From assembly GCA_951406725.2 (NCBI GenBank), contig OX597815.1, forward strand, positions 14,384,001 to 14,448,000: a stretch of 64,000 bases of DNA, given 5' to 3'. The translations under genes and the position numbers were made by a program. The notes beneath the pieces are model-generated. The model searched no databases. It was not told the origin of the DNA and was given only the letters and a program-made list of their open reading frames with translations. Positions 1-64,000 of this stretch are shown here, in pieces. The DNA comes from Octopus vulgaris (lineage: Eukaryota). Numbering within the stretch: position 1 is the first letter of the stretch; each line of letters opens with the position of its first letter.

Positions 1-128
1 TATATACACATATATACATATATATACATCTGTATATACATATCTACGTGTATATATGTCTTTATATGTGCATGCATTTATCTGAATATATATTGCACAC
101 TAACATATACAATTCTTTCCTTCTTTTC

Positions 129-211
<83 letters not shown>

Positions 212-225
212 CATATATATGCATA

Positions 226-273
<48 letters not shown>

Positions 274-287
274 CATATATATGCATA

Positions 288-339
<52 letters not shown>

Positions 340-359
340 CATATATATGCATATATATG

Positions 360-414
<55 letters not shown>

Positions 415-461
415 GTATATATGTATATATATGTGTATATATGTATATATATATATATGTA

Positions 462-510
<49 letters not shown>

Positions 511-600
511 ATATGTATATATATATATATATATATACATATATACATATATAAATACATATATATATATATACATATATATACATATATATATATATAT
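1..600. repeat. (TA)n/(TATG) compound microsatellite with a short (TC)n tract
   Basis: Directly visible dinucleotide repeats; source of the YIYI ORFs. Confidence 0.98.
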
Positions 601-1242
601 TCGTTGTTGTAGAAAGCAATATAACATATCCTGCTATTATCCTACAGATATCACACCATTCCAAGCATTTGGACAATAAAAACCGCATGGATTATGTATG
701 AATATCCAACGAATGTTAATATGTGAATCAGCAAAATATACAAAGGGTGCAAGCCTATGCATATTTCATCATTGAATATCCCGCTACATGTGTGTGGATC
801 TATAGGCCCACATACATACTCATGTTAGCACTGGATATAGATATACACATATAAAGACATTGATATACATGTGTATGTAAGTGTGTGTGAGTATTATATC
901 TGCATATACATCCTGGCACACAAATTATATGTATCCCTAAATATATATGCATTTGTGTTGCCTGTGTGTATGTCTGTGTATGTCTGTGTGTCAGGAAGTA
1001 TGAGCTTTAGATTCTTGCTGTTTTTGCATAAAAAAAAAAAATTCTCTGTTACCTGAGCGTCTATTCGTTTCATTTCCGAGAAAAGAAAAGAAAAAAAATT
1101 ACATCTCAACCTGTCAAAACAGCACCTGTCTACCTAGGTGTGAATAGGTACAGAGTAAGTAGTAACAGCTCGTTTCTCTCACATCAGAGCATCTCTGTAT
1201 ACCTGTCAAGTGGTTAAGTGTTGTCAATGTTTTTGTTGTTGT

Positions 1243-1315
<73 letters not shown>

Positions 1316-1449
1316 GGTGGTGGTGATGACGATGATGATGGTGATGGTGGTGATGGAGATGATGATGATGATGGTGGTGGTGGTGATGATTATGATGATG
1401 ATGATGATGATGATGGTGATGATGATAGTGATGATGGTGATGGTGATGG

Positions 1450-1488
<39 letters not shown>

Positions 1489-1798
1489 CGATGATGGTGG
1501 TGGTGGTGATGATGATGGTGATGATGATGGTGATGATGATGATGATGGAGATGATGATGATGATGATGATGATAGTGATGATGGTGATGGTGATGGTGAT
1601 GGTGATGATGGTGATGATGATGATGATGATGATGACGATGATGGTGGTGGTGGTGATGATGATGGTGATGATGATAGTGATGATGGTGATGGTGATGGTG
1701 ATGGTGATGATGGTGATGATGATGATGATGATGATGACGATGATGGTGGTGGTGGTGATGATGATGGTGATGATGATGGTGATGATGATGATGATGGA

Positions 1799-1832
<34 letters not shown>

Positions 1833-2018
1833 GTGATGGTGATGGTGATGGTGATGATGGTGATGATGATGATGATGATGATGACGATGATGGTGGTGGT
1901 GGTGATGATGATGGTGATGATGATGGTGATGATGATGATGATGGAGATGATGATGATGATGATGATGATGACGGTTATGATGGTGACGATGGTGGTGGTG
2001 ATGATGATGATGATGATG
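1243..2018. repeat. (GAT)n/(GGT)n trinucleotide array with higher-order blocks
   Basis: About 775 bp of GAT/GGT/GAC triplets; the block GACGATGATGGTGGTGGTGGTGATG recurs several times. The poly-M ORF is an artefact. Confidence 0.97.
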
Positions 2019-2993
2019 TTAGTGCTTTTATTGCTGATGTTGTTATCGTCGTCTTTATGTAGCTGCCGTTTTGTTCTGACCGATGTACGCAGGAGGCAGG
2101 TAGATTGTCGACGTGACTCGCTCAGTTACGTTATTCATGATATGCCTTTAATTCTACCTGGCATATTCTAAAATACCTTTATTAATCGCACGAGGTGTTA
2201 GCTTGTAGTAATCAATTCAACTCTTTCTGCAGTGGGAGCAATGGAAAACCTCTCTAGTGAAAACTTTGTTCGAATCCCTGCATGAACATCTGTAAAGTGA
2301 CTTTTCATAAATTTGTATCAAAGAGAGGCATAGTTCCATATCTTGGTCCACCCTCTGATATTATCTTACGATTCGATACAGCCTCCATGATATTGGTGAT
2401 GAATCTCCATAATCCATCCATCTAAAATTCATTATCTGCCATACATGCCGGCATTTCGGAGAATATCTGCTAGAAAAACTGATAGACAGATCACCATCGC
2501 TTTACACACCAAGATTATTTAAACATTCACGTAATTCCCGTTATCTTTAATATCTTAGCTATCAGCAAAAACGTGGTTCTTAATTCAGATATTTTTTCAT
2601 CTATAGAACTTGAAATTCCCTTTAACTTAATATATTTTATCACGTTTAATTCCAGTTTTTTTTTTACTTCGAAATTAATAAGAACTTCTACGTTTTCTTG
2701 TACTATAAAAACGAGACATTTGTTTGTCTAAAGAATTCGATTTGAGCCACAAATCTTTAGAAGATACACACACACACACACACGCCCGCACGCATCACAC
2801 AGTGAGGAGAGAGTAACGAGGATAGGCGTATACATATATTAATAGATAGGTAGATAAGTATATACACAGATATAGACATATATACTTTATATATATATTA
2901 GAAGAAATGAGGTACTCAGAAAATCGGATGGTTTCTATTTACAGATATTTATTTGTATAGTACATTTTTTTATACATCATATAACTTAGATCA

Positions 2994-3035
2994 TGTATTA
3001 GCGCTTTCTCCCATTCTAGAGTGGTTTTCAAATCA
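2994..3035 (-). ncRNA. Degenerate type-I hammerhead-like motif (U3:A8 variant)
   Basis: Minus strand GAT-TTGAAAA-CCACTCTAGAATGG-GA-GAAA-GCGC-TA-ATAC; palindromic stem III AGCGCT; stem I weak. Confidence 0.45.
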
Positions 3036-3306
3036 AACTAAGTTCCTGTGTGAAAAGTTTTGACCATTTTATAGTGGTATTGAGTTTGTAGAGGTGGGGA
3101 GGAATATAAGACGGTATAAGAGGGAGATGGATGAGGAGAAAGTAAGAGAGAGAGCATGTGTGGGTGTGTGTGGGTGTGTGTGTGTGTGTGCGTGTGTGTG
3201 CGTGCGTGTGTGTGTGTGTGTTTGTATTTGGAATGAGTGCTAAAGAAAAAGAGTGGAAGGGAGAGGGAAGAAGAAGAAAAGAATTTGTTTTGCTCTGCTG
3301 GACAGC

Positions 3307-3354
<48 letters not shown>

Positions 3355-3384
3355 TTATATCACACACATGCATACGCGCATATA

Positions 3385-3437
<53 letters not shown>

Positions 3438-4176
3438 GCTTGTTCTTGTGTTGAGTTCTAATAATAAAAATTTTACAATATACTGAAGGATGACTCAATA
3501 CTTTTTGTAGGGTACAAACTGATCATTCTTTAACAAGAATAGTACTAAATGTGACTTCGAAGTTTTGCTTGTCTTACATTTGAGTTCATCTTGGCTTTGT
3601 GAATTCTCGGTCAAGTTAACCTTGTATGGGGTAAGCGGAGCTCTCTGGGTTAATAATTAGGTTGTATGGTCAATTATGATGGAGAAGACTTATCGAAAAT
3701 GTCTAGTCATTAAATTTGGGGATTTGCTATTGTTCAGACTTTATTCAAGAATGTAGAACTTCCTAATCAAATGTGTCTATTTAGGTGCATCAGCTTGAGA
3801 TCATGGGAATGGTATTTAGGGATTCAAAAATGAAGGTTGAAGAGTGCTGTTGATCAGTAGATGTGTCAACAGGTAAGTTGTTGCTGATATTATTTAGATT
3901 CTAATAAGAAATTTAACTTTTGTTTTTAGAATTCACAGTTCAGACCAGGTGTGTTTCTTTTCTTTAGTTGTGTCAGATTTTAGGTGATGGAGTTTTAAGT
4001 GTTCACAGAAAAATGTAAATAGTGGTAAGTTTTAAGTTTTAAGTAATAGTGTCTGAATTGCGTTATTGGAGGTTATCAATTAAGTATGTCAGGATGTAGT
4101 TAATATAGAAATTTGTTTATCTTATATTTTAATGTCTACAAATGGACTACTTTTTCTTTTGCCTTTGTTTATAAGT

Positions 4177-4239
<63 letters not shown>

Positions 4240-4241
<2 letters not shown>

Positions 4242-4578
4242 GGTAAAAACCCCCTTCGGTCATGAATGACCATGGGATTGCACCTAGAAAGTTACCCTCC
4301 TAGACACAAGTCCGGGCAAGGTTGTTTATGGAAGACCAGCAGTCGCCCATGCATACCAGCCTCCCCTCTCCACGCCCCCAGTGTTATCCAAGGGAAAGAC
4401 AAAGGTCGATACAGCTTGGCACCAGTGACGTCGCAACTCATTTCTACAGCTGAGTGAACTGGAGCAACGTGAAATAAAGTGCCTTGCTCAAGAACACAAC
4501 ACGCAGCCCGGTCCGGGATTCGAGCTCACAACCTCACGATCGTAAGCTCGACGCTCTAACCACTGAGCCATGCGCCTT

Positions 4579-4579
<1 letters not shown>
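4240..4579 (-). mobile_element. tRNA-derived SINE (family D, V/Meta-like central domain)
   Basis: Minus strand: A box TGGCTCAGTGG, B-box-like GCTCGAATCCC, then GTGTTGTGTTCTTGAGCAAGGCACTT...CACTCAGCTG; inserted in (TA)n; related to 14573-14815. Confidence 0.85.
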
Positions 4580-4661
<82 letters not shown>

Positions 4662-4725
4662 TTATATATACATACACACGTATATATGTATATATATGTA
4701 CGTATGTATGTATGTAAATATATAT

Positions 4726-4761
<36 letters not shown>

Positions 4762-4947
4762 ATGCACGCACACACACATTTATATATATATACAGCGTGT
4801 ATAAGCCTCACTCCCTCTCACTCTCTGTACACTTACACATACACACTTGTATAAACTTTAATTTTAGGGTTACTATAAAAGACGTTTTGGAGTAATAGAA
4901 GAACATTTGCCAATAGTGGGGTGATTCAAAACTAAAAATGTTGTTGT

Positions 4948-5047
4948 TGTTTGTTGCTTCTCGAGCCACGCCTGGCTCATAAGGGCCGGTTTCCCGGTTT
5001 CCTTGGCGTATAGGTTCCCCACTTGAACGGAACGCCGGTCCGTCGCA
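4948..5047 (-). mobile_element. SINE 3' fragment (related to family D copy at 14573)
   Basis: Minus strand TGCGACGGACCGGCG...GGAAACCGGCCCTTATGAGCC...TGGCTCG resembles 14727-14805. Confidence 0.6.
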
Positions 5048-5288
5048 AAAACTAAAAATAGTCTCCAACTTATACGTGAAGAATTAGTTTGATGAGGACT
5101 TCAAATTTCGGCAGATAACTAGTTTCCTTGCATAAGAAATTCCACTAACAGTAATTATTCGTACCTACCTACCTACCTACCTACCTACGCACCTACATGC
5201 ATACATAGAAATACACACGCACATATATAAAAATACCCATACATACATATATGAAACATATACATGAGTTATACATGTGTATATAGGT

Positions 5289-5324
<36 letters not shown>

Positions 5325-5455
5325 GGTACTATTATTCATAGGTACCGCACGCTAGGAGGGACTCTTGCAGTCAAAACTACTAAAATAAACAAATTGTACC
5401 GAATGCAAAACTTCAAAGCAAGTCATTTAAAAACAGAATTACATACCTACATAGA

Positions 5456-5489
<34 letters not shown>

Positions 5490-5540
5490 GAAAAAACGTC
5501 GAGGTAGAAAATTCTTAAATAATTTTATAAAAAAACATTT

Positions 5541-5576
5541 CAGTACCAGTTTCGGTCATTGAGACATTTTCAACTG
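5541..5576 (-). ncRNA. Type-I hammerhead-like motif (U3:A8 variant)
   Basis: Minus strand CAG-TTGAAAA-TGTC-TCAAT-GACC-GAAA-CTGG-TA-CTG: stem I CAG/CTG, stem II GTC/GAC, near-palindromic stem III ACTGGT, UA site. Confidence 0.6.
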
Positions 5577-5792
5577 TAAGTAAGGAAAACAATTAAATTT
5601 GGGAAAAATTAAATGAAAAGTATTTTAAAACAGTCCCAATCTTTGCTATAATCCACAACGAGTCACTTTTAGATCACTTTTAGATCATTTATATATATTA
5701 TTGCTGTTAATATTATCAATTAAAAATATTCACCGCAGATAATATTAACAATAGTATCATCTTACTTCGAATGTAAACATTCGAATATTTTG

Positions 5793-5868
<76 letters not shown>

Positions 5869-5938
5869 CATACGCATATACGTATATATATAATCTTAGA
5901 TCAGTGATTTAGTAAAGACTACACTACTCTGAAATTTT

Positions 5939-6026
<88 letters not shown>

Positions 6027-7354
6027 GAGTGTATTGTTAATCCCAAGGTAGAGTATCAACTTTCTGATCCAAAATTTAGTTATACTAACCACAAGAAAGA
6101 ATCAAAGTCTAAGCATGACCTTAAGATATATAATGGAGACTACACAGAATACTTAATGTAACTCTTTGCAAGAACAAGGCCATGTGGTGCTCACGTGGCC
6201 TTATTCTTGACTGGCGTAAGTATTCTAATAGGTGGTGCTCCAGCGTAACCTTACACGTGAAAGGCTAAAACGAAGTTAAAAATTGTAGTTAGACTGCGAT
6301 TATAAATATTTATTTATGTATGTGTACATCGATCTGTGTGTGGATGTGTGTGTTTATGCGTATGTGTATGCGTGTGCGTGTGCATGTGTGTGTGTATTTA
6401 CTGATCTGTGTATCCACGTTAGTGTGTGTTCATTGTAAATGAACATACGCACAAGCATATATATGGATGTTTGTATTTTTGTGTACATATTCATATATAC
6501 ATATATGCCTCTGTGTATGTATGTATCTATATATGTGTGTGTATGTGTAGGTGTGCATGATTATATATTTGTATATGTAGATAAGTGTGTGCGTGCGCAC
6601 GTAGACTCATATATGGATGCAAATACGTTCCTCTGCACATGTGATTCAATTTTCTATTTCATATTGAAAGAAGATTCCACTTAATGGTGACTCAGAATGA
6701 CTTCTGGGGAATATCACTTTTCTATTGAATATCCCATAAGATCACGCTAGCCAAACGAAGTTAGCAAAGAAAGGAAATAATGCCAGGGTCAAATGCCAAG
6801 CTTCGACCACAATTAAAATATCATTATTCTTTTAAAGTATCGCCCTTTTGCCATTTTTTCTTTTTCCAAAGTGTTGCTGGAATGAAAATCGAAAACATTG
6901 TATACACACAGGAATTTATTCTTCAGCAATATATATTCTCCAGTTGCGTGGGTTACGTTAATATAATCACGTATCGTAGTTTATGTAATATTAAGAAAAT
7001 TGTGTCATTCGCTTCATTGCTTTACGTAATTCGTATGGAGTAGAAAGTTTGCATGGAAAATCAATTAATTCAATGCTTGTATATAGGAACGTGTGTTCGC
7101 TTGTAAAAGTGGGATGCAACATCATTGAATAATATATATTTATATATATATTTATCCGTGTGTGTGAATATGGGTGTATCCGTGTATAAATGTGTAGGTT
7201 TGGTTTTACAAACAGGAGAAATGGAACTATGAGTATAAAGCACAGCATATACAATCTTTCATTGGCTGAAATTTCTACAGAAGTCATCCAAAGTTTTGTA
7301 CCATCCCTTTCGTTCCAAGCCACTTATCCAGTCGATGATGTTGTGTCCGCAATT

Positions 7355-7587
7355 CCTTTTTCTTTATTGACCACAAGGGGCTAAACACATAGAGGACAAA
7401 CAAGGACAGACAAACGGATTAAGTCGATTATATCGACCCCAGTGCATAACTGGTACTTATTTAATCGACCCCGAAAGAATGAAAGGTAAAGTCGACCTCG
7501 GCGGAATTTGAACTCAGAACGTAGCGGCAGACGAAATACTGCTAAGCATTTCTCCCAGCGTGCTAACGTTTCTGCCAGCTCGCCGCC
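7355..7587 (-). mobile_element. tRNA-derived SINE (family A, Nin/Deu-like domain), near full length
   Basis: Minus strand GGCGGCGAGCTGGCAGAAACG...GAGTTCAAATTCC...CCTTTCATTCTTTCGGGGTCGATTAAATAAGTACCAG; matches 27301-27530. Confidence 0.9.
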
Positions 7588-7824
7588 TTTAATTGAACCC
7601 GCAATTCTGTTTACGTTTACACTGATTAAGAAATCGGTGTTGTGTATGTTACGTTTCTTTATGTCTTATAACTTGGAAGGTCAGAAAATAGATAGTGGTA
7701 AAATAAGTAACATACTCTTATATGAATAGGTATCGCTAAGTTCAACTAAAATCTCTGAATACGTTGCCCCAACATGGCGACAGTTTAATGTTCACAATTA
7801 GTAAAAGAATAAACTATATAGACA

Positions 7825-7900
<76 letters not shown>

Positions 7901-8090
7901 CACACCACACACACACACAGATATATATATACATATATATACATATATATATATACATATATATATATATTTATATATATGCGTGTGTGTGTCTATGCGT
8001 ATGTGTGTGTTTACACATACATATATACATATACTTACATAAATATATACATACGCACACACACATGTGTGTGCGTCTTGTGCGCATGTG

Positions 8091-8127
<37 letters not shown>

Positions 8128-8771
8128 ATACTCGGCTTATACATATGTATGCGTGTCTATGTTAGAGGTGGGTCTTCCGCACCGTATCCGTCTCACTACA
8201 CTGCCATGCCTGCATGTCAGCAGTATTTTTCAGTGGAGAGAGAAAAATACATTCAGCTTTTAGAGTTTGAGGCAAGTTCTCATAGATCTTGCTCCATCTG
8301 AGATTGTTGCTTCAAAAACACTCGACGAGAATTCGAAGAATAGAAGACATTTTCTCATATTGCATAATCAAACTGAATATATTTAGATTTTCAAGTGGTT
8401 AGATCAGTATAAGTACAAGACTTCTCCTTGAACAATACTCCAGTGTGTTGCCTAGAATAGCCCCGAGCTGCCGCTGGTGATCATACTTTTAGCTGAATGG
8501 AGTATGTCAACAAGAAATTAATTATCTGGCTCGAGAATGCAGTGCTCCGCTCGGTTCTATAGTCGAAATCACAATGCAATTATCAAAAGTGATAACTCCA
8601 GCAGCTTTATCACTAAAGGAGACGGACAGACAGACAGGCAGACAAATAGACTGACAAACAGATAGACAGGCATATGAATAGATGAACAGATATATAGATA
8701 GATAGATAGAGAGAGAGAGAGACAGACAGACAGACAGGCAGGCAGAGACAGACAGACAGACATATATATAT

Positions 8772-8858
<87 letters not shown>

Positions 8859-9239
8859 CCCAAGAAAATATACAGAAATATTTGCAGTAAAAAATTCCAC
8901 GTCACGCTCCGTTTATAGTGGAGCATACAGTGTGAGTGTACGTTCATGTCTTTGTCTGTGTGTTCCACCATCACCTGTTGACATCTAGCGTTGGTTTGTT
9001 TACGTCTCCGTAACTTAGCAGTTCAGCATAAACGACCGATAGGATAAGTACCAGAGTTTAAAAATATAAGTACCTGGGTGAGTACTTCAATACAACGCTT
9101 TTGTGAACAACGCTTTTGTGAACAGCAAATATCCTTAGGAATGTAGTCTATATGAAGTTATACAATTTGATAGGAAATAAACTAACCGATCCGGTGTTAA
9201 CATGACCATCACTGTGAAAATAATAATTGATAATAATGA

Positions 9240-10005
9240 TCCCATCATCTACCGCCTCTACGAGAAGAAAGCAAATGGATGGAGGAGACTTATAGATGTG
9301 GAAGTCTGCGTGCTCACTGAACATGGGGACTTGCTGAGATATCTAACCCAAAGTGAGGGAGCCTTGTTAGATGCAGTTAGAGATGAGGGTATATTGAAAG
9401 ATAGAAAAAAGTAAAGAACAATGCAAAAAGTACAAGATCGATATGAAGAAACAGTACACAGCCAATTTCATGTAGCCACAGCTGAAGTTGCTGGAGAACA
9501 TATATAAGACTTGTTAAAGAAAGGTACTCCGAAAAAAGAAACTGAGAGCACTACACTGGTAGGGCAAAGCCAAATCTTTGGCTATAAATTGGAGGGTCAA
9601 CCTTAGAAATGAGCAAGTGTCCCCATTGTACTGAATTTGTAACAGATCTGACGAAACCACATCTCCTGTGGTGAACGAATGCCCTTGACTTATCCAAACC
9701 TAGTGTAAGTTGTGACAACACGATGAGGTAGTGAAAGTGCTGCATCGAAAACTGTGTGAACAGCGGAGGTTAGAGAGAGGCAAGACGTGGTATGAGCACG
9801 AACCACAGAGTGACTATATCGGAGACAAACTTGCAAAAGCCTGTGGGATTTCATAATCCAAACAGACCAGCTGCTTGAGCACAGGCTGAACTTAATGGCG
9901 GTGGACTAAGTAAACCACATGTGCTCAATAATTGATGATGCGTTTCCCCTTTGACCCACGAATAAGTTAGGAAGGAAGGTGAAAATATATTCATATACAA
10001 TCCTC
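9240..10005 (+). mobile_element. R4/Dong-like non-LTR retrotransposon 3' fragment (decayed)
   Basis: Broken peptides RLY..ANGWRRL, KKGTPKKETE, WYEHEP, WDFIIQTD, FDPRI match the RLE-type C-terminus and the copy at 53604-54708. Confidence 0.75.
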
Positions 10006-10079
10006 TTACTCGAACTAAAAGAGACTAAAATGTATGTATGTATGTATGTATGTATGTATGTATGTATGTATGTATGTAT

Positions 10080-10497
10080 GTTTCAAAATCCGTCAAAGGG
10101 CGGAGGAACTCTTGAGAGTCAACGGCCATCCAATAAATGTCTTAAGGCTGTATCATGCGCGGGGACATAGAAATAATCGGACTGAATACCCAATCGCGCG
10201 GTTAAACCATTGGGAGTGAAGGACTCCTAGCCTTTGTTAGGGCATCCTTCTAGGAGAAGGTAACTCAGGTAACTGAGATAACTCCGAGATAAAACCTGCG
10301 ACTCAGTGGTTACCGATGATGTTGACTTGTTCTTCTTTTCGGATTATGGCTGTTGTTGCTTAGTGAGTGGGATTGACTCAGTGCACAGCCTTTCCCCACT
10401 TTAAAAGAAATCTTCTTGCACAGGCATTGCATGATAACAACATTGATTAAGCTTCGTGCAGTGGCCATACTCGATAACGAGGGGGCAGCCACCACCA
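10080..10497 (+). mobile_element. Interspersed element with RTE-5'UTR-like motif inserted in (TATG)n
   Basis: Non-microsatellite island flanked by (ATGT)n on both sides; CTAGGAGAAGG..AACTC..ATAAAACC resembles RTE 5' UTRs; similar motif near 61395-61430. Confidence 0.45.
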
Positions 10498-10602
10498 TGT
10501 ATGTATGTGTGCATGTATGTATGTATGTATGTATGTATGTATGTATTATGTATGTGTGTGTGTGTATGTATGTATGTATGTATGTATGTATGTATGTATG
10601 TA

Positions 10603-10637
<35 letters not shown>

Positions 10638-11844
10638 ATGTATGTATGTGCGTGTACCTGAATGCGTGACGATATATGTATGTACATGTATATTTATGTA
10701 TATGTTTCATGTTATTTTTTTCTTTTAGGTAGTTTGATTAATTTTTCTTTAGCTTTAGAAAGGAAAACATTACACTCTAAGTAATATTTTATAATAGTCT
10801 CATCACCTATCAATATGGAACTAGTAGAAGTTTTCTTATTTTCGGCGTCTATAAAGGTATTATGAAAGTATGAAATTCCATTTGCCAACTACAATGTGGC
10901 CAAGAGGTCAATGTCCAAAGGTTTTCAGGTTTAAAAGTTTCTCATTTGAGCCATTTTCAGGGAGGTGTATACAATATATATAGTTTTGTTTAGTTTCAAC
11001 TTAGTGATAAGAAGTTATTCTGGTTCGGAAATTAAAAATGAAAGACGCCGAATTTTCAAACTTATCACATTGTCTCGTCTTTGACACACATCCCCATCCG
11101 GTTCCACATGGAATTAAGCTGTTGAATAAGTGAATATATGTGTCCTATTAAGATCTTGGATTTTACAATAGGATTAGAAAAGATAAGATGCTCACCAACA
11201 GATGTTAATAAGTAATAGCTGCCTAAGCTTGAAATGTCTTTAAAGCTAGCTCGAAATACGCGGATTTTTGCAATTTTCGGTTGGCATTTTGTCACCATTG
11301 ACTGAGTTAAAAGAATTGATCTTTAGTGTTACATTTGCTTATATTTATAAGTTATTTTTTAGCTTATCTCTTGTTATTTCTGCTTGTTTTTTGTTTATAT
11401 TATGAATGGTAAATTCCTTAATTTTCTGTCTGGTACTTTAACTTAATTGAAGTTATTTTCTATAATGAATAGCATCACAGCACGTTTTTGCTCTGTTGGT
11501 TACAAATGAATGTAAATTTGTGTAGTTCTGGCCTTCCTACATTATAAATATAACGAGTGAATTTTCCGTATATATTTTGAGTAGAAATATTGATGTGACC
11601 ATGATGGTCTGGTAATCTGATGAGCTAGCTTTATTTGCACTAAAGTGTAAATATACAGATGTTCTGTAAAATGCCGTCTATATAAATGCAACGATGTACG
11701 TATAAATTCGTTCATACTCAATACTACAAGAAGGTTGCAACCAAGGGAGGGCCATTTTGTCAATAAAATTACGCGCAGTGGGTATTATTCCCCCCCACCC
11801 ACCCAATTTTTATCATTGTTCATCTTGCTAATTATTTTTTTTTT

Positions 11845-11987
11845 GTTTATTGCCCACAGGGGGCTAAACATAGAGGGGACGAACAATGACAGGCAAAGGG
11901 TTTCAGTCGATTACATCGACCCCAGTGCGTAACTGGTACTTATTTAATCGACCACGAAAGGATGAAAGACAAAGTCGACTTCGGCGA
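11845..11987 (-). mobile_element. Family A SINE 3' fragment
   Basis: Matches the 3' half of 7355-7587. Confidence 0.8.
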
Positions 11988-12282
11988 TTACTTTATCAAC
12001 TGTTTTGAGAATTCGCTTCATCGATAAATCAGTTTGCTAGAAGCTTTTTGTTGACATTGGCGACCTCACCAATAATGTAGACTCATCTACTCAAGGTCTT
12101 TCGCAGCAACAAACTGAATCCATTTTTTAATTTTTTTACCTTCCTGCTTATAGACTTTGGATTATGTGTGTATGTAAGCATGTGTGTGCTTTTTAAATCA
12201 GAATGAAACAAAATATGACCAGAACGTGTACTTTTACAGATAAAATGACCTTGACAATGCATACTGATATATTTGTGTGTGT

Positions 12283-12337
<55 letters not shown>

Positions 12338-12782
12338 TCTGTGTGTGTGTACGTGTGTTTGTGTGTGTTTGCGAACGTGAGGCGCAAGTCAGGTGTCATA
12401 TTTTTTTATCTTGCATTTTTGAAAATCTAGTGATAATTTCTAATATACGTACAAGGCCAAATATTGGGTGTGAGATTAGCCGGTTAAAATGACTTGAATG
12501 ACATTTACTTCATCAACTCCGGAAAAGCTTAAGGCTAAGTTGACCTCGCTGGGATTTGAACGCAGAACATAAAAAAAGTACAAAAACAGAACAAGCATCA
12601 CATCACGGGTTTATTGAATTAGTTAAGCAATAGTGTTTTTTTTTTTATATGTAATGGCTCCAGCGTGTACTTGTTTATAACTCCTATAGTGATATAAAAC
12701 GAGTAGTGAAGCAACCAATAGTTATTAACTGACGTATGTGTGTGTGTACGTATATATAAGTATTCATGCGTGTGCGTATGCA

Positions 12783-12946
<164 letters not shown>

Positions 12947-14302
12947 TGTGCGTGTGGGGGGGAATCCATTCTGCCTCTCAAGTGTATAACAGTCGTTTAT
13001 TTGTGTTGATACAATGGAGACCTCTCAAGTGCAATACTTTCTTCGCATTCCTTTATGGTGCTGAACTGCAATAAACAAAAAGGCAACGGGAAGGAAAATA
13101 AAATCCCAAGCATTTAGGGCCGAAGTTCTTCAGCGTCGTTGCTATGCTTACGATAGGCTTTTGTGAAGGAAGTTTCTATTCCCAGTTTAAACCGTCGTGA
13201 ATATTTCACTATCATCCTCTCTCTCTTAAAACCCAAACATTTTTATTCATTTTAGCGATCAGTAAATAAAACACATTTTAGTGAGCAATAAATAAAACAA
13301 CAAGGATCAGAAGAGTCATTCGATCTGTTATATAGGAAAAGCATTTATTGTCTTATATAAAGCCAGATATTAGATTGTGTGATTATATAACTTTAAATGG
13401 CCGGATAGTCATGATTGGGATACCTTTAGTCCGAGATCTGCTCGATCAAGGATGACAAAGAGCTAATAAGACTACAACATTATATATCAAACATTATTTC
13501 ATCCAACATAGAGTAGGTTTTAGATTCAATTTTGAAGAGAAATCATTCACCTTTAGAAAAAAGACAAATACGAGACGACCTAATTCGTATTTATTTTAAA
13601 TCTAAAGCGTTCTTTCTAATCAGAAAGAAATCAATTTATTTATCCAGTGTATGGTATGACCGCCTGGTGGGGAACGAAAAGCGATAGATTGAAGGTATTT
13701 CTATTAATCTGCACATTTATCGTTGTTGTTGTTGTTCTTGTTTCTTCTCCTGTCAACTCTGGTAGAGTAGACCTGTGATCAGAGCTATTCTATCTGTAAT
13801 CATCCGTTCTATTTATCAGACAGAACGTAAATATGTGACTAAATTACCAAATGTGTACGTATATTTTTAAGAGGACAGTGTGTGATTAGACAAGGTTTTC
13901 GCTTCTTATTTCTAGCAGACCGAGGCCCCACTTAGTGTTTTTGATTCGTAGAAGTTTCCTTTGATTCGCCTTATACGCCAGTTATACCCGTTTATACTTA
14001 TGTTCATTGCATCTATTGAAAAAGTCTTCAATACAGTTCTACTGAATATGATTTACTAAATTCTTCATATTTATCCTTTTCACAGTCAGTTGATTCTTGC
14101 AAAGATCGATATGTTTAATTTTCCGTGGAAAACCAAAATGTATCATTGATGTGGAAGGTGCATCAAAGATAACTTGAAACCTAGTTATATTAATTCGAAT
14201 GGAGAATAATCATGTATTTTAGATTTAGAAGTTCAAACTATATCAATGTTCAGATAGTTGCCACTAACTCCATTTAAAAGATATTAGCTGCCGTATATAT
14301 AC

Positions 14303-14353
<51 letters not shown>

Positions 14354-14572
14354 TATGTATGTATTATATGTATAGATATGAATTGCATATATAAATATGT
14401 ACATATATAATGAATATATATGTATATAAATATATACATTACGGGTATATTATATTACATATACGTTGCTAGATTATATTTTTTATATACGTATAAACAC
14501 GCGTGTATGTGTGTGTGTATGTGTGTTTATCAGTTAGTGTTTTTATGTGAGTGTGCATCTGTGTGCGTGTGT

Positions 14573-14815
14573 GGAGGCGCATGGCTTAATGGTCAGGGCG
14601 TTACTTGCAGTCCTAGTCGTAAGGTTGTGGGTTAGATTCCTGCTTCGAGTGAGGCGTTGTGTTCTTGAGCAAATCACTTCATTTCACGTTGCTCCAGTCC
14701 ACTCAGCTGACAAAAATAAGTAATCTTGCGATGGACCAGAACGTGGGGAGGGAATTTATACACCACAGTATCGGAGAAGCTGATCCCATAAACCTGTGGC
14801 TCGGGCGGGACCTTT
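14573..14815 (+). mobile_element. Family D SINE (diverged)
   Basis: GGAGGCGCATGGCTTAATGG head; GTTGTGTTCTTGAGCAAATCACTT...CCACTCAGCTG core shared with 4240-4579. Confidence 0.75.
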
Positions 14816-14945
14816 GACCCTTTTTCTTTACGCGTGTGTGTATATAGAGAGGATTGATAGCTATCGGCGTCATCGCATTCTGAATGTGTGTCTGTATGTG
14901 TGCGTGCGTGTGTTTGTGTGGTGGGGCGAGGTGCGTGCGTGTAAA

Positions 14946-15333
14946 TCTATATATATAAAGCTGAAGTTGTCTGTGTATGGCAGGTTTGGTAGCCTTCAAC
15001 TAACACTATCTCCTTCGAGACCCATCGGCGCAACTTGACCAACATTGAGAGTATGATAGAAGAAGGCTTGCTCCTCATTCCTTAGAAGATAAAATTCAAA
15101 TCGGACCATGTTAAGACCAAAGATTATTTACATCAAAAAGGTGCTTTTTTCTATGAAAATCTCTACTTTTTACGTTTTTTTTACTGCTGTGTCGCCATTT
15201 TTCGGTGTATTTCAACTAAAAAATGTTCACTTAAAGAGAATAACAAGCTACATAATGCAAACTTTTTACTTTGCAAAAATTTCAATTCTAAAGGGTCGAA
15301 ACAAACCCGAGCAACGCCGGGTGATATTGCTAG
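14946..15333 (+). mobile_element. Non-autonomous Helitron (family H1)
   Basis: 5' A|TCTATATATATAAAG; 3' GC hairpin CCCGAGCAACGCCGGG then CTAG|T; no TSD; homologous to 38598-39641. Confidence 0.85.
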
Positions 15334-15774
15334 TATCTATAAAAAATTCCTGAGCATAAAACGCTTTGGAATTAACCACGCCACAACCAGGCGAAGGAAA
15401 AATAAATACAACAGCCGTGATGCCAAATGAAACTTATGTTCAACAGGAAATCTCAAAGTAAGAATTCTTCCAGAAGCCAACCAAAAGATCTTCTATTCCT
15501 GTCCACACAAAGAGTCATTGAAAAAATGTCAGCCCTTGAGCATATCGCGAGACTGAGAACATTCCAGCGGCAATCCAGATATCCATTAAATACCGGGTAT
15601 TTACTTGCGCACTCCGGTACACTAACCGGGCCCTCTAACAACCCTAAAAATCTAAGCCCTTCAGACATTCAGGTATGAGTCCACTGCAACTTGTAGTAGA
15701 AACAGCTGTTAGCTAATGTAGTTCATAACATAACCATCGTTTCTCCCATCATCATTTTTCCTGTGTGTATGAGG

Positions 15775-15976
15775 TGGATACGTGAACCGGTAGAATCGTT
15801 GGCATGCGGGAGAGAATGCATTTCTTCCGGAATTATTTCTAAGTTCAAACATCGCCGAAGTCAACTTAGTCCTTCATCCTTTTGGAGTCGATTAAATAAC
15901 TATCAACTGAGCACTGGAGTCGATGTAATTGACAAGTCCCCTCCCATCAAATTTAAGGCAATGTGCCTATTGGAGA

Positions 15977-16030
<54 letters not shown>

Positions 16031-16040
16031 CAGTAGTAGC

Positions 16041-16100
<60 letters not shown>

Positions 16101-16261
16101 TAGGCGTCGAGCAGAATCGTTAGCACGCTGGACGAAAAGCTTAGCGGTATTTCGCCCTTCGTTACGTTCTGAGATCAAATTCTACCGAGATTGACTTTGC
16201 CTTTCACCCTTAAGTACCAGTGAAACACTGGGGTCAATGTAATCGAAACCATTATTATTAC

Positions 16262-16335
<74 letters not shown>

Positions 16336-16512
16336 AGGCAGCGAGCTGGCAAACTCGTTAGCACGCTAGACGAAATGCTTAGCATGTATTGCGCCCTTCT
16401 GAGTTCGAATTCCGCCAACATCGACTTTGCCTTTCATCCTTTCGGGGTCAATAAATTGAGTACCGGTTAAACGCTGCGGTGGATTTCAGGCCTTGTGCCT
16501 TTAGTAGAAAGG
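15775..16512 (+). mobile_element. Three tandem family A SINE copies separated by (GTA)n tracts
   Basis: Copies at about 15775-15978, 16102-16250 and 16336-16512, all on the same strand. Confidence 0.8.
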
Positions 16513-16548
<36 letters not shown>

Positions 16549-16896
16549 GATTTATATATTTGTTTATTTCTTCATTTATTTATCTATCTATGCAGACAAT
16601 CGCATTACATACGTTTCAAACGAACGTCTTGTCACACTTGAAATAGGTGTAAACGAATCATACTTATGAAGAAATGTGTAAGCTCTAAGTAATATTGTTG
16701 TAAGATAAGTATTTTATTCTTAAAACCCATTTACAACAAATATTTCTATATCTGTATTTCAATATATGTGTATGTGCGCATAGATAAATGTGTGTATATA
16801 TATATATATATTCTCTGTCTTCTTACGCTCTGAGAGGATTTAGGTAAAATTATACAAATGTGTCCGACTGCTTAAATACTATTTAATTATTCATTT

Positions 16897-16984
16897 ATGC
16901 AGCTGAGGATAGCTCTGCATTTAAATTGATGTAATGATTGCATTGTTCAGTTAAATGGAGTCGCTTGAAACGATCGCACTGCAT
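16897..16984 (+). ncRNA. Type-I hammerhead-like motif with extended stem II
   Basis: ATGCAG-CTGAGGA-[long stem II including CATTTAA/TTAAATG]-GAAA-CGATCG-CA-CTGCAT; 6-bp stem I, palindromic stem III; U16.1 is C in this copy. Confidence 0.7.
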
Positions 16985-17553
16985 CACCTCTGGGTATCCT
17001 GCTGCTTATTTTGATATATACATTTTATTCTTTATCTTTTATTAAACTTTTAATACTTTTGATATTTATATATAAGAAAAAAATACATACATATATATAT
17101 ATTTAAAATTTATAAGTTTAAATTATTTAAATAATTTTTTAATTTTTAACTTTTATATTTTTTAATTAATTTTATGTATTGGCTTATGTTTTTCACTGTT
17201 TGATTTGCCTAATAGTGGTTTTTATCTCCAATTTAATATAATATATGTATGTATTTATGTATGTATATATGTATCTATGTATGTATATATGATTAAATAG
17301 GTCACTTCCCAAGCAGGTGTTATCGGATTCGATTCATGTGCACGGCACCTTGTCCAAGTTTTTTATTTCTATAATCTCGGAACGATCAACATTTTGAGAG
17401 TTAGATTTCGTAAACAGAAATTATACGAGGAAATTATACGAAGACCGTTGTACATAATGCCTATATCTATGTAAAACAATGCAATTGTGAAAACAATGTA
17501 ACTGGCGGACGGCTATTAATTGTTTCGAGGCTAACACTTCGTTTATCATACAA

Positions 17554-17636
17554 ACTCTGATGATTCGATTATGCAATTTGATTGTAAGGTATATGCTTGC
17601 ATGAATAGTCTATTAGTCAATGAAACGCGTATGAGT
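17554..17636 (+). ncRNA. Type-I hammerhead-like motif with long stem II
   Basis: ACT-CTGATGA-[stem II including ATGCAA/TTGCAT]-GAAA-CGCG-TA-TGAGT; intact core, palindromic ACGCGT; stem I register imperfect. Confidence 0.6.
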
Positions 17637-17655
17637 ATATCTCCACCGTTGCTGA

Positions 17656-17700
<45 letters not shown>

Positions 17701-17833
17701 ACACATATTTATATCATATTATATATATATATATATCTGTGTGTGTGTGTGTATGCATGTATGTGCATATATGTACATATATTATACACACACACATATA
17801 TATACACATGCAAATATACATATATACATATAT

Positions 17834-17868
<35 letters not shown>

Positions 17869-17894
17869 CATATATATACACATACACACACGCA

Positions 17895-17947
<53 letters not shown>

Positions 17948-18273
17948 CGCACACACACACACATACACTGTTCATGATAACGATATGAACAATGACGAGA
18001 AATTCCGAATAATTCGATTTCTTTTCGCAGATGCATCTTTCGGACAATAAACGAACACACGAAGTGCCGAACATTGGTAATATGTGGTGCCTTATATACC
18101 ACACTGCTTAAATATATGTGATCGTGCGTGCATGTATGCGTGTAGTTATATATACGTATATATATATATATATATATTTGTATATATAGGGAGAGTTCAC
18201 GAAAAAAGACGAAGACAGGAGGTGTAGAAAACAAACAGATGTATTAGTATAACGCTCAGGAATTGAAAAAAGT

Positions 18274-18309
18274 CTTTTACGTTTCGAGCCTACGCTCTTC
18301 TACAGAAAG
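18274..18309 (-). ncRNA. Minimal type-I hammerhead-like motif (family P) in a Penelope-like terminus (about 18188-18465)
   Basis: Minus strand CTTT-CTGTAGA-A-GAGC-GTAG-GCTC-GAAA-CG-TA-AAAG; A6 is T here. Confidence 0.65.
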
Positions 18310-18463
18310 GGACACAGAAAAATCAAGGAGAGAAACAAGGAGAGAAAAAAGAGCGGAAAAAAGGAGAGGGAAAAAGGTGAGAAAAAAGGGAGAGGAAACA
18401 GGAGAGAAAAAAAGGAGAGAAAAACAGAAGAGAAAAAATGTGTGTAGTGGCTAACGATCTATC

Positions 18464-18517
<54 letters not shown>

Positions 18518-18522
18518 TGTAT

Positions 18523-18644
<122 letters not shown>

Positions 18645-19383
18645 CAGATAGATAGATAATGTACAAGAGAAAAGTGGAGTAACAATAATATAAATAATTA
18701 TCTGTATGTGTGTCGCATTCTTGAACATCTTCATGTCTAGCATAATATATTTGAATGTTTACTTTAGAAGAAATATCGGAAGTAATTATGTATAAAATCA
18801 GAGCTGTACTATAATTAATGTGCATCAGTTTGATTTGACACAATCAGCTATCTTGGAGGACATTACGTTATTTTAATGTTTTTGTTTTCTTTAATCACAG
18901 TAATTTATAATTGAAAATTCTTTTATAAATCTATTAATGATTAAATGGCAATATTTATGTGCCGTAGCAAAGACGCCATTACAAGACTAATAATTCATTA
19001 CGATATTTATCAGTACGAATGATAAATTCAACGTTCGAGTTGTGTGAAGAAGAAGAAATAGAAAGAGAAGAAGAAGAAGAAGAAGAAGAAGAAGAAGAAG
19101 AAGAAGAAGAAAAAGAAGAAGAAGAAGAGGAGGAGGAGGAGGAAACAGTAAGGAGAGTGGGAAGTGAAGGAGGGAGGGAGGGAGGGATATAGTTGGCTAA
19201 AAATGAACAATACTTATTGTATGATATTAATATAAAAGCTTTGTTATATAGCTCACTACTTAGTTCAATCAACGGTATCATTAGCATATTAGACGAGAAA
19301 TGCCATTAACAAGACTGCTTCTACTACTACTACTACTACTACTACTAATTCTAATTCCTTCCTTCATCCCCTCATATATATAT

Positions 19384-19470
<87 letters not shown>

Positions 19471-19989
19471 TTCGCTTAGTGATCTGAATTGCCTCTCCAC
19501 ACAAACATACAGGTTAGCCATTTTGTACTGAAGTGTGTCGCATTTAGATTCAACTAGATTTTATTGCTAAACTCATCAATAATTCGCTTGAACCCAACAA
19601 ATGGCAATAATATTCATTATTGAGGAACTATATTTATAGATTTAATGTTGGAGCGGGATGTCATTGGCAGCGGAGAATTGTTACGTAATCTGCAATTCAT
19701 GGATTTTGATGATAATATAACGAAGTAGCGCAGATACATAGGTGGATTGTGAACATGATCATTTGTTTTTATTTTCACATTATCTCATAGAATTAGCCAC
19801 ACCAGGAGAGTTGGATAAACGCATAAAATTTGTTATATCCTTTTACAGCTTAGTATATAATAGAATAGTGTGGGCAGGTATAGATTTTAAAAGGTTGCGG
19901 TCTGGAGGAAAGGATTTGAGTAAGTGCTAAAAGTGAGGTGTTCATGTGAGATATATTATAGATGAGAGGATAAATTACAGAAGCACAAA

Positions 19990-21560
19990 TACACACCAAG
20001 TCTGAAAACACTTCCATCTGTTTCAAGCCATAAGACAACTGGCCGAAACATTGTCCCTTCTGTTATCCACAAATCTTATGATCCAAAGCATCTTACCAAA
20101 CTCCCTAATCACTCTTTCTCTGCAGATTCTTCCTTTGATATTTGAAAACATAAAAGAGCTTTGAAGCAAAGTACAATCACTCTGACCCTGTCAATTAACG
20201 ACCTATCACTTTCATTTCCAAAGTCTCAAAGTTAGGTAAAAGAAAAAGTCATTTGCAGCCACAACATTCAGTCAACATCTTCAGTTTTTCTCTCACCACA
20301 GTGACTATTAGTATAGATTCTGTGGAGCCAGGTATGCTAGAGAGCTGCTTTCTTCTACCATTCATCAGTGTTCTCACAATATTGAGAAATTTATCAAGTG
20401 CGATATCGTTACTTAGAGATCAAGAAAGCATTTGACCATCTGACAAAAGAATATTCAAACTGAACTTCTCGTCTATCTTTTCTTAGTGGGGAGGAGATTA
20501 CTTCCTATCAAACGTACACTCTCAGCCTGCGCTGATGAGTTGCTTTACGACCTACACATTTATCAATCCTGATTTAACACAAAATTCTGTTGCGCCTTCA
20601 AACCTCCTCCTCCTCTACATTAACGACTACTTTAGATACCTCTAACAATTCCTTGTATAATCCCTTGAAACAGAAACTTCATAAACGATCTCAATTAAAA
20701 TTGATTGCTTTGTCTCCTTCAACAGCAATAAATGAGAATGACAGAATCACTGAACACATCAAGGAAACAATCGCATATTTCTTATCTCTAATCTAAATGT
20801 GCAATTAATATGCTAACAGTTGTAACAAATGATGAACACTATAGTCTCTGAAATGTGGTCACAAATACATAACATATCAAGGAATATGTCCAAATCACAA
20901 ACCTTCGTCTTCACTGCCAAAAAAGTGTATTTTTTAACTGAGTCACTAACAACTGATGATTTTCTACAGTATTCAAGTTAAACTCTTAATGGAATATTAT
21001 ACCCACATGTGGTATATTTCTGAAGTTATAAACACAAACATGTTGGACTGCATCAAAAAGAAAACATTGCTTCTTACTGATCGGCAAGGTCACTTTTATC
21101 AATACTCATCAACCTTTGGACCATAGACTTGCTGCTATATACACTGACATTCATTTCACTACTACAATAATTTCTGGTTCTCGGATATGCTACCTCCACT
21201 CAACCATTTATAAACACAAACATGTTGGACTGCATCAAAAAGAAAGCATTGCTTCTTACTGATCAGCAAGGTCACTTTCATCAATACTCATCAACCTTTG
21301 GACCATAGACCTGCTGCTATATACACTGACATTCATTTCTTCCACTACTACAACAATTTCTGGTTCTCGGTTATGCTACCTCCACTCAATCATCTCTCAC
21401 CTTTACAACGCTTAAATTTTTATTTCTTTCCCAAGCCGTGCTCTAACTCACTATTCCCAATCTATTCCCCGTCAAAAAATACATTCACAGGATTTCCCTT
21501 CCAGAACATATTACTTTTCATTAGACGTAAAATTGCACATGTATAAAACTCCTTACTTCT
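19990..21560 (+). mobile_element. Decayed CR1/Jockey-group LINE RT 3' region
   Basis: Broken motifs PVN*RPI, AFD, LDCIKKK, QPLDHR, FHYYN, FFP in LINE C-terminal order; internal 182-bp tandem duplication (21026 and 21208). Confidence 0.55.
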
Positions 21561-21583
21561 GACAATCGTTAAGAATGAACATA

Positions 21584-22921
21584 CACAGACATGACAGAAG
21601 TAAATAGACGCCCTTATAATCGTTAACATTTATTTAAATCTAAAACTATATATCTAAATTATTAATTATTCAATGCAAAGGTCCTATTAGGCTTGTTACT
21701 GATCAGATGCCAAGACATTCCTCCAGAGAATATTCGTCAAGTTTCATACAGTTATCTTAAATGATTTGGATTTGAGGATGATTTCTTGCTATTTTTATGC
21801 CCCAGAATGGGTTCATATTTGGTGACTGGCTTGACCATGGAAGCTTTTTAATGCCATTCTCTTCCAAGCAATCTAGGACCTTTTTAGCCGTGTGACAAGG
21901 TACCCCGTCTTTCATAAATAAAGAGTCTTCTTTAATCATTTCACCAGAAAGGAGTCCTTTCTGCAATATGGACACATATTTATTTGAATTTATGTTTCCC
22001 TCACACTCCACCAGCTCTGATCGATCATTCCTCCAAATTGCTCCCCTTACCATCACAGAATAGCCGCCGTGTTTCAATGTTGGCTGCAATCTTTCCACGT
22101 CAAATTCTTGATCCCAGAGTCTCTAGACCTACACGACCACTGTCAGAAAATACATCAAATTTGGACTCATCATAGAATATGACAGCGTCCCAAAATGCTA
22201 GTGGCCTCTCCGCCATCTCACTGGCCTAATCTTTTCTCCGCTTGATATTGACTGGTCGAAGATGTGGCTTCCTTCTTGATGCTCTGCCATAATAGCCAAA
22301 TTTGTAGAGATACCTTACAGCTGTTCTGGGACTCACATCAACTTGTTTTTCTTTGTCAGAAACCTTCCAATAAGGATTATCCTTTAAACTTTTCTTAACA
22401 AAGCGAAAGTTCCTGCTAGAGGGTCCTGGTCGACCTGGGCGAGGTGATGGAGACTCCTTCTCATCTCTGGTGAATTGCACAATCATTCTATTGATTGTAG
22501 AAAGTGGGATCCCATGTTTTTCTGCAATTTTATGTTGACTACGTCCACCTTTAGATTGACCTACCTATTCTCTTAACGAAGCGAAGGGTCCTGTCAGAGG
22601 GTTCTGGTTGACCTGGCTGAGATGATATGGACTTTTTCCCCTCTGTGGTGAATTGCACAATCACTCTATTAACTGTAGAAAGCGGGATCCCAAGGTTTTC
22701 TGCGATTTTACACTAAGTCCACCTTCAGGTTGACCCACAATATGGCCTCTTTGAAATTCAGACAGTTCCAAGGCTTCTTTTGTACGAGGCATGTTTAAAG
22801 AGTCACACATAAAACCTGAAACATAAAAATGTCAATCAATATAAAAATAACCTTTTTCAAGTTAAATTAAACATCAAACGATATTTTTATGGTCTGTCTA
22901 TTTACTTCTGTCATGTCTCTG
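21584..22921 (-). mobile_element. Tc1-like DNA transposon, full length, decayed transposase
   Basis: TIRs CA(C/G)AGACATGACAGAAGTAAATAGAC, TA on both flanks; peptides PTLKHGG.SVMV.G, FMKDGVPCH, LPWSSQSPNMNP; internal duplication of about 180 bp. Confidence 0.92.
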
Positions 22922-23051
22922 TAGTTGCTAGTTCATAAAAGTAAGAATTACTGTAGTATATGTACAAGAGGGCGAAAGAAGGAACAATTTGTTAGTGTGC
23001 TAATGCTTAATATCGTGATGAATGAAAGTTTGCTTCAAATCAGATATTGTA

Positions 23052-23421
23052 CACAGACATGACAGAAGTAAATAGACAGCCCATAAAATATCTTTTAGTG
23101 TTTAATTTAACTTGAAAAAGGTTATTTTTATATTGATTGACATTTTTATGTTTCGGGTTCTATGTGTGACTCTTTAAACACGCCACATACAAAAGAAGCC
23201 TTGGAACTGTCCGAATTTCAAAGAGGCCATATTGTGGGTCAATCTGAAAGTGGACGTAGTCAACATAAAATTGCAGAAAAACTTGGGATCTCACTTTCTA
23301 CAATTAAAAGAATGATTGTGAAATTCCCCAGAGAGGGGAAGGAGCTCAAATTACCTTCCCTAGGTCGACCAGGACTCTCTAGCAGGTCCCTTCGCTTTGT
23401 TAAGAAAAGTGTAAAGGATAT
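23052..23421 (+). mobile_element. 5' fragment of the same Tc1-like family
   Basis: Same TIR after TA; ORF 23162-23440 begins with an HTH-like segment ELSEFQRGHIVG...IAEKLGIS. Confidence 0.88.
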
Positions 23422-23505
23422 AGTATTTTGGTATGGCTGATGCAAGTTTGTTGATCCAACTACATCAGAGAGTGTATCAGCAGTAACTATTATTATTATT
23501 ATTAT

Positions 23506-23564
<59 letters not shown>

Positions 23565-23666
23565 ATCCAAACATGAACAAAGAGTTAACACAACAACGCA
23601 ACAACGCGAGGACGTGGAACAAGTATAGTGTTATTGGACGCTCGGGAAAGGTAAGAAAGAAGGAGG

Positions 23667-23701
23667 ATTTAACGTTTCGAGCGAAGCTCTTCGTTAGAAA
23701 T
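23667..23701 (-). ncRNA. Minimal hammerhead-like motif (family P), core-mutated, in a terminus at about 23560-23760
   Basis: Minus strand ATTT-CTAACGA-A-GAGC-TTC-GCTC-GAAA-CG-TT-AAAT. Confidence 0.55.
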
Positions 23702-23757
23702 ATAGAAAAGTAGGAAAAGTCCAAGGAAGGGAAGGCGGGGAAAGAAAATCGCCAACG

Positions 23758-23807
<50 letters not shown>

Positions 23808-23812
<5 letters not shown>

Positions 23813-24104
23813 CGTAATCACCGTGGCAGACCAGGCTATCAGATGTTGTTACACATCACTGGTCACAATGCGCTTCGCATTGTTTTAACCTTCAAATGAC
23901 GCCATCCCGCAGGCTAAGCGAGCAGGCCAACAGAAGAAAGAGCGAGAGAAAGTTGTGGCGAAAGAGTGCAGCAGGGATCGCCACCACCCTCTGCCGGAGC
24001 CTCGTTGAGCTTTAGGTGTTTTCGCTCAATAAATACTCACAACACCCAGTCTAGGAAATCGAAACCGCGAGTCCGCTGCCCTAACCACTGGGTCATTGAG
24101 CCTC

Positions 24105-24106
<2 letters not shown>
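23808..24106 (-). mobile_element. tRNA-derived SINE (family C)
   Basis: Head GGAGGCTCAATGACCCAGTGGTTAGGGCAGCGGACTCGCGG shared with 25086-25470; different 3' part. Confidence 0.85.
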
Positions 24107-24160
<54 letters not shown>

Positions 24161-24162
<2 letters not shown>

Positions 24163-24870
24163 ATAATATTAGGGAATAAATCCAAACTTACAGGGAAAAA
24201 TGAGATTTAGGATTAAATCCAATTTTATAGTATAAATATATTATATCATATTATATTTTTCACTTATGTTTTTCACTGTTTGATTTGCCTAATAGTGGTT
24301 TTATCTCTAATTTAATATAATATATATATATATATATATATAAATATTATTAGAGACAAAACCACTATTTTGCAAAACAAACAAGGAAAGACTTAATCAA
24401 TACATAAAATTTTAATAAATAGTCAAAAAAATGTATTGATTAAGTCTTTCCTTGTTTGTTTTGCAAAATAGTGGTTTTGTCTCTAATAATATTTTATAAT
24501 ATTTTACTATAAAATTGGATTTAATCTTAAATCTGATTTTTTCCCTGTAAATTTGGATTTATTCCCTAATATTTATTATTTATATAATATTGATAATTTT
24601 GTATATTGAGTGTAATACCTCAATTTCGTAAATTATGGATTTTACAGGTAAGATAGAACCGCTGTTTTGGGATTCATCTTTGAAAGATATTCCTATTCCT
24701 TCTAGAAAGGAATTTAAAATGTATTGATTAAGTCTTTCCTTGTTTGTTTTGCAAAATAGTGGTTTTGTCTCTAATAATATTTTATAATATTTTACTATAA
24801 AATTGGATTTAATCTTAAATCTGATTTTTTCCCTGTAAATTTGGATTTATTCCCTAATATTTATTATTAT
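24161..24870. mobile_element. Penelope-like element pLTR cluster (inverted plus tandem) with ORF start
   Basis: About 150-bp direct repeat at 24431 and 24719; inverted pieces at 24161-24240 and 24345-24405; between the repeats ATG at 24635 encodes MDFTGKIEPLFWDSSLKDIPIPSRKEFK, resembling the SLKNIPIP N-terminus I recall from PLE ORFs. Confidence 0.7.
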
Positions 24871-25085
24871 ATATATATATATATATACTCGCAGTGATTG
24901 GAACCATTCCCAATACAATTCACGTGCACGTACAGATAGAGTAAGAGGGCGGAGGAGAGAAGTTTAAAGCATGTATAGTTCTGTCATATCGAAGGAAGTA
25001 AAATCCAACGTTTCATTTGTTAAACCCGTACATTCTCAAATATTATTTTATAACCAAAACAGCAACCAAATACTTCTAATACGGG

Positions 25086-25470
25086 TGGAGGCGCAATGGC
25101 CCAGTGGTTAGGGCAGCGGACTCGCGGTCATAGGATCGCGGTTTCGATTCCCAGACCGGGCGTTGTGAGTGTTTATTGAGCGAAAACACCTGAAAAAGCT
25201 CTACGAGGCTCCGGCAGGGGATGGTGGTGATCCCTGCTGTACTCTTTCACCACAACTTTCTCTCACTCTTACTTCCTGTTTCTGTTGTACCTGTATTTTC
25301 AAAGGGCCGGCCTTGTCACTCTCTGTGTCACGCTGAATATCCCCGAGAACTACGTTAAGGGTACACGTGTCTGTGGAGTGCTCAGCCACTTACACGTTAA
25401 TTTCACGAGCAGGCTGTTCCTTTGATTCGGATCAACCGGAACCCTCATCGTCGGAACCGACGGAGTGCTA
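25086..25470 (+). mobile_element. tRNA-derived SINE (family C), full length, with 53-bp flanking duplication
   Basis: A box TGGCCCAGTGG, B box GTTTCGATTCC; 25030-25082 repeated at 25488-25540. Confidence 0.9.
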
Positions 25471-25899
25471 GGAGGAGGGAGGGAGGGACATTCTCAAATA
25501 TTATTTTATAACCAAAACAGCACCCAAATACTTCTATTACATCATTCTACCTTAAAAGAAGGACAAATTAGACGATAAAGTCCTAAATATACGAAGCAAA
25601 AGAACAAATGATCATAGCTCTGACATCTTTGACCTGTGGTGAAAACAGCAACGCCGAAATATAGTCTTTTATAGATTTTTCTTAATTCATTTATTATGGG
25701 TAATTTTCTACAGACAAATGTCAACATTGAAATATATTAAAGTCTAACATAATAAAATTTCGTCAGATTTACTGTTGTCTGTAAGCGTGATAGATTAAAG
25801 TAATTATCTGACTGTATATCAGCCAACACCTGTCTTTGAAGGAATCGGGTACCGTGTTTCTGGCTTTGGTATTGGAGATTGTGGGGAAAAATAAAAAAA

Positions 25900-25940
25900 T
25901 CATTGTTGTTGCTGCTGCTGCTGTTGTTTTTAGTGTTGCT

Positions 25941-25981
<41 letters not shown>

Positions 25982-26008
25982 GCTCGTCGTCGTTAGCGTG
26001 GTTTGCTG

Positions 26009-26039
<31 letters not shown>

Positions 26040-26333
26040 GGATGATGATGATGACGACGACGATGGCGATGACGACCGCAGCGGCGGCGGCGGCGGCGAC
26101 AGCGACAACGATGCCAGCAGTGGTGATGTCGGATTGAAGGAGGAGGTGAAGAAAGTGGAGATGGTGGAGGTGGAGGATGTGAAGGAGATGGAGGAGGAGG
26201 TGGAGGAGATGGAAGAGGAGGAAGTGGAGGAGGGTGACGACGACGAATATGACGACGACAACGAGGACGACGATGATGACAACGATGTTGACGACGACAA
26301 TGACGATGGAGATGATGATGATGATGATGATGT

Positions 26334-26365
<32 letters not shown>

Positions 26366-26387
26366 TTGATGATGTTGATGATGATGG

Positions 26388-26426
<39 letters not shown>

Positions 26427-26530
26427 GGATGATGAGGAGGAGGATGATTATGATGATGATGATGATGAGGAGGAGGAGGAGGAGGAGGAGGATGACGATG
26501 ATGATGGGAGGTGGGATGTGATGGTGCTGA
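25900..26530. repeat. Compound trinucleotide array (GTT, GAT, GAC, GGC, GAG)
   Basis: Visible triplet tracts; explain the poly-L/D/E ORF. Confidence 0.9.
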
Positions 26531-27300
26531 TGCTTATCTTCAGATGAACATTGATCTTGTGTTAAATTAAGTCGTCAGAGTGTCTGGTAGAATGCTTCGC
26601 AGTATTTGTTCCGGCTTTGGGTTCAGATCACGCCGAAGTCAATTTTGCATTTCAGCCAGAGTCGAAAGATAAACAGGGCTGTTTCTCCCCTTTCTACCCC
26701 TTTCCCCGCCCCCCTCTCTCTCTCTCTCTCTCTTTATTTCTCTCCCTCTCTCTCTCTCTCTCTCACGTGCGCTCTCATTGTCTGTCACTCATTCTGACTG
26801 AGCTAGAAGAAACGGTCAAGAAAGGAGCATTCAAATCATCATAACCCCACCTTTTAGCTATAAGTTGCGAACACTATAATAGAGAAAACGTCCTTCATTG
26901 AGCAAATCGATGGTCTAAGGAATTCTAACCACGGCCATCCTTTTTGTCAGTGAACAATTCTAACATCAATATACGTATGTGTGTCTGTGTGTGTATGTGT
27001 GTCTGTGTGTGAGTGTGTGGTCTGTATGTTTGTGTGCATGTCTCTCTGTGTGTGTATATGCACGTGTGTACGCACGCATTTTGAATTTTATTAATGGCTG
27101 CCATACATATTTCTAATTTCTTTTCAGCAATTGTATACTTCAAGATCAACTATACCTCGACAACAATTTCTACGAAATAATATTAGAAATATATGTGTGC
27201 GATTGTATGTGTTGGGGTGTATATATATATAAAGATAAATTGAATATTAATTTTATTAATATCAATTTAAAACCAGTAACCTAGCATATATAAAAAAATC

Positions 27301-27530
27301 GGCGAGCTAGCAGAAACGTTAGCGCGCCGGGCGAAATGCTTAGCAGTATTTCGTGTGTCGTTACCTTCTGAGTTCAAATTCCGTCGAGGTTGACTTTGCC
27401 TTTCATCCTTTCGGGGTCGATAAATAAAGTACCAGTTTCGTACTGGGGTCGATGTAATCGACTTAACCCCTTTGTCTGTCCTTGTTTGTCCCCCTCTGTG
27501 TTTAGCTCCTTGTGGGCAATAAAGAAATAT
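27301..27530 (+). mobile_element. Family A SINE with TSD
   Basis: Full body; TAAAAAAATC at 27291-27300 and 27535-27544. Confidence 0.9.
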
Positions 27531-27566
27531 ATATTAAAAAAATCAGAAAAAGCAGAAAAAATTCCA

Positions 27567-27780
27567 ATACATGTTTATATTTAGGGATAGCCACTAAGTG
27601 GATAACCAATATACTAGAAGAAGATCACATACGATCTAACTACAAAGAAAAGAATGTTCTCTAGAGAAATTCAGCAAACACTAGAACATAAGCTGGCAAG
27701 ACAGTAGTTAGATCGTATGTGATCTTCTTCCAGTATATTGGTTATCCACCTAGTGGTTATCCCTAAATATACACATGTAT
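27567..27780. repeat. Inverted repeat, 77-bp arms, 60-bp spacer
   Basis: 27567-27643 is the near-perfect reverse complement of 27704-27780. Confidence 0.9.
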
Positions 27781-28421
27781 ATATATATTTGTGTGTGTGT
27801 GTGTGTGTGTGTGTGTCTATTTGTGAGTTTATGTTTATCAGTCGAAACTGATATGCAGCATCGCATCCCTTGAACTTAGTCGATAAAAATACATCCAATA
27901 AGCGATTGATAATAAGGACGATGTTATAATTAGCACTGAGGTAGGTTGAAAGGTGTGCTCCAGCATTACCATACTCCATTGAATGAAGCGGGTATGAGAT
28001 TACACCAACGCTGTCTCTACTAAATCTGGCTTTCTCTATACAACAGATACTTTAACAAGCTATGGTTTGCGTTAGATGCCTCAGCCCACCATCTGGTCCT
28101 AAGCTTTCATGGCGTAGCCTAAAGATATTTCATCTATCATAATCGGAATTAATTAGCACTGTTGCCATAGGATACTTGTAAATTCTATGCTTTTACCATT
28201 ATTGCGTGACAGACATCGGTTGCACTCTCTCAATCTCTCCTCCCCTCTCTCTCTCTCTCTCTCTCTATTTTTCTTTGTATCTTTCTCTCGATATGTATAT
28301 ACATACATGTATATATGTGTGTGTACATATATTTGCATACATATAGATGGATACATGCATACAAACACACAAACATAAACACATGCATACATACATTTTT
28401 ATGTGTATATCTCTGTGTATG

Positions 28422-28571
<150 letters not shown>

Positions 28572-28585
28572 GCACACACACACAC

Positions 28586-28633
<48 letters not shown>

Positions 28634-30034
28634 CAGGACATTTAAGTAAATATATAACTATATATTGGTGACTTCTTGAATTTAAAAACAACAAGACTGT
28701 AAATCATGAAATAATGTTCAAGAGTCTAATATTTCTTGAACAGAATTGTTGTTAGTTGGAATTTTTGCCGTAAGCTGCTTCTGAAGCAATACGTTTGTAT
28801 TGGGAAGTTTGCCTACAGCGAAACGTCAAACTTACAATAATTCTGTTTCTATACGTTAAGGCTTTCATATATCAAGGCACGGAAGACCATGAACCTGCGC
28901 CTAAATAGTTCCTCTCAAAGTAGAAAGCGAGGTCAAAGTTCTCATGAAAGAACAGCAGTTTTCATAAGAGACCAGAAGTGTCTTTTTCAAACCATCAATG
29001 ATGGACAAGGGAGAGGAAAAATGGCAAGGGCCGAAAGACTAAAGGAAAATTTCTTCTGCTGTAGCTTTATTTTATTGACTTTGGAAGCATGAAATGCCAA
29101 GTGTGTTTGCGTGGGATTTGAATGCAGAACGAAGAGAAGCGGAAAATCTGCCACAAGGCATTTTGAGCGACGCTCAAACGATTCTGCCAACCTCCTGCAT
29201 GCGAATGTGCGTGCGTGCGTACGTATGCGTGTGTTGTGCGCGTGTGCGTACGCATGAGTACGCGTGCGTGCGTGTACGTACGTTTGTCTTTATATATCCA
29301 CGAACACAAATATGAACAAGTGAATATGGGCGTGCACGCACTTACGTACATGCAACAATGTTGCACCTACATGTACTTATTCCTTTCGTACACCGTTTGC
29401 ATTTAACGCATACACGTATTCTCATACGAACATATACGCACACGCATGCAACTTTATAAGTTTACATGCAAACACACGAATGCATTCAAGCTGCATTTAA
29501 CTGTACTAACAAATGCACATTTATCCATTTCCATTAAAAATCGCCTTTGGAAACAGCGTATTTATGAAAAACATAAAAACGCATGTCAAGAATACAAATA
29601 AAAAAACATTAAAAAAGAAAGCGTAGTCATTTTTCATAGGAGAAGGAAATGGAGGTTGAGGTTGTAAGAAGAAGGATAAAACGAAAGAGAGAAGAATGAA
29701 CAGGAAGTAGAATTGAGCGGGTAAAAGAGAACGGCGAAAGAGAAGGAAGTATACACAAGTATCATGGATGCTGGGCATGAGCTGAGATGTAGTCGGAAAG
29801 AGGAGTGCAGAGATAACGGTTCGTACGGTAAAGCACCGTTGTAGCTTGTCCACGTTGTATTACATTAAAGGACAACAATATTAACCTCTTAGCAGAACTT
29901 TAATGCCGGCTTATTAGCCCTGATAGAAGCAAGTTATGTAAATTCAGTAAAAACATTAAGAGTCGATCAATACTAATGTTATGCAAGCAGCTCGGCTGCA
30001 GCTCTCGAATAATGACACATTTCTCAGCTAATAG

Positions 30035-30540
30035 TCTTTTTACTCGTTTACTTGTTTCAGTCATTTGACTGCGGCCATGCTGGAGCACCACCCTTAGTCG
30101 AGCAAGGACTTATTCTTTTTAAGCCCAGTACTTATTCTATCGGTCTCTTATACTGAACCGCTAAGTTACAGGGACGTAAACACACCAGCATCGGTTGTCA
30201 AGCGATGTTGGGGACAAATACAGACGCACAAATACACACACACATACACACACACACACGATTTGCTCGACTAAAGGTGGTGCTCCAGCATGGCCACACA
30301 CGCACATATATATACATATATATGTGTATGTGTGTGTGTGTGTATGTTTGTGTGTCTGTGTTTGTCTCCCAACATCGCTTGACAACCGATGCTGGTGTGC
30401 TTACGTCCCCGTCTACCAAATCCACCCACAAGGCTTTGGTCGGCCTGAGGCTATAGTAGAAGGTGTCACGCAGTGGAACTGAACACGGAACAATGTGGTT
30501 GGTAAGCAAGCTACTTACTACACAGCCACTCCTACGCCTA
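30035..30540 (-). mobile_element. CORE-like SINE (family B), internally rearranged
   Basis: Minus-strand tail and head with plus-strand segments at about 30260-30296 and 30330-30412. Confidence 0.85.
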
Positions 30541-30808
30541 TAAAATAAATGATAAAATAAAAATAATGATTCCCTCCACCATTGGCACAGAACCTGAAAT
30601 TTTGTGGAATGGTTGCAGTCGATAACGGCGACCCTAGTGGCCAACTGTTACTTATTTTATCGATCCTAAGCGGATGAACGGTAAAGTCGACCTCGATAAG
30701 ATTTGAGCTTAGCACGTAAAGGACTGGAAGAAATGCCGCTGAACATGTTGTCCAACGCGCTTACCTTTCTGCCTCCTCGCCGTCCTAACCATAATGATGA
30801 TGTTGCTG

Positions 30809-30893
<85 letters not shown>

Positions 30894-30937
30894 TAGCAGT
30901 AGTAGTAGTAGTAGTAGTAGTGGCGGCGGTGGTGGTG

Positions 30938-30986
<49 letters not shown>

Positions 30987-31694
30987 AAACCGATAGAATA
31001 AGTTCCAAGTTAAGGAAAACCCGGGATCTATTCGATCAAGGCGATGTCCTTGCATCACCACAGTCCTATGATTAAAACAAGTAATAAATAAAAAAAAAGA
31101 GAAAACGAATGAAAAGCAGCGCCAGTGATTAATTTTGTTTTCTTTTTCTTTTTTTTTTCTGTGAATCGTGGAGGAATTTGTCGTCAGATCAGAAACCTGA
31201 CCCGAATTCCTTGGAAAAGGAGAAAGTGTTGGCGTTAAAGAACTAGACACACAAAAGTGAGGTGACAGTGTTAACCTATCACAGGAACACAGAAAGCAAA
31301 GAACTGGAAGAAATAGCTCAAGGTGTTTCTAACGTCTGATACCTTCAAATATTCCGTCAATCCGCCGCTCTGAGGTAGTAATTCATTTTACTAATCCTGA
31401 AAGGCAACATCGACTTCTGCAAGATTTGAACGCAGAAGGCTGGCTGGAACATTTTCCTCTATACTCTAACGAGCTGCATCAGCTGCACCAGACAAAACTA
31501 AGGCAGATATATCCTGACTGCACACAGTAATGTACAGAAGAAATGTATGTCTAAAGCAAATAGTAAAACAAAATTATTTAAAAATTTTTAAATAATTAAG
31601 ATAGACAAAATTATTTCCAGACGAGACAACATATTGTCTAAACACGATGTAACCATGTACGGATGACGTAAAGAAAATTGATGATCTCATACGC

Positions 31695-31914
31695 TTTTAC
31701 TCTTTTACTTGTTTCAGTCATTTGACTGCGGCCATGCTGGACACCACCTTTAGTCGAGCAAAGCGACCCCCAGGATTTATTCTTTGTAAGCCTAGCATTT
31801 ATTCTATCGGTGTCTTTTGCCGAACCGCTACGTTACGGGGATGTAAACACTCCAAGCATTGGTTGTCAAGCGATGTGGCGGTGGCAAACAGACACAAACA
31901 TATACATACACACA

Positions 31915-31997
<83 letters not shown>

Positions 31998-32201
31998 TAT
32001 ATATATACATATATATGCATCAAATGAAATAAAAACAGAACACAAAGGATGTCAAGTACCGCGACATCCTTTGTGTTTTTATTTCTGTTTTTTTATTTCA
32101 TTTGATACATATATCCTCTCACCTCTGCTACTAGCTGGAATATACATGTGCTTACACTTATCAAGTATTTACCCTGAATTTATTCTACCATACACACACA
32201 C

Positions 32202-32232
<31 letters not shown>

Positions 32233-32412
32233 CATATATGCGACGGGCTTCTTTCAGTTTCCGTCTACCAAATCCACTCACAAGGCTTTGGTCGGCCCGA
32301 GGCTATAGTAGTAGACACTTGCCCAAGGTGCCACGCAGTGGGACTGAATCCGGAACCATGTGGTTGGTAAGCGGTAAGCAAGCTACTTACTACACAGCTA
32401 CTCCTGCGCCTA
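31695..32412 (-). mobile_element. CORE-like SINE (family B) with nested fold-back insert
   Basis: GGCACCTTGGGCAAGTGTC core and GTCCAGCATGGCCGCAG tail on the minus strand; insert in the internal microsatellite. Confidence 0.88.
32012..32114. repeat. Fold-back inverted repeat
   Basis: ATCAAATGAAATAAAAACAGAA-CACAAAGGATGTC / GACATCCTTTGTG..TTCTGTTTTT..TATTTCATTTGAT with a 9-nt loop. Confidence 0.85.
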
Positions 32413-32740
32413 TATTTATAATCATTATACTAACAGGAAATGTATATGATTTTGCGGAAAGTGTGTACGATTTTCTAAAATGTTCATATCTACAATAGTA
32501 TAGCCACCTTCACAGGTAGAACATAATAATTAATACATAAGAATTTTATAGAATCTGAACAAGCGTACACGATTTGTTAAGGGTTTCTTAAACGCTTATT
32601 TAATGAGGTTATTTGTAAGCTGGTTTGGAATTATCATTCAACTGAAAATGTCTCCTTTATGCCAAAGAGAAGGTCAGGTGAACAAACTTCATTAATAAGG
32701 AATTTATAATACAGTATGTACCGCTTAGAAATGTGGATGG

Positions 32741-32799
<59 letters not shown>

Positions 32800-32892
32800 T
32801 AATCCAAACAAGAAAACAAAAAGACAACAACGCGAGGACGTGGAACAAATAAAGTATTATTGGGCGCTCAGGAAAAAAAGGGAAGAAGGAGG

Positions 32893-32927
32893 GTATGACG
32901 TTTCGAGCGGAGCTCTTCGTCGGAAAC
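32893..32927 (-). ncRNA. Minimal hammerhead-like motif (family P) in a terminus at about 32797-33000
   Basis: Minus strand GTTT-CCGACGA-A-GAGC-TCC-GCTC-GAAA-CG-TC-ATAC (GUC site, U4 is C). Confidence 0.6.
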
Positions 32928-33793
32928 ATAGGAGAAAGAAAGATCCCGAGGTGGGAGGACAGAGGGGAAAAAAATGCAAGTGGTCTTCACGAGGTCAACA
33001 TATATATATATATATATATATATTCACTTATGTAGATTTACTTGTAGGTATATGTATAATTGATATGTCAGCATCTTAAACGAATCAATTGGTGTGTGGT
33101 ATTATCAAGGTGTTATTGTGATTTAATGCATGTTTGATTTTATTAATATTTGGCTGCCATTTAGTGTATATCTCTCAGGATATCAATCACGCTTTTACGG
33201 TTTTCAGGATGTTGCCTCCTTGTTATCAAACTCTGCTTAGTTTTTCATTCACAAGGAAAGAAGAGAGTGTTTTCTATAAGAATTTGCAATGAGATTCTCT
33301 TGATTACCGTATACATTGCCGCATATTTAGTTCTAAAATATATACAACATCATTAGGTTTCTTATTTAATTTTTGTTAAAAAATTGTTAGTAATTCTGAG
33401 GAACCGATTACAAATATTATATGAAAAACATAAATAAAGATGAATTTTAGCAAGATTTTTTTTTAAAAGCTTTTCTATCAAATTGCTTCGTTTTGTGCTG
33501 CCATTCACAAAGTTTGTTGAAGACAAAAAAAAAATACCACCAGAATCGATTAATTCCATTTTATGTGCAAACATTGGCGTGTTTTATTATTTCAATTTAT
33601 TGATTCTGTATCCATTTTGGTGTCAACAACTGGTGCTGTCATGTAATAATGTTCAGGGAGGTTCACATCTAGTCATACGCATACACACGTGAACACATCC
33701 GCAAATACACACGCGCACACGCACATACACACACACGTATATGTATGTATGTATGTATGTATGCATATATATATATATGTATGTATGTATGTT

Positions 33794-33832
<39 letters not shown>

Positions 33833-33940
33833 ATATATATATATATGTATGTATATATATATATATGTATGTATGTATATGTATGTATGTATGTATAGAT
33901 ATATATATATGTATGCATGTATATGTATATGTATATATGA

Positions 33941-34018
<78 letters not shown>

Positions 34019-34029
34019 ACTTGTAGGTA

Positions 34030-36470
34030 CATAAATGTATATTTAGTTATTTTAAGCGGAGAGCTTCAACTGCCATATTTTTCTAAGTCTGCGGTATATC
34101 AGATCATTCTATTGTTGTTCGAAGCACCTTCGTATATATTATTATTGATGCCAAGTTATTTGCATCTTTCTTTTTGTGTGAAACAGGAAAAAATAGAAAC
34201 ATTGTTGATACACAGGATCTGGGTTTAGGAGACTGGTTTTTCCACGTTCAACAATCAAACAGAAACACTTCTTTTGGCCAAATTCCATTCATCTGTCAGA
34301 TGAAAATGTTAAACAGGAAAATGTTTTTCGGTATTGCAAATACTTTCAGTATATATTTTCAGGTCCTCCGTAAAGGAATTATGGATATTGGTATCTCTTG
34401 TAACTGCAAACTCTAGCATATAGCCATTGGACTTTTAAAGCAGAAACGGTAACGGATTTATTGCCAAAACAAACAGCGCAGAAAAACTATCTCTCCTTGG
34501 AATATTCCATTTGAAATACTTATAGCATTGGAGATGACTGTTCCGCTCTCAACCGTAAACGTGGGATTGTTTTCTAGTTTTTTAGGGTTTTTTTCTGTTT
34601 TGTGAGCCTCTCAATCGCAGCGACTAACGTATCAGCTATTATGGAGTAATGAATAGAGTTGAGTCTTTCTTTATATTCAAGCCTATAAACACAAGGTCTC
34701 TGCAGTGTTTTCTTACTTCGGGTTACATTGCTTTGTTTATCAAAAGTTATTCGGCACACCTCAACGCTTCCTTTTTCCCACCTGCCTGCTCATTAGTCTC
34801 CGTTTTTAGACTAATAATAGTCCTGGGGAGAATTGGTTAAAACTTTAGACATAATGTTTAGGCAAGCAATGAGCAAATATTAGTCTGCCATTTGGTGGTC
34901 TCGCACTTGGCTTCAGCTTTTCTCCGTGTTATAGCTAGGCAACTTAGTACGTCAAGCTAGCATTCCAAACTTCATTTTAATATACATATTAATGACTTTC
35001 TGTAGATGGTCAGTATCCAACAATAAGTCTTCTTCCGGGTATCTCCCCATTATGTAGCTTGCCTATAGCTAGAGTGAAATTTTCGGGGCCGATAGTCCGT
35101 TTTACTGTCGATATTGGTATTGGATGTTTTGTAACTCTGTTTAACCCCAATGCATTCTGCTTGATGAAACTACTCTTTTCGTTTCAGGATTTTGATCAGA
35201 ATGACTCAAGATCTTCTTAAGAAAGGGCTTTCTTAGAGTTCATATCTGCCTTCCTCATCTCCCAATATAATGTCTGTGGATTGGCAGCAAACTTGTGAGT
35301 TATACTGGCTCGTTCGATACCTTTTCTACAAAAAGGAAGTTTTCCTTCAGCGTGCTCTTTTGTAATTTGTTTGGTGAGAAGAATCACCATAGAGTTTTGA
35401 TGCTTTTTGCTTTAGATGTAATTGGCAAGGTATGAACTCATTACTCCTCTTACATTTTTTTGCTGTGGTCATCCAACAAAAATGGCAGCGCGGACTTTTG
35501 ATGTTCCTTCAAGTTTTATTTTACTTCTGTGTTGCTTCTGATTCGTAATTTTGTAATCATGTGCACTTCAGGTTTCTCCTAAGTGTTCTTCAATAGTAAT
35601 AACAGCTGTATATAGGAAGGTATAAACTATTCAGTACTAAATATATGATTCCGTGTATTCCTCATCAACATCATCGATAGCTTTTTCCCATAAGAACAGC
35701 TGGTTTTTTCTTTATTCTTGCTTAAAAGGCCCGTTGCTCAACAACAACTTATAAATATTGGAGAAATGGTTTATGAACTGTAGTTTCAAAATGTTCTAAA
35801 GTTGAATACATTCCATTGTCATTCCTCTCAAGTCGGTTACACGTGAAGATATGCGAGAGTTTACTTATTGCGGCAGCATATTGTTTATATAATTATTTGG
35901 CTCTCTTATGGCAGGCTGTGGCTGGTTCTCAGTTTTTTTGAAAACATAAATTAGCTCCACGAAAGTTTGAGATAACAATTACAATCTGTGAAAGTCATTT
36001 TTCCTTACAAAGAAAGATGCTTGCTGCAGAAGCTGTCAACATTGTCCCAGTTTATATCAACATTGTTTCAATACATCTTTAGTCACTATATTTAATCGAT
36101 TGAAGTGTCGGGCCATCTCACATTTTTCATAGCATTGAAGTAGACCTTGAAACATAAAAACCAGCGTAGTTGCATCGTCTGAAACATCTTACAAGATTCG
36201 TTGTACTATTTGTGTTGTTATCAGTGTTGGTTTCGTCTTATCAATATCAGTTATGATCTTACAAGCGACATTCCACGTACTGTAGGTTATACTTTGTAAT
36301 CCGGTCCTAATTACGCTAGTTGGTAATTAAATTCTCTAATTTATAACAGAAGAAATAAACCAGCTGCTGATTTGAAATAGAGGAGTCGGCTTAATTTTAA
36401 ACGAAAAGGTTCAAAAAGGCGCTTTTAAACGGTCCTCTGCGTCAGCAAGTCTGACGTTAACGACGCCGTT
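34030..36470 (-). mobile_element. Decayed R4/Dong-like non-LTR retrotransposon (RT region)
   Basis: Minus-strand remnants PGRRLIVGY, NEQAGGKK..LLINK, GIFQG-(frameshift)-DSFSALFVLAINP, RLRKIW; many stops. The 5' boundary is approximate. Confidence 0.7.
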
Positions 36471-36802
36471 CTTTATGTATGTATGTAGTTGTGTATATAT
36501 GTATGTACATATATATGCATGTATGTATCTTTTTTTGTATGTATGTACCTAATTATGTATACGTGAATCATCAACAAGGAAGGAGAGTGGGAATTAAAAC
36601 TAAATCAAAGTAAAAAAATAAGCAACAAATTTAATCCAAATTACTCACGTAATACCCAATAAACACTTAGTTACAATTAGCAACTGATATTAACAGACAC
36701 AGTGAAATAGATTAACGGTGGCCGGGTCGGAGGATTACGGAGAAATACTTTGATATCTAATCATAATAATTTCCTTACAAAACAACATAGCAAAAAAGGG
36801 AA

Positions 36803-36835
<33 letters not shown>

Positions 36836-36850
36836 ATGTATGTATGTATG

Positions 36851-36953
<103 letters not shown>

Positions 36954-37237
36954 GTGTATGTATGTGTAGATGAATGTACAGTTTTTTTTATGGCCACATT
37001 GATTCTAACACGATGTAATTTTTGGGCCCTAAATGAAACCTCAAATCAACTCATTTGTAACACAAATTCAAATAAACTGTATATGTCTGCGTGCAAGACT
37101 TGTGTATATCTATGTATGTGTATATGAATATATATATATATATATATGTTTGTGTGTCTGTGTGTGTATGTATGTGTGTGTCTGTGTGTGTGTGTGTATG
37201 TATATATATACAGAGAGAGAGAGTGATAGATAGATAT

Positions 37238-37293
<56 letters not shown>

Positions 37294-37697
37294 ATTGATA
37301 CGTGTATATATTTATATGTATGTATGTATATATATATACATATATATACGCACATTCACACATACTTACGCATATGTATGCGCGCGAGTGTGTATGTGTA
37401 TGGACGATTTCGAGGCAAATAGACAAAATGCAACATAAATCAGCCAAACATATACTAAGAAAAAGTGAAAGGCATGAAGATACACATACACATAAGAGAA
37501 AGAGTGGGGAGGAGAGACAGACAGATAGATAGACAGAAAGAGATAATGAGGAAGGTGAAGAAATTAGAAAGAAGGAAGAGGGGAGAAGGAGAGCTAACGG
37601 ACAAATTGTACAACAATGTAGGAAAATGGAAAGAAAAATATGTTGAAGAACAGAAGCAAGTTCTTTGACCTCTATTTTGATGAACTCAGTTATGACA

Positions 37698-38136
37698 CTG
37701 TGGTGAAGAAGATTACTGCGCCACATTGTGGTTTCTGCTTCGATACCATGGCGCAGTATGTTAACCAGACTGGTTCTACCATAGCTTCTGGTTGACAAAC
37801 GTTTCTTAATGAAATTTGGTAACAGAAAACCATTGGAAAACTGCTCTTGCTCCTGAATGATAGTTGTAATCTGTCGCCCAGATTTACAATACCATTTGGT
37901 CCTCTGAATCAAGCATTCGGTGGGTCAGCATGTCTTTCATCTGACCGTTATCTTAAGTCGTTTACAACAAAATAAAAAACGTTTAGGCTCTGGTTATAAG
38001 ACTGTAGCCTTTTCTCTTGACAAGTGTTTCTAATGCAAGACGAAAAGTAAATATAAATCGCAACTACAATATCCTTCTCTATAATTTCTCTCCCTCCCCT
38101 CTCTCCAACTCGTTATAGATAGATGGATAGATAGAC

Positions 38137-38195
<59 letters not shown>

Positions 38196-38204
38196 CAGAT
38201 AGAC

Positions 38205-38243
<39 letters not shown>

Positions 38244-38252
38244 CAGATAGAC

Positions 38253-38331
<79 letters not shown>

Positions 38332-38541
38332 CATAAATCTATCCTCTCTACCCAACGATTTGAATTTTATGCTAATGTCTGCACTATGTAAAATACATTA
38401 CTGATGTACTTTGCTTATGGCTCTGTAGTGAAGAAGTTTACTGCGCCACATTGTGGTTTCTGCTTCAATACCATAGCGCAGTATGTTAACCAGACTGGTT
38501 CTACCATAGCTTCTGGTTGACAAACTTTTCTTAATGAAATT
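37698..38541 (+). repeat. Local duplication of about 120 bp (37698-37816 and 38423-38541)
   Basis: Near-identical segments, apparently a highly diverged family B SINE head. Confidence 0.8.
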
Positions 38542-38542
38542 A

Positions 38543-38597
<55 letters not shown>

Positions 38598-39641
38598 CTA
38601 GCAGTATAGCCTGGCGTTGCTCGAGTTTGTTTTTTAGTTGCGCTTAAAACGGCAGACTTTGATGTCGCATTAATAATGTTTTGACATAGTTTCAATCTAT
38701 GAATAAATGTATAGTGTGGCGAAGCTCGAGTTTGCTCTGAATGTGTTGCAAATGTGTAATGCCGACTCCAATTGTTGGTTAATATTCCTTCTATTAACAT
38801 TATGGAGAAAACAATTACCCGTAGATTTAAAGCAAAATGAAGCTCAAGTTGTGAACTGCACTGAAAATCTATTAAGAAGTTAACACTGCAACAGTATTCA
38901 TTAAGAAAAAGTACACAGCAGTCAAAAAATTGTAAAAAAATAGGGATTTTCATAGAAAAAAAAGCACCTTTTTGATGTAAATAATTTTTGGTGTTAACAT
39001 GGTCCGATTTGAATTTTTCCTTCTACGGAATGAAGAGCAAGCCTTTTTCTATTATACTCTCTATTTTGGTCAGGAAAAATACTTACAAAGTATAATGCTC
39101 ACAGCAGCTATAATGTGTTGCGGCATACAAAGGCAGTACAGTTCAAATGACTAAGCAAAATGTTCTGTCTTACGCTAATGCAATTAGTTTTTCTCACAAA
39201 CAATCGATTGAAATTGCTGAATTGTACTCAACGCTGTAGCAGTTGACGACCTTGAAAATTAGTGCATTCACGCAGCGAATATTAGGGAACAGAATCTTCC
39301 TCCCGTCGATTCAAGCAACGCTCATCTGTGGACATCACAGCCGCAACAATCGAACTCTCCATACAAAGGTGGTTTTCCATGAGAAAAATTATTAACATTA
39401 GACATCTCCCTTGCACCTTATTGAAGCTCAAGTTTCGAACTGCTCTGATTTTTTATGTAAATAATTTTTGGTGTTAACATGGTCCGATTTGAATTTTTTT
39501 TCTACGGAAGGAAGCGTAAGCCTTCTTCTATCGATCTCTCAATTTTGGTCAACTTGCGCCGCAGGGTCTCAGAGGAGATAGTGTTAGTTGAAGGCTACCA
39601 AACCTGCCAAACACAGACAACTTCAGCTTTATATATATAGT
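38598..39641 (-). mobile_element. Non-autonomous Helitron (family H1, longer copy)
   Basis: Minus strand CTATATATATAAAGCTGAAG 5' end; CTCGAGCAACGCCAGG hairpin and CTAG|T 3' end; internal duplication near 38975-39073 and 39455-39551. Confidence 0.85.
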
Positions 39642-40039
39642 ATTTGTCCCAAACTTTGGCATCGAGAGTAACACAAATGCTAGAACTGGGCGCCACTGCA
39701 TAGTGCCAAGGACTCCAAATTTGCCATCAAGATGTAGGACAAGATACTGTGATAGCCTGGGCTTCAGAGGCCCACAGCTCTTCAATATACTCCCGAAGAA
39801 CATGAGAGACCTGCAAGGGGAGGGTGCAGATGTCTTTAAAATAAAACTGGATCTCTTCCTGTCAGGTGTCCCAGATGAACCAACTTCACGGCAGGAGGTG
39901 CAGATGAGGGCAGCTGCATCGAACTCTCTCATGCACCAAATGGCAGTTGCTAAAAAGCATTCGTGACGTAAAATCATGTAGCAACACCAAATGGCGGTGC
40001 CCCAGCATGGCCACAGCTCGTGAGCTGAAACTAGATAAA

Positions 40040-40040
<1 letters not shown>
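39642..40040 (+). mobile_element. CR1/L2-group LINE 3' end
   Basis: ORF end RGPQLFNILP..FKIKLDLFLSGVPDEP followed by 3' tail GGCGGTGCCCCAGCATGGCCACAG..CTGAAAC. Confidence 0.8.
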
Positions 40041-40117
<77 letters not shown>

Positions 40118-40132
40118 GTATATATATGTATA

Positions 40133-41046
40133 CTAGTTGAGGTACCCGGTAATTTCCGGGAAAGCGGGGCTTATCTCTTGCTTCCGTTCTCATAATTCTT
40201 TCGCAAATCCAAAAGCAACAATACAAAGTATGTAGCCCTTAAAACAGTTTTTGTGCATTTACAGAGAATACTCAAATGTCTTACACAGGATCTTGTTTTT
40301 AGATATGCCCTATAAGTTATGAATACCCAAATTGTGAAGTCAGTTATGTAATAACATGAAACTAGTCACCTGAAAGCAAGAATTCAAATAAAGCAACCCC
40401 GAAAAGGGCTTTATTGCTTACCCAGAGTATATAGAACATAGTAGGAAATACGAATAAGGTATGCATATTAAAATCGTGAAGCATGTTACGTAATAACAGG
40501 CTAATCAGATATGAGATAATAACAAATCAAAGGAAATAACTCTGAAAAAGGCTTTTGTACGTTCCCAGAGAATATTACCCCCAGAGACGCTAGTGTTGGT
40601 ATATTCGTGAATAAGTAACTAACCGAAATAAGTGGATCTATTGTTTAGGAAAATACTATTTACTTGTTTAAGGGTTGTACTGGATAAATTGCAAAAATAA
40701 CTCTAACAGTTCAAATACTAAGAAATAAGCATACTAAATTTCCTTTTTACCAAACAATTTAGGAAAATGTATGGGTTATTTCTCTTGCTTATATATAAGG
40801 ATCACTTCCAGATGTGAATGGGTTATTTCCCTTGGTTTTTAAAATAAAATATATTAGATATATATATAAGGATCCCTTCCAGGGGCTCTGTTATCGATTT
40901 TTTTTCAACAATCTGAGTATGCGACGTGGTTTCCAGATTTGAGTTCTACACACGTGTCAAGTTTCATCAAAATCGATAATCGATGTAGAAGTTAGCTAAC
41001 AACTCCACAAACACCCACAGTCAGAATTACCCACGTATTTAGTAGA
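40133..41046 (-). mobile_element. Non-autonomous Helitron (family H2, Lep1-like layout)
   Basis: Minus strand A|TCTACT 5' end; CCCGGAAATTACCGGG hairpin and CTAG|T 3' end; subterminal GTCAAGTTTCATCAAAATC shared with 60056-61213. Confidence 0.75.
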
Positions 41047-42248
41047 TATGCAAACTTGCCACTAGTTCAAATATGCTTTAGACGTATTCGAATACGTCCC
41101 TCTACGTTTCGGCCCCTGTCTAAATAAAGAAATCGTCGTTACAATCATCTGAAATGGAACAGTCAAAGCGCGATATTCGAGCAATTTTGCTATTCAATTT
41201 CGAAACACGTGAAACAGTTGAAACTACTCGCGATATCAGCGAAACGTTTGGTGAGGAAATAACCAGTGAGTGGTCAGCTCGAAAATGGTCAAATGACTTC
41301 GCAGTAGAGACCTGAGCCTTGAAGATCGTAAGAGTAGTGGACACCCATCTGTCATCGATGACGGTCAATTAAAGACCATAATTGAGAAAGATCCACGTAA
41401 AACCACTCGAGAACTGGCAATAGAACTTCAAGTCAGCCAGAAAACTGCCTGCAACCATTTGCTTGCGATCGAAAAGTCAAATAAGCTCCGCAAATTGGTA
41501 CCACACGAGTTGAATGAAAATCAGAAAATGTGCAGATATGAAATTTTCTCGTCGCTTCTTCTCCGTAACCAGACCGATCTATTTCCTGACCATAACTTGT
41601 GATGCAAAGTGGATTTTGTACAATAACAAAAACGTTTTTTCGCAGTGGCTGGATCAAAATGAAGCACCGAAAAACCTTCCCTAAACCCGAGCTCTTCAAA
41701 AAGAAGGTTATGGTGACTGTTTGGTGGTGTATTGTTGGACTCATCCACTGTAACTTCTTAAAACTCGGAAAAACCAATACTGCAGAAACATATTGCCATG
41801 AAATTGCCAAAATGAACGACAGACTGCTACTCCTCCGTCCCAGATTGGTCAACAGAAGAGGGCCAATCATTCTTCATGACAATGCTCGACCACACGTTTC
41901 ACTAATGACGCTCCAGAAGTTGAGGGAACTTGGCTACGAAGTTCTTTCTCACCCAGTTTATTACTTAGACCTTTCTCCTACCGACTACCACTTTTTCAAG
42001 CATCTTCATGGTTTCCTGTGAGAGGAGGAATTCAAAAATCAAACCGATGCTGAAGGTGCATTCAAAGTGTTCATCAGCTCCAGAACTCCAGATTTTTATG
42101 TTACCGGAATAAACAAACTTGTAATTTGCAGGCAAAAATGTCTTGATTGTAATGGTGCTTACTTTGATGAATGAAATTTCCGCATTGATGAAGTATATTG
42201 TGATGAATTTCTTGTTTAAAAACGTTGCTTACTTTTTACTCAGCCTAA
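41047..42248 (+). mobile_element. Mariner (DD34D) transposon, decayed, left TIR missing
   Basis: WVPHEL-like motif, KKVMVTVWW, HDNARPH, DLSPTDYHFF; right end TTACTTTTTACTCAGCCTAA|TA; frameshifts and stops. Confidence 0.9.
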
Positions 42249-42644
42249 TAGATTCTCAGTTCAATGGGCTTTGACAGCTTGTTAAGTCAACGCTGTGTGG
42301 ACACATAGAGTGAATAACTTTTCGAGTCGTTATTGTATTAAATGAGCACCAACTTTCTGCAAAACAGCGTAGTTATATAAGATTTGTTTAAGGAATTTTC
42401 TCGCGTGTCTGGTAGGAAATAGGATTTGAATAAAAGAGATAGAACGGTTCTTCAGTAAAAAAAAAAAATCGGCTTATAATTTTTTTGAAATCATTTGAAT
42501 TAAACAACACCTACATATATTTACATAGATACACGCATACAAAGACAGGCACCAATTCACACACACACACACACACATACACATACACACACACACATAC
42601 ACGCATGCATGCATACAACATATGTACGTGCATGTATGAGTATA

Positions 42645-42743
<99 letters not shown>

Positions 42744-43452
42744 TGTACGTGATTAGTATTCTATTGTATCTAAAAGAGCTGATTACCTAGATTTGTCACA
42801 GACTCATTATAAGGGGATTATGACAAGAACGCTTAATGAATCCTTAAAGCTGTAAGACTCTGAAACAACCTCAAGACAGATTAATCACGAACATCTTTCT
42901 TCATTTCATGATTTATTTTCACGAGGTTGCTCAAAATTGCAGCAACATATTTACTGTAAATAATTGTACGTCTTGGTAACTTCCACAAACCTACAAGTCA
43001 GGTATGATTTGAACTCGGACGAAGAAATCACACAAATATATTTTTAACAGCTTAACTTGTCACACCTTCTTGTGATTAATATTGTCCATCGAAATAGTGA
43101 TGGTTTCATCCTTACTTTAATAAATCCGAAGACGGTTATGTTTCACTGTTGAGTTCTTATACGAATGAAACATTTCGGAAATTGTCTCCCTTATTTGCTA
43201 AAGTGAGTAGTATAATATCACTTATTGACATTAAGTTTCCCCTTCCTCAGTGCATAATTTTTTTTTTTTTTATGATTTTACATATTAACAGTTATTGCCA
43301 AGCTAATATGGCAGTCCATAAATATAAGACTAAAGCTACCGTTGATTAGCTCCAAGAGGCCATCGCCTCTAGCTAGCTATATGACACACAAACCTGTGTC
43401 CATTATAACCTTCGAAGAGGGGAGGTCAGCCGCTTCCCCTTGCTGGTCAGGC

Positions 43453-43496
43453 ATCTGCAGACATGCTTCATGGTATTTGCCCTTTATCAATGCAAA
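43453..43496 (-). ncRNA. Second, degenerate copy of the U3:A8 hammerhead motif
   Basis: Minus strand TTTGCA-TTGATAA-AGGGCAAATACCAT-GAAG-CATG-TC-TGCAGAT. Confidence 0.55.
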
Positions 43497-43731
43497 GTAA
43501 CCAAACCCAGCAGGCGTCGCTGCTGACCGTCTGTTCGAAGGATTATTTACCTAATTTCAGTGGAATACATCCACTGGTTTTCAAAAATAGAAATATTAAA
43601 GTTTTTAAGTCTCTCTTTTAAGGCAGCGGTACTGGAAATTAACAGTTATCGCCAAGCTAATATGGCAATCCGAAATTAGGTAAATAATCCTTCGACAGAC
43701 GGTCAGCAGCGACGCCTGCTGGGTTTGGCTA

Positions 43732-43776
43732 ATCTGCATTGATAAAGGGCAAATACTCTGAAACGTGTCTGCAGAT
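43732..43776 (+). ncRNA. Type-I hammerhead ribozyme motif, U3:A8 variant
   Basis: ATCTGCA-TTGATAA-AGGG-CAAATA-CTCT-GAAA-CGTG-TC-TGCAGAT; 7-bp stem I, GUC site. Confidence 0.75.
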
Positions 43777-46411
43777 GCCTGACCAACAAGGGGAAGCGGC
43801 TGACCTCCTCCCCTGTTCGAAGGTTATAATGGACACAGGTTCGTGTATCATATAGCTAGATAGAGGCGATGGCCTCTTGGAGCTAACCAACGGCAGCTTT
43901 AGTCGTATATTTATGGACTGCCATATTAGCTAGGCGATAACTATTAATATCCAGTACCGCTGCCGTAGTCTCCCTTAGAGAGACTTGGAAATTTTAATAT
44001 TTCTATTTTATATATTCATTACGTTTAATACATTCTCTATAACTTACTTGATAACCACTTTTCATACAGATGACGCTTCGCGTAATTAATCTCAAAGATT
44101 TATTCTTTTTAGTATGCTACGTGTTACGCCTACGCATGTAGAATGCCATAAATATACATGATACTTATCTCACCATTACTTCGGCAAATATAATTATGTC
44201 TATGATTTGCCAAAAATGTTTAATAAGACTGAAACATAACCGAAGTTGTTTTCTGTGCTTACCAAACTATAACTTTTTTTTTTTACTTATAACTTACTTA
44301 TAACTTACTGTTTAAAAGTATTAATCTAACATCTCACAATATTCTTTCATAATTTTCATTTTCTGTGCATGCTATACGCTTTTTAAGTTCATTATATCCT
44401 CATTTCAATTAAGTTTTAGGTTAATTTAATATGGTTTCACTGTACAGATAAAGAGAGCAACTTCGTATGTCACAGTTACTTGAGATGTTTTGTTTTGTTT
44501 TTGTATGTTACTTAATGCATTTGAAACTCCTCTACGTGATACACATGTAGTTCCGAGTGGTGCTATATTCTGGAGGTGTGTACATGTGTAAATCATGACA
44601 TTTATTTATATATTTTCTACATATTTTTTAATAAATCCCAAGAAACAACCCCTAGGATTTGCCTTTGTTTAGATCCCTCAGGTCCTAATTATCTCTCTTC
44701 ACAGATTATCAACATTTACGTTTGTTTTTTTGTTTTTTTAAGTCCATTGAACCTCTTGAAGGAAATGTTATAGTAGAAGACCGAGAAGTCTGTAATCATC
44801 TTTTGAAAATATTGATTCAATAAAACGGAATGAAGAACTTACAGATTCAATAACCCCACCCCTCCACCCCCTCCCTTGATACAATTGCAAGTCTTTGCGG
44901 CGATGTCGAATGGATATAAATGCTGAGGAAAAGCAAAATTATGATATTCACCAAAATAACATAGTGAATCTAACTGAAATAAATAACAGGGAAGACGCTC
45001 GAAAAATTGCATCCGTTTAAACATTTTGGAAAAGGCGAAAAAGGAATGTCAAATCACAGGAAGAAGTAAAATGCTGAATTGCGGCAGTTTCTGTAATTTT
45101 AGCAAAATGAAACACAGTTTGGGAATATATATAATTGACAAAGTTGTTGGAACATTGGATAGAAGCGTTGCAGTATTTTTCTCTGTTTTCTGCGCTTTGA
45201 GTTCAAACTCCGTCGAGGTCAATTTTATCTTTCATCGTTTCGGAGTCGATAAAAAAATACGAATCCGTGGCAGGTGATCGTAGGAAATGTTTCTCTTTCG
45301 GTCCTTTTGCACTCTAATACCAACGTCTGCAACATATTTGATGCCAGGCTTTGTCAGCAGAGGTCAGCAACCATTAATTTGGGTACAACTGATGGGTGGT
45401 GGCTAATCACATTAGCGTTGCAGCATAATCTGTAAACAAAATCATTCTGCCACGAAATCTGCCGTTAATTTTCGTAATCCGTTTCATTATATGATTTTTT
45501 TTCAAAATGCCCGGTGAGAAGAGATGTGACCTTTTGTCCTTTTATGGCATCTCATGGAAAGGCTCTAGGGCCTGACTCCTTTGGTGGAGTCTGAGATGAA
45601 GACATTAACTATGTATCTTTTTATGGTGTCTGATGGAATATTTGAGCCAAGATCTGCAATTCTTCAAACTCAGTCTTTCATTCTGCGATACCTGTGCATT
45701 CCAGAGCATCTTTTGCATATCAACTTCCGCCCGTCTCTTATCAAATATTGACCATGTGAGGCTTTTACATGTTAACTTCCAATCATGACATATAATATAT
45801 AGTTTTAAGGGGTTTTTTTTTTTCATAATTTCTGTTGTTCTTTCTTTTCCCTTCTCACAAATGTCTGTCGGCTTCCTATTCATTTATCATTTTATTCGTT
45901 GTTATAGATGTTGTTGCCGCTGTTGTTGCTTCACGGAATCATTCAGAAAATCCTCAGATAAAACTTTTCGTTCACTCGACAGACAGGCCAGGAATATAAA
46001 GTTATTCCTGACAAGAAAAAAAGTAGACACAGACGTGTCAAATAGAGACAGAAGTGTCAGAATATGAAAGACGTATAAAAGGAAATAAAGGTTACAGGAT
46101 TTAAATCTTTCATAGCAATAAAAAGAATTGTATGGAAGAGAGGGAAATAGAAAGCAAAAGAGAGAGACAGGCAGAGAGAGATAAAAAAAAAGAAAGACAG
46201 ACAGAAAGAAAGAGATCAAAGAATAATAATATTCTGTCTATAAAAACAAACAAAGATGCTATAGTAAACGTAGGAGAATAGATAGAATTGATTATGGAGA
46301 AATCATAATGAATAGAAAATGAATGGAATGGTATATAAAGGAAATTTGGTGGAATCTAAATAAATATAGTAAAGAACGCAGAGAAACAAAAGATTAAAAA
46401 GCACAAGTATA

Positions 46412-47265
46412 TTAATGTTTAATGACAAATTTGACTTCGTGGGACTTAGGATTTCTATCCATTCTTCAATAACATGGTACTGCAGTAACTTACCTATAAC
46501 GTAATTTATATTCCAGCGAAATGTGATCCATCAATAAGGTGTAAGGGAATATTGAAGAAAGAAGAGCATGGAAGGAATTGGAAAAGTTGAATGTGACGGG
46601 AAACTTTCGCAGGTCGTGCACGGAAATTAGAGAAATATTCCTTCATTTGATGTGTAGCTATAAAATACTGTAAGAGGATGTTTAAAAACGTATTTATACT
46701 TACATGGCCTTTATGACTTTGAAAAACGTGACTCAAAAAGAAATGACTAAGCAAAGATTCCGTGTAGTATAAACTAAAGAAGACAGATGGATCATACTGC
46801 CACAATACTAGGTATAATATTAATTAATAATTAACTATAGCCGATGTGAATTGAAAGCTTCAGCACTCACAATGAACAATTCCAGGTCATTATGGAAATT
46901 AAAATACCAACAAATGCTTGCCTTTTAAAGGTGTCGAATAAAGGTAAGAATACAGCACGAAGCTTGTGCTAATAGTCATTGATTATTTAAGAGACAAAAG
47001 GGTTGCAGCTGAAAATCAAATGGTTATGTTAATTAAAGAACATTAGGTGATTGAGTATACATGCGTACTGTTGTAAACAATAAAGGAAGAATGTACACAA
47101 TACTAGGGACCGAAATATCATTCTTCACCTAATGTGGTTACAATATCGGCCACTGCATGCCCACCAGCTGATAGGTTAATGTTTAATGACAAATTTGACT
47201 TCGTGGGACTTAGGATTTCTATCCATTCTTCAATAACATGGTACTGCAGTAACTTACCTATAACG
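46412..47265. repeat. 90-bp exact direct repeat (46412-46501 and 47176-47265)
   Basis: Identical by eye; contains AG|GTAAGT on the minus strand. Confidence 0.9.
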
Positions 47266-47682
47266 ATTTTATTTCCTGCGAATAGGCTGTAAAGGAGTTC
47301 TCTGAAATGTGCTATCCTTCTCTTCGGAATAATTTCAATATCACTGATCAAGGTGGATCAATCTTCGTAACGAAAGGGAGTAGCACCAAATATGCTTTCA
47401 CAAGCTGACATTGTTTTGATATCTTTTTGTTAAAGGTTAATGAATATTTTCTTCTGCAATTTTGATTTAAGCTAGGTGTCTACGAACTCGATAAGAAGAC
47501 ACATATTGAAGAACACTCGATACTGTAAAATATTTTCCTGCCTTTAATACATGATTTTAATATTTCCGTTAAAATTCAGAACATTTACTACTACTACTAC
47601 TACAACTGCTACTACTACTACCACTACTACTACTAGCACTACCACCACCACGGCCATTTTGCACACACACACACAAATACAT

Positions 47683-47770
<88 letters not shown>

Positions 47771-47854
47771 GAGTAAATACATAAATGTGAAACAAGGTGG
47801 AAAAAAGAGTACTGAAATACCAGAGTCTTGACCGAATTGTCATCTCGGTTCTAT

Positions 47855-47913
47855 TTTAACAAAACTGTCCGACGAACGGGAACGTGAAACTCCGAGTAAC
47901 AGCTTTTGTTAAA
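47855..47913 (+). ncRNA. Type-I hammerhead motif with extended stem I
   Basis: TTTAACAAAA-CTGT-CCGACGA-ACG-GGAA-CGT-GAAA-CTCCGAG-TA-ACAG-C-TTTTGTTAAA; GNRA loop II, 14-bp stem I with one bulge, U4 is C. Confidence 0.75.
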
Positions 47914-47944
47914 TTTCTGCTACTTTTAAATAAAGTATATATAT

Positions 47945-47993
<49 letters not shown>

Positions 47994-48270
47994 GATATGT
48001 GAGTACATATGTATGTTTATATGTATGTATAAGTCGATGGAGTTCCAACATTGTCTGCATTTTTGCGTTTATTTTTTGTATTTTTCCTAATTTTAGAATA
48101 TTACATATGATCAGGCATGTACTTTCATACTTTGCACCATCTTCAGGTTTATATAGTAGCGGTATTAACTGACAGTCATATTTCACAATTAATAACTAGT
48201 GGGACGCTGGGGTTTGTCCTTTAAATACATTCCAGTAGGCTCCAGCATGCTGTATCTCACGATCTATCTT

Positions 48271-48535
48271 TTAACCAATCAGCGTGCAGATTAGACGTCA
48301 CGGTTTGGTGAAAGCGCCAGCGTAATTGATATTGACAGCGTCTTATTCATAAAAGATTTTAGCAAATCAGCGTGCGGCTTAGACGTCACGGCCTGGTGAG
48401 CGCTAAACACAGCTGGCATTGACAGCATTTGTTTTATAAAAGTTCTTTAACCACGTAGCGTGCGGCTTTGCCGTCTCGGCCCGAGGAGCGCGCCAGCACA
48501 GTTCACATCGACAGCGCTTTTCATGAAGGCATTTT
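48271..48535. repeat. Three diverged 88-bp tandem units
   Basis: Units start at 48271, 48359 and 48447; each has AGCGTGC...GTC.CGG...GACAGC. Confidence 0.8.
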
Positions 48536-48655
48536 AGTCAGAGTCATCTGTTAAGGATTCAGCTATGTTCAGACATTGAAGAACACTCGATACTGTAAAC
48601 AATATTCCTACCTTTAATAAATGAATTTAATATTTCCGTTAAAATTCTGAACATT

Positions 48656-48721
<66 letters not shown>

Positions 48722-49639
48722 CACCACCACCACCACCACCACGGCCACTTTGCACGCATACACATACATATATATATATATATACATACATACATAAATA
48801 AATACATACATACATACATACATACATACATACAAATATACATATACTTACATACACGCATATACGTGAGGGTGTATGTGCATGTGTATGAGGCTGTGTG
48901 CATTTTGAATAAGTATGAATATGTTAACTGTGTACACCTGCGTATGTGCATACGTATATACGCATGTGTGCGCATATTCGTGCGTTGATATATCCGTATG
49001 TATATAAATGTGGGCGTGTGCTATAGTGTTTATGTATTTGCGTGTATGTGTGTATGTGTATGTGTATATATGTTTGTCTATGAGAATGATAAGTAGGATT
49101 GTAAACATGGATATGCATATTACTAAAGAACCGTATATGCATTTACGGTTCCATGGTTTTATGTTTTTATGTTTCTATGTTCCCATGTTTCCATACGCTT
49201 CGATCGATATTTGTGATCATACAACCATTATACAACAATTATTATACAAATCTTATACGTGTGATATTTATATATTTATGTATTTTTGAAGCTCTCAAAT
49301 TTTTATACAATTTTTAATCAATGTCTAAACAATTGTTGAATTCTTTTTCTTGTTTTTTTTTCGCTTTTGTATATCTATAAATATTTTATGTTTATGCGTT
49401 ACACATTTATATACTGATTAAACACTCAACCAGTTTTATGTTCATATATTTATGTATTTGCTGTAACCGTGTATTTACATATTTGAAATTTACACATTCA
49501 TGTATTTAAAATGCATGTATATCGGTTATTCGTGCACTGGTGCACACATTTACATCCGAGTACATAAGGGATTGCGACTGTATATATTACAGCCTATGTG
49601 TGTAAATATGTGCATCAACGTGGAAATATGTATATTCTC

Positions 49640-49848
49640 TTTTTCTCTTTCTCTTTTACTTGTTTCAGTCATTTGACTGCGGCCATGCTGGAGCACCGCC
49701 TTTAGTCGAGCAAATCGACCCCGGGACTTATTCTTTGTAAGCCCAGTACTTATTCTGTCGGTCTCTTTTTGCCGAACCGCTAAGTGACGGGGACGTAAAC
49801 ACATCAGCATCGGTTGTCAAGCAATGCTAGGGGGACAAACACACACAC

Positions 49849-49881
<33 letters not shown>

Positions 49882-50045
49882 CGACAGGCTTCTTTCAGTT
49901 TCCGTCTACCAAATCCACTCACAAGGCATTGGTCGGCCCGGGGCTATAGCAGAAGACACTTGCCCAAGATGCCACGCAGTGGGACTGAACCCGGAACCAT
50001 GTGGTTGGTTAGCAAGCTACTTACCACACAGCCAATCCTGCGCTT
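49640..50045 (-). mobile_element. CORE-like SINE (family B), full length
   Basis: tRNA-like head, TTGGGCAAGTGTCTT core, internal (TG)n, LINE-like tail; nearly identical to 63105-63527. Confidence 0.93.
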
Positions 50046-50329
50046 ATATGTATATTTTTTATGTATGTTTCATTTAGTTGTAAATAAGCGTGAATATGCG
50101 ACTACATATGTGCGTGCACATGCGTGGGGACACATATGTAGTTGCACATTCACGAGTATGAGTGTGGGGGGTTTCTGCATGCATATCTACACGTGTATAT
50201 CTCTTTATAGATATGCATATATGAAGGCATATTGTATTTTATATATATATACCAACATATATATATATATGTGTGCATGCGCGCGCGCGCGTGTGTGTGT
50301 GTATGTGTGTGATAATTAGTTCGTTGTCA

Positions 50330-50392
50330 TAATAAAACTCAGAGTTTCGGATGCCGGTGCTGAAGTTTGCTCCGGCATCTCATCAGTTATTA
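50330..50392 (-). ncRNA. Type-I hammerhead motif with intact CUGAUGA core
   Basis: Minus strand TAATAA-CTGATGA-GATGCCGG-(14 nt)-CCGGCATC-C-GAAA-CTCTGAG-TT-TTATTA; 6-bp stem I, 8-bp stem II. Confidence 0.8.
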
Positions 50393-50449
50393 AGACAAAC
50401 GCTATAGCGTTTGTCTTAATAACTGATGAGATGCTGGAGAGACTTCAGC
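50359..50449. repeat. Spacer-less palindrome (perfect 60 bp at 50375-50434)
   Basis: Centre GCTA|TAGC at 50404/50405; duplicates the 5' half of the hammerhead on the plus strand. Confidence 0.92.
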
Positions 50450-51328
50450 CCCGACTTCTCTTAATAAAAATGGTTTGTAAGAGTAAAGATGGAAGAGGTA
50501 AAAAATTTGGGAGTGAGCAATTATCTTAAGAATAGGGAGAAAAAGAAGGGGGAATTTAGGTTAGATTGTCGCTGACTTTAGAGGAAAATCGTTGTGAATA
50601 TTAAACAGGGGTGCATATGCATGTATATTCAGTTATAATTTTTTATTCGAGTAGACACCAAGCAGTATGCTGTTTACAGTCCGTCTACAGTATTCGGCTA
50701 CATGATGTCAACAGTAGTATGGAGGTATATGCCACTAGATTTACTTGAAGAATTCCGTTGCGTCCGTAAAGTCTATATATAAAGATAAGAGACAAAAAGT
50801 GGAATTTTCGAGACTCTGTATTCACAGCGACTATGAGCTTCTCGACTCATCCTGCATCCGTACCTTACAGGTGAGACGCTGAACTATCAATTTTTATGCA
50901 GTATAGATGCAGATGCGTCTCCTCTAGTAACTTTTCAAAAACTACCTCGATTTTCATTTACCGTTTCGCTTATTTCTATAACAATACGTTTTAGCTAGTG
51001 TTAGCATTCCATCCGTCTCTTTAATGAACTGAGATGAAATGAAAGAATGTCTCTCACATAAGCAATAAACCCATAAAAAGTATCTAACAAAGTATAAAAG
51101 GATAAAAGAATAAGGAATCAAAACATGAAATGAATGAACATAAGATGGAATATACCAATAAGACGCTGTCAAAGAAAAACATAAAATATACATGAGATCA
51201 GAAAAGAACAAAAAAAAACAACTATCGGACATTTCTATAGACCTGTGCATTTCATTAAATAAATAAGTTAGCATACATATGTGTGCGTGTGTGTATTATA
51301 AACATACATGCGCACACGCACACATATA

Positions 51329-51364
<36 letters not shown>

Positions 51365-51399
51365 TGTATATATATATAGACATATGTTCATACGTATAT

Positions 51400-51432
<33 letters not shown>

Positions 51433-51465
51433 GTCGTGGAGCTACATACATACATACATAACCGC

Positions 51466-51537
<72 letters not shown>

Positions 51538-51576
51538 TAGATAGATAGATATATATATATAGATAGAGAGATAGAG

Positions 51577-51650
<74 letters not shown>

Positions 51651-51747
51651 TAAATCCCAAAAATAAAAACACACATGAAGAAACAACAACGGGAGGACGA
51701 GGTACATGTAATATATCAGCAGACGCTCAGGAAAGGAAAGAAAGATG

Positions 51748-51782
51748 GTTTAACGTTTCGAGCAAAGTTCTTCTTCACAAAA
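51748..51782 (-). ncRNA. Degenerate family P hammerhead-like motif
   Basis: Minus strand TTTT-GTGAAGA-A-GAAC-TTT-GCTC-GAAA-CG-TT-AAAC; flanks homologous to the 23560 and 32797 copies. Confidence 0.45.
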
Positions 51783-52139
51783 AGAGGTAAGTCCAAAAGA
51801 AAGGAAGACGGAGGAAGAAAATCGCCAAAGATTCACATGTGGTTACATGACCGGAAGGGATGGGTGAAGAAAAAGTTCTTTCGAAGACAGGGGAGTGTAA
51901 GAGAAGGAGGTATGTGTGTGAATGTGTGGGTATGTGCCTGCACGTAGGTCTGTGTGTGTGTGCAATAATAACACGTGTGTTTGCGTATGTGTATGTATGT
52001 GTTGTGTGTGTGTGAGTGTGTGTGTGAGGTTTTGGTTGTTTATATGTGTACGTGTGAGTGAACATTTTGTCACTTAATGTCATAGGAAGAATTTATAGGA
52101 GTGGCTGTCTTTTGTGTAGTGTGTCCCTTCGACTGGTAG

Positions 52140-53265
52140 TTAGAAGTATGTGTGTGCGTGTATGTATAAGCTGAGTGTGTGTGTGTTTTGTGTGTAGCGT
52201 ATGTATGTGTATGTATGTCTGAGTGTGTGTATGTGTGTGTGCGTAGGGTTGTGTGAGGTTGTGTCTGTGGAGTAAATATGCGTTACTCTGTGTGTGTGCG
52301 TGCGTGTGAGTGCGTATATGTGCGCATGTGTGTATGTCCACTCTGTGTGTGTGCGTGCGTGTGAGTGCGTATATGTGCGCATGTGGGGTATTTATATGTG
52401 TATATGGGGGGGTGTATATGTGTATATGCGTAGAGTTGTGTGTGTTAGGTATATGTGCATTCTTATGTGTGTGTGCGTGTGTGTGTATGTATGTGTGTGC
52501 GTGTGTATGTGTGTAGGTGTATGTATGTGTGTATGTGCGTTTGAGTATGCATGTCTGCGTAGGGTTTTGTGAGGTTGTGTTGGGTTGTGTGTGGGGGGTA
52601 TATGTGCATTCCTGTGTGTGTGCATGAGTGTGTATACGTCCGTGTATGCGTGTATGTGCGTGTGTGTATATGCCCATGTGTGTGTAATTGCGTGCGTGTC
52701 TGAATGAGTGTGTGTTGTGTGTGGGAGGCATGTGTGCGTAAATGTGCATGTGTATGTATGTATGTTTATGTGAGTGTGTATATGTCTGTGTGCGTGTGTG
52801 TGTATGTACGTGTGTATATGCGTGTGCCTATGTGTGTATGTGCATGTGTACATATGTGCGTGTATGTATGTGCGTGTGTGTATATGTATGTGCGTGCGTG
52901 TGTATATGTATGTGTGAACGTGGAGATGTGTGTCGAGTTATGTGTGCGTTTTGTTGCGTGTATGCGCGTGTATCTGTGCATGTGCGTATATGTGTGTGGT
53001 TGCGTGTACGTGTGTACTTTATGTGTGCGTGTGTGTGACGTTGTGTGCGTTAGGTATGTGTGCATTCCTGTGCGTGTGTATGTGTGTGTATATGTGTGTG
53101 CGTTTGTGTACATGTGTGTGTGAGCGCGCATGTATGTGTGTGCTGTGTGTGTGCGTGTTGTGTGGGGGGAGGTAAATGTGAGGTATATGTGCATTGATGT
53201 ATGTGCGCGTGGGTGTATGTGGGTGTGTATGTATGTATGCACGTGTGTGTGTGTGCATGTGTATG
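52140..53265. repeat. Degenerate (TG)n-rich low-complexity array
   Basis: Visible TG/TA/CG alternation with recurring sub-blocks. Confidence 0.9.
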
Positions 53266-53522
53266 TATTATCCAAACCTCTAAGAATTCCTTTCAACACA
53301 CGACTATGATGTTCCCCGACTACTTCTGCTCATGATCAGAGATGCACATATCGTCAGCCACTAACGGACATGGTCAAACAACTGACAAGCAAATCTGTGT
53401 ATTGAGCAGAATATTTGCTGTAGCCCATCTTTTATACCAAGACAAAGCAATGTACATGATGGCACTTCCAATCAGTAAAGATCAGAAGCCATGAGAGCCA
53501 CTGCCTGGTACTGCATCAGGAC

Positions 53523-53603
<81 letters not shown>

Positions 53604-54708
53604 CTCTTTCTCACAAGTTTTGTCGAGCTCCTGCAGTCTTGCATGTGTAGCGGGCTTACTACCTGCAGCCTACAGTACCATGCTATTCATTCTCTACAGC
53701 TATCTAATACTTTCCTGATTATTCTGGCCGTACCAAGGAGGCAAACCTTTTGTAACTGTTCTACTGGGCACTCTATTCCAATTTCCTTTATATTGCTCTT
53801 GATACCTTCTGATACTGTTTCCGAGGACCCAACAATAATTGGCACTATATTCACCTTCTTCATTTTCCATAGGCAAGCTATTTCGTACTTATGAGAATTG
53901 TATATTTTTTCGCCTTCCTTCTTGACTATTCGTGGGTCAAAAGAGTATGGAACGTCAACTATATAGCATATGTGGTGCACCTTATCCACCATCACTATGT
54001 CCGGTCTGTTATGCTCTAGTAGCTGATCTGTTTGGATTGGGAAATCCCAGAGGATTCTGCTCGTCTACGACTCTGCCACTCGTTGTGGTCTGTGTTCATA
54101 CCACGCCTTGTCTCTCTCTCTAGCTCCCACTTCTTGCAGTTTCCAATGTATCACTTTCGCTATCTTGGAGTGTCGCCACAACTTATAGTGGCTTTGGGCA
54201 ATTCTAGGGTATTTGTTCGTGATATGGACAATGGTTTCATCCACTTTATTGCAGATACGATACAGCAGAGATATCTGCTCATTCCTAAAGTTGACCCTCC
54301 AGTTCATGGCCAAAGCTTGGTCCTGCGCTGCCATTATAGTGCTTTCGGTCTCTTTTTTTAGGGTTCCTTTCTTCAGCCAATCTCAACTATTTTTACCAGC
54401 AACTTCTGTTGTGGCTACATGGAATTGATTGTGTAGTCCCTTCTTTCCTAATTCTTCATGTCCTTTTTATACTTCTTACTTTGTTTTCCCTTTTTTTCTG
54501 CTCTCAATATTCCCTCGTTCCTAACTGTCACTAGCAAGGTTTCCTTTCTTTGGACTAGGTCTATCATTAAGCTTTCGACTTTCATACGCACGTAGTCATC
54601 CACACTTATCAGTCCCCTTCCTCTATTTACTCTCTTCATGTGTAGGCAATCAGTATTTCACGTGGATGATGTGTTCCATGCATCATTAGGAGCTTTCTTG
54701 ACTTCTTA
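53604..54708 (-). mobile_element. Dong/R4-like LINE 3' part inserted in (TAA)n
   Basis: Peptides RGRGLISV, KETE..MAAQDQAL, RH.KIAKVIHW, WYEHRP, FDPRIVKKEGEKI, LQKVCLLGTARIIRKVL; 3' end abuts (TAA)n at 53526-53603. Confidence 0.88.
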
Positions 54709-54764
54709 TTACTATTATTAGTGCGCACACGCGTGTGTGTTTGTAATGGATAAAGTTCCTTCCC

Positions 54765-54960
54765 GAATCATATAGACGCATGATGCTAGTTTCCTTGTTT
54801 CTGTAACATACAAATTCCCACCTGGATGGGGTGGAGGATTTCTGACTTTAGCCTACTGGTGAATGGTGAAACATGAAATAAAGTATGTTGTCCAATAATC
54901 GAAACCACAATCTTACGATTCTGAGTCCAACACCCTAACCACTAAACCACGCACCTCCTC
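54765..54960 (-). mobile_element. Diverged family D SINE
   Basis: Minus-strand head GGAGGTGCGTGGTTTAGTGGTTAGGGTGTTGG. Confidence 0.55.
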
Positions 54961-55820
54961 TTGAGTATGTGTGTGGTGGGGAGAGAGAAATATAAATATA
55001 TTCATTCATACAGTATGATTACCGAATTCAGTGATTTAAACCTCCGTGGAAGTTTCTTTAACTCTCTTCGACGTCAGAACCATATAGAACACGAAGTTTA
55101 TCTGAAAGAAATGTGTGTTATTTCACATATTGGTATTTCAAAAAAAATATATCACAGATACACCAACACAATGCGAACATTAAAAAGTCCAGTATTATCG
55201 AAGTATATAAGTTTAAACCACATATAGGCCTTTGTGTCCAATGAAAGATTGTTGATACACCATAACTTCTCAGCTGCATGGAAAATATATATCAGTGGCT
55301 TCTGTTGCACAGCAGGCTAATAGATGTATGTTATAACCATAGACATAGAGCGCATACGCACCTACAAACAAGCACACAAACACATATATCTTTATATACG
55401 CTTATAGATATATAGGGGCGGATACATACATACGTATGCATACACTTCCATCGCGTATACGTTTATGAACGTACGTGTCTGTGAGGGGGTGTATTGTGGT
55501 TCTTTATAATTCTGTAACATGGCTTCATGCTGGTACTCAGAGCAGTGTATATATGTGTGTATGTATATATGTGTGTGCGTTTGTTATATCATATACATCA
55601 TATTATCTATATTCTATACTTAAATGTATATAGTTATATGTATATATGAGTATGCATATATTATATATGTGTTATGTATATATGTATATATATATATATA
55701 CATATACATACATATCTCCTACTATATGTATATATATATATACACACACATTCATATATATATAGCTATATATTCATACAGATATATATATGTAAATATA
55801 AATGTGTGTATATATGTGTG

Positions 55821-55858
<38 letters not shown>

Positions 55859-56022
55859 CATGTATGTATGTATATATACATACATATATACATACATTTA
55901 TAAGTATATGACTATATGTCTATATGCGTATATACATATATATACATGCACACATATATATATATATGTATACATGTGTGTGTGTGTGTGTGTGTACGTA
56001 TCTGTGTGTATGTATGTATATA

Positions 56023-56101
<79 letters not shown>

Positions 56102-56682
56102 TTGCCTTTTTATCTATGCAGGAATCATTAAGTAATTCGTATCGGTTCTACATCGTTGGTCTTTGGCTGATAGAATTGGTTAAAACAATATCGTGGTGTG
56201 AGCGCTTCGCTATCAGAGCACACATGGGATCTCTGTTGTAAGCTAACGAAATACAATTTCAATGATCACAATGATTGCAGCCATGAATTGTATCACTTCA
56301 TAACGATGGTGGTATTGTTATTGGTGGCGGAGGGGTTTGTTGCTATACCCAGCCTCAGCCCTGGGCGATCAGACCTAGGATCGAAGTCACTTCATTTATG
56401 ATCATATGCCCTTTTTATTAGGTTTGGTTTTTTTTTTGTTTGTTTGTTTGGGGTTTTTTTTTCAACATATCTAACAACAGAATGTAATTTGAGGGTGGTA
56501 TAGCTTTTTATTCTAGCAAGATGAGAGATCACAAATAGCTCCGTTACTGACTCAAAGGCTGCCGCTGCTGTTGCTGTTGCTAATTTTGCTGCTGTTGATT
56601 TCAAATGTTGGCACAGAACTAGAAATCTCGGGATAGAGGTTAAGTTGATTATATCGACCTCCGGGCTCAACCGGTTCATCCC

Positions 56683-56935
56683 TAGTGTGGCAAAGAGTTT
56701 CTTTGGTCTCTTGCTCAACAGCGCCCCACACATAATAATCAAGAGGGATGCAGCCTGAGGAGTTATGTGGGCAGATGTTAGGGGTGGTGTGGTGGCAGAA
56801 ATTGTCTGACAGCTATGACTGGGTTCGCCTGCTTGTGTGGCATGGTGCAGAGTCTTGTTGCCAGACATAGAATCTTCCAGCAGCCACCTCTTGACCCAGG
56901 GCAGAACTACCTCGTCTAGGTACTTGATGTAGCAC
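56683..56935 (-). mobile_element. DD37D (maT-like) transposase fragment
   Basis: Minus strand YIKYLDEVVLPW / YVWQQDSAPCH...CIPLDYYVWG; 37 residues between the last two Asp; stop and frameshift present. Confidence 0.8.
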
Positions 56936-57026
56936 TGAGGAACTTCTGGTTGTTGATTTATCCTTATCAGCCTGATTGTTCACAGGTGTGGGAGATCCAT
57001 TCTTTTCAACATCTTGGTTATTGTCA

Positions 57027-57069
57027 ACACAACATTTCTGCTGATATACCTCCAGCCTTCATCAGGTGT
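57027..57069 (-). ncRNA. Type-I hammerhead-like motif
   Basis: Minus strand ACAC-CTGATGA-AG-GCTG-GAGGTATAT-CAGC-A-GAAA-TG-TT-GTGT. Confidence 0.6.
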
Positions 57070-57197
57070 CTTGGGGAAATTTCGAACCTGGGTTCTCATT
57101 CCTAAGGTATGCATTCACACACGCCCACGCATGTATACATGTATATATTTACATATACACACATATATATTTATAAATATATATTTATGCATATACA

Positions 57198-58441
57198 TTG
57201 GGATGGCAAGAAAGTAGTTTCGTTTTTCGCAAATAGAGTTACAATTTTTTTGAATGACTTTTATCTATGTGAGGATTTTTTTCCTTTTGACATTTTATCG
57301 CGGTTTCCTTTAGCTTACTTTAGAAGCAAATTGCACGTAATGTTGTTTACAGTCGTTAGTTCGGTGTCGATTTTCACTTGCTGTGCAAAAACGAACATTT
57401 TCGCCATATTTTGCTTTTTTATTTCCGTAAAGGCAAGAAAGTTGCTGAGGCTCACAAAGAGATATGTGAAGTTTATGGCATTGATTGCTGAACAGAACGC
57501 ACACGTCAGAAATGGTTTTACATATTCCGTTCTGAAGATCTTTCACTCAAAAATGACCAAAGTTCTGGTCGACCTACTGAAGTTGATGATGTCAGAATCG
57601 AAGCCATAATTGAATCTGATTGTTATATAATTGTGCGAGAGATTGCAGAGAGGTTAAATGTATCATTAAGAATCTCGATACTTGGGGTCTACATAAATTG
57701 AAACAGATTCACTTAGCACATCGAATCAATATTTGCGATACGCATCTCAAATGAAATGAAAGCGACCTTTTTGTAAGCGAATCATCACTGGTGATGAAAA
57801 ATGGATTGTCTGTAATAACATCAATCGAAAGCGATCATGGTTCAAGCGAAATGAACCAGCAAAAACCACATCGAAAGCTGAATTGCATAAAAAAAAGGTC
57901 ATGCTGTCAATTTGGTGGGATTACAAAGGTGTTGTGTATTTTGGACTGCTTCCAAGGAACCAAACGATCAATTCAAATGTTTACTCTCAACAACTAATGA
58001 AACTGGAGGAAGCAATCAAAGAAAAACGACCAGAATTGGTATATCGTAAAGGAATCGTCTTCCACCATGACAACGCTAGGCCACACACGTCTTTGCTAAC
58101 TCGTGAAAAATTATTGGTGCTTGGTTTGGAGGTGGTGTCACATCCACCATATAGCCTTGAAATTGCACCATCAGATTACCATTTATTTCGAAGTTTACAA
58201 AGTTCTTTGAATAGTAAAACTTCCAATAATGATGATGACTTGAAATCTCACTTGCTTCAGTTTTTGCCTGATAAGGACCAGACGTTCTCTGAACGCACAA
58301 CCATGAAGTTGTCAGAATGATGGCAGAAGGTCATCGAACAAAACAGAAATATATATAATTGATTAAAGTTCATTCTTTGTGTGAAGAAAAAATGACTTTT
58401 ATTTCACACTAAAAAACTGAAATTACTTTCTTGCCAACCCA

Positions 58442-58442
<1 letters not shown>
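57198..58442 (+). mobile_element. Mariner (DD34D) transposon, full length, decayed
   Basis: TIRs TTGGG(A/T)TGGCAAGAAAGTA; peptides HFRHILLFYFRKG, IITGDEKW, HDNARPH, PSDYHLF; frameshifts. Confidence 0.93.
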
Positions 58443-58512
<70 letters not shown>

Positions 58513-58584
58513 AACACACACATACACACACATACACACACACACACAAAAGAGAAGTCAACTATCCATAACTTTCCTCTGTAG

Positions 58585-58624
58585 ATTTCCTGAAGAAAAG
58601 GTCCTAACTCTGAAATATTGAAAT
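58585..58624 (+). ncRNA. Minimal type-I hammerhead-like motif
   Basis: ATTTC-CTGAAGA-AAAGGTCCTAACTCT-GAAA-TA-TT-GAAAT; 5-bp stem I, palindromic ATAT stem III, weak stem II. Confidence 0.55.
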
Positions 58625-58779
58625 ACTAATTAACATCGACAATAGTTTAATTTTTTAATTTGCATTTAGAAAGATATACAAAGCATATACTATATACAAT
58701 ATATATACCTATACATACATATACATATATATGTGCATATACATATACATACATATATATATATATATAGATAGATAGA

Positions 58780-58866
<87 letters not shown>

Positions 58867-59218
58867 GCATATACATATAGATAAGTGGTGTGTGTATGTG
58901 TATATCAATACGTTTCTAAATTTTGTCTTCTTATCTAGGTGGCAGTCTAATATGTCTTTATCTCTTTTTGCGTTAAGCTTGGTCTTTTCCCGTTTTCTGA
59001 CATATTTTTTTGTTTTCCCAGATGCTGTCAGCATCTCTATCTCTTTCTTTCTTTCTTTCTTTCTCTGTCTCTCACTCTCTCTCACTCTCTCTCTCTCTCT
59101 CTCTCTCTCTTCATCTTTCTCTCTTTGTGTCTTTCTATCCCTCTTTCTCCTGTCCTTCTGATTTTCTCTCTATGTGTCTCTCTGTCTCTCTTTCTCTCTC
59201 TCTCTATCTTTTTCTCCT

Positions 59219-59259
<41 letters not shown>

Positions 59260-59594
59260 TTCACTGTTTCTGCCCTCCTACATATTCACATTCTCTTCTT
59301 TCGTTTCTACTATACACTAACAAACTCTATTCTTTGATTTATAAAGAACATTGCCTGTTTGGTTACACTCCATGACTTGCTGATTTTTAAAGCATATTAT
59401 GTACATAAAACATCGACTTACTCAACTTCAAATGACAGCAGCAACAACAACAAAAACAACAACAGTAACAACAACAACAACAACAGCAATAACAGCAATA
59501 ATAAATACGCCGACAACTACAAGAGAAACATGAACAACGTCAAATGCAACAGATACAACAAAAAAACAATAACACCATTTATAATAAGGATTTC

Positions 59595-59805
59595 AAATTT
59601 TGGCACAAGGCCAGTAATTTTGAGGGAGGGGATAAGTCCATTTCATCGACCCCTTTGATCAACTGGGGCTCAGTTTATCGAATCAGAAAAATTGAAAGGC
59701 AAAGTCGACCTCGGCGGAATTTGAAGTCATGGCGTAAAAACGAACGGAATATCACTAAGCATTTTACCTAGTGTGCCAACTGTTCTCCCAGTTTCCCGCC
59801 TTTTT
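59595..59805 (-). mobile_element. Diverged family A SINE
   Basis: GAAAGGCAAAGTCGACCTCGGCGGAATTTGAA motif. Confidence 0.7.
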
Positions 59806-60055
59806 CAAATTTTAGCACAAGACCAGCAATTCCGGGGCAGTGGGGTAAGTCGATTGCATGAAGGAAACGGAATATGGATTTAGTACGAGTCTTTATGCAG
59901 CACGACGATCGTTTCGACCCATCAGACTAATAGACATATACCCAAAGTCCAAATAGTTACATACACTCATCTATAAATATATGGTGCCCCAGCATGGCCA
60001 TAGCTTTGAAGGTGAAACATTATAAAGGAATTCAAGGAATATATATATATCTATA

Positions 60056-61213
60056 CTAGCTGGTGTACCCGATAATTCTTGGAGTAAAGATTTTCTATTG
60101 AAACGCCTTATCACTATGATATAAGAAACCAATTTCGTTATAACTGCCACAAAAGATGTATTTTCCGTCACGAAAAAGTACAAAAAACTGTTAGCTGGAG
60201 AAGAGAGAGATTGTTGGAGGTTGGCGAGAGAGGTTTTCAGAGGTTGGCGAGAAAGGTTGTCGGAGGTTGGGGAGATAGGTTGTCGGAGGTTGGCGAGAGG
60301 CAAAGATATTATTATTCCTCGCGAAGGCATCTGGGAAATATATAACTGCTGTCATTCACAGAAAAACTGTTGTTTTACCGTGAGAATAGCGCTAGTGAAG
60401 TGATAAGTGGAATTAGGCAATCGATGATCGAATCCACGCTATGCCTGCATGAAGCCACTACAAATTCGTTGTGAAATAAAAAATTTATCTACTTTCATGG
60501 AAAAAGTGTAACTGTAAAAATGTAGAATTATCGGAGTAATTACCATTCAAAAGCGTATGTATGTATAGAAATGTATGAATGAAGTTTTTAAGGCTTAAGA
60601 TTCAAATTAAGGAAGTGCAATGATAATGTTTAGCAGTTCAAAGCTGTGAGTAGTGAAACGAAGAATCAAATATTGATCACTTCGCTAAAATCTGTAGGTG
60701 GTATGGGTTATTTCCCTTGGGTTGTTTAAATGAAATATTAGTCATATGTACTAGATAGAAGGATCAATTGGAAGGGCCCTATTATCGATTTTCAACAATC
60801 TAAATATGTCACGAGGTTTCCAGACATGAATTCTACTCACGTGTCAAATAAAGTATAAAAGTGATATTGTCTGCAAAAATAAGAAATAGAACACACAAAA
60901 AAGCAATATTCAAAGTAATCGAACATAGACAATGAAATGAGTTATTTCCTTTGAGTGTTTAAATAATATATTGTACTGGTGCTATGGGTTATTTCCCTTG
61001 GGTGTTTAAAGATATAGTTATATGAGGTAGATACAAAGGTCCCTTCCAGAGGCCGTATTATCGATTTTTCAACAATCTAAGTATGTCACAAAGTTACCAG
61101 ACATGAGTTCTACTTACGTGTCAAGTTTCATCAAAATCAATAGAACGATGTAGGAGGAGTTAACTAACAACGCCACAAACAAACACACACCGATTTTCCA
61201 CATATGAAGTAGA
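60056..61213 (-). mobile_element. Non-autonomous Helitron (family H2)
   Basis: Same end layout as 40133-41046; internal 23-bp tandem repeats (about 60218-60300) and duplication near 60700-60845 and 60980-61125. Confidence 0.72.
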
Positions 61214-61900
61214 TATATGATTGTGTGTATGTGTGTGAGTGTCTGTGTGTGATGTGGTAAGCGTAGAGTCACCCCTTAATTACCGTTTTGACCCGGAATA
61301 GTAGTATCTGTCAAGATCCAATCTATGAATTAAATATATTTCCCAAGGGTAGACGAGTCTCCCGTTATATTTGGCAAAGCAGAAGGGAAGACAACTCTTC
61401 TAAGAGAAAGATACTCTGACATAAAACTGGCAGTGTAAACAGTACCAGTCATCTTGCAATGCCTGTCACTGGAAAATCGATCGAGAGAGTGGCAAAAGTG
61501 TTGTACTAGCTTTTGTCACATAAATCCAATGAAGTACGATGTCTCGCTAATGTGAGACGGCTTTCATCTGAGAAGATAAGGCAACAAACGTCTATGTTTT
61601 CATTTATATGTCTAACATAATTTCAAGCTAACGACTACTAAGCTAACAGTTCATCAAGGCAGTATCAGTCTTTGTTGCTAATATATATATATACACAATG
61701 CTAGTACAAGCCATAAATACTGGAATCAAAAATAGGAAATGGTTCAAATATACACAAACCCATTATATAAACTAACTATATCATAAATATATATATATAG
61801 TATCTATAGAGTTAATATTTCACTCAATAATATAGTTGACCAAAATATTAATTAATATAAAAACTAATTTACTTAAATGTAAAAAAGAGGAAATGAAATG

Positions 61901-62368
61901 CAGGTCGTCGTCGACTTACGACCACAAGTGGTTCCAACTTACTGGTCGTAAGTCGATTTGGTGGTAAGTCGACCTATAGGCCTACATATCTTTGTTTTAT
62001 ATGTTTACATTCTTAAGGTAGATTCCCTGGTAAAAGTCACAAACAGCATTCCGTATTATACTATTATACAGGCGTTAGTCTAAAATTTCGGAGTCTCAAG
62101 CAGCCGTCTTATGAACAAATTCGAGGTTGCCTCGATGTCTCCGTGACAGGATATTCGTCCAGCACTCAGGATAATCACCGTGGCGATCGTTAACCAAACC
62201 TAGGGGAAGCTTTTGTTAGCTGACGTCATCCGTAAACGGGTTGATTTCTAAGAAATTAAACCCATTAAATTTTAATTGGACTATTTATTGCTGCTGGGAA
62301 CTGGCGCGCCGATCATCGTAAAGTCGATCGGCTGTAAGTCGGATTGGTCGTAAGTGGACGATGACCTG
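61901..62368. mobile_element. Tigger/pogo-like MITE
   Basis: TIRs CAGGTCGTCGTCGACTTACGACC / GGTCGTAAGTGGACGATGACCTG|TA; subterminal GTAAGTCG repeats. Confidence 0.8.
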
Positions 62369-62844
62369 TATAATGAAAAGAAAAAAACAACGGGGAATTT
62401 ATTTTGTTTTATATGTTTACATTCTTAAGGTAGATTCCCTGGTAAAAGTCACAAACAGCATTCCGTATTATACTATTATACAGGCGTTAGTCTAAAATTT
62501 CGGAGTCTCAAGCAGCCGTCTTATAAACAAATTCGAGGTTGCCTCGATGTCTCCGTGACAGGATATTCATCCAGCACTCAGGGCCGATAATCACCTTGTG
62601 GCGATCGTTAACCAAACCTAGGGGAAGCTTATATATGTATATATATCTATCTATCCGTAGACGGGTTGATTTCTAAGAAATTAAACCCATTAAATTTTAA
62701 TTGGACTATTTATTGCTGCTGGGAACTGGCGCGACCGATCATCGTAAAAAGAATAAGTCCCGGAGTCGGTTGCCGTAGGTCGCATTTCTCGTAAGTGGAC
62801 GACGACCTGTATAATGAAAAGGTAAAACAACGGGAAATTTATTT
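61991..62844. repeat. Tandem duplication (units start at 61991 and 62403) covering the MITE right part and flank
   Basis: Near-identical sequence; the second unit has extra insertions. Confidence 0.9.
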
Positions 62845-63104
62845 AACTTTCCACTAGGATACCTTTGTTTCATATGATCAATATTCCGATACGTTATTCA
62901 TGCAGATACCTAAGGATATGAGGGCATGAAGAGATATTTTGTCTTCTACAAATTAAATATTTTCTTTTAATGTTTCAAAATCGGAACTTGTCCAGGCTAT
63001 AAAGATGACAAAAGACTTTTTTTATTGCTGTCATTAACTAAAGGTTTGCATTTAATAGTAGTGAGTATAGCACAGCTTTTCAACACCAAAATATGTACAC
63101 CTAA

Positions 63105-63324
63105 ACTCTTTACTCTTTTTACTCTTTTACTTGTTTCAGTCATTTGACTGCGGCCATGCTGGAGCACCGCATTTGATCGAGAGCAAATCGACCTCGGGAC
63201 TTATACTTTGTAAGCCCAGTACTTATTCTATCGGTCTCTTTTGCCGAACCGCTAAGTGACGGGGACGTAAACACACCAGCATCGGTTGTCAAGCAATGCT
63301 AGGGGAACAAACACAGACACACAA

Positions 63325-63355
<31 letters not shown>

Positions 63356-63527
63356 CATATATACGACGGGCTTCTTTCAGTTTCCGTCCACCAAATCCAC
63401 TCACAAGACATTGGTCGGCCCGGGGCTATAGCAGAAGACACTTGCCCAAGATGCCACGCAGTGGGACTGAACCCAGAACCATGTGGTTGGTTAGCAAGCT
63501 ACTTACCACACAGCCACTCCTGCGCCT
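63105..63527 (-). mobile_element. CORE-like SINE (family B), full length
   Basis: Nearly identical to 49640-50045. Confidence 0.93.
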
Positions 63528-63815
63528 ATGTGTGCTTAATTTTCTTTGTACTGCTTTAATATATAATTATGTAGAGAAAACCGACCCTTAAATTCTCTCG
63601 CTATCATTCCTTTATAATCAATGCCGTCTGGGTTACACAACGTTGGCTGCATATATAGCAACGTTGGCTGCATATATAGCTGATTTCCAGGGTAGGTTTT
63701 TCATTGACTTTTCAATTTTATTCAATTTTTCCCTTAAAATAGTACTTTGCGCATAATATTAATTTATGCAAGCTAATTTTATTGATAATTTTATATTATA
63801 CATATACATACAATA

Positions 63816-64000
63816 GACGCAGGAGTGGCTGTGTGGTAAGTAGCTTGCTAACCAACCACATGGTTCCGGGTTCAGTCCCACTGCGTGGCATCTTGGGCAA
63901 GGGTCTTCTGCTATACCCTCGGGCCGACCAATGCCTTGTGAGTGGATTTAAGAATAAGTCCCAGGGTCGATTTGGTCGACTAAAAGGCGGTGCTCCAGCA
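63816..64000 (+). mobile_element. CORE-like SINE (family B), internally deleted, runs off the window
   Basis: Head GCAGGAGTGGCTGTGTGG joined directly to the AGAATAAGTCCC tail. Confidence 0.88.

Follow-up and report, generated by a model that had tools for sequence, protein, structure and literature searches.

A non-coding hammerhead-motif repeat of Octopus vulgaris, likely a non-LTR retrozyme inserted in trans by a Penelope-like enzyme

Results and Discussion

The window analysed here is a 64,000-nucleotide stretch of Octopus vulgaris DNA (contig OX597815.1, positions 14,384,001–14,448,000; search genome 2.8 Gb, 227 contigs). At positions 43282–44009 it contains one head-to-head insertion, situated between 12-nt repeats that resemble target duplications. 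The inserted repeat is a non-coding 361-bp unit with a hammerhead motif and, quite probably, a non-LTR retrozyme. An RT/GIY-YIG enzyme of the Penelope-like type is likely to have inserted it in trans, with an RNA of monomer length, probably a circle, as the template. With high confidence, the repeat can be regarded as a non-autonomous retrozyme mobilised by Penelope-like elements (PLEs). Judged by structural criteria read from its sequence, the family adds a new member to the non-LTR retrozymes, a class already known. The original prediction of a candidate retrozyme is supported by these data, the repeat unit being non-coding, tandem and hammerhead-bearing.

Architecture of the window locus

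A restart of the unit at 43638 with a spacing of 354 had been proposed and was recovered by self-BLAST, which aligns 43284–43317 with 43638–43671 (34 nt, 94% identity). The same alignment verifies the inverted copy at 43672–44009 and its different starting point: 43672–43950 is an inverted copy of 43282–43560, and 43915–44009 of 43584–43671. Since the RNA sense lies on the minus strand in copy A and on the plus strand in copy B, the two arms are arranged head-to-head (Table 1). Read in the ribozyme sense, arm A runs from 43671 to 43282 (u326–361, then u1–361) and arm B from 43672 to 44009 (u85–361, then a tail from u1 to about u57), where u denotes the position in the natural 361-bp reference unit of locus L004. 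The locus contains 1.1 + 0.9 units. Read in this orientation, the 34-nt restart corresponds to what 5' truncation has left of a preceding unit. The 354 bp that had been taken for the monomer length hold as the local spacing but not as the unit of the family, which measures 361 bp in the reference and 362 bp in a young subfamily; the shorter spacing is due to a 7-bp deletion in copy A. As predicted, the element has no ORF beyond a longest Met-ORF of 52 aa. The window is rich in microsatellites, and a repeat scan over its whole length was swamped by them.

Table 1. Features of the insertion in the window (positions within the window; u, position in the reference unit)
Feature	Position	Strand	Remark
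Left 12-mer, target-site-duplication-like	43275..43286	.	11/12 identical to 44005–44016; overlaps the A end of arm A
Arm A, full unit u1–u361 with 7-nt deletion, 354 nt; ends at fixed 3' site A (43282)	43282..43635	-	
Arm A hammerhead motif, damaged (A15.1 -> G, helix II mismatch)	43453..43497	-	likely inactive
PSE-like site, snRNA-type, u58–79; predicted start ~u122–126 (~43517–43521)	43564..43585	-	profile; U1/U2 upstream regions
Arm A, 5'-truncated end of preceding unit, u326–u361; makes the head-to-tail junction	43636..43671	-	
Arm B, 5'-truncated unit u85–u361, inverted relative to arm A; without upstream PSE-like site	43672..43950	+	
Type I hammerhead motif of arm B	43732..43776	+	layout intact; family covariation
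Helix I	43732–38/43770–76	+	7 bp
U3-A8 core	43739–45	+	
Helix II	43746–49/43756–59	+	4 bp
Helix III, near-palindromic	43763–68	+	
Predicted cut	after 43769	+	GUC ends at 43769
Arm B tail, u1 to ~u57; ends at fixed 3' site B	43951..44009	+	
Right 12-mer, target-site-duplication-like	44005..44016	.	11/12 match to left 12-mer

The hammerhead motif

The motif predicted at 43732–43776 is present with the described layout, that is a 7-bp helix I, a core from 43739 and a GUC ending at 43769. The further claim of a hammerhead motif in each copy holds for copy B, which passes a filter for core plus helix II, but not for copy A, which displays GAAG in place of GAAA-C as well as a mismatch in helix II and fails this filter. 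With one hammerhead per arm and damage to the arm that bears the promoter-like site, the window locus is likely a dead-end product. Only the motif of copy B is intact, so that the locus is probably unable to yield a monomer. It can be seen as a likely inert product, in which the PSE-like site and the damaged motif reside in arm A and the intact motif in arm B.

Throughout the family, the motif corresponds to a type I hammerhead with a U3-A8 variant of the core and mostly A10.1-U11.1, and 25/30 motifs at loci picked by whole-unit similarity retain the core. An Rfam search of the window gave nothing at the gathering threshold and no hammerhead family at E<=10, only chance miRNA/sRNA matches. In an alignment of 24 units, 96.7% of the cells are paired and helices I, II and III each show one double change, these events being few and the sequences related; RNAalifold records double changes in 11/83 pairs. 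The double change in helix III keeps the palindrome. This helix is a self-complementary hexamer and thus suited to dimeric action, and the motif of locus L208 is predicted to cofold as a dimeric hammerhead; no dimeric-form cofold was obtained for window copy B and L004. Circular folding puts the hammerhead at the far end of a long stem and gives the units z-scores of -7.8 and -6.9, only slightly stronger than those of the antisense folds (-6.7 and -5.9). In published work, motifs of this kind often cleave slowly. The single canonical C3-G8 hammerhead detected with a similar helix I (L197/L218) shows neither similarity to the unit nor a match to a PLE ORF.

A dispersed repeat family

A single-copy sequence had been named as the outcome that would speak against a retrozyme. 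Instead, the search of the octopus's own genome at the DNA level returned 2,897 candidates, of which 40 were scored and are 89–95% identical, the window itself being set aside; the feature in the window is therefore not a chance occurrence. Moreover, an exact 22-mer from the 3' end of the unit has 4,233 matches in the genome and two hammerhead patterns have 136 and 475, while all reversed controls gave 0. Among the matches listed, the first 100 of the 4,233 form 57 clusters, which places the number of loci at no less than about 2,400. A total of 165 distinct loci was mapped. Of these, 52 were picked for similarity, two hammerheads or neighbouring matches, 60 are hammerhead matches in the order in which they occur in the genome, and the 3' and variant-core patterns supplied 53. 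None of the 165 displays an LTR-internal-LTR layout.

The family comprises several subfamilies, and the young 362-bp one is about 82% identical to the reference unit. It also contains the longest array seen (6.4 units). The GC content of the unit is 41–43%. With 361/362 bp, the head-to-tail units lie within the range of about 150–450 bp by which retrozyme repeats are recognised. Two intact hammerhead motifs are found in 22/165 loci, a set partly selected for them, and in 0/60 loci of the genome-order set; a two-hammerhead pattern, which misses the variant core of the young subfamily, has 17 genome matches. The hallmark of an 'active' retrozyme is hence present at the family level (22/165) and not at the window locus, and source loci would be among these arrays with two intact motifs. 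The repeat also occurs in contigs of a sequencing run labelled as a second organism. Contigs of presumed-RNA runs cover the unit and often extend into the flanks, as host transcripts would; strand, ends and circles are not visible in contigs.

Insertion footprint

The 3' ends of the insertions fall at two fixed sites 57 nt apart, A (u361) and B (~u57), and usually lie in (TA)n. 5' truncation is variable, with a peak of arm 5' ends at u220–240. Head-to-head arrangements were observed at 83/165 loci. After setting aside 23 of the 87 inverted pairs, in which one end lies elsewhere, 60 of the remaining 64 combine an A with a B end, three are A+A and one is B+B (p=4e-14, with one duplicated locus, L219, counted twice). 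The 74 single-arm loci end about equally at A (33) and B (34), and elsewhere in 7 cases. Arm junctions overlap by 1–6 nt in 26/52 pairs. Simple flanks, mostly TA, surround 46/58 loci; where the flanks are complex, repeats of 11–15 nt resembling target-site duplications (TSDs) occur at 9/12 inverted loci versus 18/132 mismatched control pairs. Taken together, the insertions bear a Penelope footprint: they target TA, are truncated on the 5' side, stop at one of two fixed 3' sites and, where inverted, mostly pair an A with a B end.

Because of the variable 5' truncation and the two fixed 3' ends, the latter corresponding to the known Penelope tail, the inverted copy in the window begins at a permuted position. 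A permuted tandem had been read as what reverse transcription of a circular RNA or a Penelope pLTR would leave behind. A permuted start alone shows no circle; the stronger argument for a repeatedly copied template of monomer length is haplotype sharing within arrays (see below).

Long inverted repeats and TSD-like flanks are likewise features of MITEs or foldback DNA transposons and could suggest a LINE-dependent SINE as well. Such an origin is extremely improbable, given that the inner ends vary freely while the outer ones differ from each other (A versus B), that single-armed loci are common and that there is no poly(A) tail. A cleaved linear monomer that limits the cDNA was also considered and is unsupported, with 3/251 arm 5' ends at u180–190, around the cleavage site, and the peak at u220–240. 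In 20-nt bins, no clear peak of 5' ends was seen at the predicted transcription start.

A monomer-length template

Units of the same locus share haplotypes. In older copies, the mismatch at diagnostic positions is 0.047 between tandem and 0.030 between inverted units of one locus, compared with 0.438 between loci. Rare variants are shared in 26/192 tandem and 12/211 inverted comparisons versus 31/6,874 between loci of the same subfamily, with one pair in L047 supplying 10 of the 26. Overall divergence is slightly lower within loci (4.05% tandem, 3.89% inverted) than between them (4.36%). In 77 segments of the young subfamily the difference is more pronounced, with 0.44% for tandem (53 pairs) and 0.53% for inverted units (36 pairs) versus 2.2% between loci (2,801 pairs). 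In L208, L210 and L184, locus-private variants recur in all segments covering the site, in the last two loci on both arms. An origin of the two arms from different templates is rejected by this sharing of haplotypes and variants across arms. Moreover, it follows from the sharing within loci that many haplotypes have each been multiplied from a single monomer, which is what a circle copied by rolling reverse transcription should leave; such copying has been proposed earlier (PMC4209133, PMC7229834, in the parts accessible). An enzyme that jumps again and again across a terminal redundancy would produce the same picture.

A covalent circle is a moderately likely form of the template. The alternative, rather unlikely but still to be weighed, retains element and enzyme and assumes a linear template, either uncleaved multimers or a monomer with 57-nt redundancy that is recopied by template jumping, the hammerhead being dispensable or acting later. 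Consistent with a linear RNA, hammerhead mutants did not impair insertion by an anole PLE protein in vitro, for which unprocessed RNA was the main substrate (PMC11167929, accessible part). Furthermore, jumps between terminal repeats also give seamless, haplotype-uniform arrays, and no circle was seen in the presumed-RNA contigs, although these cannot display circles. However, a plain multimer would pass on position-specific variants, whereas here many haplotypes each form uniform arrays. The lack of a 5'-end pile-up at the cleavage site and of a clear peak at the predicted start, as well as the preservation of the palindromic helix III through a double change, likewise argue against this alternative.

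Another possibility is that insertions of about 1.2 units grew and became uniform at their site through unequal exchange, slippage or gene conversion, in the manner of a minisatellite, a model which is discussed for retrozymes (bioRxiv 10.64898/2026.07.22.740005, accessible text). A 1-nt gap in L207, common to units 1 and 3 and absent from units 2, 4 and 5, together with the excess sharing in L047, indicates that local duplication or conversion may contribute. As a general explanation, growth in place is improbable: the longest arrays are found in the youngest copies (in one set, 10/56 young arms versus 1/28 others reach at least 722 nt), and even the longest has only 6.4 units. Private variants are common to opposite arms, and older neighbouring units differ at 7–26 sites and thus were not homogenised.

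The Penelope partner

The original prediction had pointed out that constant attachment to an RT-GIY-YIG ORF would indicate an ordinary pLTR. No such attachment was found: a PLE endonuclease (EN) is joined to the unit at 0/165 loci, a count that could miss a very divergent ORF-bearing master, and the repeat is for this reason not regarded as a pLTR. Loci that are truncated stumps of an autonomous Penelope element, with the unit as its pLTR or 3' end, would account for tail, inversion, TSD and TA targeting, all of which are PLE features (PMC8557442, PMC3846280), and PLEs do carry U3-A8 hammerheads (PMC4209133; accessible parts of all three). This reading is nevertheless very improbable, since after each head-to-tail junction the sequence is back at the same junction within 361 nt, leaving no ORF. 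An EN probe over 226 loci detected only PLE fragments, none contiguous with the unit, and a full-ORF probe over the 60 genome-order loci and later loci concurs. The EN fragment beside L008 belongs to a separate PLE insertion, which has an inverted end of its own, and the 3' region of its family is unalignable to the unit.

The search for a partner covered, in depth, one out of many PLE families. This co-resident RT+GIY-YIG element, Neptune-like as suggested by its linker motif, is abundant and was recently active. It lands in TA, possesses two ends 48 nt apart and displays A+B in 4/4 classified inversions (2 more are unclassified). In addition, its B end and the B end of the unit have a 9-nt terminal word in common. 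Because the remainder of its 3' region shows no alignment to the unit, the element ranks as a candidate partner only. Among the tested EN-bearing loci, no 3' region aligned convincingly to the unit (L063 reached z=4.9, which was not reproduced in its sisters), and the search brought up no autonomous element whose 3' UTR can be aligned to it.

Comparison with known systems

Non-LTR retrozymes are understood as non-autonomous PLE-type elements (bioRxiv 10.64898/2026.07.22.740005), and metazoan units measure 350–390 bp in mussel and 330/350 bp in axolotl (PMC7229834; same preprint). So far as these sources are accessible, the octopus family resembles metazoan non-LTR retrozymes in its non-coding tandem unit of a few hundred bp, a GC content below 50%, TSDs longer than 4 bp and co-resident PLEs, as well as in the type I hammerhead, the short palindromic helix III and the strong circular fold. 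It differs from them in the U3-A8 core with mostly A10.1-U11.1 and in the lack of an Rfam match and of an alignable PLE parent among the elements found. Moreover, the octopus copies are mostly dispersed insertions of 1–2 units, half of them head-to-head. Counting against the proposed mechanism, only 1/9 Xenopus retrozyme dimers cleaved according to the accessible part of the preprint.

With EN+ PLE insertions, in which a one-sided tail, inversion and partial tandems are on record (PMC8557442, PMC3846280, PMC11167929, accessible parts), the family shares partial tandems, an inverted 5'-truncated copy and a tail at one end only. Also shared are two RT start sites, AT-rich or microsatellite targets and a similar TSD size (8–10 bp in rotifers). 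Unlike these PLEs, the octopus unit has no ORF, the whole element comprises only 361 bp, and its tail is 57 nt long rather than 30–40. In the anole system, the PLE protein acts on both strands, cutting and then extending them, and synthesis begins at two internal positions that delimit the tail; the accessible text reports no strand difference in start site in vitro (PMC11167929), in contrast to the A+B pairing of 60/64 in octopus. The pairing places a constraint on the PLE mechanism that goes further than the in vitro finding.

The hammerheads of Cercyon PLEs (PMC4209133, accessible part) likewise combine U3-A8 with palindromic positions 15.2–16.2, a predicted dimeric action and opposite-strand pairs 100–700 bp apart. 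In contrast to them, the octopus motif has a helix I of 6–7 bp and a 4-bp helix II that lacks the additional 9/10.1 base, and thereby comes nearer to the canonical type I motifs of animals. Newt satellite 2, as described in the accessible parts of two reports, is a hammerhead repeat of similar length (~330 bp) with an internal snRNA-type promoter (PMC2220036) and dimer-dependent cleavage (PMC7229834). In octopus the promoter is only predicted and, unlike the satellite, the insertions are dispersed and Penelope-shaped.

Literature searches found no paper on a cephalopod retrozyme, although supplementary lists of earlier surveys may include the octopus family. Earlier retrozyme papers, in their accessible parts, proposed PLE machinery and circular templates from co-occurrence and homology and not from the insertion step. 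For this step the octopus family provides countable footprints, both starts being used in 60/64 inverted pairs and arrays being uniform for private variants on both arms. Furthermore, the family names a candidate enzyme and offers near-identical young arrays.

Proposed mechanism

Tentatively, each insertion may represent one RNA circle, copied in a rolling manner by a dimeric Penelope RT whose subunits start at the two fixed sites, one per target strand. In such a scheme, an snRNA-type promoter within the unit would drive transcription of arrays with two hammerheads, which would pair via their palindromic helix III and release a monomer that is then ligated to a circle. A dimeric PLE protein would nick both strands of AT-rich DNA about 11–15 nt apart and prime one cDNA per strand, one starting at A and one at B. 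Each cDNA would circle the template for a variable distance before the two are joined by microhomology. If true, rolling copying of a single circle would provide direct genomic evidence for the long-proposed step from circle to genome, along with a ready substrate for in vitro work.

A putative internal promoter

The upstream regions of the U1 and U2 genes have a common core at -55 to -59. With a profile of four promoter types, u58–79 is the best site on the sense strand, equalled in 0/300 shuffles of L004, 11/300 of L208 and 1/300 of window copy A. This profile test is partly circular, because the anchor was picked after the U2 upstream alignments had been seen, and singly these alignments are not significant at the common site (z<1). 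The PSE-like site predicts a transcription start near u122–126. If true, the repeat would constitute a self-promoting circle with an internal snRNA-type promoter, parasitised by a LINE-like element at its start site. In L126 a gag-like, LINE-type insert with a 10-nt duplication is situated at u119–128. Related gag-like sequence adjoins the unit at this same site in L105 and L201, and in L039 it follows a deleted piece of the unit.

Interruption and truncation of the repeat unit

Positions u119-128 of the 361-bp hammerhead-motif unit (u, position in the natural unit of locus L004) are the site of a gag-like (zinc-knuckle) LINE-type element at four of the genomic loci drawn for comparison, namely L126 (2409-5942), L105, L201 and L039. 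At L126 the element is accompanied by a 10-nt duplication. Since in both L105 and L039 the 5' end of the element is fused to an identical deleted piece of the unit, the combination suggests a mobilised chimera.

The 5' truncation and inversion points of the family cluster at u220-240, a palindrome within the long stem, and at u143-149, which form the 5' strand of hammerhead helix I. Genome matches containing two hammerheads lie in forward orientation in 2 cases versus 15 in reverse, an imbalance possibly due to chance or to a tool effect. Whole insertions of the family are also included in local or segmental duplications (L050/L051, L165/L167, L219 and L126).

Other elements and hammerhead motifs

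The co-resident RT+GIY-YIG element (L057-L086; L069:214-1902), a candidate partner, is abundant and young, with a tail of 48 nt. Part of its 3' region is hammerhead-like, the core being atypical. The window itself contains ORF fragments that look like pieces of transposases or LINE RTs.

ORF fragments in the window, with the protein that each looks like
Feature	Window position	Presumed resemblance
ORF fragment	21760-22564	mariner/Tc1 transposase
ORF fragment	39592-39963	LINE RT end
ORF fragment	41596-42018	mariner/Tc1 transposase
ORF fragment	53690-54064	LINE RT end
ORF fragment	57760-58317	mariner/Tc1 transposase

An isolated type I hammerhead motif with canonical C3-G8 (L197/L218; G000:C12:54769920-54769956) bears no likeness to the 361-bp unit, and a PLE ORF match is absent nearby. 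At L048:4000-6100, two insertions of the family are flanked by several other short hammerhead-like motifs, which belong to different repeat families. Among the upstream regions used for promoter comparison, an apparent LINE 3' end (poly(A)-signal-like) replaces the promoter directly before +1 of two U2 genes (L232 and L239).
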